Position numbers and translations under genes: made by a program. Below are positions 1 through 64,000 of a stretch of DNA of 64,000 nucleotides, in pieces. Within the stretch, counting starts at the first letter, position 1. Each line of letters opens with the position of its first letter. This DNA is from Ylistrum balloti (taxonomy: Eukaryota): the NCBI RefSeq assembly GCF_031769215.1, contig NW_026782059.1, positions 434,001 through 498,000 of the forward strand, written 5' to 3'. The notes below the pieces were generated by a model, which saw only the letters and a program-made list of their open reading frames with translations, ran no database searches and had not been told where the DNA came from.

Positions 1-30
1 GACACATCTGGCAAACGCCTCCTGTAGCAC
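1..30 (-). CDS. DNAJC13: DNAJC13 coding exon 38 (partial, runs off window)
   Basis: acceptor ttttaacag at 32-31; [10 protein letters not shown]. Confidence 0.9.
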   Translation of the reverse strand, partial: MLQEAFARCV

Positions 31-3000
31 CTGTTAAAAGAAAGTTGAGTTAAGGTTGTATGCTACCTTATACCTCCTTTTCAGAAATGTTTAGACAGTG
101 ACTACTAACACCCGTGTCCAAGCAAGATCGGGCTGCATTGGAGGAGGTTGTTGTATGGGCTAGAGTGAAATTCAAGGCAAAGAAATCTAGGTGTATGATA
201 AAGAGAAAAGGGAAACTAGCCCAACAGTTCATACTGTAAGTATAAGAAGAGGAAATTCCAACAACTGCAGACAACCTATGTTCTCTCCTGTTTTATTTAT
301 TCTATTCTTTGTTATGAGGGTCCACTGTATTTATCTACAGAATAGCATTTAGTGTACTTGAAGTTTATTATTCAATAACTTTTGTTTACCTGTATTCTCC
401 ATCTACTTACTATTTGTACCTGTACATATTCTTTATTCTTAATGGTTTGTACACTCTATTCTAATAATGCATTACATACCTGTATACCGTGTTCTCTGCG
501 AAGCTCCTCAGCGTTGAGAGCTGAACATTTAACTGTGTGATATGCTAGCTCAGTTGCTGCTGACAACAGTGGGGCAGACTTAGAGAAGAGGGAGTCATCG
601 CTTGTTTCCATGCGAATGGTTTTTATCAGCATCGGATATCCAGCATACTTGTAAGGTTCCAGATCTAACAAAGAATCACATTATTCACTTTCTAAATTTA
701 ATATTCTTCATTGAAACTGAAAGGTTTCTTCCAGTCAGCACATTAACTTTGAACTTTTTATTGTAAATTTCTCAACTAAATACACACATAACAAAAAATA
801 TGTCTGGGTGGGGAAATTGGTGTTTAGAGAAATAAAATGATGAAAAAAGTTAATAAGTAAGAAAAAAGTCAAATGCTTCATTTTATCATGGGGGGGGGGG
901 AAACATCAATTAAAAACCAAAAAGCTGCTCCACTATACCATTGAGGGAGTGGGGGAGGGATTATTTCATTTCACCATAATGATGGTAACCATGAACCGTG
1001 GTTAACTTTACCATGGACTTCACTTATATTCCTACGCCAGGAATAAATGTGTCATGATTATCGAGGGTCCACTGTATTTATTTACAGAATAGTCTAATCA
1101 ATGTATTCCTTTTTAAGAATATAAAACCTTTGTTGTCAACATAATGGTATCTTCTAACCTGTCACTTACCATCCTTATACCTCCTAAAGAGAATGGACTG
1201 TGCCTGGAGTATTAAAACAATATTCTGGGGATCAGGGCCATCCTTCAGTCTTGACTTGCTGCACAGGAACTCATACGCTTTGTTCACTTGTTCGAACATT
1301 TCCTAGATTAGAAATTGAAACATGAACCAGAGAAAATATATAAGTGATATCTGTATACTTAAAATAATCTTCAGTCTTCATATGGAACAACTTATTAGTT
1401 TTCATCTATTCTTGATATACCAGATACCAGATAAAATAACAAAAAAGACCCTAACTCACCCGTCCTTCTGGGTTTTTGTCAGGATGGTATTTCTGGGCTA
1501 GTTTGAAGTATGCTTTCCTGATTGTGGACTCTTCATGTCTGAAATGAATAACAATATCATGCTTTTTGAATGAAAGAATTACTGAACATTTATAATATTT
1601 ATCAACATTTTATATGCAGTCTTACTGCTTTTCATAATGTTTGACAAAATATCAGCTTTAAATACTTTGATGTTAATTTTGAGCCCTTCATTACAGTCAC
1701 CTCCTTGTACATATAAAGAGTGATGTAGCCCACTTCCCATCCACACAAACATATTGTGATTTAGTAAAATAGTTCCCTACCTACCCACATAAATACAGAG
1801 TCATGTGGGTAATCAGCCCCCTACCTGCACATGTGAACAGTCCTCAACCGTGTCACTTAAACAAAGGATAGCGAAAGAAATTAGTTTCCTCTTCACATAA
1901 ATAAAGACTTAGATTGGAAAATATTTCCCTACCTGTCCAAATAAACATAATGTGATGTAAGAAAATATTCCCCTACCCGCCCATGTAAACATACAGTGAT
2001 GTTGGACTCCCTTACCCGCCTACACCTTTCTTGAGGTTAAGTACAGCATATGCCTCATCTAGTGACATGCTGGGAGGTTTCTTCTCTACTTCCTTCTTCC
2101 AGGCCTCCAAAATGTCTTTCAGCAGCTTCACCTGAAACACAAAAGGTCAAGGTCATTCCACATCAAGTTGAACAGAACAAAAATCAACAACACTGTCAAA
2201 CTTAAGCTGGAAAAAAAAATTTAAAAAGTGCAAGTCGTCACAGAAAAAAACCCCAAGAATCATACATTTTTAGTAAAACGTGTAACTGTGACAAAATACT
2301 TGTATTGTATTTCTTACATCCATTAGATACAGGATGGTAGGTTATACTGGATAAATAAAAATGTCAGAATATTTGATTGTCAGATTAGAAAGGTTTTGTA
2401 GTACAAAGGTTCCTATTGCCTTTGAATGCCGAGTAAAAGCAGCTCAATACTTTATATATATTATGTTTGATATATGTCTTGTTATAGAGAAAGGCAACAT
2501 CAATTTGTCTGCATTATTTGCAATATTTCTACACCACTGGCAGTCCATGAGCTGGTACTACACAACAGGCTTTGGTAAGATTACTCCGTGGCAATGCCAT
2601 ACAACAATACCTTGAATATTTAGAAACAGCAGTCAATGAAGGATCTCAAATTTGACAAGTCAGTCTAATCTAGAACTGTTGTCCAAGGGACAATGCATAC
2701 CCACCCCACAACCCCTCAACCTTGCCCATTTCTAAATGTCATAACTTTCCAAAAAGGGGAGGTAACTTAACCCTGATATAGATTATGCATATCTACGATG
2801 AATCAGGATTATAGAAAGCAAGTATTGTTGAAATCAATTCAGCAGTTTAAGAGGAGTAGCTTCGTGCATCAAGGCATCTACAGAAGGATGGAAAGACAAT
2901 CATATATTCCAGTATACCCCAACAATGAAGTTAGGAGGTTGGGAGGTTATGTTAAGTTTATACTATTAAACTTACAGGGTCTTTGATTGGCCAGTCTGGA

Positions 3001-6000
3001 AAGCGTGCTGTATCACATAGGTGTTTGAGATAGTAGATATTGCAGAAGAGCTCATTTTCTAACTGTGGGTAGCTGACTAGAGGTATTGGGCAGTACTGAT
3101 ACAGTGACCGAGTGTTACTCTGGAGACGAGGTGAGAAGTCCGCCAAGTGGGAGGCTATCTTTTCAATCATCAGTCGTCTGAAAATTAAAAATCAATAAAA
3201 TGACACATACGTCAGTTTTATCCAATTTTCCATTATAAAGCAGGCTAGATGAAATAATCTTAGATTTATTTTCCTTTTCCAACTTTTGTAATAAAAAATT
3301 AATACTGATTTCAAAATCCATTTAATAAAATCAAAGTTTAAAAATGAAATTTCTAATCTGTGAAAAATTTTGAAAATCATCTATTTATCTTTTGATGCAT
3401 ATATAAAACATTAGATTTGAGGAGGGTAGATTTGTTGTTTGACATTAACTCCATACCTCATTTCACTGTTCCATATGGCCTCAGGGGTGTCAAATTCACC
3501 TAGGAAGATTTTGGCAAATTTTTCTGGAGAATAATTTTCGAGGTAGCATACCATTGCTTCTGGCAGTATGTGACCTAACACACTCCGCATCATAATATCC
3601 GAACTGGAGAACTAAATACAAGAGAAATCACACTTGAGAATAAACAGGCATTAGACTCTATAATTTTTCTAGTGATTACCTGACCAAAAAAAAGAAATTC
3701 ATACGTAATACATACTCTCCTTATCTGTACTACAATTTTAAAACCAGACTAACCACTGTTTTCTTCTTCACAAGATATGTCAGGGAATCAGACAGTTTGA
3801 CACATATCTAAGAATCAAAGACGAAGGTAAGTCTTTACTTCTCTTGTCTTAGTAGGGTCCTATCCCTTTGTTAAAAGCATATCACCTACACTTACACAAC
3901 TCTTTATAGACCATCACTTACTCACTTACTCAACTCGTCATAGCATAACACCTACACTTACTAACCTCATGAGAGCATATATTTCATCTACACTGTAATA
4001 CTTTGTTGGAGAGATATGTCTACACTGTAATACTTTGTTGGAGAGATATGTCTACACTGTAATACTTCGTTGGAGAGATATGTCTACACTATAATGCCTT
4101 GTTGGAGAGTTATGTCTACACTGTAATACTTTGTTGGAGAGTTATGTCTACACTGTAATACTTTGTTGGAGAGATATGTCTACACTGTAATGCCTTGTTG
4201 GAGAGTTATGTCTACACTGTAATACTTTGTTGGAGAGATATGTCTACACTGTAATACTTTGTTGGAGAGATATGTCTACACTGTAATACTTCGTTGGAGA
4301 GATATGTCTACACTGTTACACCTTGTTGGAGCATTATGTCTACCTTGTAATACCTTGGAGCACATCACCTATACTTACCTCGTCGGAGCGGAAGGCCTGT
4401 GTGAGGTGGGTGTATTTGATGAATCGTGCTATTGGAAGGACATTGGAGCCAGTGTACATGAGAATGAAGAAGAAGACACCAGTAAGGTAGAGCCGTGATA
4501 TGTTGGGGTTGTCCTGCATGATGCTGTACAGTAGCACCGCGACCTTCTCTACCAGGATAGGGTCAAAGGTCAACAGCAACTGCAGACAAAAGGAAGTATT
4601 GTTAAATCAGAGAGCATTTCCTTTTCCACATTTACATCTTTTGTTAACTATTATTTTCCTCCGACACACTGACAAGACCTCACATGATAAATAGCATATC
4701 TTCAAAATATTTTTTCCACTCTATATTTTAAGATTTGGATATCACATTTGGATAAATTTATGTTCCACACAAAATCTGTGAAATAGCTGTACCTGGACTA
4801 TGTGAGGGAGGCAGACAGCATCTGATAGAATACGTTTGATTTTTGGCAGTGGTCGTACTATTGCACCTTCAGGGTCCCTGAAAACATCAAAATATATCTT
4901 AATCATGACTTATTCTTAACTTGCATTTTTCAAAAGATCTGTTTGATATGTTAAAAGACATTACATAACTTGTTCAGACAACAAAACCTGCCACAGCAAT
5001 GTGCCTCAAATTTGACATCTTTCAGAGGATTTAAAAATGCATGGAAAAGAAATGAATAAAAATTACGTCATCATAAAGTGTTAATGAGGGTTTACTCACC
5101 GACTAGGGTAATAATCGCTCATCTTGATGAACATATTGAGTATGAGACAGGCCAGGTCACTCTCATTCATCACTGCTTGACCAGTGGCTAGTAGAGTCCA
5201 TTTGAGTTGTGGAACAGATTGTAGAGGGCGCCATCCATCCATACCTTGGGCCCAACATCGTGTTTTTGCATGGACTGTACCTTCTTCATATAATGATTTC
5301 ATCTACAAAACAGAAATAATTTCAAGCAAAATAAAACATGTCCATCTTTAAATAAGAAAATTGCAAGTTCAAAAGCTTAAAATTTGAGAAGTTCCCAATC
5401 AGAATGGATCTTGAGATGTTCCCAGTCAGAATGGTTTTGAGATGTTCCAAGTCAAAACAGTTTTGAGATGTTCCCAATCAGAATGGTTTCCAGATGTTTT
5501 CAATCAGAATTGTTTTGATGTTCCCAGTCGGAATGGTTTCGTGATGTTCCCAGTTAGAATGATTTTTAAATATTCTCTTGTACTGATTGTGCAAACTTAC
5601 CTCCTCAAAGCTGTAGGGTCCAAGCCTTTCCTTGTCCTTGTTACCATAGTACCACTCTTTTTCACTTTCACGATTCATATCAGGCGAGGCTTCTATCACA
5701 TTTGTCTACAAATCCAAACAATAAACAAAACCCATTATCAGGAACTAAAGAACCCAACAACAGAACTCACAAACTCATTATCAGCTGTTATATAAATCAC
5801 AAACTCATTATCAGCTGTTATATAAATCACAAACTCATTATCAGCTGTTATATAAATCACAATCTCATTATCAGATGTTATACAACTCAAAAAACTCATA
5901 AACAGCTGTCATGGCACTCACAAACTCATAACCAGCTGTTATAGAAATCACAAACTCATAAACAACTAAGTTAAACTCAATGAAAAACACAATACAATAG

Positions 6001-9000
6001 TGTGATCATCAATTAAAACAGTCACACCTTATTGGTTCAAAGCAAGACTAAATCAACTAAATGGAAGTGTATATCATTACATATTGAAAATGAAACTAGG
6101 TTACAGTGACCTACTTGTAAGGGGACGGTGGCCCGTGTTGTATGTAAATGGGCTATAGTCAGCAGGTCAACCATGATCTTCACACCATTAGCATCCAGGA
6201 TGTCTTTCACATTACGCTATAATTACAAAGAAAATTATTCATTTAAACAAAATTTTACTATTCATTGTGCATGTTTCACAGTGGATGTATATTTCATATC
6301 CAGTTCATGGGGAGGAGGGAATTGCCATTCAATTTCCAGAATTACATGTATATTAAACACTTATTTTACTCAAAAGAAAAATTTTTATCAAATCTAAGAT
6401 GGCTGCCTGTCAGCCATTCTCTTTTCCTGATTAGTCCTAAAATCAAGCTGGCACAACTAGGGATCAAGGAAAACCTATATTTAAAATTTGTGAAGTATTT
6501 CTAACATAATAGTGTTAAAAAACTTTCAAAGCCAAAATCCTACATAGAGACCTATCAGCTATTTTGTTAATCTTATCATTCTCAACTAGGGACCAATGGA
6601 AACCTACATATGAATTTAAGAAAGACTCGTCCAGCTCTTCAAAAGAAAATAGGCAAAAAAAAAAAATTGTTTACAGACGGACCATGAATGTAGGATTATT
6701 TGAATAGTCCACCATGTGATGAGGATATGCTAGTAAAGACTAGAATCAACAGGACATAAAATAAAAGTGTAATTATAATTAACTACAAGTTTTCTATTTG
6801 TATATTTCTTTAAGATGTTTTAACCATTGTAAACAAGATTTTATTTTTCTTACTTACTGGGTGTAAGATGAGTTTGTTGAGGAACAGAATCAGACGATCT
6901 CTTTCCAACTTATCTGTGCACTGAATGGAGAAACAGAGCATAGGTTACCTACTGTTCAACTAATTCATAAATAAATACAACAAGACTGCATTCATGTGTG
7001 TAAATTAGCGCTTAATGATTCAAGCCAATCATTCACATTCCTAAGTCACTATAGTGACGTGTTAAATGACAGGTTCTACGTAGCCTGATCTTTCTGTCTT
7101 TACTAGTGAGAGTTGATTTGTCATCTATCATAATATTTTACAGTATCTAAGTTTTTCCATCTAACTTAAAATAATTTTCTCCTGAAATCTTTAAACTAGA
7201 CACATTGTGTAATGAAAAAGTACCCGTTCAAGCATGCCGACGATGTAGCGTGTGTCGTTGAAAGCACCAATTTCTTCATGACATTTGTTATAGACGATTG
7301 TCATGGCCTGTAAACACATACATTTCATGGCTGTCTTTGGTGTTAACAGGAAACGGTGGTAGAGATCATTGAAGAACTCATATCTGGAATAAAATCAAAT
7401 CAATTATATGCTCATCTTAAATAAGCAGCTCTTTTCCTCCCTTGAGACAGATAGAAAAAGAGAAAATTTCAGCAACTCTCTTCCCCTCCTTGAGAGAGGA
7501 AGAGAAAGAGTGTTTTTAATTTTTACTTCTTTTTTTTTTAGTCATTACTTACGATTTTTTGATGGCACTAGTTTCCTCAGTCTCCTCTTCTCCCTCCTCC
7601 AATAGAAGTCGCAGATAGTAGTCACCTGATACACAAACAACATTATAAACTGACCGCTAACTTCAGACCGAAACACAATTATCTGTATCATCAATACAAC
7701 ACATCGTGATTAACAAAACTCAGTGGACATAAAAGATTAGTTCCTTTAATCTTCACTTTAAAGACAATATTTATGACCAGTTATCAGCACAGTAGAGAAA
7801 AGAAGAGTATAGTGATTGAAAACCAGGCTTCAGGAGCTGGGCATCTACTCAAGATATTCCAGAATCTAATAGATGAACTTCAACATACACATGGCCTTAG
7901 TGGACGTTGGTTGTTGGAGGATTTTCTCCTGTAAGAAATTTTTCTCTTGATTTTGATAATCCCATCCCCTATTTTGAGTCAGAGGCAATGTTCAGGCCCC
8001 TGGCTTATTCTCCTGTAATCACTCTGTCCCCTACTAGGAGTTAGAGGCAATGTTCAGGCCCCTAGCTTATTCTCCTGTAATCACCCTGTCCCCTACTAGG
8101 AGTCAGAGGCAATGTTCAGGCCCCCGGGCTTATTGTCCAGTAATCACCCTGTCCTCTACTAGGAGTTAGAGGCAATGTTCAGGCCCCTGGCTTATTGTCC
8201 TGTAATCACCCTGTCCCCTACTAGGAGTCAGAGGCAATGTTCAGGCCCCAGGCTTATTCTCCTGTAATCACCCTGTCCCCTACTAGGAGTCAGAGGCAAT
8301 GTTCAGGCCCCTGGCTTATTCTCCTGTAATCACTCTGTCCCCTACTAGGAGTCAGAGGCAATGTTCAGGCCCCTGGCTTATTGTCCTGTAATCACTCTGT
8401 CCCCTACTAGGAGTCAGAGGCAATGTTCAGGCCCCTGGCTTATTCTCCTGTAATCACTCTGTCCCCTACTAGGAGTCAGAGGCAATGTTCAGGCCCCTGG
8501 CTTATTCTCCTGTAATCACCCTGTCCCCTACTAGGAGTCAGAGGCAATGTTCAGACCCCTGGCTTATTCTCCTGTAATCACTCTGTCCCCTACTAGGAGT
8601 TAGAGGCAATGTTCAGGCCCTTGGCTTATTGTCCTGTAATCATCCTGTCCCCTACTAGGAGTTAGAGGCAATGTTCAGGCCCCTGGCTTATTGTCCTGTA
8701 ATCACCCTGTCCCCTACTAGGAGTCAGAGGCAATGTTCAGGCCCCCTGGCTTATTGTCCTGAAATTACCTTGTCCCCTAGTTTGAGTGAGAGGTAATGTT
8801 CTAATCCCCTGTGTATATTGCAGGATAAATATGGTGTTGACCTTGATTGACTCCAAATGTTTAATTAGCCAAAAAAATCTTTATTTTTTGTTGACAGTCA
8901 TACCATCAATTCACTTAGTGAATCTCTGTATAATCTGACTCAATCTTTTAAAGAAAGTTTGTACAATGGCAAACTGTCATGAAAATCTACAAAACAAGAT

Positions 9001-12000
9001 TGGTGTAAATAATTTTCCAGCTAAAAGTATTGTCTTTCACATTTTGATGTACTGTACCTATCTTGATTTCATCTGACAGACAGATATAAGATACTTCAAA
9101 CTCTTGATGGTTCCATCCAATGATACAGTTAGTACCAAGCTCCTTATCGACTGTGAAAGCACGAATCTCGTTTTCTAGGGCTTCTCTCAGTTCTTCTCGT
9201 GTCTAGATCAAGCAAAGAAATTCTGTGTAAGTGCTGAATGGTAGGTTTTACATAAGTTTCATGATTTGGTATGTAGATAAAAAAAAAAGACAAAGTTAAG
9301 GTTAAGAACAGGGAAACTTTTGAATTTCTTCTCCAAGCTGAAAACTGGACATGAAAAAAACATAGAAAAATAACTTGCAAGATTAAAGAAATTCCTCTCC
9401 ATCAGCAAGTTGATTCCTCAAACATCAAGAGACTTTCTCTCTGTATTTTCAGAAAATAGTTTTCTTCATTTTACTAGAAAAATCTAAACATTTAAGACAT
9501 TTTTCATTAAAATTTTTCAGACCAGGATTACTGCCTGTGGGACTTCACTGACACCATTACAGTCAATAGGTACTTCTTTACCTTGTAGTTCCAGATGAGG
9601 TTTGGTTTAGCGTGGTCTTTGTTGAAGCCATAATAAAACAACGCCCAGTTCGCCTCGCTCTTAATGCGTTGACGACGCTTTCTCAAGGTCACTGGCTTCA
9701 AATCATTTTGCTGCAACATAAAATTATTTGGAATTAATGAAATTTCAAACATTATACCAACAATAGGCTTTCAATAACCACAAAATGATGCACATACTAA
9801 GCACACATGTAAATGACTTTTTCATTTCGTTGCTAACATTTTAACATAAATTAAATGAGAACAGGAGTTGATGCAATGTCTTGAACAAAATCTAGTCATT
9901 ATTGACAGATACAAAGACGAAATCATCAGAACATCGTCTTGTTTAAACTAAAAATTGACTCAAGTGATGAGAAACCTCGATAGTGAATTGACATTTTCAA
10001 AAATTTGATACAGGCAGAGATATGACAAAATATTTGTCTTTTCTCTAATGAACAAAGATACTATAAAAAAAAATTGAGAGCTCTGTGATAAAATACCTGT
10101 TTTGTTTTTTCCAAGCCAATCCTTGAACGCCAATGCTGAAGGAAACCATCGATCTTCATTTCCAGCATCAGCAGCTGTGGATTCTTCTTGTTTTTCTTTT
10201 GTATTTCCTAAACAAACAATTCTGGCCTTAGATCATTAGATCAACAAGCTGATAATTTAATTTGTGGTATTTATCAATGGTCTTTCAACACAATACAGTC
10301 ACAGGGTTGAATGCAGGGGGACCAGAAAAACTTTCAGATGAAAAAACTGACCACTACACAGAGAAACCGGTTACTGTGTATGTTACCACATATGCCTCAC
10401 CTGTGCCATTTTGACATTGTCCCTGATGTTGATTCTGTCTTCCTCAGACATTGGTACTTCATCTTCAGAGTCTAAAAATAGCAACAGGCCGCTGGGCTGG
10501 AAGTCAGAATTTGAAACAATTTCAACCTTCAGAATTAAGATTCTCAAATATCCAAACCTTCTTGACCTATATATACATTGTGACGTCATACATAATACGT
10601 AAGAGAAGGGGAGATAACACTATCATTCATAGTATACTGACATTACATTTGTCATCAATCAAATATGTGTAAAAGACTTTTTTCAAAATATCAACTTGCA
10701 TTTAGAGCTGGTTTAAATATTTGACAAACTCTCCCTCTTTGCACAGTACATATAAATATAAAATTGATATTCATTGTTCTTACTATCTCCTCTTACTGAT
10801 ACCTGTACCTCAAACACCTACCATTATCCTACAATTTAGCTTCTGAATTATGGGGTTTTTTGTAATGCTGAAAAATTCCATTTGAATTTGTCTGGAATTT
10901 TACTTATGAAAATGTATTGGTATAAAAGCATTAATTTGAACATAATTCAGAATATGACCCAACTTCTTACCAGGATGCGCCGCAACAGTCCCATAGCTGT
11001 CGGGTGACCTGTTACCCAAAGTCCTACCAGATGTCGACTCAGCTGTCTGTCAACAAATTGAGATTGAAATTAGATTATATTGAAATGAATACTCCATTAC
11101 ACCTTTAACTCAGTGTTTGTAATTTTCTTCTTTTTTTTTTGCCAATGACTGATAAAGATTGAATTCCATCTCATTTCTTATCTACAAGTTTGAAACAAAG
11201 CACCTATTGATAATAGGTGTTGACACTGTGTCTACCAGTCTGCAGTCAAAACCACCTTTTTCACACTCATTTCACGATAAGATCATTTGGAATCAATATG
11301 GCTTCATGAGTATTAGAATGATCAAAGATCATCTACAAAATTACATTTTTGTATTTTTGATATTGGCACAGTTTTATTGTGCAACATTTTGTGCATCGAT
11401 TAAGTCTCTTAACATAAAAAAAATGTATACCAACCCATTGTTTTTCTTTTCAACTTTTATAAATAATTTATAATTACAAAATTATCAATCTATTAACTGA
11501 TTATTTTATCAAATCTTTTTCTGATTTTTCAGCAGGCTATCACAGTAAAACATCAATTCCACCCTAGAACTTTATACTTTGTTTAGAAGTACCACTAATC
11601 TAATTTTACTGATAATTTGCCTTTTGGTAGTATTTTTGACAAGGAAATGAACTGTGTAGAAGTGATTTGTTTTTCGAGTTCATCCTTTATTATGAAGACC
11701 TACCAATTTAATTTCACTGATAGTTTGCCTTCTGGTAGTAATTGACAGGGAAATGAACCGTGTAAAAGTGATTTGTTGTAGAGTCCTGGGAACAAGCAGA
11801 TGATTTACTGGAATAGCCGTTAGAGCTGGTTTGTAACAAACCCAAACAATGAAAATATCCTATGTAAAGAATGTGACTTTAGATGTTTTCACCTACATTG
11901 ATTCTATAATGTTAAAGAGTGTGAAAAATCTAAGTTGGATTCTCAAGTGCCTTTGATAATCAATGGAATATCCTGTACCTGTTTGTTAACATTCTGCTGT

Positions 12001-15000
12001 CATTACTCTGTGTAAACATGGCAGTGTGGAGGTGTTTAGGGAGGGCACCCTCTGACAAAGCTAACTCCTGCATCTTGGCTGCCGTTTCTGCATCTCCTTC
12101 CTGTTAACAATATCATGCCATCTTTAATTGGTAACTCTTTTGTTGTTTTTTCTTCAATTTTGCATCAAAAATGAAATATTTTCAATCTCTTGAAAATATT
12201 TTGCTTGATATACTTGAAACAAACAGCTGTTGTGGATATGATATATATGTAATGTTTACAAAAATACAATAATATAATCTTGCTTTAGTAATGAGCTTGA
12301 AACAAACAACTATTGGGGGTGTTATGTGCATGTAATGTTTACACAAAATTCAATAATCTATAAGTACACACAGGACTATTTAGAATAAAGAATTAAACTG
12401 AGGCAGACATGTTTAAGAATTATAAACAAAGCCCTGTAATACAATGTAAATACAGTTAAACCTCATTACCTCAAAGTCATCGGGACCATGGGAAAACCTC
12501 ACGGTATCACAGTTATCAATTTTAAATGAGTTTTAATGTTTTGTGTAAAAGACCTGGATGGCAGAACACTTAAAACTAAATGGGGTCTTCGAGTAATATG
12601 AGTTTGAGATAACAAAGGTTTGACTACATGTGGTTTGGGATAGACTATCATTGACACCAAAACTTGTTGGAGATTTCTGATTTCTCAAATAGTATATCAT
12701 ACTCGACCAGTACCAAACATTTATCTGTGGTTTCAAGTCCGTATGACATAAATTCAACATGACTCGATGTTTCTTACCTCTATAATAGCTTTCATCACAA
12801 GTCCTGATCCCTTCACAATAGCCATGGAGGGATGCTGCAAAAACACAACCAATAAGGATATTTGTTAATGATATATATCCCAAATTAAGTCCAGGGGAGA
12901 CAACTCATCACTTCACTGGAAGTGGTCTTATTACTGGACAATATAATAGTTTTTATGTACAGCAGAGTGGATAGACTTATTACTAAGCAAATGCTTACTT
13001 ATGGATAATAATTGTAATAAATATTTATGTATTTAATGTTAATTCTCAATTTATTCAATCATTATAATTGCATTTAAATTCAATATTTCTATCCCTATCA
13101 TTCTGTGAGAAACATAAATTGTAATTTGCTAATAGCATTTAAGAATAAATGGGACTGGAATTTGCTACATTTGACATTTAAATAATCGTACTTGGAACAG
13201 TTTGAAGACAATGCGGCCATTTGCAGCAATCATTTCCAGTAACATATCAAAATGGCCACCATCAGTGGTCTCACTGTATGGTGCACAGAGAGCAAAGGTC
13301 AGGAAATCCAACATGGCCGATATTACCAATGCAGCAGTGTTGTGCACCTAAAAACAAAAGGAAGTAACTCTATTTTGATCTAGCTCATTTTAAACTTTTG
13401 TTTCTGAAAATCATGTTTTTTAAATTATACAATTACATAGGTTAATTGTGTTTTATCTATTTTTGATTAAGCATGTAATCAATGATTGATATGAAATGGC
13501 CAGGAAACTGTTCAGCTTAAACACTTCACAATTAGGTTAATTAATAATAATAATAATAATAATTAATTAAGGGAATAGTAATTTTGATCCTTTTTCATTT
13601 CTTTTTAATTTTTAGGTACAGTGCCAGGAATGAAATGTGAAAAATTTTGAAGCATTCAGAAATTTGGTTGGAATCTGTGAACATAATTCTTTCTCTCATT
13701 AGCTCGACATATTCAGTTATCAACATTGAGGTCAAAAAACAGATTGCCTCTTACATTTAATGAAATGTACCAGAATGACAACAATGCAAAATTTTTGGCT
13801 TATAAAAACCTCCCTTTGCTTTTTAAAAAAAATGCAAAAACAAAATTTCTGCAAACCCAGTTTGCTTGCTGGGTTTACTTCCCTATCAACTGCAAAGATC
13901 ATTTCAGCATCTGGTGTATACCTCACTTAAAAGTATACAGGAAGCCTTGCCTATACTTTCCAAACCATTTGAGGAAGTGTCTTGCCCATGGGCACAACAA
14001 ACTATGAATGCACAACCCTATTCACTGCAGGTCATTTAACAAGAGGCCAATCAGCCTTAAGGGTCATCTGACTGTAAAGACCTTTGTATGAAAGAGGCCA
14101 CATAGGCCTTAAATTTTTAGCTCATCTACACTACAGCTTACAAAGAAGACATTGGTTTGTACATAAAGACATTTTCTGCAAACTTGAAATCATATTCTTT
14201 ATACACTACACCATTGCCACTTCTCCAAACATATTGCTTTTTGAAGAGCATGCTACAGGTCCAATATGTAGACCCTTGCCCTTTTGGTTTTGAGAAAAAG
14301 CTGTTTAAAGATTTTACCATATTTGGCCCCTGTGACCTTGAAAATGGGTCAAGGTCATTCATGGTGACAAAGTTGAAAGTCCTTCATACAGGCCCAATAT
14401 CAGCATAATGGGCCTTTTGGTTTTTACGAAGAAGTCATTTAAAGATTTCAACATGTCTGACTCCTGTGAGCTTCAAAGTGGGTCAAGGCCATTCACATTT
14501 AAAAACATGGTAGCCCTTCAACCCATCATGCTACAGGCCCAATACCATAACCCATGGCCTTTTGGTTATTGAGAAAAAGTTATTTGAATGGAAAGTTTTT
14601 GCACAGTGCACAACGGCAGAAGAAACACAATTGCTTTTGATTAACCTGACCCATACAGTCAGATGACCTAATAAAAAATGTCTAAACTCCTCTAATAAAT
14701 CTGTGATGTAAAACATGTAGACAATTTATCATACCACATTTTCATTGAACATCTCCAGCAGAGTCTTCAGGAACTTTTGTGACGAGAGAAGGGAGTACTT
14801 GTTCATTTGTTCTTGTCGTAGGTCGTAGTCATCATGCATGGGCTGGAAAAGGCAAATTCTTGGTGAATTGATGTTTAACATATTGAAGAAATTTCATAAG
14901 ATATCACATTTACACTTACAAAAAAATACAAAATTCAAAATCCAAGGGTTCCACTGTTCACATCAACTTTCTATTCACAGAAGACATGATTAGCTATGAA

Positions 15001-18000
15001 ATCCTATGTAACTATGACTTCAACCCAATGCTTTGATTACAGATAAAGGACAAACAACAGGTAAAATAAATCATAATTATCATTTTTATCTCATAGTGAG
15101 TTATCTCCCTTTCTGACTTTCCATTTCTGTTTTATTTCAGAAGTACAATTTACTAAAACAGAGATTAACAGGAAGGCTACAATATTTTTATGGCATACTG
15201 GTTAAAACGTTGGTTATATACCTGCATCAGAGCACACAGCATGTCCACCGCTGCATGTGTCACACCGGAGTCCTTCCGCTTTAAAGCTTTTACCACTTTC
15301 AAACCAACTCTCTCACGCATTCTACAACAAAACGCAGTTATAGTGAAATTATCTCTTATGTCTCCTGTCCATTACAAAAACCAAATCAAATTTAGTCAGG
15401 ACACGGTTACTGCTTCAGCAACGTTTACCCTTTTAATGTCCTTTCATGTTCCCTGATATCAGTTGACAGCATAATGTGTTAAAACTTACTGTTTCAAAGT
15501 TACAGTCCTAACCCCTTCATACAAAAACAAGACCTATTTAACAAAGGTACCTTTCCATATATTGTTGTGACATTTGTAAAACTATGACATATTCTTAAAA
15601 TAACCTTTGTTATCATTGTGTATGTACACCACACGGTAACCTATATCCAAAACTCGGAAACCTACTTTTAAAACAATATCATACTTTACTGAATTTAATC
15701 AATACCTTTTGTAAACTTTGAATTTTGCTTTAACACCTGTATACTTATGTTTTATTTATATACATTTGTGACTAAGTCAGCTGCCTTTAGAAATGTGCAG
15801 TTTAAACTATTTCTGTAAATTATTTTATCAGCACCAGTGAGCTTGTGACCTATTTGTATAAACTTGTGACCTACTTTGGTAAGTCTGTGACCTACTTTTG
15901 TAAGTTTGTGACCTACTTTGGTAAATTGGTGACCTACTTTGGTAAGTTTATGACCTACTTTGGTAAATTTGTGACCTACTTTGGTAAGTTTGTGACCAAT
16001 TTTGATAAGTTTGTGACCTACTTTGTTAAGTTTATGACCTACTTTGGTAAGTTTGTGAAGGCCTGGAATCCAGCTTTTGAAGCGACTAATCGTCTAAGAG
16101 CATGGAATTGAGCTTCCAGACAAGCTACTGGAATTGAGTTCTGATCTCCCTCTCGGTCCAACAGACTCCCTAGGGCACCATTAATTAGCTTTTCTTTGTT
16201 CTCTGCAAACAGGCCCTGAAATTTAAATATTCAAAATTATTTTCTAAATCATTTTCTATAGAGTATCAACAATATACCACCCATCAAGTATTAAGAATTC
16301 TATCAAATTTTATGTGTATAGATATTACAAATCTCGACTCGGGTGTGACATTTAATATACTTACATCTTGTGTAACAGCATGAAGTAGTCCACTATAGGA
16401 TATATTACTGTTAAATCTGGCTACAGCTTCATCAAATGTCATAGAAACTGAAATAAATATTTAAAAATCTAAAATTTTCTAAAAAACAAATTCAAAAAAA
16501 AAAAAAACCTGATTCATTTCAAAAGTTTGCTTCATTCTGGTTCTGGTTCCAAATCAGACACTTCACTGGTACATAGGGTACATAGATGTTAGGCTGATAG
16601 CAGTATCCCCAAAGAATAAGTGTTTCAATTTTATCACCATTTTTTATCTGATGTGGAATTAAGTTGTCCCTCTACCACAGTAAAGAGTTATACATTGTGT
16701 GTAAGAGAAATATGACTATTCTTTTTTTTTTTTTATTTTACATATCAATTCTGATAGAAATATAACCGCTGGATTGATATTTCTGCTGTTGCTATTGATA
16801 CTATAAAAAACTTCCTGATACATTTCTCCCAATTAACTTGAGATATCGTAATCTTTAAACAGGTTGACATTCAATAAATAATTTATACAGAGAAAAAAAC
16901 ACAAAAAATTATCATGAAATCATATTTCAGGGCCTGAACACCTGAAAAAATGGGCTTTTTGTACAAGTAAAACTGCAAAAAAGAAATTAAAAATATAAAT
17001 AAATAACATAATACAACCCCATCTTTTGTTTAAAATCATAAATATAAATAGTTACCTGGTTGTATCATCATTTTCAAATGCTGACTTTCTACTTCTTCGT
17101 CGACAGGAACAGTAAAGGGGCCTGCAAAAGAAATTGGTAATGGTAATGGTTACAGGGATAAAACAAAAAACACAATTCAGATTAAGCAGTCCTTTGGACC
17201 AGGTGAGCTCAGAACCACCATATATACAACATAGTTTTTTTCTTTCACTAAGGATGCATCTGACCAAATTTGTTCAAAATCTGCAATGTAGTTCAAAACT
17301 AGTTGCAATTTGTAGAAAAAGTTGAAAGACAGACATTATGGTATGACATAAGCTCATTGGTCCTTCAAACCAGCTGAGTTATAAACTAAGTGAACAGGGA
17401 CTATAAAAAATTCAGGTACAACTACAGTATCACTTTAACAGTAGATCAGAATTCCACCTACCTAATCTAAAGCCTCTGTGTGTGAATTTCATTTTGATGC
17501 AAACATCACGATTTCCGGATGCTCTCACACCATCCAGTAACGATGCTATCAAAGCATCTCTGTAAAGAAAAGAATGGAAAATTTAACACTGAATTGTTAT
17601 TAAAGAATCCAACATTCCATCACTCTTACATATAATATCAATTCTTCTAAGGCATAACATTTGATTGGCCAATAAAGATAATCATGTGACAGTATAACAA
17701 TGATATATTGTCCACAAATTTTCTCATTTTTTAACATGGTGTCACACTAACTATTATTTTCATGTATGTTACGTGTATCAGAAATCTGAACCTAGATTTC
17801 TGAAATCATGCTAAAATGAGGAACTAAACTAATGTTTTTTCTTTTTTAAACATATAAAAATTAGCATACAGATAACCCCATTGTGTTTATATAGATATAT
17901 TTTTTTATATTCCAAAAATATATCTGGTCTGAATGTGATGAAGTGCCTGTCTTAGCGACTCAGGCATTTGACTTAAAAGTTAGATAGCTGTGCTCATTTC

Positions 18001-20319
18001 ACTTACCTGTCTGTAGAGAGGTATGTCCTTATTGCACCTTTTACATATTCAATACTAAACTTTTGTGGGTTTTCACTATCACGAATTATTGCAAAAATCT
18101 GAGGAAAAAAATGCAAAAAAAATTTGTGACTTTGAGAAAAATATTTTGAAAAACTTAACACTGAATAAATTGAGAAATTAACAGGCAGCCTAATATCCTG
18201 TCCACACTTCTGTTGGTACTTTTTGATAGTGTAAAGCAATTAAACAATCCAGTGTTGTATACAGTAAAAGTCTGTTACCTACATTTAAATCTTTGTATCA
18301 ACACCTCATCTTGATGATTATAAGTGTAAACATGAACTCCTATAGCACTGACTGATTTTGTTTCTATTTTTATGTAAAACCCAGAGGTCAGCAGCATATT
18401 ATGTATGGGTCAACAATGTTAACCTTTCTGTGATCTGACAGAGTCCATCTTGATTGAAGTATTATAGTGAGCGAGATTTCCAAGAAATAGTAAATGTAAA
18501 TTTAAGTGTTGTATATTGCAGCATATGATTGAACAGCATGTAATCCGATGTAAATAGAGTACAGTATAATATTTGTGACATTCTAATGGAGATAAAGAGT
18601 TCAACACTAAAGGTTGACTATCTGTTTACAGTTAGGTTAGTCAGAATCAGTTATGCGGTCAAAATAACCGTTCCAGCACCCTAAGGAGATACATTTCAAC
18701 ACTAAATGTTGACTATCTGTTTACAGCTAGGTTAGTCAGAATCAGTTTTGTTTTGATAACCGTTCCAGCACCCTACAGGAGATACAGTTCAACACTAAAG
18801 GTTGACTATCTGTTTACAGTTAGGTTAGTCAGAATCAGTCATGCGGTCAAAATATTTGTTTTGATAACCGTTCCAGCACGCTACAGGAGATAGACTTCTA
18901 CACAAAAGGTTGACTATCTGGTTAGTTAGGTTAGTCAGAATCAGTCATGGGGTCAAAATTTTTCCTTACTATTTCAGCACAACAGAAATTGTAGAATATT
19001 CAAATATTCAACACTTCATCAGATGACAATAAAATCTCTCAAATAACTGATATATCTACTTTGTAACAGAGGTCATTGTCTCTGCTAGGATTCAAACCCG
19101 GGACCTCTGGCTTACTGGTATATTTCTGCTTGTATTTACCAGGTTAGTTTTTTAAATATTATTTTTCTTTTTTTTTTAAATACTTCTTTTGAAAAATAGA
19201 CAATATTAGAGTTGGAAGGTGTATTGCTTTCAATAAATTTCCATCAAAAATGTTTAAGAATCAAATTTATTTCATAAAGTAGAATATGTCTTTTTATTTT
19301 ACAATATCAATGAAAACCATTTTTCCCTCATTTATCATAATTTCACAATTTGCCAACATTACTATGAAAGATCAGAGACAGTGAAGGGATGACTGTACTT
19401 ACATCACAGAGGGGTTTACAAGTAACCACGTTGTACGTGGCTGGATCTCTCTCTACCATACATGTCTCAGATAAACACAGTGTTCGCCTCACATTGTCAG
19501 TGTGACGCGGTGAAATCTTCTGCACCATAAATTCTGCATACGACGTCAATGCTTCATCAGTGCTTGAAATTGAGAAGCAACAACTTTTATATAAAATTCG
19601 GCAAAAAGATAATTGATAAATATTCATTTAAATCTAGCTGATACTTGTAGATTTCATCCAGCAAACATTGTAGATTTCATCCAGCAAACAGACAATTAAT
19701 CGGGCATCAAATGGCAGGAACATAAAAATATATGAGAGGGGAATGTGTAAATGACAGAAAATTAGAATTTAGTTTACTTCTGGGTAGTGAGGTAAAATAA
19801 AATCATGTCTTTTCTCAATCGTACATTTTCATGTAAGTGTGTATCTTTTCTCTCCCCAGTTTATTCTAATCACAACAAAAAAGAAATCTGACAATACTAA
19901 GCACATACTACAGTATAAATAACATCTGAATACTTATATAACCAGTTTTTGTTTCTTACCTGTGTTTTCCCATCCTGTTGAGGATGAATTGTTGGAATGT
20001 TATTGGTTCTCGCCGCTGTTTCACAGCAATTCCAACATAAGCAGCAGCTGACTCCATCACATGCTTAATTAGGTCATCTTTCTGCTCCAGGGCAAAGAGG
20101 TGCTACAAGGGAAGTAACTCTAATTTCAAAAGGCAGTTCAAAACCAGGTATGCCTCTAGATATCTTATCTTTTTGTCATGGTAGTTTATTAGCTCATGTG
20201 CCCAATCATAAATATTTTTTTTAAAAATAATTATAAGTTTGGAATGAAAATCATCAATTGAATTTTTTCTTCTTTAAGAGTCATATTGACAATAAATAAA
20301 TAAATAAAAAAAATAAACG

Positions 20320-20352
<33 letters not shown>

Positions 20353-23300
20353 GACATGGAATATTTTACTTGATTTTTGGATTGGGGTAGTGATACATGT
20401 AGTTTACAAGGCAAGGTTCATCATTTTTTGAAGTAAAATTTTAATTGTAACATTGCAGTATCAGACTTGGTCAAACTTGCTTGAAAATATACTGATTAAT
20501 CTAATCTAATGAGTACTCACCAACCGACTAAATCCACCATGAATGATTGCCACTCCACCTGGGTAATCTGTCACCTGTGACACAGAATTCAATTCAAATC
20601 ATCAGCTTAGTTCATTTCAATGATTTCTTCTTTAAATCAATCACATAGAATTAACATAAATAAAGAACAAATTGAATAACGAAAATAATTGAAATTGTAA
20701 ATTACAAAAGTGACTTTGTTCATTTTAATCCAATGTTTTGAAACATGTTTTTGCCCCTTTAAATTTAAGAGAAAATGTAGCTACACTTCTATATGTACAA
20801 CTGCTAAAAATTGATGATTACCTGAATCAGAAAGTAAAAATCTCTGCAAACAATACTCATTAGAAAATTGTCTTTAACGACTTATGAAATGAAAGTTACC
20901 TTTGTGAGACCCTCCATGTCTTTGTAAAGGTAAGAACACAGCATCTTGTTGGTGGACGGGTCAATTTGATCCAGTGATCCTGGATTGACCTCTAGAATCA
21001 CAGGGACACGGTTTTCTGACCAATGACATTTGAAAGCATTGAACCTCTGTCAAAAAAAATTAGATTAGCATGTAGATACAATAGAAATGTAATATTATTT
21101 TCCTTGTTCAGAAACTTTGACCAAAAGGAATACTGCAAAGCAGTTTTTATTAAACCAAAAATTAATATAAAAATATGAATTCTTTGTTTATTCAATCTTA
21201 TTTAATAATTAAGATATTTTCAAAATAACCATGAATATGTGGCTTACCTTTGTTGTTTTTGTGACTTCTGCAAATTTGTTCCTAAATTTCTGCGAATAAA
21301 ATGAAAATAAACTATTTTAAATATCAATTTTTATGTACAACAGAAACTTTACTGCAGGTAGGTACTACAACCTGGGCATTTGTTATCTATCTTTTTTTTT
21401 TTACATTTTGAACCAAATGATTGATAACATATCGTCATAGATGATAACAATGAAATATTTTTCAGTCCCTTAATGTAACTGATTTCAATAAACTGAATTG
21501 GTGATAGAATTCATGATTTTTTTAAAAAAAATTGTCTTTAACAGCATCTTTCAGGTGGGAAGAATTTTCTAAAAAGATCAGGGAAGAGAAAACACACATA
21601 GCATTTCATTCAACCTCTATAGATGGAGTTGATGAAATTAGTTCTGAATACAATGTAAAGTACATAGAAAAGGAAAGAAGATCATCTACATACCAGTGCT
21701 TCAGTAAGGAGATCTGGTCGATGATCTGTGGAAAATTTCATCGAGTCTGTCTTCTTACCCTTCTTCATGGTAATGATAAACTCATTGTTGGTAGGAGCTC
21801 TCACATTTGGTGCAATGCTGATGAATTCCTCATAAGCCCACTATAAAATACACTTCATCATAATGCTAGTCTACTGAAGGTTTCAGGTAGTTCTGCTAAT
21901 AGAGGTTCGTAAACTTAATTATGTGCATACTTTCAATCGAAATTAACATGTCAAGAAACACCTGGTGGCGATCTTGATTACAGTATTTAGTCACGCAAAC
22001 TACAGTTATAATCAGAACATACACAGAGCAGGTCTCTCAAACTTCAAACGACAAAATTCAAATAGATTATTGCTGCAGTCTTGAAAATCTGAACATGTGA
22101 ACATGAACAAATGTGTCAATCACAACTAGAACATATCCTACACACAGAAGTTCCCTTCAAGCACCTAGAAGACCACAGTTATACTATGTTATATGAAAAT
22201 CTTTCTGGATGAAAACACTAATTTGGTTCCTGAAATTACTGCCACAATCTGAAAAATATATTTTCTCATGAAAATCTACACACTATGGCAAAGCACAGAT
22301 AGAGAAATTTCTAAAAATTTCAAGAAGATCTCTTCAGTACTTTAGGACAAATAGTTGTAAAAACCTTGAACTTCCCAAAGCTAAAATAACTTCGCACCAA
22401 CATCTGAATTTCCAAATAAGTTCAAAATGTGGAAAGCACAAAGTTCCCTCCAGTGGTGTCTCTGAAAGATCCCTCAAGTGATGTCTGGAGAAATTTCAGC
22501 CAAACTGTTAGTAGTTGATAACAGAATGGAGGGACAGATCTCTGACAAAGAACAATCCGAAAATCCTAGCAACTGATGAGACTTGTTATCTTTTTGATCA
22601 AATTCCATCATCTAAATTCTTTGGAAAAACTTCCATTTATCATTAACTAAATAAAATGTATTATTTTTAATACAAGAACATGTGAAAAAGTCTATGCATA
22701 AGAAACCTTTAAATATAGAGACAGAACATATCTGAAAATGAGACTGACCTGGTTTGTGACCTCCAAAGTCTGGGGATTATAGGTTGTGATTCCAAGCGTC
22801 CCAACAGAGAAAATCCTCTTGTATCTGGAAAACAAAATGTCATAGATCATTATTAATGATAGACTTCTTTTAACATAAATTTAATGATAGTGCTATTCAA
22901 AAGAATTTCTCCTTTTAAAGATGATAGGAATCTTAAAGTACTGTAGCTTATATAGGATATCAAAATCTTTGAAATACATATAATTCCATGAGCGATCATA
23001 CAATGTACAGTTCTGTCTTTTTAGGACACCAGATTTTACTTTATGTTTGGATTGGCTTTTAACAATGCTGTTCTTTTGAATGTGTCATAGAAAGAAAATT
23101 TTAACGTTTCCCATTGGATATCCTTTATATATTTCACTGATATGACAGAATATATCTTTTCTCCATTTTTGCCTGTGAAATATAGGAATTTGTCAACATG
23201 ATAAAAACTAATATCATCATTGCAGTGAAGAGATAAGAAAACCATAAATATATATAGTATTTTACCAGGGTTACATATATATATATACATATACATTTTA

Positions 23301-23452
23301 TCATCAGGAAGAAACATATTATTACACTGCTAAAAAAGGAAATATAAGCAACAGTGATTTAACGGTCTTCTGAGATCTACTTACTTCCCTTTCCAGGAGT
23401 GCTTAGTTATAAAATAGCAAGCTATATCCTTGTTATCTTTCATGGAACCCAT
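1..23452 (-). CDS. DNAJC13: DnaJ homolog subfamily C member 13 (RME-8), 5' part (38 coding exons, ~1447 aa; gene continues beyond window start)
   Basis: 38 GT-AG exons join in consistent phase (sum 4341 nt) from [23 protein letters not shown] to [10 protein letters not shown]. The translation follows recalled human DNAJC13 motifs (KHSWxGKYKR, [60 protein letters not shown]). The HPD falls at ~aa 1324, as expected. Confidence 0.97.
480..664 (-). CDS. DNAJC13: DNAJC13 coding exon 37
   Basis: [28 protein letters not shown]...[14 protein letters not shown]; AG/GT boundaries. Confidence 0.95.
1170..1302 (-). CDS. DNAJC13: DNAJC13 coding exon 36 (J-domain end)
   Basis: [44 protein letters not shown]. 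Confidence 0.95.
1460..1538 (-). CDS. DNAJC13: DNAJC13 coding exon 35 (J-domain, HPD motif)
   Basis: [26 protein letters not shown]. Confidence 0.96.
2016..2131 (-). CDS. DNAJC13: DNAJC13 coding exon 34
   Basis: [38 protein letters not shown]. Confidence 0.95.
2976..3177 (-). CDS. DNAJC13: DNAJC13 coding exon 33
   Basis: [23 protein letters not shown]...[25 protein letters not shown]. Confidence 0.95.
3457..3611 (-). CDS. DNAJC13: DNAJC13 coding exon 32
   Basis: [27 protein letters not shown]...[14 protein letters not shown]. Confidence 0.95.
3987..4355. repeat. 32-bp minisatellite, ~11 copies
   Basis: unit TCTACACTGTAATACTTTGTTGGAGAGATATG. Confidence 0.95.
4379..4579 (-). CDS. DNAJC13: DNAJC13 coding exon 31
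   Basis: [13 protein letters not shown]...[24 protein letters not shown]...QAFRSDE. Confidence 0.95.
4793..4877 (-). CDS. DNAJC13: DNAJC13 coding exon 30
   Basis: [28 protein letters not shown]. Confidence 0.93.
5100..5302 (-). CDS. DNAJC13: DNAJC13 coding exon 29 (GYF-like domain)
   Basis: [35 protein letters not shown]...MSDYYPS. Confidence 0.95.
5383..5555. repeat. ~26-bp minisatellite, ~6 copies
   Basis: unit TTTTGAGATGTTCCCAGTCAGAATGG. Confidence 0.85.
5601..5705 (-). CDS. DNAJC13: DNAJC13 coding exon 28 (GYF-like domain start)
   Basis: [35 protein letters not shown]. Confidence 0.95.
5765..5965. repeat. 30-bp minisatellite, ~6 copies
   Basis: unit TCACAAACTCATTATCAGCTGTTATATAAA. 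Confidence 0.9.
6115..6216 (-). CDS. DNAJC13: DNAJC13 coding exon 27
   Basis: [34 protein letters not shown]. Confidence 0.94.
6395..6700. mobile_element. Fragment of the same dispersed family as 55490-56725
   Basis: AAGATGGCTGCCTGTCAGCCATT...GGCACAACTAGGGATCAAGG closely matches 56350-56430. Confidence 0.55.
6858..6920 (-). CDS. DNAJC13: DNAJC13 coding exon 26
   Basis: [21 protein letters not shown]. Confidence 0.93.
7224..7383 (-). CDS. DNAJC13: DNAJC13 coding exon 25
   Basis: [27 protein letters not shown]...[11 protein letters not shown]. Confidence 0.95.
7553..7625 (-). CDS. DNAJC13: DNAJC13 coding exon 24
   Basis: [23 protein letters not shown]. Confidence 0.93.
7975..8805. repeat. 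62-bp minisatellite, ~13 copies
   Basis: unit GGAGTCAGAGGCAATGTTCAGGCCCCTGGCTTATTCTCCTGTAATCACTCTGTCCCCTACTA. Confidence 0.97.
9058..9202 (-). CDS. DNAJC13: DNAJC13 coding exon 23
   Basis: [23 protein letters not shown]...[19 protein letters not shown]. Confidence 0.94.
9582..9710 (-). CDS. DNAJC13: DNAJC13 coding exon 22
   Basis: [43 protein letters not shown]. Confidence 0.95.
10097..10207 (-). CDS. DNAJC13: DNAJC13 coding exon 21
   Basis: [37 protein letters not shown]. Confidence 0.9.
10401..10496 (-). CDS. DNAJC13: DNAJC13 coding exon 20
   Basis: [32 protein letters not shown]. Confidence 0.92.
10971..11046 (-). CDS. DNAJC13: DNAJC13 coding exon 19
   Basis: [25 protein letters not shown]. 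Confidence 0.93.
11979..12100 (-). CDS. DNAJC13: DNAJC13 coding exon 18
   Basis: [40 protein letters not shown]. Confidence 0.94.
12778..12834 (-). CDS. DNAJC13: DNAJC13 coding exon 17
   Basis: [19 protein letters not shown]. Confidence 0.93.
13192..13347 (-). CDS. DNAJC13: DNAJC13 coding exon 16
   Basis: [39 protein letters not shown]...KLFQ. Confidence 0.95.
14040..14680. mobile_element. Intronic element with ~140-bp degenerate internal repeats
   Basis: three copies of CATGCTACAGG(T/C)CCAATA...CCTTTTGGTT..GA(G)AA(A)AAG...GGGTCAAGG(T/C)CATTCA; inverted GGTCATCTGACTG motifs at ~14062 and ~14660. Confidence 0.4.
14735..14842 (-). CDS. DNAJC13: DNAJC13 coding exon 15
   Basis: [36 protein letters not shown]. 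Confidence 0.94.
15222..15321 (-). CDS. DNAJC13: DNAJC13 coding exon 14
   Basis: [33 protein letters not shown]. Confidence 0.94.
15845..16054. repeat. 21-bp minisatellite, 10 copies, overlapping the DNAJC13 exon-13 donor
   Basis: unit GTGACCTACTTTGGTAAGTTT. Confidence 0.95.
16043..16215 (-). CDS. DNAJC13: DNAJC13 coding exon 13
   Basis: [12 protein letters not shown]...[25 protein letters not shown]; length 173 nt fits flanking phases. Confidence 0.92.
16365..16447 (-). CDS. DNAJC13: DNAJC13 coding exon 12
   Basis: [27 protein letters not shown]. Confidence 0.94.
17056..17121 (-). CDS. DNAJC13: DNAJC13 coding exon 11
   Basis: [21 protein letters not shown]. Confidence 0.92.
17462..17559 (-). 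CDS. DNAJC13: DNAJC13 coding exon 10
   Basis: [32 protein letters not shown]. Confidence 0.95.
18007..18098 (-). CDS. DNAJC13: DNAJC13 coding exon 9
   Basis: [30 protein letters not shown]. Confidence 0.94.
18601..18960. repeat. ~92-110-bp tandem repeat, ~4 copies
   Basis: CAACACTAAAGGTTGACTATCTGTTTACAGTTAGGTTAGTCAGAATCAG...AACCGTTCCAGCAC. Confidence 0.9.
19071..19120 (-). mobile_element. tRNA-like / SINE-head fragment
   Basis: CCAGAGGTCCCGGGTTTGAATCCTAGC resembles a tRNA T-arm/B-box; no A-box or full cloverleaf seen. Confidence 0.3.
19403..19562 (-). CDS. DNAJC13: DNAJC13 coding exon 8
   Basis: [20 protein letters not shown]...[20 protein letters not shown]. Confidence 0.95.
19960..20102 (-). 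CDS. DNAJC13: DNAJC13 coding exon 7
   Basis: [47 protein letters not shown]. Confidence 0.93.
20521..20574 (-). CDS. DNAJC13: DNAJC13 coding exon 6
   Basis: [18 protein letters not shown]. Confidence 0.92.
20900..21046 (-). CDS. DNAJC13: DNAJC13 coding exon 5
   Basis: [49 protein letters not shown]. Confidence 0.94.
21248..21289 (-). CDS. DNAJC13: DNAJC13 coding exon 4
   Basis: [14 protein letters not shown]; phase 0/0 between neighbours. Confidence 0.85.
21694..21840 (-). CDS. DNAJC13: DNAJC13 coding exon 3
   Basis: [14 protein letters not shown]...[21 protein letters not shown]. Confidence 0.94.
22749..22824 (-). CDS. DNAJC13: DNAJC13 coding exon 2
   Basis: [25 protein letters not shown]. 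Confidence 0.95.
23385..23452 (-). CDS. DNAJC13: DNAJC13 coding exon 1 (start codon; exon begins at 23464 after an acceptor, so a non-coding exon lies upstream)
   Basis: ATG at 23452-23450, [22 protein letters not shown], donor GTAAGT at 23384. Confidence 0.93.
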
Positions 23453-25196
23453 CTTGGGCAAAGTCTGAAACATAATTAATACACCATAATTAATTACATA
23501 TCATAAAAAATATTTCCAATTCATCAAAAATCGAATTTCACAGGACTGCTTCAAACTGGACACTACATATTCAGAATGTATAAATTTGATTGAAACATAA
23601 ATATTTTTAATGTAATAAGGATATCATAGATGAGTGATCTCAACAGTGACCAGCTGAACAAGATCTTGTTAAGCTGGTCAATGTCGAGATCACTCTTCTA
23701 TGATATCCTTAATATGTTAACAGGAAGATTGGTTGACTCCATGCATATCTTTAGATATCCGTTCTCCAGTGACTGTATTAACTAAGAAATGTACCTATAT
23801 TCAATAACGGTGTTGGCTCTTTTCCCCTTTTCATAAATACTTTTAGTATTGCACTAAGACTTATATTACAAAATTCTGACCAGAATGTTAAAAAATATTG
23901 CTTGGTTATGTTCCTATAGCAATGCCAATAAATCTTTGTCTGGTAGTAAACTCATTGTACCATATCTAGTGCTATATTTAGTAGATTTTCAAACAAATGC
24001 TATTTAATTTTCTATAACAAATCCTGTTTCCTTATTACAGGTTATTACTGGAGATAATTAATTAAAAAAAAAATAAATGAAATAAAGAAAGAGGAATCTA
24101 CCAGAAAACTGTCAGAGCCACAATATTACATATAAAGTTCAACATCTAAATGTCAACCAGCTATAATAGAACAAGATAATCTTATCTGTGTATACCAATT
24201 TGATGTTTAGTAGATAGATACATAAACCTTGTGTATATGTAAACACAATTCTAGGTCACACAAACCGAAATCACAAAAACAAAATATAAAGCTGTATAAT
24301 ACATGTGTTACAGTGATAATATCTCCAGCAAGGGATTTCCTTGTTCATATCCATATATATATATTTATCTGATAAACTTATACTATTGTTATTGTTATAT
24401 ATTGACGTGTGTGTCTGCATCATCTGAATATAAGGTAGATTGTGTTGTTATAACATTAATAAGAAAACACCCACCTTTGTCATAACAGAGTATAAACATC
24501 ATGGAGCAATGAAATCCCTCAGAAGGAGATCTTAATAAAATGATAACTTTGAATGAAATTATGATCCATGTTGCCTCTTCAAACAATCAATGTATAAATT
24601 AAGACCAAAGACATAATGTGTATAACAGTTACATTGCAATTGGTTGTCATTACAGCCACAAAAGGCTAACCGGAATACAGTCGTATGACACTCTATTCAG
24701 TCTCATGAATCCGAGAACCGTCTAAGCTGATCAGAGAAAGCAGGAAGAGTACTCAGGCTCTGTCTAAGAAGACCTAAGGCCTAAGCCAGAAATGTGCTGC
24801 AAAGGACGAATCCTACCTGAGAGAAGAGTCATAGTTTCCATTCAATTTAATACATGTTCTTTTTGCAGAGTGTCCTTGTAGTCTTTATTTTTACTGAAAG
24901 ATGAATTCGTTTGTTTTCTAGGAAGTGAAACATACTTTCTTTTCACAGCTATGTCATGAAAATTGACACGTAGGCAGTACCCACACTTGTTGGTCATACA
25001 TGTTTAGCTGTCAGTGACATAGAAACCTAAATATTAGAATTTTAAGTCATGCAAAGCTATATTCAATCACACCACTCTCAAAGGGGGAGGGGTCGAACAG
25101 ACCTGAAGAACATCGAACTATCAAACACTTCCTTGATTCGGTGTGAAATCAAACCAAACTACCAATGTGATATGGCTAAAATTCAAGGTTACTTAC

Positions 25197-25511
25197 AATG
25201 TTGATTAACACAACTTCATGCAAATTAGCTTTTAAGGTGTAAAGTAATAATATTCATTATTCTTCTAGGTCTCTTAGCATAACATCATCAGTTTCGCCGA
25301 ACTAGGTGGCTGCCATGTTGATATTTTTTACAGTTCCGGTCATGCGCGTGATTACTCCCACTTCTCGTTACTTCACGCAGACTTATCGCCGATCTCGTTA
25401 TTCGCACTTGGCAACCCAAAGCGTCCTCGGTGATTAGACAGGACTTAGCCGGCTATATTCCAACTTCATCTGGATATCTATGTGTTGAATAGAGATAAAT
25501 GAAAGAGACAG
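25197..25511. promoter_or_regulatory. Candidate bidirectional promoter / non-coding first exons (DNAJC13 on minus; a plus-strand transcript, possibly LRRD1)
   Basis: CpG-richer island in AT-rich DNA; YY1-like CAACATGGCAGC (minus, 25309-25320); ETS-like CCGGAA (minus, 25334-25339); minus donor GTAAGT at 25196 and plus donor CAG|GTATGT at 25512. Confidence 0.5.
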
Positions 25512-28500
25512 GTATGTTGCTGTAGCAATATCGGTTTTGATACCCTTTTCTTGTGTGTTTAAATTGTTATTAGAACTTGTGCAGATGTCAACATTGTACA
25601 CGTATATTAAATGTATTTGTATATATATAATATGTATATATACATACTATACACACATAGTATGTGTGTGTGTGCACATGGGGTAGACGAATAATCGGCA
25701 CGTATACATCGGCTAAGGGAGTGCATTTTGATTAATCACTTCATATTTGCACGATGCTGAACTACTATATGAAATGTCATATTTCTAAATAAGACTTTTC
25801 GTTAATTAGATTAAAGGGGCACCTGCCTACCATGAGGAACTGGTGCCTAATACTAGGCCTATTAATTTACTTTTTATTATACATATATTTATGTTTTTTT
25901 TTCAATTCTTAATACATCGAACATTGGCTTATTGGGTCTGTTTTGTGTACGGTGATCAATATAGTAGATTATATTTGAAAATCGCATAAAAAAGCACAGA
26001 CTTACGTGGCTGTATCGTTTGTTATTGAATACTGAAGTTCATGTTTGCGATAAGCAGTAAGTGTTATTTCGCTTAAAATTACTCGACACTGACAATGGCT
26101 GATTGACATTCCAAGTATAAATATACATCTTATATGGATTACAGTTTTCCTGAAAAACATTTACCCCTTCCTCCTTCTCTCAAACTCCGGAAACCGAAAA
26201 CTTACTCCCTCTCTTCGCAGCGTCCTGGCCCAACCCCAAACTCCCTTCCCCCACCCCCATTTCGTCTCGGTGATATCTTTATTTGGGTCGGTTTATAAGA
26301 AAACATAATCACCACATTCCTTCATACCATACCTCATCCTTTGACACGCTTTGCCGAAAAAGTATTCAACACTCCCCCTGTTCCTCCGCTTCACTGCATC
26401 CGTTTTCCTGAAAACAGCCATTCGATTCGATTGCACGAAATCAGGTCTTAAGATATTCATCCCAGGATCCATTCACATTTTACACCTTCGAAAGTGGAAT
26501 TTTTGTGGTGCAATACACATCACTAGGCTTTCAACTATCATTCCCCGTGACTGCAGTCACATTACCTGCATCCCCACCCCTGCCCCCCAGTAACCGACGT
26601 TAATGCAAACTTTTTAAGAATTTTGTTGTTAAATCAGTATTGAATTATTTAAAGCCATCAATTAGCTCAAATTTTCCTGTAGCCACATAAATCTTGTATA
26701 CACTGAAATGGAATGTAAATGAAATATCGATCGACTGAAAAGATAAAAATCATATCCTGTTAAAATACCTTGGCTTCGCTGGCACGTATTTGTTTTGTCA
26801 TTAACTGGTCAATCTTAAGCTTGACACATCTATAATCTAAAATAAATCGTGATTTAACTTCATATGAAATTCAATACCGTCTGTCAATCTTAGTATATAA
26901 GCTTAACACACGCTGTATATGTTCACCTGCAATAAAAAATAAACAATATTTGGGTATCATAGGTCGGTTATGGTGTCAGAGCCACAGAGTTGTCAAGGTA
27001 GAAGACAAGATAAGGAAAGGCAAAGTCTGGACTGAATTCTGGGTACTTGTATGTAACAAACCAACAGTTAGATAGTGTTGTAGGTGGAAAATAATGTATT
27101 TGTTAAAAAAAAAAACACTCTGATTCTTTAACGCATGTATAGCATTTATAAATCCAGGCATGGTCTACAACTGCATATTACCTCAACTCGCTACCTGTAT
27201 GTTGACAAAACATTGAAATGAACTTACTTCATTTTATTGTATATGTCATGTTTAAGTTAGCATGTTTTCATTGGATACATAAAAAATATCACAATTTAAA
27301 AAAGCATACAAAAAAGACAAACAAAGGACCTAGATCTTCACAAACTCTGTCAAAAAGACGATCTGAGGTACAAATATATGGTGACATTTGGCAGGGAGAT
27401 TTGATAACCTTTTTGTACTTTTGGTCCTTTTGATTTTCTTTTCTCTCCTACGTGTAGACTAACACTTAGACAACCATAGACAATTGGTCAAGGCCGGATC
27501 ACATTTCCTTGATTTACTGTCGTTGTTAAAATGAACGAGGAGGTCCTTTGAAAATCTAATTTGATCAAGAAATTATTATAATGCAATGTGATTAGACGAA
27601 TATAAATCAAACTTGAGATCATTGATGTATAGTGTGTCTGAGGGTTGTTAAACTTTTGATGTATAGTGTGTCTGAGGGTTGTAAAAATCTTACCAGGTCT
27701 GAAAACATTTTCAGCTCTCTATTCAAAATAATTTTTATTCATTGCTGTCTGCATAGTTAATACGACACAGTACAAGATTTTGCAGACGGTTGTGGATGAA
27801 TCTGGAGACGAATCTATTTGTTCGGCTATAGTGTTGTATATGTGAATACTAATCACCGACTCGTATATGTTATTCAGCAAGCGATTTTTTCAGAGTGAAA
27901 GGCAGGTTCGATTTTATTTTAATATTTTAAACCGTCAGTGCACGTATTTGTATACATGTATAAGTTCAAACACGGGTTTCATTTATATACACTCATGACC
28001 ATTTTACCTATGACAATAATATCTAAACCCTTTGACAAATAAATTCATGGCCCCTCATTTCTGTAAGTACTTAATGGTATATACAAGGTAAGGGACAGAC
28101 AAAGCATGTCAATACATATGCCATTATATTTGTATTAAAGATATAATTGAGTAAGTCGATATCGTCTAAAATATGGTATTTGATCATTTCATACAATGAA
28201 AACATTTTCAGTTAGTTTAATTAATGATATGCCCAAGCACACCTGGGCTAAGACACGTACATAATACACCTGTTCAAAGAACGGTTAGCTTGATAACATA
28301 TAAATTTGAAATGCAATGTTTGAAAAATTACTTTTTTTCTTTTTTTTTTCAAAAGAAAATTTCATTTTTCCCTTCTACCTAAAGCATTTAATTTTGTTAT
28401 ATATATTTTTAAACTATATGTTAAACGAATATTTGTGGCGAATGGTGTGTTTTCTACCAATTCTTTGAACAAGTGAACCCCCGCCCTATTATATAGTCTA

Positions 28501-29016
28501 AGCCATTTATTAATACACACAATTGCCCATCAAATTTATGTAACTTTACACGCTCTATATTATGATTATGACAATATCATAATGTAATCTAAGAATGCTT
28601 GACCCATATCGATGAAGTTTTTAAATTTCAAATATGCTTGGTTCCTTAACGCTAGACAATAGTACATCAGTTTTGTTGATGTCGGCAAATATTTTATGGA
28701 ATTTGTTTACATTTACAAATCTAGATTTGATCAATATATATTTCAATGGTTTGTGAATGTAATGCCCGTGGTTTGTGTGGCCAGAAAGCCATTAACATTG
28801 TCAACAAATATGTAAATACTGAGAAGGATCCATTATAGGTATAATATATACCTCAACACTGTCCCAGCATTACTGCTGTACCGAGACTGTTTAACCGGAC
28901 TATAATTAATCAATACTGAATTGACTAAAATATGAAGATCACTGATAATTTCAAATTATATCAGGAATAAAAACGATCGAGAATATTTCTGACACTACAT
29001 GATTGATTTGGTAATC

Positions 29017-29210
29017 GGGTGGCGCAGTAGTAACGTACTCGCCTTCAGTCACCTAGCGGTCCTGGGTTCGATTCCAAGAACGACGTGAAAAGGTATAGGG
29101 TTCACCTGCCTGACCACGTGGGTTTTCCTCGGGTACTCCGGTTTCCTCCCACAGAAAGACCCCCAGCGCGCTTCTATCCGGGTCAATAAGAGCGGTTTAT
29201 ATAGACTGAT
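29017..29210 (+). mobile_element. tRNA-derived V-domain SINE
   Basis: A-box TGGCGCAGTAG (29020), B-box GGTTCGATTCC (29065), V-SINE core GTGGGTTTTCCTCGGGTACTCCGGTTTCCTCCCAC (~29118-29152). Confidence 0.8.
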
Positions 29211-29329
29211 AATTTCTTTTGCAATTGTTGTAAAATAAATGAAATTTATAGATATATATATTTATTGATGATGAGGACCATACTTTGGGTTGTCGGAAAC
29301 AAAATGAACATCACAGGGAACACCTTTAA

Positions 29330-29480
29330 ACAAGGCATCGAGTTTGAATCCTCGATCGGACGCGCGGAGTCACATGCCCCACTAAATGGGTTTCCCCGGG
29401 ACACTCTAGTTTCTTCATGCAGTATAACCCATCGCTCACTACCGTCCCACAGGAACTTGACGCGAATTTCCAACCCACGG
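29330..29480 (+). mobile_element. Second, more diverged V-SINE-like fragment
   Basis: B-box-like GAGTTTGAATCC followed by degenerate core TGGGTTTCCCCGGGACACTCTAGTTTCTTC. Confidence 0.5.
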
Positions 29481-31952
29481 CCCATACACATGCATATGTA
29501 TTCAAACTATTGATGACTTCAAGTGCATCAAAGTGCAGCATCTTTATTGTCATAAATAACTCACGAGAAATAATAACGGAAATTAAAAACGTCTTATTGA
29601 AATTACTCGTTAATGTGAAGTACACTTAAAAAAAATAAACAGGTGATTTTCGTTTAAATGATGAATTGTACTGATTTCAATTAGCAACAAACAGCTTCAA
29701 TTATAATTTAAATTGAGCAATGTCAGTTCGTAATATCATGTACGAATGTAATGACTGTTAGGTCGCTTTCAAGTCTTATGTCAAAGGTGAGTCCTCGGTC
29801 ACCTGCCAGTGGCATACTTTCTCGTGACCGTGTATGTTTCTATAGAATAAATTGACAGCCTGCCTAACTCTATACATAAAATTGTAACAGCGTCAGTCAC
29901 ATTTGTACGACTAGATTATGAATATTAATCACCTTCAGAGATCTTATTTTGATAATGAACTCAGAGAATTTATCTCACAAAAACATTGCTTATACAGGTT
30001 TCTGAAAAATTACCGTTTCAATTATCTGTGAATATCATATATATTTATTTTTCGGATTTTTTTGATGGATGTAACGAAAATTAATTTCCAGTCTGACTTA
30101 TAAAAGGAATAAATCAATACTAGATTATATCACATGATCCGCCTGTTATCCAGTGTGTCGGTGTGTTATATACCATGGATAGCTTTTCCTTGTTTGCGCC
30201 ACACAGAAATCGAACGTGATGTCATAATATCAACAATGACTTTACACCATAAATTGAACATGGTACATCAAAATGGCTACCTGTGTTTGATTTTGTCCTT
30301 TTCATCTTTACTTTAAAACATGTCAACCTGTCGCGAAGCTTACAATCTCATGTAATGGAAAACTCTATTAGACCCTGTTTTCTTAACCTTCTACGTCGTT
30401 GATCCTATAATCTGATACCTTTAAACATCCACCAGTTATAGGATTCTATACACTTTGTAAAATCTTGGTCAACAAATATACAACCCTTGATACTTATTAA
30501 CCTTCGCGAACCAACGATAAATAAAGCCAAATTATTTCACTCACTTTTTGTGGTAATAATGTAAGTTTGTGTGCTTTTCAGAAAGCTGACATTTCAATAT
30601 TTTTAAGCAATTTGTATTTCTTTGCAAAGGCGTCTTTGTGTTCTTTGCTCAACAAATGAAATATTTTTTAAAACTTTAAAGTTTTCAGCCATTAATTGTG
30701 TATAAATCAACTGTATATCGTATAGTTTTTTTAGATAAATGATATATTTACATCTATACTATATATTATATAATTTATGTAATTAAGTCTTGCTTTTAAT
30801 AATGATAAAAAGACTGTCTATAAACTCTAATTCGGAGGACGACCGGAAGAGAAATATGTGACCTCTGCATATAAATATCCGACCAAATAAACAGGGTTGT
30901 TCTGTTTCACGAACCGTATACAAGAAGCTATGATATATTCATGACTTTGAAGGTGAAAAATAGGAGAAACATATGGGGAAAATAAATAAACGACAATTAG
31001 ATCACGTGTATTTGAATTTTAGCTCACAACTGTAAACAAATACCACACCTGTCTCCATGATACTCCAAAGCTGATGGTTATCCATTGGTAGATTTCAAAG
31101 AGAAATAAATTTTTATCTATAACTATAGATCTGTTGTGCTGTTTCTATACACGCCCACTTTGCCGCATTGTATATCTAGGATAACGACCTGGGGGTATTT
31201 TCGAAGAGAATTGATGAATCTTGGGACAGATATACAAACTACAGACCACAAGTATCACAGATACGTCAAACAGTATGTTACATTTAAAATTGGTTTCAGT
31301 ATCGATTTTCTAGTTACCTGAATACAAGTTTCCGGGCGAAGGAAGCAGTTAAGTAGGGACACTAGGCAGTGGTCAGACGTGATTATTTACCACTTAAAAG
31401 TGTCAGCGAATAAGTGAAGTAAACAAGATGGTGTTTTATCTGAAGACAGAAAAATCGATGAGGGAAGAAAATGAATTAAATAAAGATCGATTTCATAATT
31501 CATTTATGATATATTGAGTAGTACAGTAGTAAATATGGTCCGTTGTTTCTTAAGGTATTGGTTTAGCTCTCGTAAGACCAGTTCTCTCAGGTGATATTCA
31601 CTTGAGTGTCATTTGTACAAGCTTCGAAATAGCAGGTGTTAGACACTGTTAGTCAATTTTAGCGTTCCTTAGGCGCCTACTGCGTTTTAGATTTAGGCCC
31701 ATAGCATCACTGGTAGTGGTAGAAGGACGAAACATGTGAACGAGTAAATTCAATATATTAATGTTGCTATATTGCATTTAATTCAAAATTCCTATTGAAA
31801 TGTGCTGCCCATTTTTGTGTCTTTGTCCAATTCTAGCCGGAAAGTATCTCAACGTGACACCTAGCGGAAACTAAACAAACTATAATAAGAACTTAGTATT
31901 TCATGCTGTGTCGACTACATTTTATATTGTTATTTCTGAATCATTTACAGAC

Positions 31953-33972
31953 ATGGACGGTTCCGCGGATCCCGTGGGACCTCCAGAGGACCAAAACGTT
32001 CCACAGGAGAATTCCGATGATGTTCCGAATGACGTTCGGGAAACTTCGCAGGAATTGACAGAAATTGATGAAGAACCGGAACCAGAACCGCTAAACCTAG
32101 ACGACTACTTATTTGATGACGGACAGAACGTGACAATTGATCTGAATGAACAGATGTTGATGGTCGTTCCGGATGGAGTATTTTCTTTCGAAAAACTCAC
32201 ACATCTGATGCTCGGAGACAACGGTTTAACCAGTCTCCCGGACGAAATAGAGAGACTAGTAAATTTAGAGATTCTCGAAGTGCCAAACAATAACATAGAT
32301 GTCATTTCTAATAGCATATATCTACTATATCATCTTCGTGTGCTAGATTTCTCCAATAACGAAGTTACTGAAATACGACCGGATATTGCAAGTCTTCTTG
32401 ACATGCGCGAGCTGGTATTCAGCGGAAACAGACTGACGCGCATTCCAGCACAAATTGGATACCTGGAACAGCTCGAGTATCTAATTCTTAGTGAAAACAG
32501 GATTTCCGAACTTCCCAACACGATCGGCCACTGTCAAAATCTAAAGGTGCTTGCATTGGAGAGAAATATACTCGACTTTATCACGGCGGAAGTGTGTAAA
32601 ATTGAGGAACTGCGCAGACTCGCATTATCAGGAAACCACATAACAAACTTACCGAGAGAAACGGAAAACTTTGCATGTCTAGAACAACTTCTTTTAGACG
32701 ATAATGAGTTTGAGTTTGTTCCAATTCAGGTATATTGGATGGAAACCCTGACGGAACTTGCTCTGAGCGGCAACAAATTAAAGGCGATACAACCGGAAAT
32801 TGGCAACCTCAAGAATCTTACAATATTAGGACTTAACAATAACCAGATCGAGGCCATTCCTGACGAGCTATGTGATCTACATTTAATAGAGGTGTTGGGT
32901 CTGGAAAACAACCAGATACGGGAAATCCCTGATAATATCTCCAACTTGTACAATCTCAAGGAAATTTACGTCGGGAACAATTACATCAAGGAAATTCCGG
33001 AGAATCTTTGCTGGTGCTCGAATCTGGAAGTTCTAAGCTTGCTGAAGAACCAGATTTCCGACCTCCCAGTGGAGCTGGAGAATCTCCGTCACTTACATTC
33101 TTTAGTGCTAACAGACAATGTTTTCGAGGTTCTTCCTCCAGCTATCAGTTCCCTTCACGGTATGGAAATATTTCTCTCTGATGGTAACAAAGTCTCTGCA
33201 CTTCCAGAAGATTTTGGAAGTTTGAGTAAAATGAAACAAATTAATCTTAGCAGAAATGCGTTCACAGAGTTTCCCGTATCGATGTGTTCACTCAGAGGTC
33301 TAGAGGTTTTAGACATGAGACACAATCAGCTACAAGCTATACCAAAAGACGTTTCGAGATTTGATCGAATGCGTGTTCTGAACTTGAGCAATAATCAGAT
33401 CCGCACACTAGACCCTGATTTTTGTGGCATCAAGAACCTCCATGTTTTGGATCTCTCTGACAACTTACTTGACGATATTCCTGAAGAATTTGAAGGAATG
33501 AATGAACTCGCTGATTTGGACATTTCAAATAACCAGTTCTTACAATTTCCCAAAATAGTGTTTGCTATACCAAATCTTGAACGTCTGAAATATGACCAGA
33601 GGAACGGACATCCGACTCCTTCACTTCCGGATGAGGTTGAGTTTTCTGGACTTTCCTATCTGATAGTGTCCAATAACACACTGAGAACACTCCCGAACAC
33701 CATCAACGGCATGAAGAACATCCAGTCCTTCGTAGCGGACAACAATGACATTTGTGTTTTGCCTGAGGCTCTCTGTGAACTAAAAAATCTCAAAGTGCTA
33801 CATTTGAATAATAATTCGCTGACGTCACTTCCGGAAAATTTCGACAACCTTTCGGGATTAAAGGACCTGCGCCTCTACAACAACCCACTAAAGACGCCAC
33901 CGATGGATATTTGTGTTAGTGGCGTTATGCAGCCAATTGGTCGATTCATCAGACGAGCGATGGAGCGTGAAG
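31953..33972 (+). CDS. LRRD1: LRRD1 exon 1: acidic N-terminus plus ~25 LRRs
   Basis: acceptor tttacag at 31949-50, ATG at 31953; open frame 2020 nt; phase-1 donor G|GTTAGT at 33973. Confidence 0.93.
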
Positions 33973-35398
33973 GTTAGTTCTGAATTTATATTTACATTTG
34001 CACGACAATGTGACTGTAGACTATACATAACAGAAATAAATACAATTAAAAATTAATGAAGAGCATCCAACCGTGGCCATTATGACGTCATTGTTGTTGA
34101 CTTAGAAATGACATGAAAATGATTGTTCCACTTTGTGGGTGACGCTTTGGGTAATTAACAATTTGAATCTAAATGTAGTTACACTTTGTGCAACGAAGCG
34201 CAAATTTTATGTTTGCACGGAAATTTTATCCTTCCTTCAAATTGGTTGTTTTCGGCCAAAGATATTCGGGTATGGTAAATGGTAAATGGAGCGATATGAG
34301 GTTAGAATTGTTGGTTAGTCTTTATAATGTCTAGAGGTTCCATTTCGTAGTATCAAGTTGGACGTGTTTGATGCTCGTGAGTATACCTAGTGGTTCCGTT
34401 GAAGTCTAGCTACAATGCTGAATGAGATTGAGCAAGATTTACATTGCAGCCGTCCTTGATAAAGCGGAAGACGCTTACCATTCCGTAAAACTTTATTCTC
34501 CTTGTACGTTCTCTTTGTAAATCTTTCTGTTGTTCATATTTTGCTCTAGTTTCATCGAATTTGTGTTTGAATGAAGATTCTGTTAACATGTTGGTATTTT
34601 CTTTGTTGTCACAGTCATGACTTTTCTAAACGCACATGCCGACAAGTATGTTATGTTTGATCAAAAATCCTATCAAGTTTGGTTTGGTTTATTTTACATC
34701 CTATCAACAGCTAAGGTCATTTCAGCCTTCCAAATTTTCGAGGGGTTTGAATGTGATGATTTTGTGGACAATGTACAGTGAACTTGGTTGAGAAATCTTT
34801 AATATTGGCCAAAGTATTACGTAAATCTCTCGACTTGAACATGTTACATGATAATGTCGTCGATGAACTAGAAGACGCTTACTCTTCCGGAACACATGGT
34901 CTTAATGTACTTTTTCAGGAGTCGCCGTGTAAATCTTTATTTTGTTCATATTTTACCCTAGTTTTATGGAATATGAGATTGAATTATGTTTATGTTGCCA
35001 TGTTGGTATTTTGTTGTTTTTTATTTTTACAAGTGCAATTCATAGTATCTAGATATATATATATTGCTTTCATGTTACAATTTTCTGATTTCCTATCAGA
35101 ACTGTTGCTGTTGAAGATGTTTGAGGAGATAAAGACTTCCCTGGATAAGAATGAGATTCGATACATGATGAAGAAGTTCCGATTCCCGGATACGAAGATC
35201 ACAGAACTGGAACAGACATATCACGGGAAAGACAGGATACAAGAAAGAGTGTACAACGCCATGTTGTTTTGGAAGGACTTCAAAGGACCCTTGGCAACCA
35301 TTGACGAGTTGATCCGGGTATTTCATATCGTTGGTTACGAACAGTTGTGCTCGAAACTAAAATCAATGAAAATTTTCTCCCAGAGATTGAGGTTTTAA
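31953..35398 (+). CDS. LRRD1: Leucine-rich repeat and death domain-containing protein 1 orthologue (2 coding exons: 31953-33972, 35100-35398; ~772 aa)
   Basis: ~25 23-aa LRRs, one atypical repeat (LKYDQRNG), NPLKTPPMDIC cap, then a death-domain exon ending KIFSQRLRF. This matches the recalled human LRRD1 layout (SQIKG repeat, NPLLRPPVEIC, ERDEKIL, LFTRAIKF end). Confidence 0.85.
35100..35398 (+). CDS. LRRD1: LRRD1 exon 2: death domain
   Basis: acceptor ctatcag at 35098-99, phase 1; LLLKMFEEIK...RVYNAMLFWKDFKGPLATIDELIRVFHIVGYEQL (death-fold W and helical pattern); TAA at 35396. Confidence 0.88.
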
Positions 35399-35597
35399 AG
35401 TGTTTACTAGCCTTGGATATGTATGTGTCTGGTAGGTGTTCTTCGATAGCATATCGGGAAAGATCAACAACGAGGAAAGTTCGACCACCTCTATTGCGAG
35501 AAGGCAATATGATTAATTCTTAATTGTCGTTTCCTTCATGTTAACACTTAACCAGGTGTATAGAAAATTGACATTTTTATTAGTTAGACTTTCTATT

Positions 35598-35603
35598 AAT
35601 AAA
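35598..35603 (+). promoter_or_regulatory. Candidate polyadenylation signal for LRRD1
   Basis: AATAAA ~200 nt after the stop codon. Confidence 0.35.
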
Positions 35604-37417
35604 TCACTATTTACAAATTTCATGACCGGAAACCAAATGTAGGGCTTTCAGCTTGCAGATCCGAAGTTTTTAAAATGTCGGAACGTCACAGGATAGCTAT
35701 ATCTGGTGTACGCTGTCCAATTAAAGCTTTGATTTATTACCTAACCCATGTTTGAAGCAGAAACTGAATTACTCGCGTCCTGTCACAAAGTGGTACATGT
35801 AAACAACCTCTGTTTCAAGTCCTTGAAAAAACCTACTGTACTATTTTTCGAGGACAAAAACAAGAAGAGCTGTTAAGGCGACAGATAACACAGTCAGTGA
35901 CCAATCTACCCAAGTCCGTATAGTTCAAGGACGCTGTAAATACGCTAGAAACAATATCTCTTTTAGAGTTAGCGTGACAGAGTTAGGGTTAGAATTTTAA
36001 ACATTTCCTGGTCCCATAAAATGGCTTTCCTGATTTTATCAGATATTAACCGATAATATATTTGATAAAGTTAGCTTTTAACCCTGATTGGTCTCTTTCT
36101 TTTGATACAGGAGCTGGCTGTAAGTTTCAACAAAAAATTTACTCAATATCGACGAACACGGTGTTTTAAGTATTATTGTCCTCGTTTGACAGTAACATGA
36201 AAATACGTGATCAATATGCTAATATGATGTTGATAGAATGTTTCATGGTCGCAGGCATGATGGAAATCTTCTGCTTCAGGTAGAAATTAAAATTATTCCT
36301 CAGCATGTCTCTGTAACAGTTACATATGTATATACATAAACATATTTTTCAATTTCAGTTGAACCTCGACGTTTATCTTCCGGTGTATGTACTAGTCATT
36401 CTGATATATAACATTAGCTCTTTTAATATTCATGCATGTGTAAAATTGTTTAGAAATACATTTCATATTTTCTATTTTTTTAACCAATTTCAATACTTTT
36501 TAAAAACAGTTTATGACATATTGTATAGTACTTTTTCACTTGTTTTCTTTTACTTTAAGCATTTATCTATAGAAGCTTGTATTACTTCAACTCATTATAT
36601 ATCACCTAGTCTTTCCGGTATCTCGTTCTTTTCTTTTTTAACGTTTTAAGTAGCTTACCTCAGTAATAGAATTACATATATTTTCTACATATGAATTTTT
36701 TCTGTGATATTTTTTTCATCGAGAGTGCTATGGAGGTTTTATTTTCAATAATTGTCGAAATCGATTTTAAATCATGTTCAATTAGGATAATTGGACAGAT
36801 AATGATGGAACTTTATCATCCTAACAAGAGTACTATTAAAGTGGGCGAGCATTGCGAACTTGTCAACAGAAACGTGCGCAAATGATTTCTAAAATGTAAA
36901 TGTATTTTTTAACTCTTTATTGGCTGGACTTAATCACTTGTTAAAATATACACGTATACTGTATGTAGCTCGGAGATATTTGAATATATTTCCACCAACA
37001 AACTAAAAAAGAAATGTTCAACCGACTTGAAATATTTATTGTTATACTCCTCTGAACTTTTTTTTTATATTTTTTTTCTCGTGATCTCATTACCTTACTA
37101 CCTTCTGCAATGACACTTGTTTTCAGTCACTACCGCAGGGTCAGATCATCGTGTTATCAGTGTCATAACAGCAGCATAATGTTATGGATATATTAGAAGC
37201 ACGTGCACGAAGATTAGCCTCGAATGACCTGTAATTTATTGAAATAATTTTATACTCTTAGGAACTCGTTATGAAATTTCCCCCAATAAACCAACGCAAG
37301 CGGAGTGACTCTTCTGAAAGATTAAATGAATTCGTTGGAAATTACGTATACAGGATTAAACGTCATCGCAACTGATCTAGGAGTCAGGAGTGACACCAGA
37401 AGTGAAAAATAAATTAC

Positions 37418-37466
37418 AGAGAGAGAGAGAGCGAGAGAGAGAGAGAGAGGAGGGGGGGGGGGGGGC
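37418..37466. repeat. (GA)n microsatellite followed by a poly-G run
   Basis: direct reading. Confidence 0.9.
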
Positions 37467-40464
37467 GGTTGGAGAAGAGAGGGAGACAGAGGATGGAAAG
37501 GGAAATATCAATATCCCAAATTAAAAAAAGTGTGAATGTTTATGCCATGACCTGAACATGGCTGGTGACCATAGTCTAAAATATTAAATATACCGTTTTC
37601 CTGAACTGTGTGTTTCGTTGTTAAAATATTTTTGTAATAAAAATAAAAGGCTATAATTTCGTCCGTCAAGGAATATAACATGGTGTATTTCTAACAATGG
37701 CATTAGGGAAGCACACCAAAATCTGATAAAGTGATAAAGCTTCTGCCCATTTATCTAAGGTTTTAGACAACAAATGACATCTAGTGAACACTGACTGTTA
37801 GTGTAGTAGTGATTTCCTTCGTCTGTGTTGATATTTTTTGTAGAGTTAGTAAAATTTACCTCGTTTGATCTGATTGTAAGATTTTTGTTTTTAATTTTGT
37901 TTTAACTTTTTTTGTATAAACTGTATTGCGTTTGCGATATATCACACCATTTTACGTCAACTGTTTCAGTTTTCTAGTTTTAACAAGATTCGTCCTCAAG
38001 CATTAGTCTGCCCGATAAGGTAGTTTTACTGTTCTTATAGCGGCCGAAATGAACGTGTTAGTTTTATTTTTTTAAACTTTGTATGCACATTCAATTAAAA
38101 AATTGTCGATAATCGCTTAAATATAAACGTAGATATGAATTGGTTTGATGACATGCAAGACTTGAAACACATAGCTTCATTAAAATGTGCACATATTTGT
38201 TTTAATTGCAGGAACTGATCTAAGTTAACCGACAAAATATGTCCTACACAAGTTTGATTTTTAATGGTATGTATTTTGTTCACTACATCCTTATTGCCAA
38301 ATTATTCTGATTTGTGATAAAACTTTACAATATTAATTGATCTTGCTCTGCTTTTTCTGTTGTAATTTTTGCAATGAAAAATGTTCTAATCATACGTGTG
38401 AGAGGTCATGACCCATGCACGAGAGATCAGTGCTGTGCGTATCTACGGTAACTGCGCTGACTAAGCATTGTTGATTTTGTTGCCCGTTTTAAAATTCTGC
38501 TAAATGCTTAAACTAGAAGTCAGCACCATAGATTGGCTATCAGTCCCTAAAATGTTTTAAAGGATAGAGAGGGGAAAAAATGGCGCACATAACCTTTTAT
38601 CTCAACTCTCCCTTATTACGACCTTTCGACCCTAACTTACAATGAAATAATTATCTCTTCGGTATCTCCATACTAGTATATCCTGGAATTGTCCTTGGAG
38701 TCTTATCCGTAAATACCGTTGAGATAGTGGAGCTCTGCTGAACTGCACATGTATAATCACGGTATACAAATTAAGGAAGTAATTGTCTAGAAAATCAAAC
38801 CGTCTTTTCTTTGTTTTGTTTAGCGATTTTTTTGCGTGATAGTTAGAATTATAAGATATTTTTGTTAATGTTTTTATCAATGTCATATCTTGGATAAAAG
38901 CGTTTTGTCATCTTTATATTTGTATATATCAGGTACCAACGAGAATTGTAGTACATTTACTTAAATTATATTTTATACAAATCTTCTTGTAAAAGAAATA
39001 TAAATAAATTTATTAATAAATACATATATGTTGTTGTGGATGTTTTTCTTTCTCCTTTGATAATATCGATTGTTGGGTACTTTACTTCTATTAACCGTAA
39101 ATGACGGGGCCGCTGGCACTTTTATAGTGTCACCAGACTGAAACGGCATAAGTTACTCATATTAATATCAACAACGTAATATTGAATAGATGTTTTATAC
39201 TAAGTGAAAATCATGTATCGGAGACATCCTTACATGTATATATATCTATAAACTACATAACAATTACATTAATATTAGAGAGATATAATTTGTGTAAATC
39301 AAAAATTTCATCAGCTTTCTGACATGTGATTACCATGGTTACCAGCTCAAAAAAATGCAAAAATACTACTAATTAGAACATACCACTACAACTTTATAGG
39401 AGAAAATTATTTCTGAGCACATGTCTTAAAATCAACAACACTGTCTAGGTAACAAACTACTTACATTTCAGCAACTTCCTACTCGGGACGCCACGCAACA
39501 TGACCATGTGTAAACACTAGGAAAATTTCACTTCCTGTAGTCTCGAATACAATGCAAAAATATTATTCTGAAAAGTATGACACCCCACATTGTCCACTTC
39601 AAAATGACAATATCAATTTTAGCAAGGAGTTATTTTTCAAATTTGAATTAAATTTTTTATAAAGGGGTAATCTATAGAAGAAAAATGTCACCCATGATCA
39701 CTCACACGTGAAACTGCGCAAAGGGTGGAAAGCAACATGGCGGACATAGGAACAAAAATAGTCTCGGTCACCAAGACGTTTCATCACGTGTGCAAACAAA
39801 AAGTGTCTAGCTGAGCTATTAGTATCTTCCGGTAATCTCCGGTTTACGTTACGATAAGGCGTAGTCAACGGTTAACCCGAGAGCAAGACCGACATACAGC
39901 TGTCACTTGCCATTCCATCCAGAAAAAAAATGTACAATGCGCCCCGATTAACTTGGTATGTAAACAAGTAAATATAAGTTAAGGTAATATATCTGTGTGT
40001 TGAAGACAACTTCCTTGATATTAATGGATGGAAACAGGATCAACAGTCAACAGATTTTCAATGTTTGCCACCGGCACTTAAGACCTCCAAATAACCACTA
40101 AAAAACGATATTGGGAAATCATGAAAGGATGGGCCTATATGCACAATCCTTGTCACTTCCGTGATGTCCAGCACAAGTCGGCAATATGGTAGAACAATTT
40201 GCGGCATAGAGTCACATTTTTTTTTACTGAACTCGGTGCTCCTAACCGCAGAACGGACAAACTTTCCTCGACTGTGACATTGGTAACAACTGTAAAGGGC
40301 CTCCTCGACCAGTTTCGACCAAGTACTGCCGATCGTGCAAAGAGGCCATATTTTCACGTGCGAAATGGCTCACTTTGATGAATCCATGCATATGTAGATG
40401 TATTGTTTCTGTTCATTTGTGTTGTCTCTACTGCCATGGTCGTAGGTTTTACCATGTGCAGAGT

Positions 40465-40550
40465 CCTCATTCCTTTTAGGGAGGGTCCTACCTCATTCCT
40501 TTTAGGGAGGGTCCTACCTCATTCCCTTAAGGGAGGGTCCTACCTAATTC
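40465..40550. repeat. 26-bp tandem repeat, 3 copies
   Basis: unit CCTCATTCCTTTTAGGGAGGGTCCTA. Confidence 0.85.
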
Positions 40551-41954
40551 TCATTCTCTTCAGGATGTTACGATGATTTTAGTATTCATAACAAAGCTTG
40601 ATAAATATAAACTCCACGTAAATATATACTCTCTTATAAACAATTTCACATTAATTATCATACAGAAATTAAAGGTGATGTTTACAATGAAATAAACTCG
40701 CACAGATGATGATAATAATATTTATTCATGTAAATGGGAATGTAACATGATATCACACTAATTTAAAATGAGACATTAAACGATAAAAAGATTACATTTT
40801 AGCTTATACAAAAACTAATGGAAAGTTACACTGATCACAATATACAAAACACATTACTTTGAATTTAAAATGTTAAAAATAATCTACTATACGGTAACAC
40901 TGTAAAATGAGACAGGAATAAATACATAATTTATTAATGTGTAGTGCGTACATTGTACCTAGGATTGTCCACAAACGTTATACCGTGTCTTATTTCCCAT
41001 AGGCTCTTTTCTACATGTTAACACGCCAAAATGATAAAATGTCAGAGGATATTTTCTGCACACAAGTGGAAAGAGGATGCCTGTGGGCGAATAAACTAGA
41101 ACATGTCCATATTTGGTGAAAAGGGCATGGCTCTTTGTGTTACTATAGCAAGGATATGCTATCTAAAACAGTAATGAAGATTCGTTTATCTGTCACATGA
41201 TGAACAAGACATTGTAATAAAACACTGTTAATCACATCCAGCCACTGAAGCATAGTCTGTACTTATGTAAGCATCCATTTAATTATCAGCCATTTAAATT
41301 TTGTTCGTTTTAGACTGGACTCCAGTACAACATTTTACCAGTAAAAATTTCACAAAGCACATGTACTAACTTGATAAAAAAAACACATAAAATGTAGATT
41401 AGATGTAGCCCATGAAACATAGGACGTGGGCGTGATCAGTTTCGGTTGATATATCACCTGTAATTACTGCACAAATCAATTGAAGCATTCTTCACCAGAC
41501 GTGGATACCAGGACACGGGAGGTGTCACAGAGACGGAAAACCTGTCAATCAATGAAGTTTCATAAGCCCTCTTTATCTCTGCTGGGGTAAGGTAAAATGG
41601 AATATACTGTTACAAAACACACATTCGCCTTGCATGCCGATGACGAAATCAAACAAGGAAAGATTCACTGAAATTTGCTACGTAAAGTTACGCATTTTTT
41701 AAGTTAAGCGACTCGCCAGATATATCTGTTCTTTTTTTAAATATTTACACCACTTCATCTATTTCCAGCGTTATCTACAGTTTCATTTATATGCCATATA
41801 AAACGCAAGGTTGTTTTGTTGAGCGACCAATAATGACAATGAGTTTTAATGGACCGAAGATGCATATCTTTTTTCTTGTTTTTGTAAATGAAAGAATCGC
41901 ACTCGTTTAATCCAGATCTAAACAAATGGTATACAGGTATTTTTTTCCAAAGTT

Positions 41955-43585
41955 TCAAATTTTCTTGGTTTGTTTATATTTATCACTCTTCGTTGTCCTT
42001 GGATTGGAGGTCAAATGTCTGACAAGCCGAGCCATGTCCATAAGCACGATGACAACCACGGATATACATAACATCAAGATACCAAGAATACCGATATTCC
42101 TCGACGATACCCGATCATCAGGTGCCGATATCAACTTCCTTCGACTAGAGCTCGTCATCTTTTTATTTACAGTCATTTCTGTCTTGAGAATTGTGATTTT
42201 CTTTATCAGTTCCTCAGTAGTATTGGGTATATTGGTACCACTTGTACAGGTACATGGACATTCAGGTCTTATAAACGGAGACTCAGGACTGGTGGAAGTG
42301 GTAGACGGAGACTCAGGACTGGTGGAAGTGGTAGACGGAGACTCAGGACTGGTGGAAGTGGTAGACGGAGACTCAGGACTGGTGGAAGTGGTAGACGGAG
42401 ATTCAGGACTGGTGGAAGTGGTAGACGGAGATTCAGAACTGGTGGAAGTGGTAGACGGAGACTCAGGACTGGTGGAAGTGGTAGACGGAGATTCAGGACT
42501 AGTGGAAGTGGTAGACGGTGACTCAGGACTGGTGGAAGTGGTAGACGGAGACTCAGGACTGGTGGAAGTGGTAGACGGAGACTCAGGACTGGTGGAAGTG
42601 GTGGAAGTGGTAGACGGAGATTCAGGACTAGTGGAAGTGGTAGACGGTGACTCAGGACTGGTGGAAGTGGTAGACGGAGACTCAGGACTGGTGGAAGTGG
42701 TAGACGGAGACTCAGGTCTGGTGGAAGTGGTGGACGGGGACTCAGGTCTGGTGGAAGTGGTGGACGGGGACTCAGGTCTGGTGGAAGTGGTAGACGGAGA
42801 TTCAGGACTGGTGGAAGTGGAAGACGGAGACTCGGGACTGGTGGAAGTGGTAGACGGAGACTCGGGACTGGTGGAAGTGGTAGACGGAGATTCAGGACTG
42901 GTGGAAGTGGAAGACGGAGACTCGGGACTGGTGGAAGTGGTAGACGGAGATTCAGGACTGGTGGAAGTGGTAGACGGTGACTCAGGACTGGTGGAAGTTA
43001 TAGACGGAGACTCAGGACTGGTAGAAATGGTAGACGGAGACTCAGGACTGGTGGAATTGGTGGACGGAGACTCAGGACTAATGGAAGTGGTAGACAGAGA
43101 CTCGGGACTGGTGGAAGTCGTAGACGGAGACTCGGGACTGGTGGAAGTGGTAAACGGAGACTCAAGACTGGTTGAAGTGGTGGACGGGGACTCAGGTCTG
43201 GTGGAAGTGGTGGACGGAGATTCAGGACTGGTGGAAGTGGTAGACGGAGACTGAGGACTGGTGGAAATGGTAGATGGAGACTCAGGATTGGTGGAGGTGG
43301 TAGTCGGAGACTCAGGACCGGCAGAAGTGGTAGACGGAGACTCAGGACTGGTGGAAGTGGTGGACGGAGACTCAGGACTGGTGGAAGTGGTAGGCGATGA
43401 TCCGGATGTTGTGGTCGATGTCGATGACGATGACCCAGTTGTGGTCGATGTCGATGACGGTGACCCAGTTGTGGTCGATGTCGATGACGGTGACCTAGTT
43501 GTGGTCGATGTCGATGACGGTGACCCAGTTGTGGTAGATGTCGAAGACCCAGAATCAGAACTGGTGGAGGTCGTAGACGCAAAAT
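41955..43585 (-). CDS. Terminal exon: S/T-rich stalk (~37x [10 protein letters not shown]), CPCTC + helical juxtamembrane module, TM helix, basic tail
   Basis: Stop-free minus frame continuous with ORF 41955-42176; [21 protein letters not shown] at ~42095-42039; the plus-strand shadow ORF is broken by TGA at 43252. Confidence 0.85.
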
Positions 43586-46500
43586 CTGGTGACGATGTAC
43601 ATTAGGGAAATAAATTAACTGTGCATCTGTCCTAAATCAGTTTGACAACATTTACATACAAAAAAGGAAAATGGAAAAGGAAAAATATTACAATGACAAA
43701 CCATAGGTCACTTCCACCCAACCCCTACTCGAAATTGTATATCGATGAGGAACCACTATATAGAATATATATATAGAGAAAATAAAATAAAAATGCGTAT
43801 CATCACTTACATGAAAAATTTGTTGGTGTTGTCATCGTCAAATTGTTACAATTTCTGGCTTCTACAAGGAAAAAACAAAAGTGATGAAACATAGAGACAA
43901 TAGACACAAAGTGAGGGGACAAAGAGAGAACAAATATAGAGAGACAATAGACACAAAGTGATGGGACATAGAGAGAACAGACATTGATAGACAATAGACA
44001 CAAAGTGATGGGACAAAGAGAGAACAAACATAGAGAGACAATAGACACAAAGTGATGGGACAAAGAGAGAACACACATTGAGAGACAATAGACACAAAGT
44101 GATGAGACATAGAGAGAGGACAAACATAGAGAGACAATAGCCACAAAGTGATGGGACATAGAGAGAGGACAAACATAGAGAGACAATAGCCACAAAGTGA
44201 TGGGACAAAGAGAGAACACACATTGAGAGACAATAGACATAAAGTGAAGGGACATGGAGAGAACAAACATAGAGAGACAATAGACACAAAGTGATGGGAC
44301 AAAGAGAGAACAAACATAGAGAGACAATAGCCACAAAGTGATGGGACAAAGAGAGAACACACATTGAGAGACAATAGACATAAAGTGAGGGGACATAGAG
44401 AGAACAAACATAGAGAGACAATAGACACAAAGTGATGGGACATAGAGAGAACAAACATAGAGAGAGACACAAACATGGGACAAAGAGAGAGAGACAATAG
44501 ACACAAAGTGATGGGACAAAGAGAGAACAAACATAGAGAGACAAGAGACACAAAGTGATGGGACAAAGAGAGAACACACATTGAGAGACAATAGACACAA
44601 AGTGATGAGACATAGAGAGAGGACAAACATAGAGAGACAATAGCCACAAAGTGATGGGACATAGAGAGAGGACAAACATAGAGAGACAATAGCCACAAAG
44701 TGATGGGACAAAGAGAGAACACACATTGAGAGACAATAGACATAAAGTGAAGGGACATGGAGAGAACAAACATAGAGAGACAATAGACACAAAGTGATGG
44801 GACAAAGAGAGAGAGAACAAACATGGGACAAAGAGAGACAATAGAGAGACACAAAGTGATGGGACAAAGAGAGAGAGAGACAAACATGAAGGGACAGAGA
44901 GACATAGAGAGAATAGACACAAAGTGATGGGACAAAGAGAAGAGAGAGACACACATGGGACAAAGAGAGAACACACATTGAGAGACAATAGACATAAAGT
45001 GAGGGGACATAGAGAGAACAAACATAGAGAGACAATAGACACAAAGTGATGGGACATAGAGAGAACAAACATAGAGAGACAATAGACACAAAGTGATGGG
45101 ACAAAGAGAGAACAAACATTGAGAGACAATATATATATCAAAAGACTTCTCTGTGGTGACCCAGTACTGCTTGAAATAAACAAAGTAAGAAATATAACGC
45201 TAATAAACAAATTATCCAAGATTACCCCTCATCATTTTTTGAAAATTTAATTGCCAAATCTAGGATGACCAACTATCCACCATTTTGTTTTTCTGATCTG
45301 TCCCAGACTCAAAGGGTCACAATTAAGGACCAAGAAAAATGTTCATCTGAAATCTGAGAAATATGTATCCAGTACTTTCAATATCATAATCGAAGATAGC
45401 CGCTTGACCATTGTGTTCATCTAACCAGTCGCAAAATCTCCATAGCACAAATAGGGATCACGGGGAATGCCCATATGAAATTTGAGAAAGATTCTTCCTA
45501 TCTACCTTCCAAGAAATATCGATGACAAACTTCCATTTAAAAAAAAAATGTCCGCTTATCCGCTGTTTTTTTTAAAAATCTGTCTCAGAATGGAACAATC
45601 TACAACTTAAGACGAAAGGGAGCGGCTTAAGAAATCCGTGAAGTATCCACCCTTCTCTTCTAGAGAAGTAGACTTTTATTGTCAAAGCGCAACATCACCG
45701 CCAGTCGGCCATTTTGTTTCTCAAATCAGTGCTAAAATAAGGTAATGCACCACTATGGACAAGTAGAAATGAAATTTGAAAATAACCTTTCCATTACTAC
45801 AAAAAATTAGTGTCAGTATCCAAGACGACCAGCTTTCAGCCATTTCGCTTTTCAAATCAGTCAAAAAATGGAACATTGCACAACCAGGGACCATTGAGAA
45901 ACTATACTTTAAATCTGAAAGTGATACCTCCAGTACTTCTCAAAACATAGCGATAACAAGGATTGTTTAATGACAGACAGTCCGACAACGGACGACAGAT
46001 AACGGAGAAACGGCGATTTGAATAGTTTAACATTTAATGATTCGGTTTGTTAAAAAGCATGTGAAGTGGGATGCCGCTGAGATAAACACTGGGATAACAA
46101 TGACTTTAGGCGATGTTACGTTTGATAATAAGACTGGAAATAAACCATCAAGCCCTCAAACATGTACAAACTTTGGTATGATATGATAACGATAATTAAA
46201 CATTCTAATATTCTTCTCAACAAGCCCAGTGACAAATATTACCTAACACACCAATCTCGCATTGTTCAAGGACGGACGGACGGCCTTCAAACATGATGTT
46301 GCCGATGCCATCTCCGGGGTAACTATACATTCAGTCTGATTCTAGCTTAGATGACTAGGTGATGACAGGATAATAACAATACCTTTCAATCAGTAAAAGT
46401 ATATAAAAAATGTCAAATGTCTGGGCATCTCTAACCAGCCAATCTTACCTAACAGTATATCAAACATGTCAAATGTCTGGGCATCTCCAACCAGCCAATC

Positions 46501-49500
46501 TTACCTAACAGTATATCAAACATATCAAATTGTTAACCAGCCAATGGTTAACAGTATATCAAACATATCTTTAAACTTTCTTATCATCACAATCTTACCT
46601 AACAATATATCAAACATGTCAAATGTCTGGGCATCTCTAATCAGCCAATCTTACCTAACAGTATATCAAACATGTCAAATGTCTGGGCATCTCTAATCAG
46701 CCAATCTTACCTAACAGTATATCGAACATGTACCTAAGAGTTTGATAAACAAATTTCAAAATTCCGTAAGCGTCTGTCTGTGAAAAAAACATATTTATCA
46801 TCATTTCTACAACCTAACAATGGAACTCAACTTTAACAGACTCAAACATTCAATCACAAACACTTCTCGTGGACCTAAATCTTATTTACACAGTATCATC
46901 AAACATGTACCTCAACAAATGTCACAGTCACTCACAAACCTAATCTTACCTCAACAGTATATAACATGTCACACAGTCACTCACCAAACCTACCTAACAG
47001 TTTATCAAACATATCAAATGATTAACAGTCACTCACCAAACCTACCCATTACCTCAACAATAACAGATCAAACAGTCAATCACCAAACCTACCCATCTCA
47101 ACAATAACAAATTCACACAGTCACTCACCAAACACCTCAACCTCAACAATAAATGATTAACAGTCACTCACCAAACTTTCTTATCATCACCTCAACAATA
47201 ACAGATTTACAGTCACTCACCAAACCTGCCATGTATCTCAACAATAACAAATTCACACAGTCAAAACGTTCGGAAGAGTTTGATAAACAACCAAACCTAC
47301 CCATGTACCTAAACAATAACAGATTCACAGTCACTCTACAACCTAACATGTACCTCAACAATAACATATTCACATTCAATCACAAACACTTCTCGTGGAC
47401 CTAAACAATAACAGATTTACACAGTCACTCACCACACCTACCCATGTACCTCAACAATAACAGATTCACAGTCACTCACCAAACCTACCCATGTACCTCA
47501 ACAATAACAGATTCACACAGTCACTCACCAAACCTACCCATGTACCTCAACAATAACAGATTAACAGTCACTCACCAAACCTACCCATGTACCTCAACAA
47601 TAACAGATTAACAGTCACTCACCAAACCTACCCATGTACCTCAACAATAACAAATTCACACAGTCACTCACCAAACCTACCCATGTACCTCAACAATAAC
47701 AGATTTACAGTCACTCACCAAACCTACCCATGTACCTCAACAATAACAAATTCACACAGTCACTCACCAAACCTACCCATGTACCTAAACAATAACAGAT
47801 TCACAGTCACTCACCAAACCTACCCATGTACCTCAACAATAACATATTCACAGTCACTCACCAAACCTACCCATGTACCTCCACAATAACAGATTCACAG
47901 TCACTCACAACACCAACCTGTGTATCTCAACAATAACAGATTCACAGTCACTCACCAAACCTACCCATGTACCTCAACAATAACAGATTCACGGTCACTC
48001 AACAAACCTACCCATGTACCTCAACAATAACAGATTCACGGTCACTCACCACACCTACCCATGAACCTGAACAATAACAGATTCACAGTCACTCACCAAA
48101 CCTGCCCGTGTACCTCAACAATAACATGTTCACAGTCACTCACTAAACCTACCCATGGACCTCAACAATAACATGTTCACAGACACTCACTAAACCTACC
48201 CATGGACCTCAACAATAACATGTTCACAGTCACTCACTAAACCTACCCATGTACCTCAACAATAACATGTTCACAGTCACTCACTAAACCTGCCCATGGA
48301 CCTCAACAATAACAGATTCAAGGTCATTCACCAAACCTACCCATTGACCTCAACAATAACAGATTCAAGGTCACTCACCAAACCTACCCATTGACCTCAA
48401 CAATAACAGATTCAGGGTCACTCACCAAACCTATCAACGGATATTAGACATGGCAACTGCGCACAAACACATGGTAACTCATCACTGATCTTTACAGTAT
48501 TAATCCCCTTACATATGAACAGATATATACCTGTATTTTTCGATACAAAACTATTGAATATAATACAAAATCGAGATTTACACTTCGAGGAAATAAAACA
48601 GTTTTTTATGCGAGTACATCAAGTCCATTAATTACATTGTGCGGTCGGGTTATATCTGTAAACGGTCACAAACCCGACACCACACCCTATTCAAGGAAAC
48701 GATATATTACCCACACGAGAACCTGTTAAAATATTCCCGGTGTTTAAATCATAAACATCCTACCTTACATAAAATCTATAATTTAACATTTTGGTTCTGA
48801 ATGGTATACAAGAACAAAAATCGCAACTTGTGCAGGCTCCGAATTTAACACACTGCACATGGTCTTAGTGTGACAAATGTATAAACGTTTCTTTATCCTA
48901 GGTAAATGCTTCGGACACGGGTTTGTCTCGGGCCCTGACTTTGTTACATGTATACGTCAAATTTATTATCCTATTTCTTATGCGAGCAAAGCTGCTCCAG
49001 TCACTCTGTAAATAAAGGGTTGTGGGCCTTGGAGTTACAATGCACATCGCTTTAAAGTAACTTATGTAGAAACCGAGTTCCACGATCCTTGCTTAAGGAC
49101 TGTATCGGTTATCTTTTATTGGTTCAAAGTTTCACAGAGCTGCATTCGTTTGTCGGTTTAAGTTCGTTTATGAAATTAGGACTTTCATGTTGTCCTTTCT
49201 GTTGAGCTTCGAGTAAGCTTAAGGCTTACATGAATATTTGTAGGTCCGCCCCGATTTGTGCTGGGTGTTACATTAAACGTATTGTATTAACAAACAGGCC
49301 CAAAGTTCTGCTAAAACATGTAACAATAAACTAGAGATTGTATTCCTTACGTAATTCATAAAGCGATGTATGGTTTTCGTTGGTAGTATAATTAGCAATG
49401 TCTCGTTTTCACAATTTCATTCCAATCTGAAAAATATCGAAAGAGTAAATATTTTGAGAGTATATATGAAGTGAACTATTCGTAGATATTATTGAAATAT

Positions 49501-52314
49501 GTACTTACATGATGGTTCATGTTGACGATTAGTTATGACTACGTTACTGATGTTTGCCATGTAGCCAAGATTTACTTTCCACCATCTGTCGCCGGTGTCG
49601 CGCGTATGTGAACACGAGCCTTTACTATACCACGGGTTCCGGTTACCGTCCACGGCCCTTGATGCCACGCCTTTGTAAATAACAGAGGATTGAGAAGCAT
49701 TCTTGTGTAAGGCGATGTTGTGTAATGTACAGGTATTATCTGGAATAAAGACACCACAGAGGGATGAATAAGGAAAGGAATGTAGGTGATGGTGGGGATG
49801 TGAGGGATGTAGGTGGGGATGTGTGTGGTGTGTGTGATGTGGGGAATGTAGGCGAGGATGTGTGTGGTGTGGGGATGTGTGTGGTGTGGGGGATGTAGGT
49901 GGGGATGTGTGTGATGTGAGGGATGTAGGTGGGGATGTGTGTGGTGTGAGGGATGTAGGTGGGGATGTGTGTGGTGTGGGGATGTGTGTGGTGTGGGGAT
50001 GTGTGTGGTGTGGGGATGTAGGTGGGGATGTGTGTGATGTGGGGAATGTAGGTGAGGATGTGTGTGGTGTGGGGATGTGTGTGGTGTGGGGGATGTAGGT
50101 GGGGGTTTGTGTGGTGTGGGGGATGTAGGTGGGATGTGTGTGATGTGGGGATGTGTGTGGTGTGGGGGATGTAGGTGGGGATGTTGGTGGGGACGTGTAT
50201 GGTGTGGGGAATGTAGGTGGGGATGTGTGTGGTGTGGGGGATGTAGGTGGGGACATGTGTGGTGTGGGGGATGTTGGTGGGGATGTGTGTGTTGTGGGGG
50301 GATCTAGGTGGGGATATGTGCGGTGTGGGGGATGTAGATGGGGATGTGTGTGGTGTGGGGGATGTTGGTGGGGATGTGTGTGGTGTGGGGGATGTAGGTG
50401 GAGATGTGTGGTGTGGGGATGTTGGTGGGGACGTGTGTGGTGTGGGGGATGTAGGTGGGGATGTGTGTGATGTGGGGGATGTAGGTGGGGATTTGTAAGG
50501 TGTGGGGGATGTTGGTGGGATGTGTGTGATGTGGGGATGTGTGTGGTGTGGGGGATGTAGGTGGGGATGTTGGTGGGGACGTGTATGGTGTGGGTGATGT
50601 AGGTGGGGATGTGTGTGATGTGGGGGATGTTGGTGGGGACGTAGATTGGGATGTTTGTGGTGTGGGAATGTAGGTGAGGATGTGTTTGGTGTGGGAACGT
50701 AGATGAGGGATGTTTGTGGTGTGGGAATGTAGGTGGGGATGCTTGTAGTGTGGGAATTTACGTGGGGATGTTTGTGGTGTGGGAATGTAGGTGGGGATGC
50801 TTGTAGTGTGGGAATTTACGTGGGGATGTGTGCGGTGTGGTGGATATAGGTGGGGATGTGTGTGATGTGGGAATTTACGTGGGGATGTGTGTGATGTGGG
50901 GGATGTAGGTAGGAATGTGCGTGATGTGGGAATTTACGTGGGGATGTGTGCGGTGTGGGGGATATAGGTGGGGATATATGGTTTATGGATGTAGGTGATG
51001 ATGTAGGTGAGAATGCGTATGGGCTGATGGTGTAGTGATGTAAGAGGAGATATGTGTGGTGTGGGGATGTAGGTGGGGATGTGTTTGGTGTGGGAACGTA
51101 GATGAGGGATGTTTGTGGTGTGGGTGATGTAGGTGTGGAAGAGAGTGGTGTGGGGATGTAGGTCGGGATGTTTGTGGTGTGGGTGATGTAGGTTGGGATG
51201 TTTTCGGTGTGGAGATGTAAATTGAGATGTAGGCGAGGTTGTGGGGGATTTGAGGATATGGCAGATGTAGATTGGGGCGTGGTGGGGACGAAGATGGGGA
51301 TATAGATGGGAATTTAGATGAGGATGTTGATGGAGATGTTGGTAAGGATGGGTATGTTGATGAGGATGGAAATGTAGAAATATAGGTAGGGATGTAGGGA
51401 TGTAGATGGGGATGTTTGTGGTGTGGGTGATGTAGGTGGGGATGTAGTTGTGGATGGGAATTACATGAGGATGGAGATGTTGATGTGGATGGGAATGTAG
51501 ATGTTGATGTAAATGTAGATAGGTATGTAGATGTTGATGTAGATGTAGATAGGTATGTAGCTGGTAATGTAGATGTAGATAATGAAGTAGATGGGGATGT
51601 AGATGTAGATAGGTATTAAGATGTTGATGTAAATGTAGATAAGTATGTAGATGGGGATGTAAATGTAGATAGGTATGTAGATGTAGATAGGTATGTAGAT
51701 GGGGATGTAAATGTAGATAGGTATGTAGATGGGGATGTAGATGTAGATAGGTATGTAGATGGGGATGTAAATGTAGATAGGTATGTAGATGGGGATGTAA
51801 GTGTAGATATGTATGTAGATGGGGATGTAGATGTAGATAGGTATGTAGATGGGGATGTAAATGTAGATAGCTATGTAGATGGGGATGTAGATGTAGATAG
51901 GTATGTAGATGGGGATGTAGATGTAGGTATGTATGTAGACAGGTATGTAGATGGGGATGTAGATGTAGATATGTATGTAGATAGGTATGTAGATGGGGAT
52001 GTAAATGTAGATAGGTATGTAGATGGGTATGTAAATGTAGATAGGTATGTAGATGAGAATATATAGGGGAATGTAGACTGGGATGTCCAATGTCTACATA
52101 GACAAGATCCTGACAAATAACCAGTGATATGTTTTCTATATATTCTACAAACCTGTAATAACTGGAAACAAAAATATACGTAACGGAAAACAGACTGCAA
52201 AAAATGCTCGCATTGTCTACTTCTTATTTTGTTTTACATACCTGTATTCCCTTCAACAACGTGTATCAAGGTCCAAAGAAATCGCCCGAAAACAAGCACT
52301 AACGAAAAAATCAT
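41955..52314 (-). CDS. Putative type-I membrane mucin / F-type lectin protein (possibly partly pseudogenised or mis-assembled)
   Basis: Phase-1 exon chain: signal peptide 52314-52242; S/T/P array exon from 52109; lectin exon 49739-49509; 43861-43811; terminal exon 43585-41955 with stalk, TM and stop. Confidence 0.7.
42277..43390 (-). repeat. 30-bp coding VNTR ([10 protein letters not shown]), ~37 copies
   Basis: plus-strand unit GGAGACTCAGGACTGGTGGAAGTGGTAGAC. Confidence 0.95.
43811..43861 (-). CDS. Short linker exon of mucin/lectin gene
   Basis: strong acceptor ttttttccttgtag and donor GTAAGT; phase 1/1; [16 protein letters not shown] with two N-x-T/S sequons. Confidence 0.65.
43885..45130. 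repeat. 47-bp GA-rich intronic satellite, ~26 copies
   Basis: unit GAGAGACAATAGACACAAAGTGATGGGACAAAGAGAGAACAAACATA. Confidence 0.95.
45250..46020. mobile_element. Related dispersed Helentron-like element
   Basis: CCATTTTGTTTTTCTGATC and GGCCATTTTGTTTC repeats, GACAGACAG..GGACGACAG microsatellite at ~45975. Confidence 0.45.
46410..46730. repeat. 56-bp tandem repeat, ~5 copies
   Basis: unit ATGTCAAATGTCTGGGCATCTCTAACCAGCCAATCTTACCTAACAGTATATCAAAC. Confidence 0.9.
46900..48432. repeat. 47-bp CA-rich intronic satellite, ~30 copies (degenerate at left end)
   Basis: unit CAGTCACTCACCAAACCTACCCATGTACCTCAACAATAACAGATTCA. Confidence 0.95.
49509..49739 (-). CDS. F-type lectin (fucolectin/F5-8 type C-like) domain, N-terminal half
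   Basis: [12 protein letters not shown]...ASRAVDGN...CSHT...WWKVNLG...ISNVVITNR matches the F-type lectin signature; acceptor ttattccag, donor GTAAGT at 49508. Confidence 0.9.
49780..51460. repeat. G/T-rich ~30-bp degenerate array (minus frame [10 protein letters not shown])
   Basis: unit GGTGTGGGGGATGTAGGTGGGGATGTGTGT with frequent 1-nt length variation in the G runs. Confidence 0.9.
51465..52109 (-). pseudogene. Mucin-like exon (GSCLCRHW + [10 protein letters not shown] repeats) with two in-frame stops
   Basis: acceptor tttgtcag at 52111-10; possible phase-1 donor TCA T|GTAATT at 51464 gives 645 nt (multiple of 3); synonymous-type variation in the S/T/P frame, but TAG at 51873-71 and TAA at 51618-16. 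Confidence 0.45.
51470..52060. repeat. GATGTA-based array with 30-bp higher-order unit (minus frame [10 protein letters not shown])
   Basis: unit GTATGTAGATGGGGATGTAGATGTAGATAG. Confidence 0.92.
52242..52314 (-). CDS. Signal-peptide exon of mucin/lectin gene
   Basis: [24 protein letters not shown], then phase-1 donor G|GTATGT at 52241. Confidence 0.7.
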
Positions 52315-53389
52315 GGTTTTTTTCCGAAAGGGACATCTCTACTTCGTAAAAGTTTTGTAACACCGAGATGTGTTTTCCCCAGGTGATGGCAGTTCACACG
52401 GTATTATCAGCGTATCCATGAGACACCAGTAAACTTCATTTCTTTGTTTCATCATTGTGTGTTGTTATCATGGTATCCATATCAATTTCTTTCGATATTA
52501 ATACTGGATTTTTTTTTTCAAATAAATTCCATACGCATCAATGCCGTTTCCTTAAAATAGCAATGTCGTGTCCATTCATTCTATTTCCATGGGGTATATA
52601 ACGGTTGCCTTAATGCATATCAGCATAATGTAAAACTAAGGTTCTTTCCGTTGTGTCCTTCTGACACAAACCTTGGTATCGTCTGGACGGTTTCTGTTTC
52701 CTGTTGAATGTTGTCGCTATTTTGACACGGGTAACGCACGAGCTGAGACCGTGACACGGATAATGTGTTCAACTAGGCTCGTGCAGTAAATTATTTAACT
52801 ATCATAACACAAATATGTAATTAACTTCGTAGCATTTGCTGCCAACGTTTCAGAATGACGCTTTTTTCACTCTATATCACTCATGATATTAAAATTACCA
52901 TCGTTTATTCAGTTGTGAAACATCATTAGTTTTATTATATATCTATATTATATCCTCTTTCATGCTTCTAACTTTTCACTTTGACGTATGGTTAACTTTA
53001 TAAACCCCATATAAGGACTGCAATCAATGTCGTTTTCAGACAAGACAATCTGAAAAGACAAGCATGAAATATGGAAGACGGGAGTGTACTTTGTAATTTC
53101 CAACCCTGAAATCCTATGAGATTTTTCCGGTCATTGTTCAGTCGATAATGTGACAATGCGGTCTTCGTTATTTGGAAGTTGCCTGTACCTCTAAGCCATT
53201 AATAACATATTCAGTATTTTCACGTTACCCTTCGCCCTATAATGATTAAGACGGAATCGGTTAAAAAATCCGTGCTTTATTTTTCGAGGGAGATAATTCC
53301 CTACGTTTATACAAAATAAGTTGGCCGACTCCAAATTTCGTCGAACTCTATGAAGGTGTTCTTGACACGAAGAGTTAAGGTTAACAAAT

Positions 53390-55440
53390 AGACAGATATA
53401 GTAGTCTCGGTGAGACTATGACGTTGCGTCCTGAAAAAAATTCTAGAACAGTGTCGGATGTGGCAGGACAGGCTAGTGTGGGAATGGTAGTCCATCCCAC
53501 ACCAATGACATTTGTAGTCCAAAGCTGGACAGTCGGTCAGGTTTTGGGCGGCCTTTCTCCCCGATCATTTTGAGCAGGTGGTGATTACTGTACCGTCTCC
53601 GAAAAGTCCCGCAGGCATTCAGTTAGACTTTGGACTTCGCTTTGTCAGTAGAGACATGGTCCAAAGAGAGATGCCTTCTGTGGCAGTTCCGAAGGCATGC
53701 TTAAGTATGACTATGAAGACGGTATCAAGCAGGATGGTTGCAATGTCTTGCTCCGTTTTACTTCTCTACGGATGTCGAATGTGTCCGATGTTGAACCGTC
53801 GAAGACCACAGTGCCCTTTCAGCCTTCACAGATGAACGAGGTGGACAGATGATTTTGTTGGGGATCTAACTGAGGCTATCCCTGCTGACTAGGTCGAATG
53901 TCTTCACCAGATCTATGAAGGCGATGAAGAGTGGCTGCCTTTATTCATCGCTCTTCTTCTGAGCTGTCCGAGAGAGACGACCATATCGATGGTGGGCCAC
54001 ACTGATTCTGGGTAGACCCTCTCTGCAAAGTACTTGAAGCCTCTTTAGTGTGACTCGAGCAAAGAGATTCCCGAGGACGCTGAGGAGAGAAATCCCGAGA
54101 TAATTGCTACGGTCAACCATATCGCCTTTGTTTTTTGATAGAGTGGCACCCCTACTGTCTCGTGGCAATTTGCCTTCTTTCAAGCAAAGACAGTTAATTT
54201 CGTGCATCTCAGTGAATAGGGTCCCTTTGCAGCTCTTCAGGACCTAGTCAGGAATGCCGTCCTTTCCAGGAACTTAACTAAAGGTAACATTATCCAGGGC
54301 CTCGATCAGCTATCCGAGAGTTGGTTTTCTGTCAAACTCTTGCAACACAAACAGGCCCTCGATGGTGTTTTCAGGGACGAAGTTCTCCTTTGTGTAAAGT
54401 TCAGTGTAGTGTTTTATCTAGCGCAGTATCTGTTGTGCCTGGTCCAGGATTACCTTGCTGTGGTTGACTGCAAAAGGTGAGAGTCCGTTATCTCCTTCTC
54501 TGCCTTCGCACAGCCTTTTGATGTTTCCGGTGTCAGCTGCAATCTTGGAGCAGAGCGGGAGCCAGTAGTCAGTGATGTATCAGTATCGTCTAACGTTCTG
54601 CTGCAGTTATCTTTCGGCGGAGGACCTACAGATTCCGTTCACTGGGGCAAATTTTGTACACAGTCAGGATGTGTCTCTTCTCCTCGATCACAGTTATCAG
54701 TTCCGAGGAGTGAGTCTCAAGCCAATCTGGCCACTTGGTGGTCTTTTATCTAAAGGTGGACGTGTCAGCGTTCTAGACAGCGTCCGTCTGTGCAGTGCTC
54801 CCATCTTTTGCAAGCCTTTTTACTGGAAGGACCCGGAAGGGAGCCCTCTAGAGCTCTTGAAAGCTGACATCGATGAAAAGTCTGGCATCCATTCCAGCGA
54901 AGCTGGAGTGTTCTCTCCAGGGCAGTAAATATGGAAGTCCTGCGTTGCCCAAGCGTCAAGACCCTTCCTCTTGGTCTCGCTGGATGAGTCTTAAGTAAAG
55001 GACATTAGAAATCAGGTTGACTGCACATCCGCCTTAGCGGCTCCACTCCGGATTTGTGCAGGTTTTACTCCCCTGGTATTTGCCTCTCCCGGGGCACCTA
55101 CATAGCAGTGGGGCTAATTACTCGTAGCTTGGGTCAGTTCACGGGACCAGGGCGTATCCACAAACCAGGGGCTACCGTGCTACATGGCTGGGGTCCTGAC
55201 CTCCTCCGAGTCATCTGTAGTTTAGCTTCAGTCTCTAAGACGCTCAGGTACCATACATGCTATGGAGAGGCACACCATGAGGTACATTGTTCCTGAGGCT
55301 ATGTTTGGTAGAGAGAGGCTTACACACAACACTCCTATTTCGTATGACTGCTAGCCAGCAGCGATAGCTCAAACCGGGAGTGACAAGCACGGCCACTACA
55401 ACAGCAGAGGCCCTTTTCGTTCACCTGGTTTTGTTGCTAA
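53390..55440 (-). mobile_element. Degenerate RTE-clade non-LTR retrotransposon (LINE), internally deleted
   Basis: RT motifs KGD...NYLGISLLSVLGNLFARV, TIDM, remnants of FID..KAFD and FDGSTSDTFDIR; linker DYWLPLCSKIAADTGNI; C-terminal CHWC...H...HC knuckle; many stops and frameshifts. Confidence 0.85.
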
Positions 55441-55489
55441 TATTGATTAACTACAATTAAAGGAAATCAGTAGGATGTATTTCCCTGTA

Positions 55490-56725
55490 ATAGCCTCATA
55501 CCTTCTTTCAAAGGGGGCTAGATGCACTGCTTGTACAAAACTGAGTTCTCTTTGCCAAAGATTTCTTTAGTTTGAACAGAAGGATTTTAAGGAATTTGCT
55601 CTATTTTACCTATTTGTCCTCGCCCCAAGGGGCAGAGACCTACAACTGATACAAATTTAATTCCCATTCATCCAACAATGCTTTAGGCCTAATTTGGGAA
55701 ATCCAGTCCTGCAGGAGGATTTTAAAGTATTGGTCTAATTCTATTTGGTTTAATCCTCTTCACCATGCATACTTCATATCAAATTGAACATCCAGGTATT
55801 CCTCCACAAGGATTATAGAGAATTTGCTCCAGGAGGCCGACTTTCACTGATTATATTAAACTGAATTCTCTTCCTCCAAGCATTCTGCAGGCCAAATTTT
55901 GACGTTATAATGCTATCCCTGATGAGCAAGACGGATTTGAAAAAAGAAAATCGATTTTTCCCCTTTGAACCCTGCCCCTCTGGCCACCAAGTGGGTCACT
56001 GATTTCTCTTCAACTAGGCATGCTTCAGACCAAATCAATCGTTCAAGACTATTTGTATTTTATACAACAAGAAATCCCAGAGGGATCTTGGCGTCCACCA
56101 TTGTTTGATCTTTATATGCTCTTTGAAAGTTGGATATTTTCCCTTTTTTCACTTTTCTTCTCTGTTAATCTGGTAATCTTCACTTGCAAATTCCAAAATG
56201 GCCACCTGGAAGCCATTTTGTTTCTTCTGATCAGTCCCAAAATCAAACGAGCACAAGGACAGACCAAAGGAAACATACGTAAAAAAATTGAGAGATGTCC
56301 ATTCAGTACTTTTTAAGAAATAGTAATAGCAATCTTTACTAGGTAAATCTTAGATGGCTGCCTGTCGGCCATTTTGTTTTTCTGGTCAATCCCAAACACA
56401 AACAGGCACAACTAGGCACTAAAGGGCACCTACATTGAAATTTAAGAAAGATACATGTACTTCTCAAGAAAGAGAAATAACAAATTTTCATAATCAAAAT
56501 CAAAGATGGCTGCAATTCCACCATGTTGATTTTCTAATCAGTCCGAAAATAACAGGGGGACAACTAGGGACTAAGGGATCCATCCAGGACCTCTCAGGAA
56601 ATAGGGATGACAAGAATTATTTACGGAATGACGGACGGACAGACGGACGACAGATGATGATGGCAGGCAAAAAAGTTGAGAGACAACAGCATACCTATAG
56701 CTCCTTTTGGGCCAGGTGAGCTAAC
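55490..56725 (-). mobile_element. Probable non-autonomous Helentron-like (HINE-type) element
   Basis: terminus TAGCTCACCTGGCCCAAAAGG, (GACG/GACA)n microsatellite at ~56630-56650, internal ~150-bp degenerate repeats (GGCCATTTTGTTTT...GCACAACTAG); a layout recalled for bivalve Helentron derivatives. Confidence 0.55.
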
Positions 56726-56911
56726 CAACCATTAAATTGACAGAGAATTAGGCAATATAACTAAAAAAATTTGTAAGACATGAATGTTTCCTCTTCCATG
56801 AAAAACCAGAATCATTTCAGATATAGAAAATGATGTTGATACTATGAGGTAAGTATGAACCATTTCTATGGAGAAGTTCTCAAAATAAGGTGTTGATTTA
56901 GTATGGGAGGT

Positions 56912-56914
<3 letters not shown>

Positions 56915-56942
<28 letters not shown>
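56915..56942. repeat. (CAGA)n microsatellite
   Basis: direct reading. Confidence 0.85.
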
Positions 56943-59097
56943 GCTATATGCTTTCTCCTGCCCCAAGATAAAGTGACTGGGGTATAGTCTTATCTCTCTG
57001 ACTAAAATCAGAAACAACTCATAAGTACTGGTTGTAAAGTCATCTTTTATTCAAGAAAAAATTATCATAAATGATTTCAATCTGATGATGTTAATACATT
57101 TTGTATTGCTGAATCAAATTTGATTTGTTCTTTTCTTGGAGAGTTGAGTTGTAAACATTGTAGGAAGAAACACAATGTAAAAGCAGAGACTTTAAATAAT
57201 AACATTAGTTTGGAGAAGAATACAGGCTTATATAAAAGTTGTACAGGGCTGTTCTCATGTTTAGGGTATTTTTTCGCAGGGGGAGACAATTAGCAAATTC
57301 AAGATAAATGCTAGAATTTGTAGACCAGTTAAGTAAATTTCAAAATCACAAATTCAACTTTTGGGAAATTAGGAATATTACACATCAGTGTAAAAACATT
57401 ACTGAGTGGAATCTGTGATGGTGCAGTGAATCTTGTCAACTATGTTGATATCAATGTAGTTCCAGCTATTTAAATTGTGAAATGAAACAGAATGCTAGGA
57501 CTAAAAGATGAATACTATATTCACTCCATTAACAGCAATGGCATCAAAGAAATATTTTTTTCCCCAAAAAAAGATGGAGTTTGAATTATTTTTGATAACT
57601 GAATTAAATGACAGAAACATGATGGGGGCAGGGGTATACCAAACTTTTCTACTTTTTGATTACACAAGAGACAAACACACCAATTTAAAGAGCGTATCCA
57701 ACTTTTCGAAAAAAAAGACAAAACAAAACAAAACTCTTCGGTGTTATAACGGTTTGACCTATTCTTTGATGAAATCTTCCTTCCTTATGATATTCTTTTG
57801 ATTTTTAACATCTTTTACACAAATCATTTGTGGTATCCACCACACTCTTGATTTCTGGATTTCATTTATTTTCATACATGATTAATATAACTGGGGTTAT
57901 AAGTAGGTCCCAGACAGAATTTTTTAACAAATAAATACAAGTCGTTTCTGTTTGAATTGCAGTTAAGGGATTTGATAATTAGGACAGGAAGAAGACATTT
58001 GCACTAAATAACACACAGAAACAGAATATTTAATATAATCAACAAATGCTAGATGTTCCTGAGACAAAAACATTAAAAGCACATTTAGAGAACATTAAAT
58101 AAAATCAATCAAAAAATTGACCTTGATACATGTACTATTCATAATAATTTAGCCATAAAGTCACAAATCAGTACAATTTTCTCTTGATTACTTGATATGG
58201 TACATTGCTACACAAATCGACATTTCTACATTTAACGAAAACATAATCAAAATATTGAACTTTAATAATGACATCATATTAAACGGTGATGTCATCAAAA
58301 ATTGACAAAATGGTGACATCACATAAAACGACATACATTTATGACATCATCAAATCAAATGATGACATCATCACAAAAATTATGACATCATATAATATAG
58401 ACATCACATAAATTAATGACATCATCACAAAAATGATGACATGATGATACAATGACATAACTTGAAATTATTTCTTAAAATCACAAAATTACAGAAAAAG
58501 GGTAGAGTAATCACAATGATATGGTGATGACACTTTGGCTACTTTTTCAAGACATCATCACCATACGGAATAAGCATTTCATTCATAATATCACAATACA
58601 TGAGCACATCATCACCATCATCATTTCTGATGACATCATTACAAAACCTATGACATCATCATAACATGTGTATAACAATACCTTTTAGATGTCACAGATG
58701 ATCCAGTATTGACTAAAGCACTATGAATTACACAACTGCTATGCAATATATTTTCCTGTTTCACTAGTGACGTCGAAAAAATATAATGTACTATATATCA
58801 TATTTAGTATTAATTCATTTAACTCTAACTGAACACATAAAACAAATTATCGTCATCAAATTTCAGAATACACCGAGGAATCTTACTACGAAGTACTCAT
58901 CTCCACGTTTTTGGATTTAAATAAGTCTCTCTCATACACTCTTTTCTTCAGAGTCAGACAACCTTCACAGTCACAGCTGGATCTATCAATTCACTCTCAA
59001 AGTCATGTCAATATTACACCAGATTAGGACTAATGTTTAAATATGTGTAAGTATAATGACATACAAAATAACACATCTCTCTTTCTCTCCGTTGTTT

Positions 59098-59325
59098 AAA
59101 GATTTGTCAGCTTACCGACCTACAATATTACACACATCTGTATTGTTTAAAGATTTGTCAGCTTAACAATCTACAATATTACACACATCTGTATTGTATA
59201 AAGATTTGTCAGCTTAACGACCTACAATATTACACACATCTGTATTGTATAAAGATTTGTCAGCTAAACAATCTACAATATTACATACATCAGTATTGTT
59301 TAAAGATTTGTCAGCTTTACAACCT
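59098..59325. repeat. 51-bp tandem repeat, ~4.5 copies
   Basis: unit AAAGATTTGTCAGCTTAACGACCTACAATATTACACACATCTGTATTGTAT. Confidence 0.9.
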
Positions 59326-60294
59326 AAAATATCATGCATCTCTCTCCCTCTTCTATTTACTTTATAAGGATATGCAGGCAAAATTCATATCACTGAACTT
59401 TTTATATACAAATAACATAAACATTTATGTATTTTCTGAGAAAATGAAAAGAAAATGCAGTGTTACATGTCGGTGCTATCTGTTGATATGGTAATAAAAC
59501 GGATTATAAGATATAAGGTAGTTTATTTTAAAAAAAAGGTCATTCAACATGGTGTAAGATGCTGTAACAAGACAGGACAAATTATTGCTATGAATCCTGG
59601 TTATTTCCCGTATATTTGTGCATCCATGTAGCGAACCAAAGTATAGCTGTTTTCATGCTTATATTCCGCAATTTAATTTTGACTGGTTGAAATATTTTGG
59701 TGAGTATACCGGGACACTTTTTATTCTTACATAGGCATGGATTTCATCTGATACATATATATATATCTAAGATTAAAACAAAGGTAGAAAAAAATAAACA
59801 AAAGATCTCACTATAAAGAGCCAATGAAAATAACTTATTGTTAAACAAAAAAAAAAAAATAAATAAAAAAAAAATAAAGGAAACAAATCCCTAAAAATCT
59901 AACAAGCTGTAAATGAATCGGTAAAAGATTAAAAACTAAAACGTCAGGGACTTATTTATGAAATGAGACAATACATGGTCTACATGCTCTAAAAATAACT
60001 TGGTGAATAAAAAAAATAATTAATTCTGCAAGGGGAATTCATTAGTTAATGGATTTGAAAAAAAATAGTAAGATTTAATTGCAGTAATTATGATTCATTA
60101 TACCTATATTATAAACAATTATCACAATAAAATACTACAATGAGTTTTAGTACAATAAGTATGTGATAATGACACATACTGAAAATCCCTTTCTATATAT
60201 ACATGTGTCAATTTGAATTTTCAATCAGTCCCAATACTTATAACATATGATATATAACAGCTATTGCAATATAATGTTAGATTCTAGTTATCAA

Positions 60295-60530
60295 AGGATA
60301 TAAAGGGAGATAACTTGACATGAAGGGAGATAACCAGGGACCTAAAGGCAGATAATAAATGATACAAAGGGAGACAACAAATTATACATGGAAACATATA
60401 AAATGATACAAAGGGAGATAACACATGATACATGGAAAAATCTCAATTTATACAAAGGGAGATAACAAATGAAACATGGACACACATTAAATGATACAAA
60501 GGGAGGTAACAAGTGATATAATGGTTGTAA
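60295..60530. repeat. Degenerate ~45-bp repeat
   Basis: recurrent GATACAAAGGGAGATAAC...ACATGGA. Confidence 0.6.
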
Positions 60531-62412
60531 ATAAACAACACATTAGGAGACAAGATTATGATGAAACTTCTAATGAGTCTTTAAGAATAAGGACATAAGC
60601 TATGGGACTTTTCGGTACTATCTTCCATAAAATGTAGGTGTCCCATGATCACCATGCTTGTAGATACTACAAAATTAAACAATATCTGGGACATAAATGG
60701 TAACAGTTTACAAAATCCGCTGATCTGATTCTAGATAATTTATATGACATTAGCAATATATATGGATAATGATAGAAATCGATAACATTTGCCTCTACCA
60801 GACTCGGGTGTAATCATGACAAGGATTTCGGATCAACAGACATATTGGGAGAGGTAGGGTTGATAATAATTAAACAATCAACCAGACAGAATGACGGTCT
60901 CACTTTTCACAAAGTTTAGCACACACTAACATCAAATCAGTTTTTTCATGTAACATGACCAAATGGTAGAGTACTGTTAAAATGCATTTCTGTCACTTTA
61001 TCACATACATGTATATAGAGTTATGTTTAATGTATCATTAAACATAGTACTGACAAACAAATCTTTAACGCACCTCATGAAATCAAGTTATAATTTCATA
61101 CTTCACTAAACTGATACTGTATTTATCAAATGGCTGATAAGATGCCAACTTCAGCATATTACAGAATAAATGGAAAGGTAAATGCTAGTACCTAAAATTC
61201 CATTATTTTAAAATATCATTCCTAAAAAAATGAAAATGAAACATCAACAAAGAGAAATCATGAAGAGTGCGACATGGAGAGACTGAACTTACTTGGAAAT
61301 ATCCAATTGGATAGTCTTCAAATCTTACCGTAATCTCGAGCTCCAAAATTTGTTTGATTGCCAATCAAAGAGCTATGGATTATGGTAAGCTTAAGCAGAC
61401 TAGACTAGACTCAGAATAAAAGTAGGAACTGAACACGTCGATGCCTTAATCAGAAATGTGCAATATTCCAGCCCAAAGTCACACTTAAAAATAAATTCTC
61501 TACTTTTCTTTGTTATTGGATTTGAGGAATAGATCTCAAAAAATATATTAGAAACACAACAAATGAGAAAAAAGGGCAAAAACTTTTGTTATTATAAAAC
61601 TGATATGAAGGTCATAATTTGTAAAGGGCTATAACCCTCTTACTGTGAAAACATAAAAGGCAATAACTATTTTAGGTATAGTGTTCTAAAAGTAACTGGA
61701 GACAAGTCAGGAAAATCACCAATGATTAGCTGGGACAATTGTGACCTCTGAACTTTAACCTGCTGATCTCTACAAGGAATCAAGGTTACAATACTGCAGA
61801 TAGAATGATAAATAATATTTGAGGTATCACTATATTTTGATAAACACCATCTGGAATAAATCATATTGACTTTAAATGATGTCAAAAGTAACAAATTACT
61901 ATCCCAATTCATAGTTATCTGACATAACAAATTGAATTCCAAATCCCAGGCTACATTTAGAATCAAAATATTGTCTGGAATGTTTCCTTGTTTGCAGAGA
62001 ATATTCCACACAGAGGTCTCAATAAAAAAATAAGTTTCTAAAAACATTCCAGAAATTTTCAGGTTCTGAATTTTCAAGTCAAGTGCCGATGTCATGTAAC
62101 ACAGTCAAATCAACAAAGTGAGACTAAGATTATGGTATGGAACTGTCACGTGTGACACATCACCTCACATCACATGGCCATCCCCGATACATCACTTTGT
62201 CAACTGACAGGGCCTATTCCGACACCGTAGCACATAATGAGGCCATTCTGATGCCTTGTGTGACTTAGCAAACCCTAGACACACTAATTAATCTCCCTGT
62301 ACTGGTGAGATCTGTTATAATGATATATAAATATTGCATATTTAGTCCTACAGGTCAAACAACAAACTAACTGTAATAACAGCAATTAAACATGTGACTA
62401 TTTTGGCTAAGT

Positions 62413-62632
62413 TTAACAGACGGTGTCCTCATCAATTCGACTGATTGAACCCTTCGTACTCGGAGGGTCAACCACAATCTCTATTTTTGCAGGATTGTTT
62501 GGTTTATCATCTAGTAGCTGCTCTTTTTCCTCGTCGTCGATGTAGAACTGAACAGGCATCTTGTTCTTTTTGGACTTGTGTTTATGATGGCCATGTGAAT
62601 TATGGTCATCATCTGGGTATTTGGACTTGTGG
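62413..62632 (-). CDS. SLC4-family terminal coding exon
   Basis: acceptor actttcag at 62634-33 (alternative in-frame AG at 62652-51); HKSKYPDDDHNSHGHHKHK...RIDEDTVC*. Confidence 0.75.
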
Positions 62633-63343
62633 CTGAAAGTAAACAAATATCTGTGAAACACGATCATCACTAATTTACTACAAGGAAGCATGACTAAAAG
62701 ATACCATATCTTATTTTGTAACTGCAAGGCCAGCTTTTGAATCTAAATTTAGCAAAGTGAACATTTGCATGTGTTTTTTTCTGTCTTTAGAGAAATCCCT
62801 TTTTTGTCTGTATTTTTAACAGATCTCTTATCTCAGAGTCAATTAGAAATTCTTGTTTTTTGGGATTTTTTTTGTGCGTATCTTAAGGGGTATCTTTTCG
62901 TGTTTTTAAGAGAATCTCTAATTTTCTGCGTCTCAAAAGGAATGACCTAATTTTTTTTCTGTGTCTTTAGTAGTTTTCCTGTTTTTCTGCATCTTAAGAG
63001 AATTACTTACTTACTTTGTCTTAAGGAAAATACCTTGTTCAATCTGAGTCTTTAAGGTAATTCCCTGTTTTTATATGTGTCCTGCTAACACTGAGGTTCA
63101 GATCCAATTAGAAACTTACTTTTTAACACTGTCTCCATGAAGGTTAGGAGATGATTCGTTAGCCACTATTGTTTTCCAGAGTGTGGTCTTGGCCATTTCC
63201 TCAGAGATATTCACTGGTTCCATCTCCATGCCTACAGTGACACGATCTACCGGGATATTGATGAAGCTGCCGGTCTGGAGCGGCAGATTGACATGGCCTG
63301 GAGTGTATTTATTTGGATCTAACAGCATGCTCTGTTCCTCTTC
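62413..63343 (-). CDS. SLC4A7/8/10-like Na+-coupled bicarbonate transporter, last two coding exons (63120-63343, 62413-62632)
   Basis: EEEQSML...V.LPL...VNISEEMAKTTLWKTI resembles the recalled SLC4A10 tail EEEQSML...VQLPL...INISDEMSKTALWRNL; GT-AG phases fit; ends DEDTVC*. Confidence 0.8.
63120..63343 (-). CDS. SLC4-family penultimate coding exon
   Basis: acceptor gtttacag at 63345-44; EEEQSMLLDPNKY...NLHGDSVK; donor GTAAGT at 63119. Confidence 0.82.
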
Positions 63344-63735
63344 CTGTAAACATCAAATCATTTAAATATTATATACATTTTCACAAGGTCGCTTCATATC
63401 CAATGTATTAGCAGACTTTTTAATATCTTCTAAGTGCAGTAAACCTGTAGTTTGATGGTGTGAACATTTAACTGAAAAACATCAATATCAATTGGAGCTC
63501 TTTCATCAAAAATCTAGAAATCAGCTATAGTTATATAAAATTCACAAACACAATATGATATATATATGTCTCAAACCTCCTTTATAAGGAGAATATTAAA
63601 ATGACAGTTGTCTTGAAATTGAGGATTAAGTAGTTTTGATGCTATCAGGATATAACTTTCTATACAGAAAGCAATTTTAATATTTATCTTTACTTGTTTG
63701 CATGTGCATGATACCTCTAAATTTTGAATTTCTAT

Positions 63736-63854
63736 CTCAAAATTTTGCGTTGCTATCTCAAAATTTTGGGTTAATATCTCGAAATTTCGGATTACTAACT
63801 CGAAATTTTGAGTTACTGACTCAAAATTTCGAGTTGCTATCTCGAAATTTTGCG
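63736..63854. repeat. 21-bp array of near-palindromes, 6 copies
   Basis: CTC(A/G)AAATTT(T/C)G(A/C/G)G at 63736+21n. Confidence 0.85.
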
Positions 63855-64000
63855 ATAAAATAAAACACAACATGGCTGGAATATGCTTCCATACTGAACA
63901 CATATACATTTACTAAATGCTGATGGCTTTCAAGCAGTTGCTGTTTCAGTATTTTTGCCTGGCTTAGAAATTTCCTCACCCTAAGAGGCTAAATACTACT

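What the first reader, a model, noticed from the sequence alone, without database searches (positions are those of the whole stretch)
41955..52314. Membrane-tethered F-type lectin sandwiched between two different mucin domains
Seen: signal peptide; N-terminal S/T/P arrays; F-type lectin half-domain; short N-glycosylation linker; ~460-aa S/T stalk; Cys motif, helix and TM; short basic tail, with all identified exons in phase 1. Established: F-type lectins bind fucose and act in invertebrate immunity and gamete recognition (e.g. oyster bindins), usually as secreted proteins; phase-1 symmetric exons favour domain shuffling. Inference: a glycocalyx/mucus surface receptor that shields its lectin behind a distal mucin. 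This architecture is not one I recognise as named, and three independent VNTRs could make it highly length-polymorphic.
Basis: partly seen in the sequence, partly recalled or inferred. Interest (0 to 1): 0.7.

Follow-up and report, generated by a model that had tools for sequence, protein, structure and literature searches.

The report
Scallop membrane F-type lectin gene, broken
This is one copy of a scallop gene family for membrane-anchored fucose-type lectins in which satellite DNA has destroyed half of the lectin domain and the stalk next to the membrane has grown into a long mucin-like repeat; the supposed outer mucin is most likely an intron, so the gene is a damaged family member and not a new protein design.

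Summary
The locus is a real minus-strand gene (ATG 52314, stop 41955-41957). I confirmed a signal-peptide exon, an exon for the first half of an F-type lectin domain (FTLD), and a terminal exon holding a 436-aa S/T/P stalk, a CxCxC motif, a helix, a TM segment and a basic tail. All exon junctions are phase 1.

1. RefSeq homologues in two scallops and an in-genome paralogue (contig C476) share four exons: SP | FTLD-1 | FTLD-2 | linker-TM. The SP exon joins directly to the D-x-x-C start of the lectin. The window keeps that acceptor at 49739. The "N-terminal mucin" (49740-52241) therefore lies in intron 1. It has 29/59-bp periods, stops in all frames and only 2.8% G.

2. The FTLD-2 exon is shattered by satellites. 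44 nt remain and end in an in-frame TAG. No intact copy of this locus's exon was found elsewhere in the assembly.

3. The membrane module is a widely shuffled mollusc terminal exon. It has at least 147 copies in this genome and 2394 public clusters. It often sits behind long PTS stalks and several ectodomain types.

FTLD-1 still looks constrained, so the break is probably recent. No RNA data could be obtained.

Verdict: a damaged or lectin-dead member of an uncharacterised scallop family. Interest is low to moderate.

The parts
52242..52314 (-). Exon 1: ATG and signal peptide (24 codons + 1 nt), phase-1 donor cag|GTATGT
   Evidence: Sequence read. Aligns at 74% nt identity to the SP exon of the C476 paralogue. 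Same position and phase as exon 1 of XP_021365373 and XP_069108007.
49740..52241 (-). Intron 1 by homology, filled with C/A/T-rich minisatellites (arrays 51470-52055 and 49958-51219).
   Evidence: TRF periods of 29, 30, 59 and 88 bp with 6-9% indels. Only 70 G in 2542 nt. Stops in all three frames, and all three frames open at once over long stretches. 9822 different stop-free GT-AG chains can be drawn across the interval. Internal donors are weak. Similar arrays lie on dozens of other contigs.
49509..49739 (-). Exon 2: first half of the F-type lectin domain ([11 protein letters not shown]...ITNRQHEPS). Acceptor ttattccag|AT, donor cat|GTAAGT, both phase 1.
   Evidence: Pfam and PDB matches. 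87.5% nt identity to the paralogue. The exon boundaries are orthologous to the RefSeq models. 14 of 15 polarisable amino-acid differences are derived in the paralogue and 1 in the window.
47131..47290 (-). First scattered set of FTLD-2 exon fragments inside the decayed end of the 47-bp satellite (satellite 47290-48433; decayed part 47020-47264)
   Evidence: Exact matches of 18 nt and 14 nt to the paralogue's exon, plus a CLSNSSERF-like piece, in exon order and separated by satellite units.
46734..46777 (-). Remnant of exon 3 (FTLD second half). The acceptor is kept, followed by 13 codons ([13 protein letters not shown]) and an in-frame TAG at 46736-46734.
   Evidence: The paralogue's exon is 207 nt (L014 4854-5060). 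Only its first ~41 nt align here, at 91% identity.
46394..46731 (-). 56-bp satellite that replaces the rest of exon 3. A 23-nt exon fragment is embedded at 46573-46595.
   Evidence: The repeat unit contains the exon's last bases plus the splice donor (TGTTAG|GTAAGATTGG). The same satellite follows the intact exon in the paralogue.
43586..46393 (-). Last intron: 47-bp purine-rich satellite 43893-45131 and dispersed high-copy repeats at about 45100-45500 and 45900-46100
   Evidence: The DNA contigs of run X1 cross the exon/intron border without a break, and depth reaches 370-610 in the repeat bins.
42276..43585 (-). Terminal exon, part 1: PTS (mucin-like) stalk. Acceptor caccag|AT, phase 1.
   Evidence: There are 37 in-register 10-aa units, and the only indel is 9 nt. 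39 of 56 unit differences fall at third codon positions in the [10 protein letters not shown] frame. The paralogue has a short [10 protein letters not shown] linker at the same place.
41955..42275 (-). Terminal exon, part 2: ECPCTC motif, helix, [10 protein letters not shown] motif, TM (42039-42095), basic tail and stop (41955-41957)
   Evidence: 83% amino-acid identity to the paralogue, dN/dS 0.36. The module family has at least 147 copies in this genome and 2394 public clusters. There is no Pfam match.

Best explanation
The locus is one copy of a scallop gene family for type-I membrane-anchored F-type lectins. The family plan has four phase-1 coding exons: signal peptide | FTLD first half | FTLD second half | S/T linker plus CxCxC-helix-SAPDDR-TM module.

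Three things have happened in this copy.
(a) The third exon has been overrun by the two satellites that flank it. Only the first half of the lectin fold can now be encoded. If the 44-nt remnant is included, the protein stops after 115 residues. If it is skipped, the result is an in-frame 644-residue product.
(b) The short S/T linker of the terminal exon has expanded by in-frame 30-bp slippage into a stalk of about 440 residues that is 86% S/T/P.
(c) Intron 1 has filled with non-triplet minisatellites. On the G-poor strand these read as open P/T/S/H-rich frames.

The copy is therefore most likely a recently disabled lectin gene, meaning a young pseudogene or a null allele. It is not a working lectin sandwiched between two mucins.

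Shown: the exon structure, the break, the repeat anatomy and the family relations. Inferred: that the arrays are intronic, that the break is recent, and that the gene no longer works as a lectin.
For: - Exon structure: the C476 paralogue has the SP exon, FTLD-1, an intact 207-nt FTLD-2 and a short-linker terminal exon in the same order, with the same intronic satellites.
- RefSeq models XP_021365373.1 (M. yessoensis) and XP_069108007.1 (A. irradians) map to four exons, with SP joined directly to D-x-x-C.
- The window keeps that acceptor, which is identical to the paralogue's.
- The break: only nt ~1-41 and 139-161 of FTLD-2 remain, followed by an in-frame TAG. A genome-wide search found FTLD-2 only in C476 and C589.
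- The arrays: non-triplet periods, stops in all frames, 2.8% G, 9822 possible stop-free splice chains, weak internal donors, and look-alike arrays on many contigs.
- The stalk: in-frame units with a third-position bias. Other genes in this genome carry PTS stalks of 350-650 aa in front of the same module.
- Recency: dS between window and paralogue is 0.12-0.23, yet only 1 of 15 polarised FTLD-1 replacements lies on the window branch.
Against: - No transcript evidence of any kind. The one run found is DNA.
- The break rests on a single assembly in a satellite-rich stretch. X1 contigs cover 46700-46899 only thinly (mean depth 1.8, against 6-8 beside it), so the break is not independently confirmed.
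- FTLD-1, the SP exon, all splice sites and the 548-codon terminal frame are intact. The module shows purifying selection (dN/dS 0.36; 3 of 4 X1 variants are synonymous). This would also fit a gene that is still in use.
- Alternative phase-1 acceptors exist inside the arrays (for example 50303 and 50741), so an N-terminal PTS extension cannot be excluded.
Confidence: 0.5

Rival explanations
1. Lectin-dead membrane mucin still in use. The remnant of exon 3 is skipped, and a 644-residue type-I protein is made: SP, 77-residue FTLD fragment, ~440-residue O-glycosylated stalk, module, TM. It would serve as a glycocalyx or mucus-anchoring protein, so a lectin receptor would have been converted into a membrane mucin.
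For: - All exons are phase 1, so skipping keeps the frame: 73 + 231 + 1628 nt = 644 codons.
- The terminal frame and the module are intact and constrained.
- Stalk-plus-module genes are common in this genome.
- RefSeq predicts a partial-FTLD isoform in M. yessoensis, XP_021365374.1.
Against: - The remnant keeps a good acceptor (tttttttcacag|AC), so inclusion and a premature stop are likely.
- Half of a beta-sandwich is not expected to fold.
- The constraint seen on FTLD-1 fits a recently lost whole domain better than a long-standing fragment.
- There are no RNA data.
Confidence: 0.25
2. Assembly or haplotype artefact. The species normally has an intact FTLD-2 here, and the gene is an ordinary membrane F-type lectin on an unusually long PTS stalk. 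The reference carries a mis-assembled stretch or a rare null haplotype.
For: - FTLD-1 retains ancestral residues, which implies selection until very recently.
- The exon lies between two satellites, one of which contains the exon's own 3' end.
- X1 contigs are sparse exactly at 46700-46899 and absent at 47100-47299.
Against: - Two separate, ordered sets of exon fragments are interleaved with satellite units. That looks like real rearrangement, not a simple collapse.
- No alternative contig in the 648-Mb assembly carries an intact copy for this locus.
Confidence: 0.15
3. The N-terminal arrays are coding exons, giving SP-mucin-half FTLD-linker-mucin-TM.
For: - The FTLD frame is open for 339 codons upstream of 49739 and reads as P/T/S/H-rich repeats.
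- Phase-1 compatible AG sites exist at 52109, 51560, 51023, 50741 and 50303.
Against: - All three frames are open there because the strand has 2.8% G.
- The periods of 29 and 59 bp are not multiples of three.
- The FTLD frame has stops at 51873, 51618, 50985, 50877 and 50760.
- The internal donors that would be needed are weak (cct|GTCTAC, tac|GTTCCC).
- 9822 alternative stop-free chains exist, so a stop-free model carries no weight.
- No homologue has anything between the SP and the lectin.
Confidence: 0.08

Closest known systems
Scallop RefSeq proteins XP_021365373.1 ('pentraxin fusion protein-like isoform X1', Mizuhopecten yessoensis, 313 aa) and XP_069108007.1 (uncharacterised, Argopecten irradians, 324 aa)
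   Same: SP, FTLD, S/T- or Cys-rich linker, CxCxC-helix-SA(P/T)D(D/G)R-TM module. Four coding exons with phase-1 junctions at the same positions.
   Different: They have a complete FTLD and a linker of only about 30-60 residues. The window copy lacks the second FTLD exon and has a stalk of about 440 residues. Identity in FTLD-1 is only about 45%, so they are family members and not orthologues.
In-genome paralogue at contig C476 (1113.2-1120.4 kb)
   Same: Same four exons, the same 47-bp and 56-bp intronic satellites, and 83-87% nt identity in the exons.
   Different: It has an intact FTLD-2, a linker of about 45 residues and an intron 1 of about 430 bp. Its FTLD-1 evolves faster (14 of 15 polarised changes; pairwise dN/dS 1.5). 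Its flanks are not syntenic with the window, so it is not a haplotig.
Classical F-type lectins: eel agglutinin AAA (1K12), striped bass FBP32 (3CQO), fish fucolectins
   Same: Clear sequence homology of exon 2 to the first ~70 residues of the fold, including the SHT histidine and the NR arginine.
   Different: Those are secreted and have complete domains. Here the protein is membrane-anchored by family design, and the domain is truncated. This subfamily lacks the DCC disulfide motif.
Membrane-tethered mucins (vertebrate MUC1 type)
   Same: Type-I topology with a long, tandemly repeated PTS stalk encoded in one large exon and prone to VNTR variation.
   Different: No SEA, EGF or other mucin-defining domain was found. 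The anchor is a mollusc-specific module. The resemblance is functional only.

Membership tests
F-type lectin domain (FTLD) | Significant sequence similarity to solved FTLDs | tested here: met
   3CQO E 2.9e-24, 2J1R E 2e-12, 1K12 E 5e-9. Pfam PF22633 E 1.2e-9. The hits cover only the N-terminal half.
F-type lectin domain (FTLD) | Complete beta-sandwich of about 140 residues (both halves, ending in ...L.LCEVEV) | tested here: not met
   The Pfam match covers profile positions 1-44 of 91. The FTLD-2 exon is reduced to 44 nt plus scattered fragments. No intact copy for this locus exists in the genome.
F-type lectin domain (FTLD) | Fucose-binding His and two Arg | tested here: inconclusive
   The His in CSHT and the first Arg in ITNR are present in exon 2. 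The second Arg (RRL) lies only in the remnant exon, which ends in a stop. Positions were assigned by alignment to homologues and were not checked on a structure.
Scallop membrane-anchored FTLD family (XP_021365373 / XP_069108007 type) | Four phase-1 exons: SP | FTLD-1 | FTLD-2 | linker-module | tested here: met
   Exons 1, 2 and 4 are intact at orthologous boundaries. Exon 3 is present only as a remnant with its acceptor.
Scallop membrane-anchored FTLD family (XP_021365373 / XP_069108007 type) | C-terminal CxCxC-helix-SAxDxR-TM(Asp) module | tested here: met
   Alignment A2 has invariant S, P, D, D, R, I, G and the terminal D. Profile hits include FTLD-bearing proteins P0003, P0006 and P0122.
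Mucin-like (PTS tandem-repeat) domain | Long tandem repeats dominated by Ser/Thr/Pro in a supported coding frame | tested here: met
   Met for the terminal exon: 436 aa, 86% S/T/P, 37 in-frame 10-aa units. Not met for the N-terminal arrays.
Mucin-like (PTS tandem-repeat) domain | Dense O-glycosylation | not testable with these tools
   Needs protein chemistry.
Pseudogene / null allele | Loss of essential coding sequence or a premature stop | tested here: met
   About 140 nt of exon 3 are missing, and the remnant carries an in-frame TAG at 46736-46734.
Pseudogene / null allele | No functional transcript; relaxed constraint | tested here: inconclusive
   No RNA run is available. FTLD-1 and the module do not show relaxed constraint. 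This suggests either a very recent loss or continued use.

The most novel reading that the evidence does not exclude
A lectin receptor caught turning into a membrane mucin. Satellites born from the exon's own 3' end and splice donor overwrote the second lectin exon. Because every exon is phase 1, the remnant is skipped, and the gene lives on as a 644-residue lectin-dead membrane mucin whose stalk expanded about ten-fold by in-frame 30-bp slippage.
Probability: 0.2. Interest if true: 0.5.

Novelty: new member of a known kind. Interest (0 to 1): 0.3.

Why it matters
The main value is as a correction. In G-poor minisatellites every reading frame is open and thousands of stop-free splice chains exist, so a "mucin domain" can be read out of an intron.

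Three things are of modest interest in their own right:
- an uncharacterised scallop family of membrane-anchored F-type lectins;
- a very widely shuffled and still unnamed mollusc stalk-TM terminal exon, with at least 147 copies here and 2394 public clusters;
- a clear example of an exon being overwritten by satellites derived from its own exon/intron junction.

If the exon-skipped product is expressed, the locus would show how a membrane mucin can arise from a lectin receptor.

Tried and rejected
- **RNA evidence.** Laying it showed contigs running straight across exon/intron borders, so it is DNA. It neither confirms nor refutes splicing, and it covers the broken exon only thinly.
- **Word search with the C-terminal module.** Restricted to proteins of 301-959 aa, it found nothing. 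The profile search was needed instead.
- **Word search with FTLD-1.** It gave only generic FTLD proteins at up to 54% identity: fish fucolectins, Saccoglossus proteins and streptococcal lectin-cytolysins. There was no close orthologue.
- **Search for an intact FTLD-2.** None was found in the window (tblastn with three homologues) or for this locus elsewhere in the genome.
Nothing between 49508 and 43586 is conserved in the paralogue except the FTLD-2 remnant and the satellites. The 1-kb stretch 48450-49490 is single-copy and absent from the paralogue.
- **C476 as a haplotig of the window.** Rejected, because its flanks share no similarity with the window.
- **Literature.** A search for membrane F-type lectins in scallops found only general lectin reviews.
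- **Spliced model.** Exons were searched one by one by reference. Exon joins were made only inside local scripts, to check reading frames.
Full report
**What is there**

The window is low-GC eukaryotic DNA. The nearest public proteins belong to the scallops Argopecten, Mizuhopecten and Pecten, and other notes of this scan also call the genome a scallop.

The finding lies on the minus strand. Translation in three frames and direct reading of the sequence give four conserved coding pieces:
- **Exon 1 (52314-52242):** signal peptide [24 protein letters not shown] plus 1 nt, with donor cag|GTATGT.
- **Exon 2 (49739-49509):** acceptor ttattccag|AT and donor cat|GTAAGT. It encodes [19 protein letters not shown]...CSHT...WWKVNLG...ITNRQHEPS.
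- **Remnant of exon 3 (46777-46734):** 44 nt behind a good acceptor.
- **Terminal exon (43585-41958):** acceptor caccag|AT.

**The lectin exon**

Pfam places it in the discoidin/F-type family: PF22633, E 1.2e-9, covering profile positions 1-44 of 91 only. The best solved relatives are true F-type lectins: FBP32 3CQO (E 2.9e-24), pneumococcal fucolectin-related protein 2J1R, Sm-hPAF, and eel agglutinin 1K12. Each match is to the first ~70 residues of the domain. A word search returns fish fucolectins and other FTLD proteins at up to 54% identity. The "half-domain" observation is therefore correct.

**Family context**

The genome holds 44 or more FTLD-1-like exons and 147 or more copies of the C-terminal module. 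On several contigs the two lie a few kb apart (C476, C589, C704, C546, C937, C760, C80).

The closest copy is on C476, with 77% amino-acid identity in FTLD-1 and 83% in the module. Its flanks are unrelated to the window, so it is a true paralogue. It has:
- an SP exon ending in phase 1;
- FTLD-1;
- an intact 207-nt FTLD-2 exon ([25 protein letters not shown]...LTLCEVEVL);
- a terminal exon with a short [10 protein letters not shown]-type linker before ECPCTC.

It also shares the window's 47-bp satellite in intron 2 and the 56-bp satellite after exon 3.

Two RefSeq proteins map onto their genomes as the same four exons, with the SP joined directly to the D-x-x-C start of the lectin. They are XP_021365373.1 (M. 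yessoensis) and XP_069108007.1 (A. irradians).

**The "N-terminal mucin"**

Under this conserved plan, everything between 52241 and 49740 is intron 1. The window keeps the orthologous acceptor, which is identical to the paralogue's. Splicing there gives ...[15 protein letters not shown]. This parallels ...GEVQG-D-EDCRIQNIAL in M. yessoensis and ...AGAN-D-GHCELTNIAL in A. irradians.

The arrays themselves behave like non-coding minisatellites:
- Periods are 29, 30, 59 and 88 bp, with 6-9% indels.
- The coding-sense strand has 70 G in 2542 nt. TAG and TGA are therefore almost impossible, and all three frames are open together for hundreds of codons.
- Even so, each frame has stops. The lectin frame has them at 51873, 51618, 50985, 50877 and 50760.
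- A brute-force enumeration found 9822 different stop-free GT-AG exon chains from the SP exon to the lectin exon. The existence of such a chain therefore proves nothing.
- The internal donors that would be needed are poor, for example cct|GTCTAC and tac|GTTCCC.
- Look-alike arrays at 65-74% identity lie on dozens of other contigs.

I rate the arrays as intronic at about 0.8. An alternative acceptor inside them (50303 and 50741 are phase-compatible) cannot be excluded without RNA.

**The broken lectin**

Of the paralogue's 207-nt FTLD-2 exon, the window has only these pieces:
- nt ~1-41 at 46777-46737, running into TAG at 46736-46734;
- a 23-nt piece (exon nt ~139-161) at 46595-46573, inside the 56-bp satellite;
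- a second ordered set of fragments at 47290-47131, inside the decayed end of the 47-bp satellite.

The 56-bp repeat unit contains the exon's last bases plus the splice donor. The satellite was therefore born from the exon/intron junction, and in this copy it has overwritten the exon. A genome-wide search finds FTLD-2 only in C476 and C589.

Two outcomes are possible. If the remnant is included, the protein is 115 residues long. If it is skipped, the frame is kept: 73 + 231 + 1628 nt = 644 codons.

**The stalk and anchor**

The terminal exon holds 37 in-register [10 protein letters not shown] units plus about 5 diverged ones, and the only indel is 9 nt. The composition over 436 residues is 39% S, 30% T and 17% P.

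Differences between the units fall 39 of 56 at third codon positions. By distinct variant types, 12 are synonymous and 15 non-synonymous, against 8.7 and 21.3 sites respectively. This gives modest support for this frame being the coding frame.

The module has no Pfam family and only "hypothetical protein, Mollusca" clusters in the ESM Atlas. A profile of six copies finds 2394 public clusters at E up to 1e-3. Among 57 longer hits, the ectodomains are C-type lectin (15), IgGFc-binding (4), FTLD (4), PLAT, WSC, EGF, Kringle, TSP1 and Ig.

Other genes of this genome carry tandem PTS stalks of 350-650 residues in the same exon as the module. One public FTLD member (P0122) has a T-rich stalk of about 120 residues. 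A lectin or other head on a PTS stalk with this anchor is therefore a common mollusc design. This copy is simply at the long end of the range.

**Alive or dead?**

Pairwise dN/dS against the paralogue is 1.5 for FTLD-1 and 0.36 for the module. I polarised the FTLD-1 differences with nine outgroups. Of the 15 that could be polarised, 14 fall on the paralogue's branch and 1 on the window's. With dS of 0.12-0.23, neutral drift should have given the window branch about ten replacements.

The window's lectin exon was therefore constrained for most of the time since the duplication. The break is recent, or polymorphic, or an assembly problem.

Run X1 is DNA from the same species, with about 1.2% differences. 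Three of its four variants in the module are synonymous. It covers 46700-46899 only thinly, so the break is not independently checked.

**Verdict**

The interpretation of a lectin sandwiched between two mucins is not supported. The best reading is a recently disabled, or at least lectin-dead, member of an uncharacterised scallop family of membrane-anchored F-type lectins, with an expanded proximal PTS stalk.

Exons were handled one at a time by reference.

Noticed in passing
window 41958-42277; G000 genome-wide: The CxCxC-helix-RKLxSAPDDR-TM(Asp) module is a very widely shuffled terminal exon. It has at least 147 copies in this genome and 2394 public clusters, almost all from molluscs. It sits behind C-type lectin, IgGFc-binding, FTLD, PLAT, WSC, EGF, Kringle, TSP1 and Ig heads. 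It has no Pfam family. The invariant juxtamembrane motif suggests a processing or interaction site.
   Followed up: partly
window 46394-46731 and L014 5055-5790: The 56-bp satellite after FTLD-2 carries the exon's last bases plus the splice donor in every unit (11 donor copies in the paralogue). The satellite therefore arose from an exon/intron junction, and it predates the duplication.
   Followed up: partly
L014 (G000:C476:1113000-1122999): The structurally intact paralogue carries 14 of the 15 polarisable FTLD-1 replacements, with a pairwise dN/dS of 1.5. Its lectin head is evolving fast, through either positive or relaxed selection.
   Followed up: partly
window 31908-33977 and 34778-35398 (+): A 689-aa open frame made of leucine-rich repeats (LRR_8, E 5e-66) is followed by a 206-aa frame with a Death domain (E 5e-5). 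This is probably one LRR-death-domain immune-type gene.
   Followed up: no
window about 45100-45500 and 45900-46100: Depth of the X1 contigs rises to 370-610, against 6-10 beside these stretches, with many joints and loose ends. This points to a high-copy dispersed repeat inside the last intron.
   Followed up: no
window 48450-49490: A 1-kb single-copy stretch in intron 2 has no counterpart in the paralogue and none elsewhere in the genome.
   Followed up: partly
P0006 / XP_021365374.1 (M. yessoensis): RefSeq predicts an isoform X2 that lacks the first ~46 residues of the FTLD. Partial-lectin isoforms may therefore exist in this family.
   Followed up: no
L028, L029, L031, L033 (G000 C361, C506, C138, C218): Four other terminal exons combine tandem PTS repeats of 350-650 residues (different units in each) with the same membrane module. 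This looks like a family of membrane mucin-like genes.
   Followed up: partly
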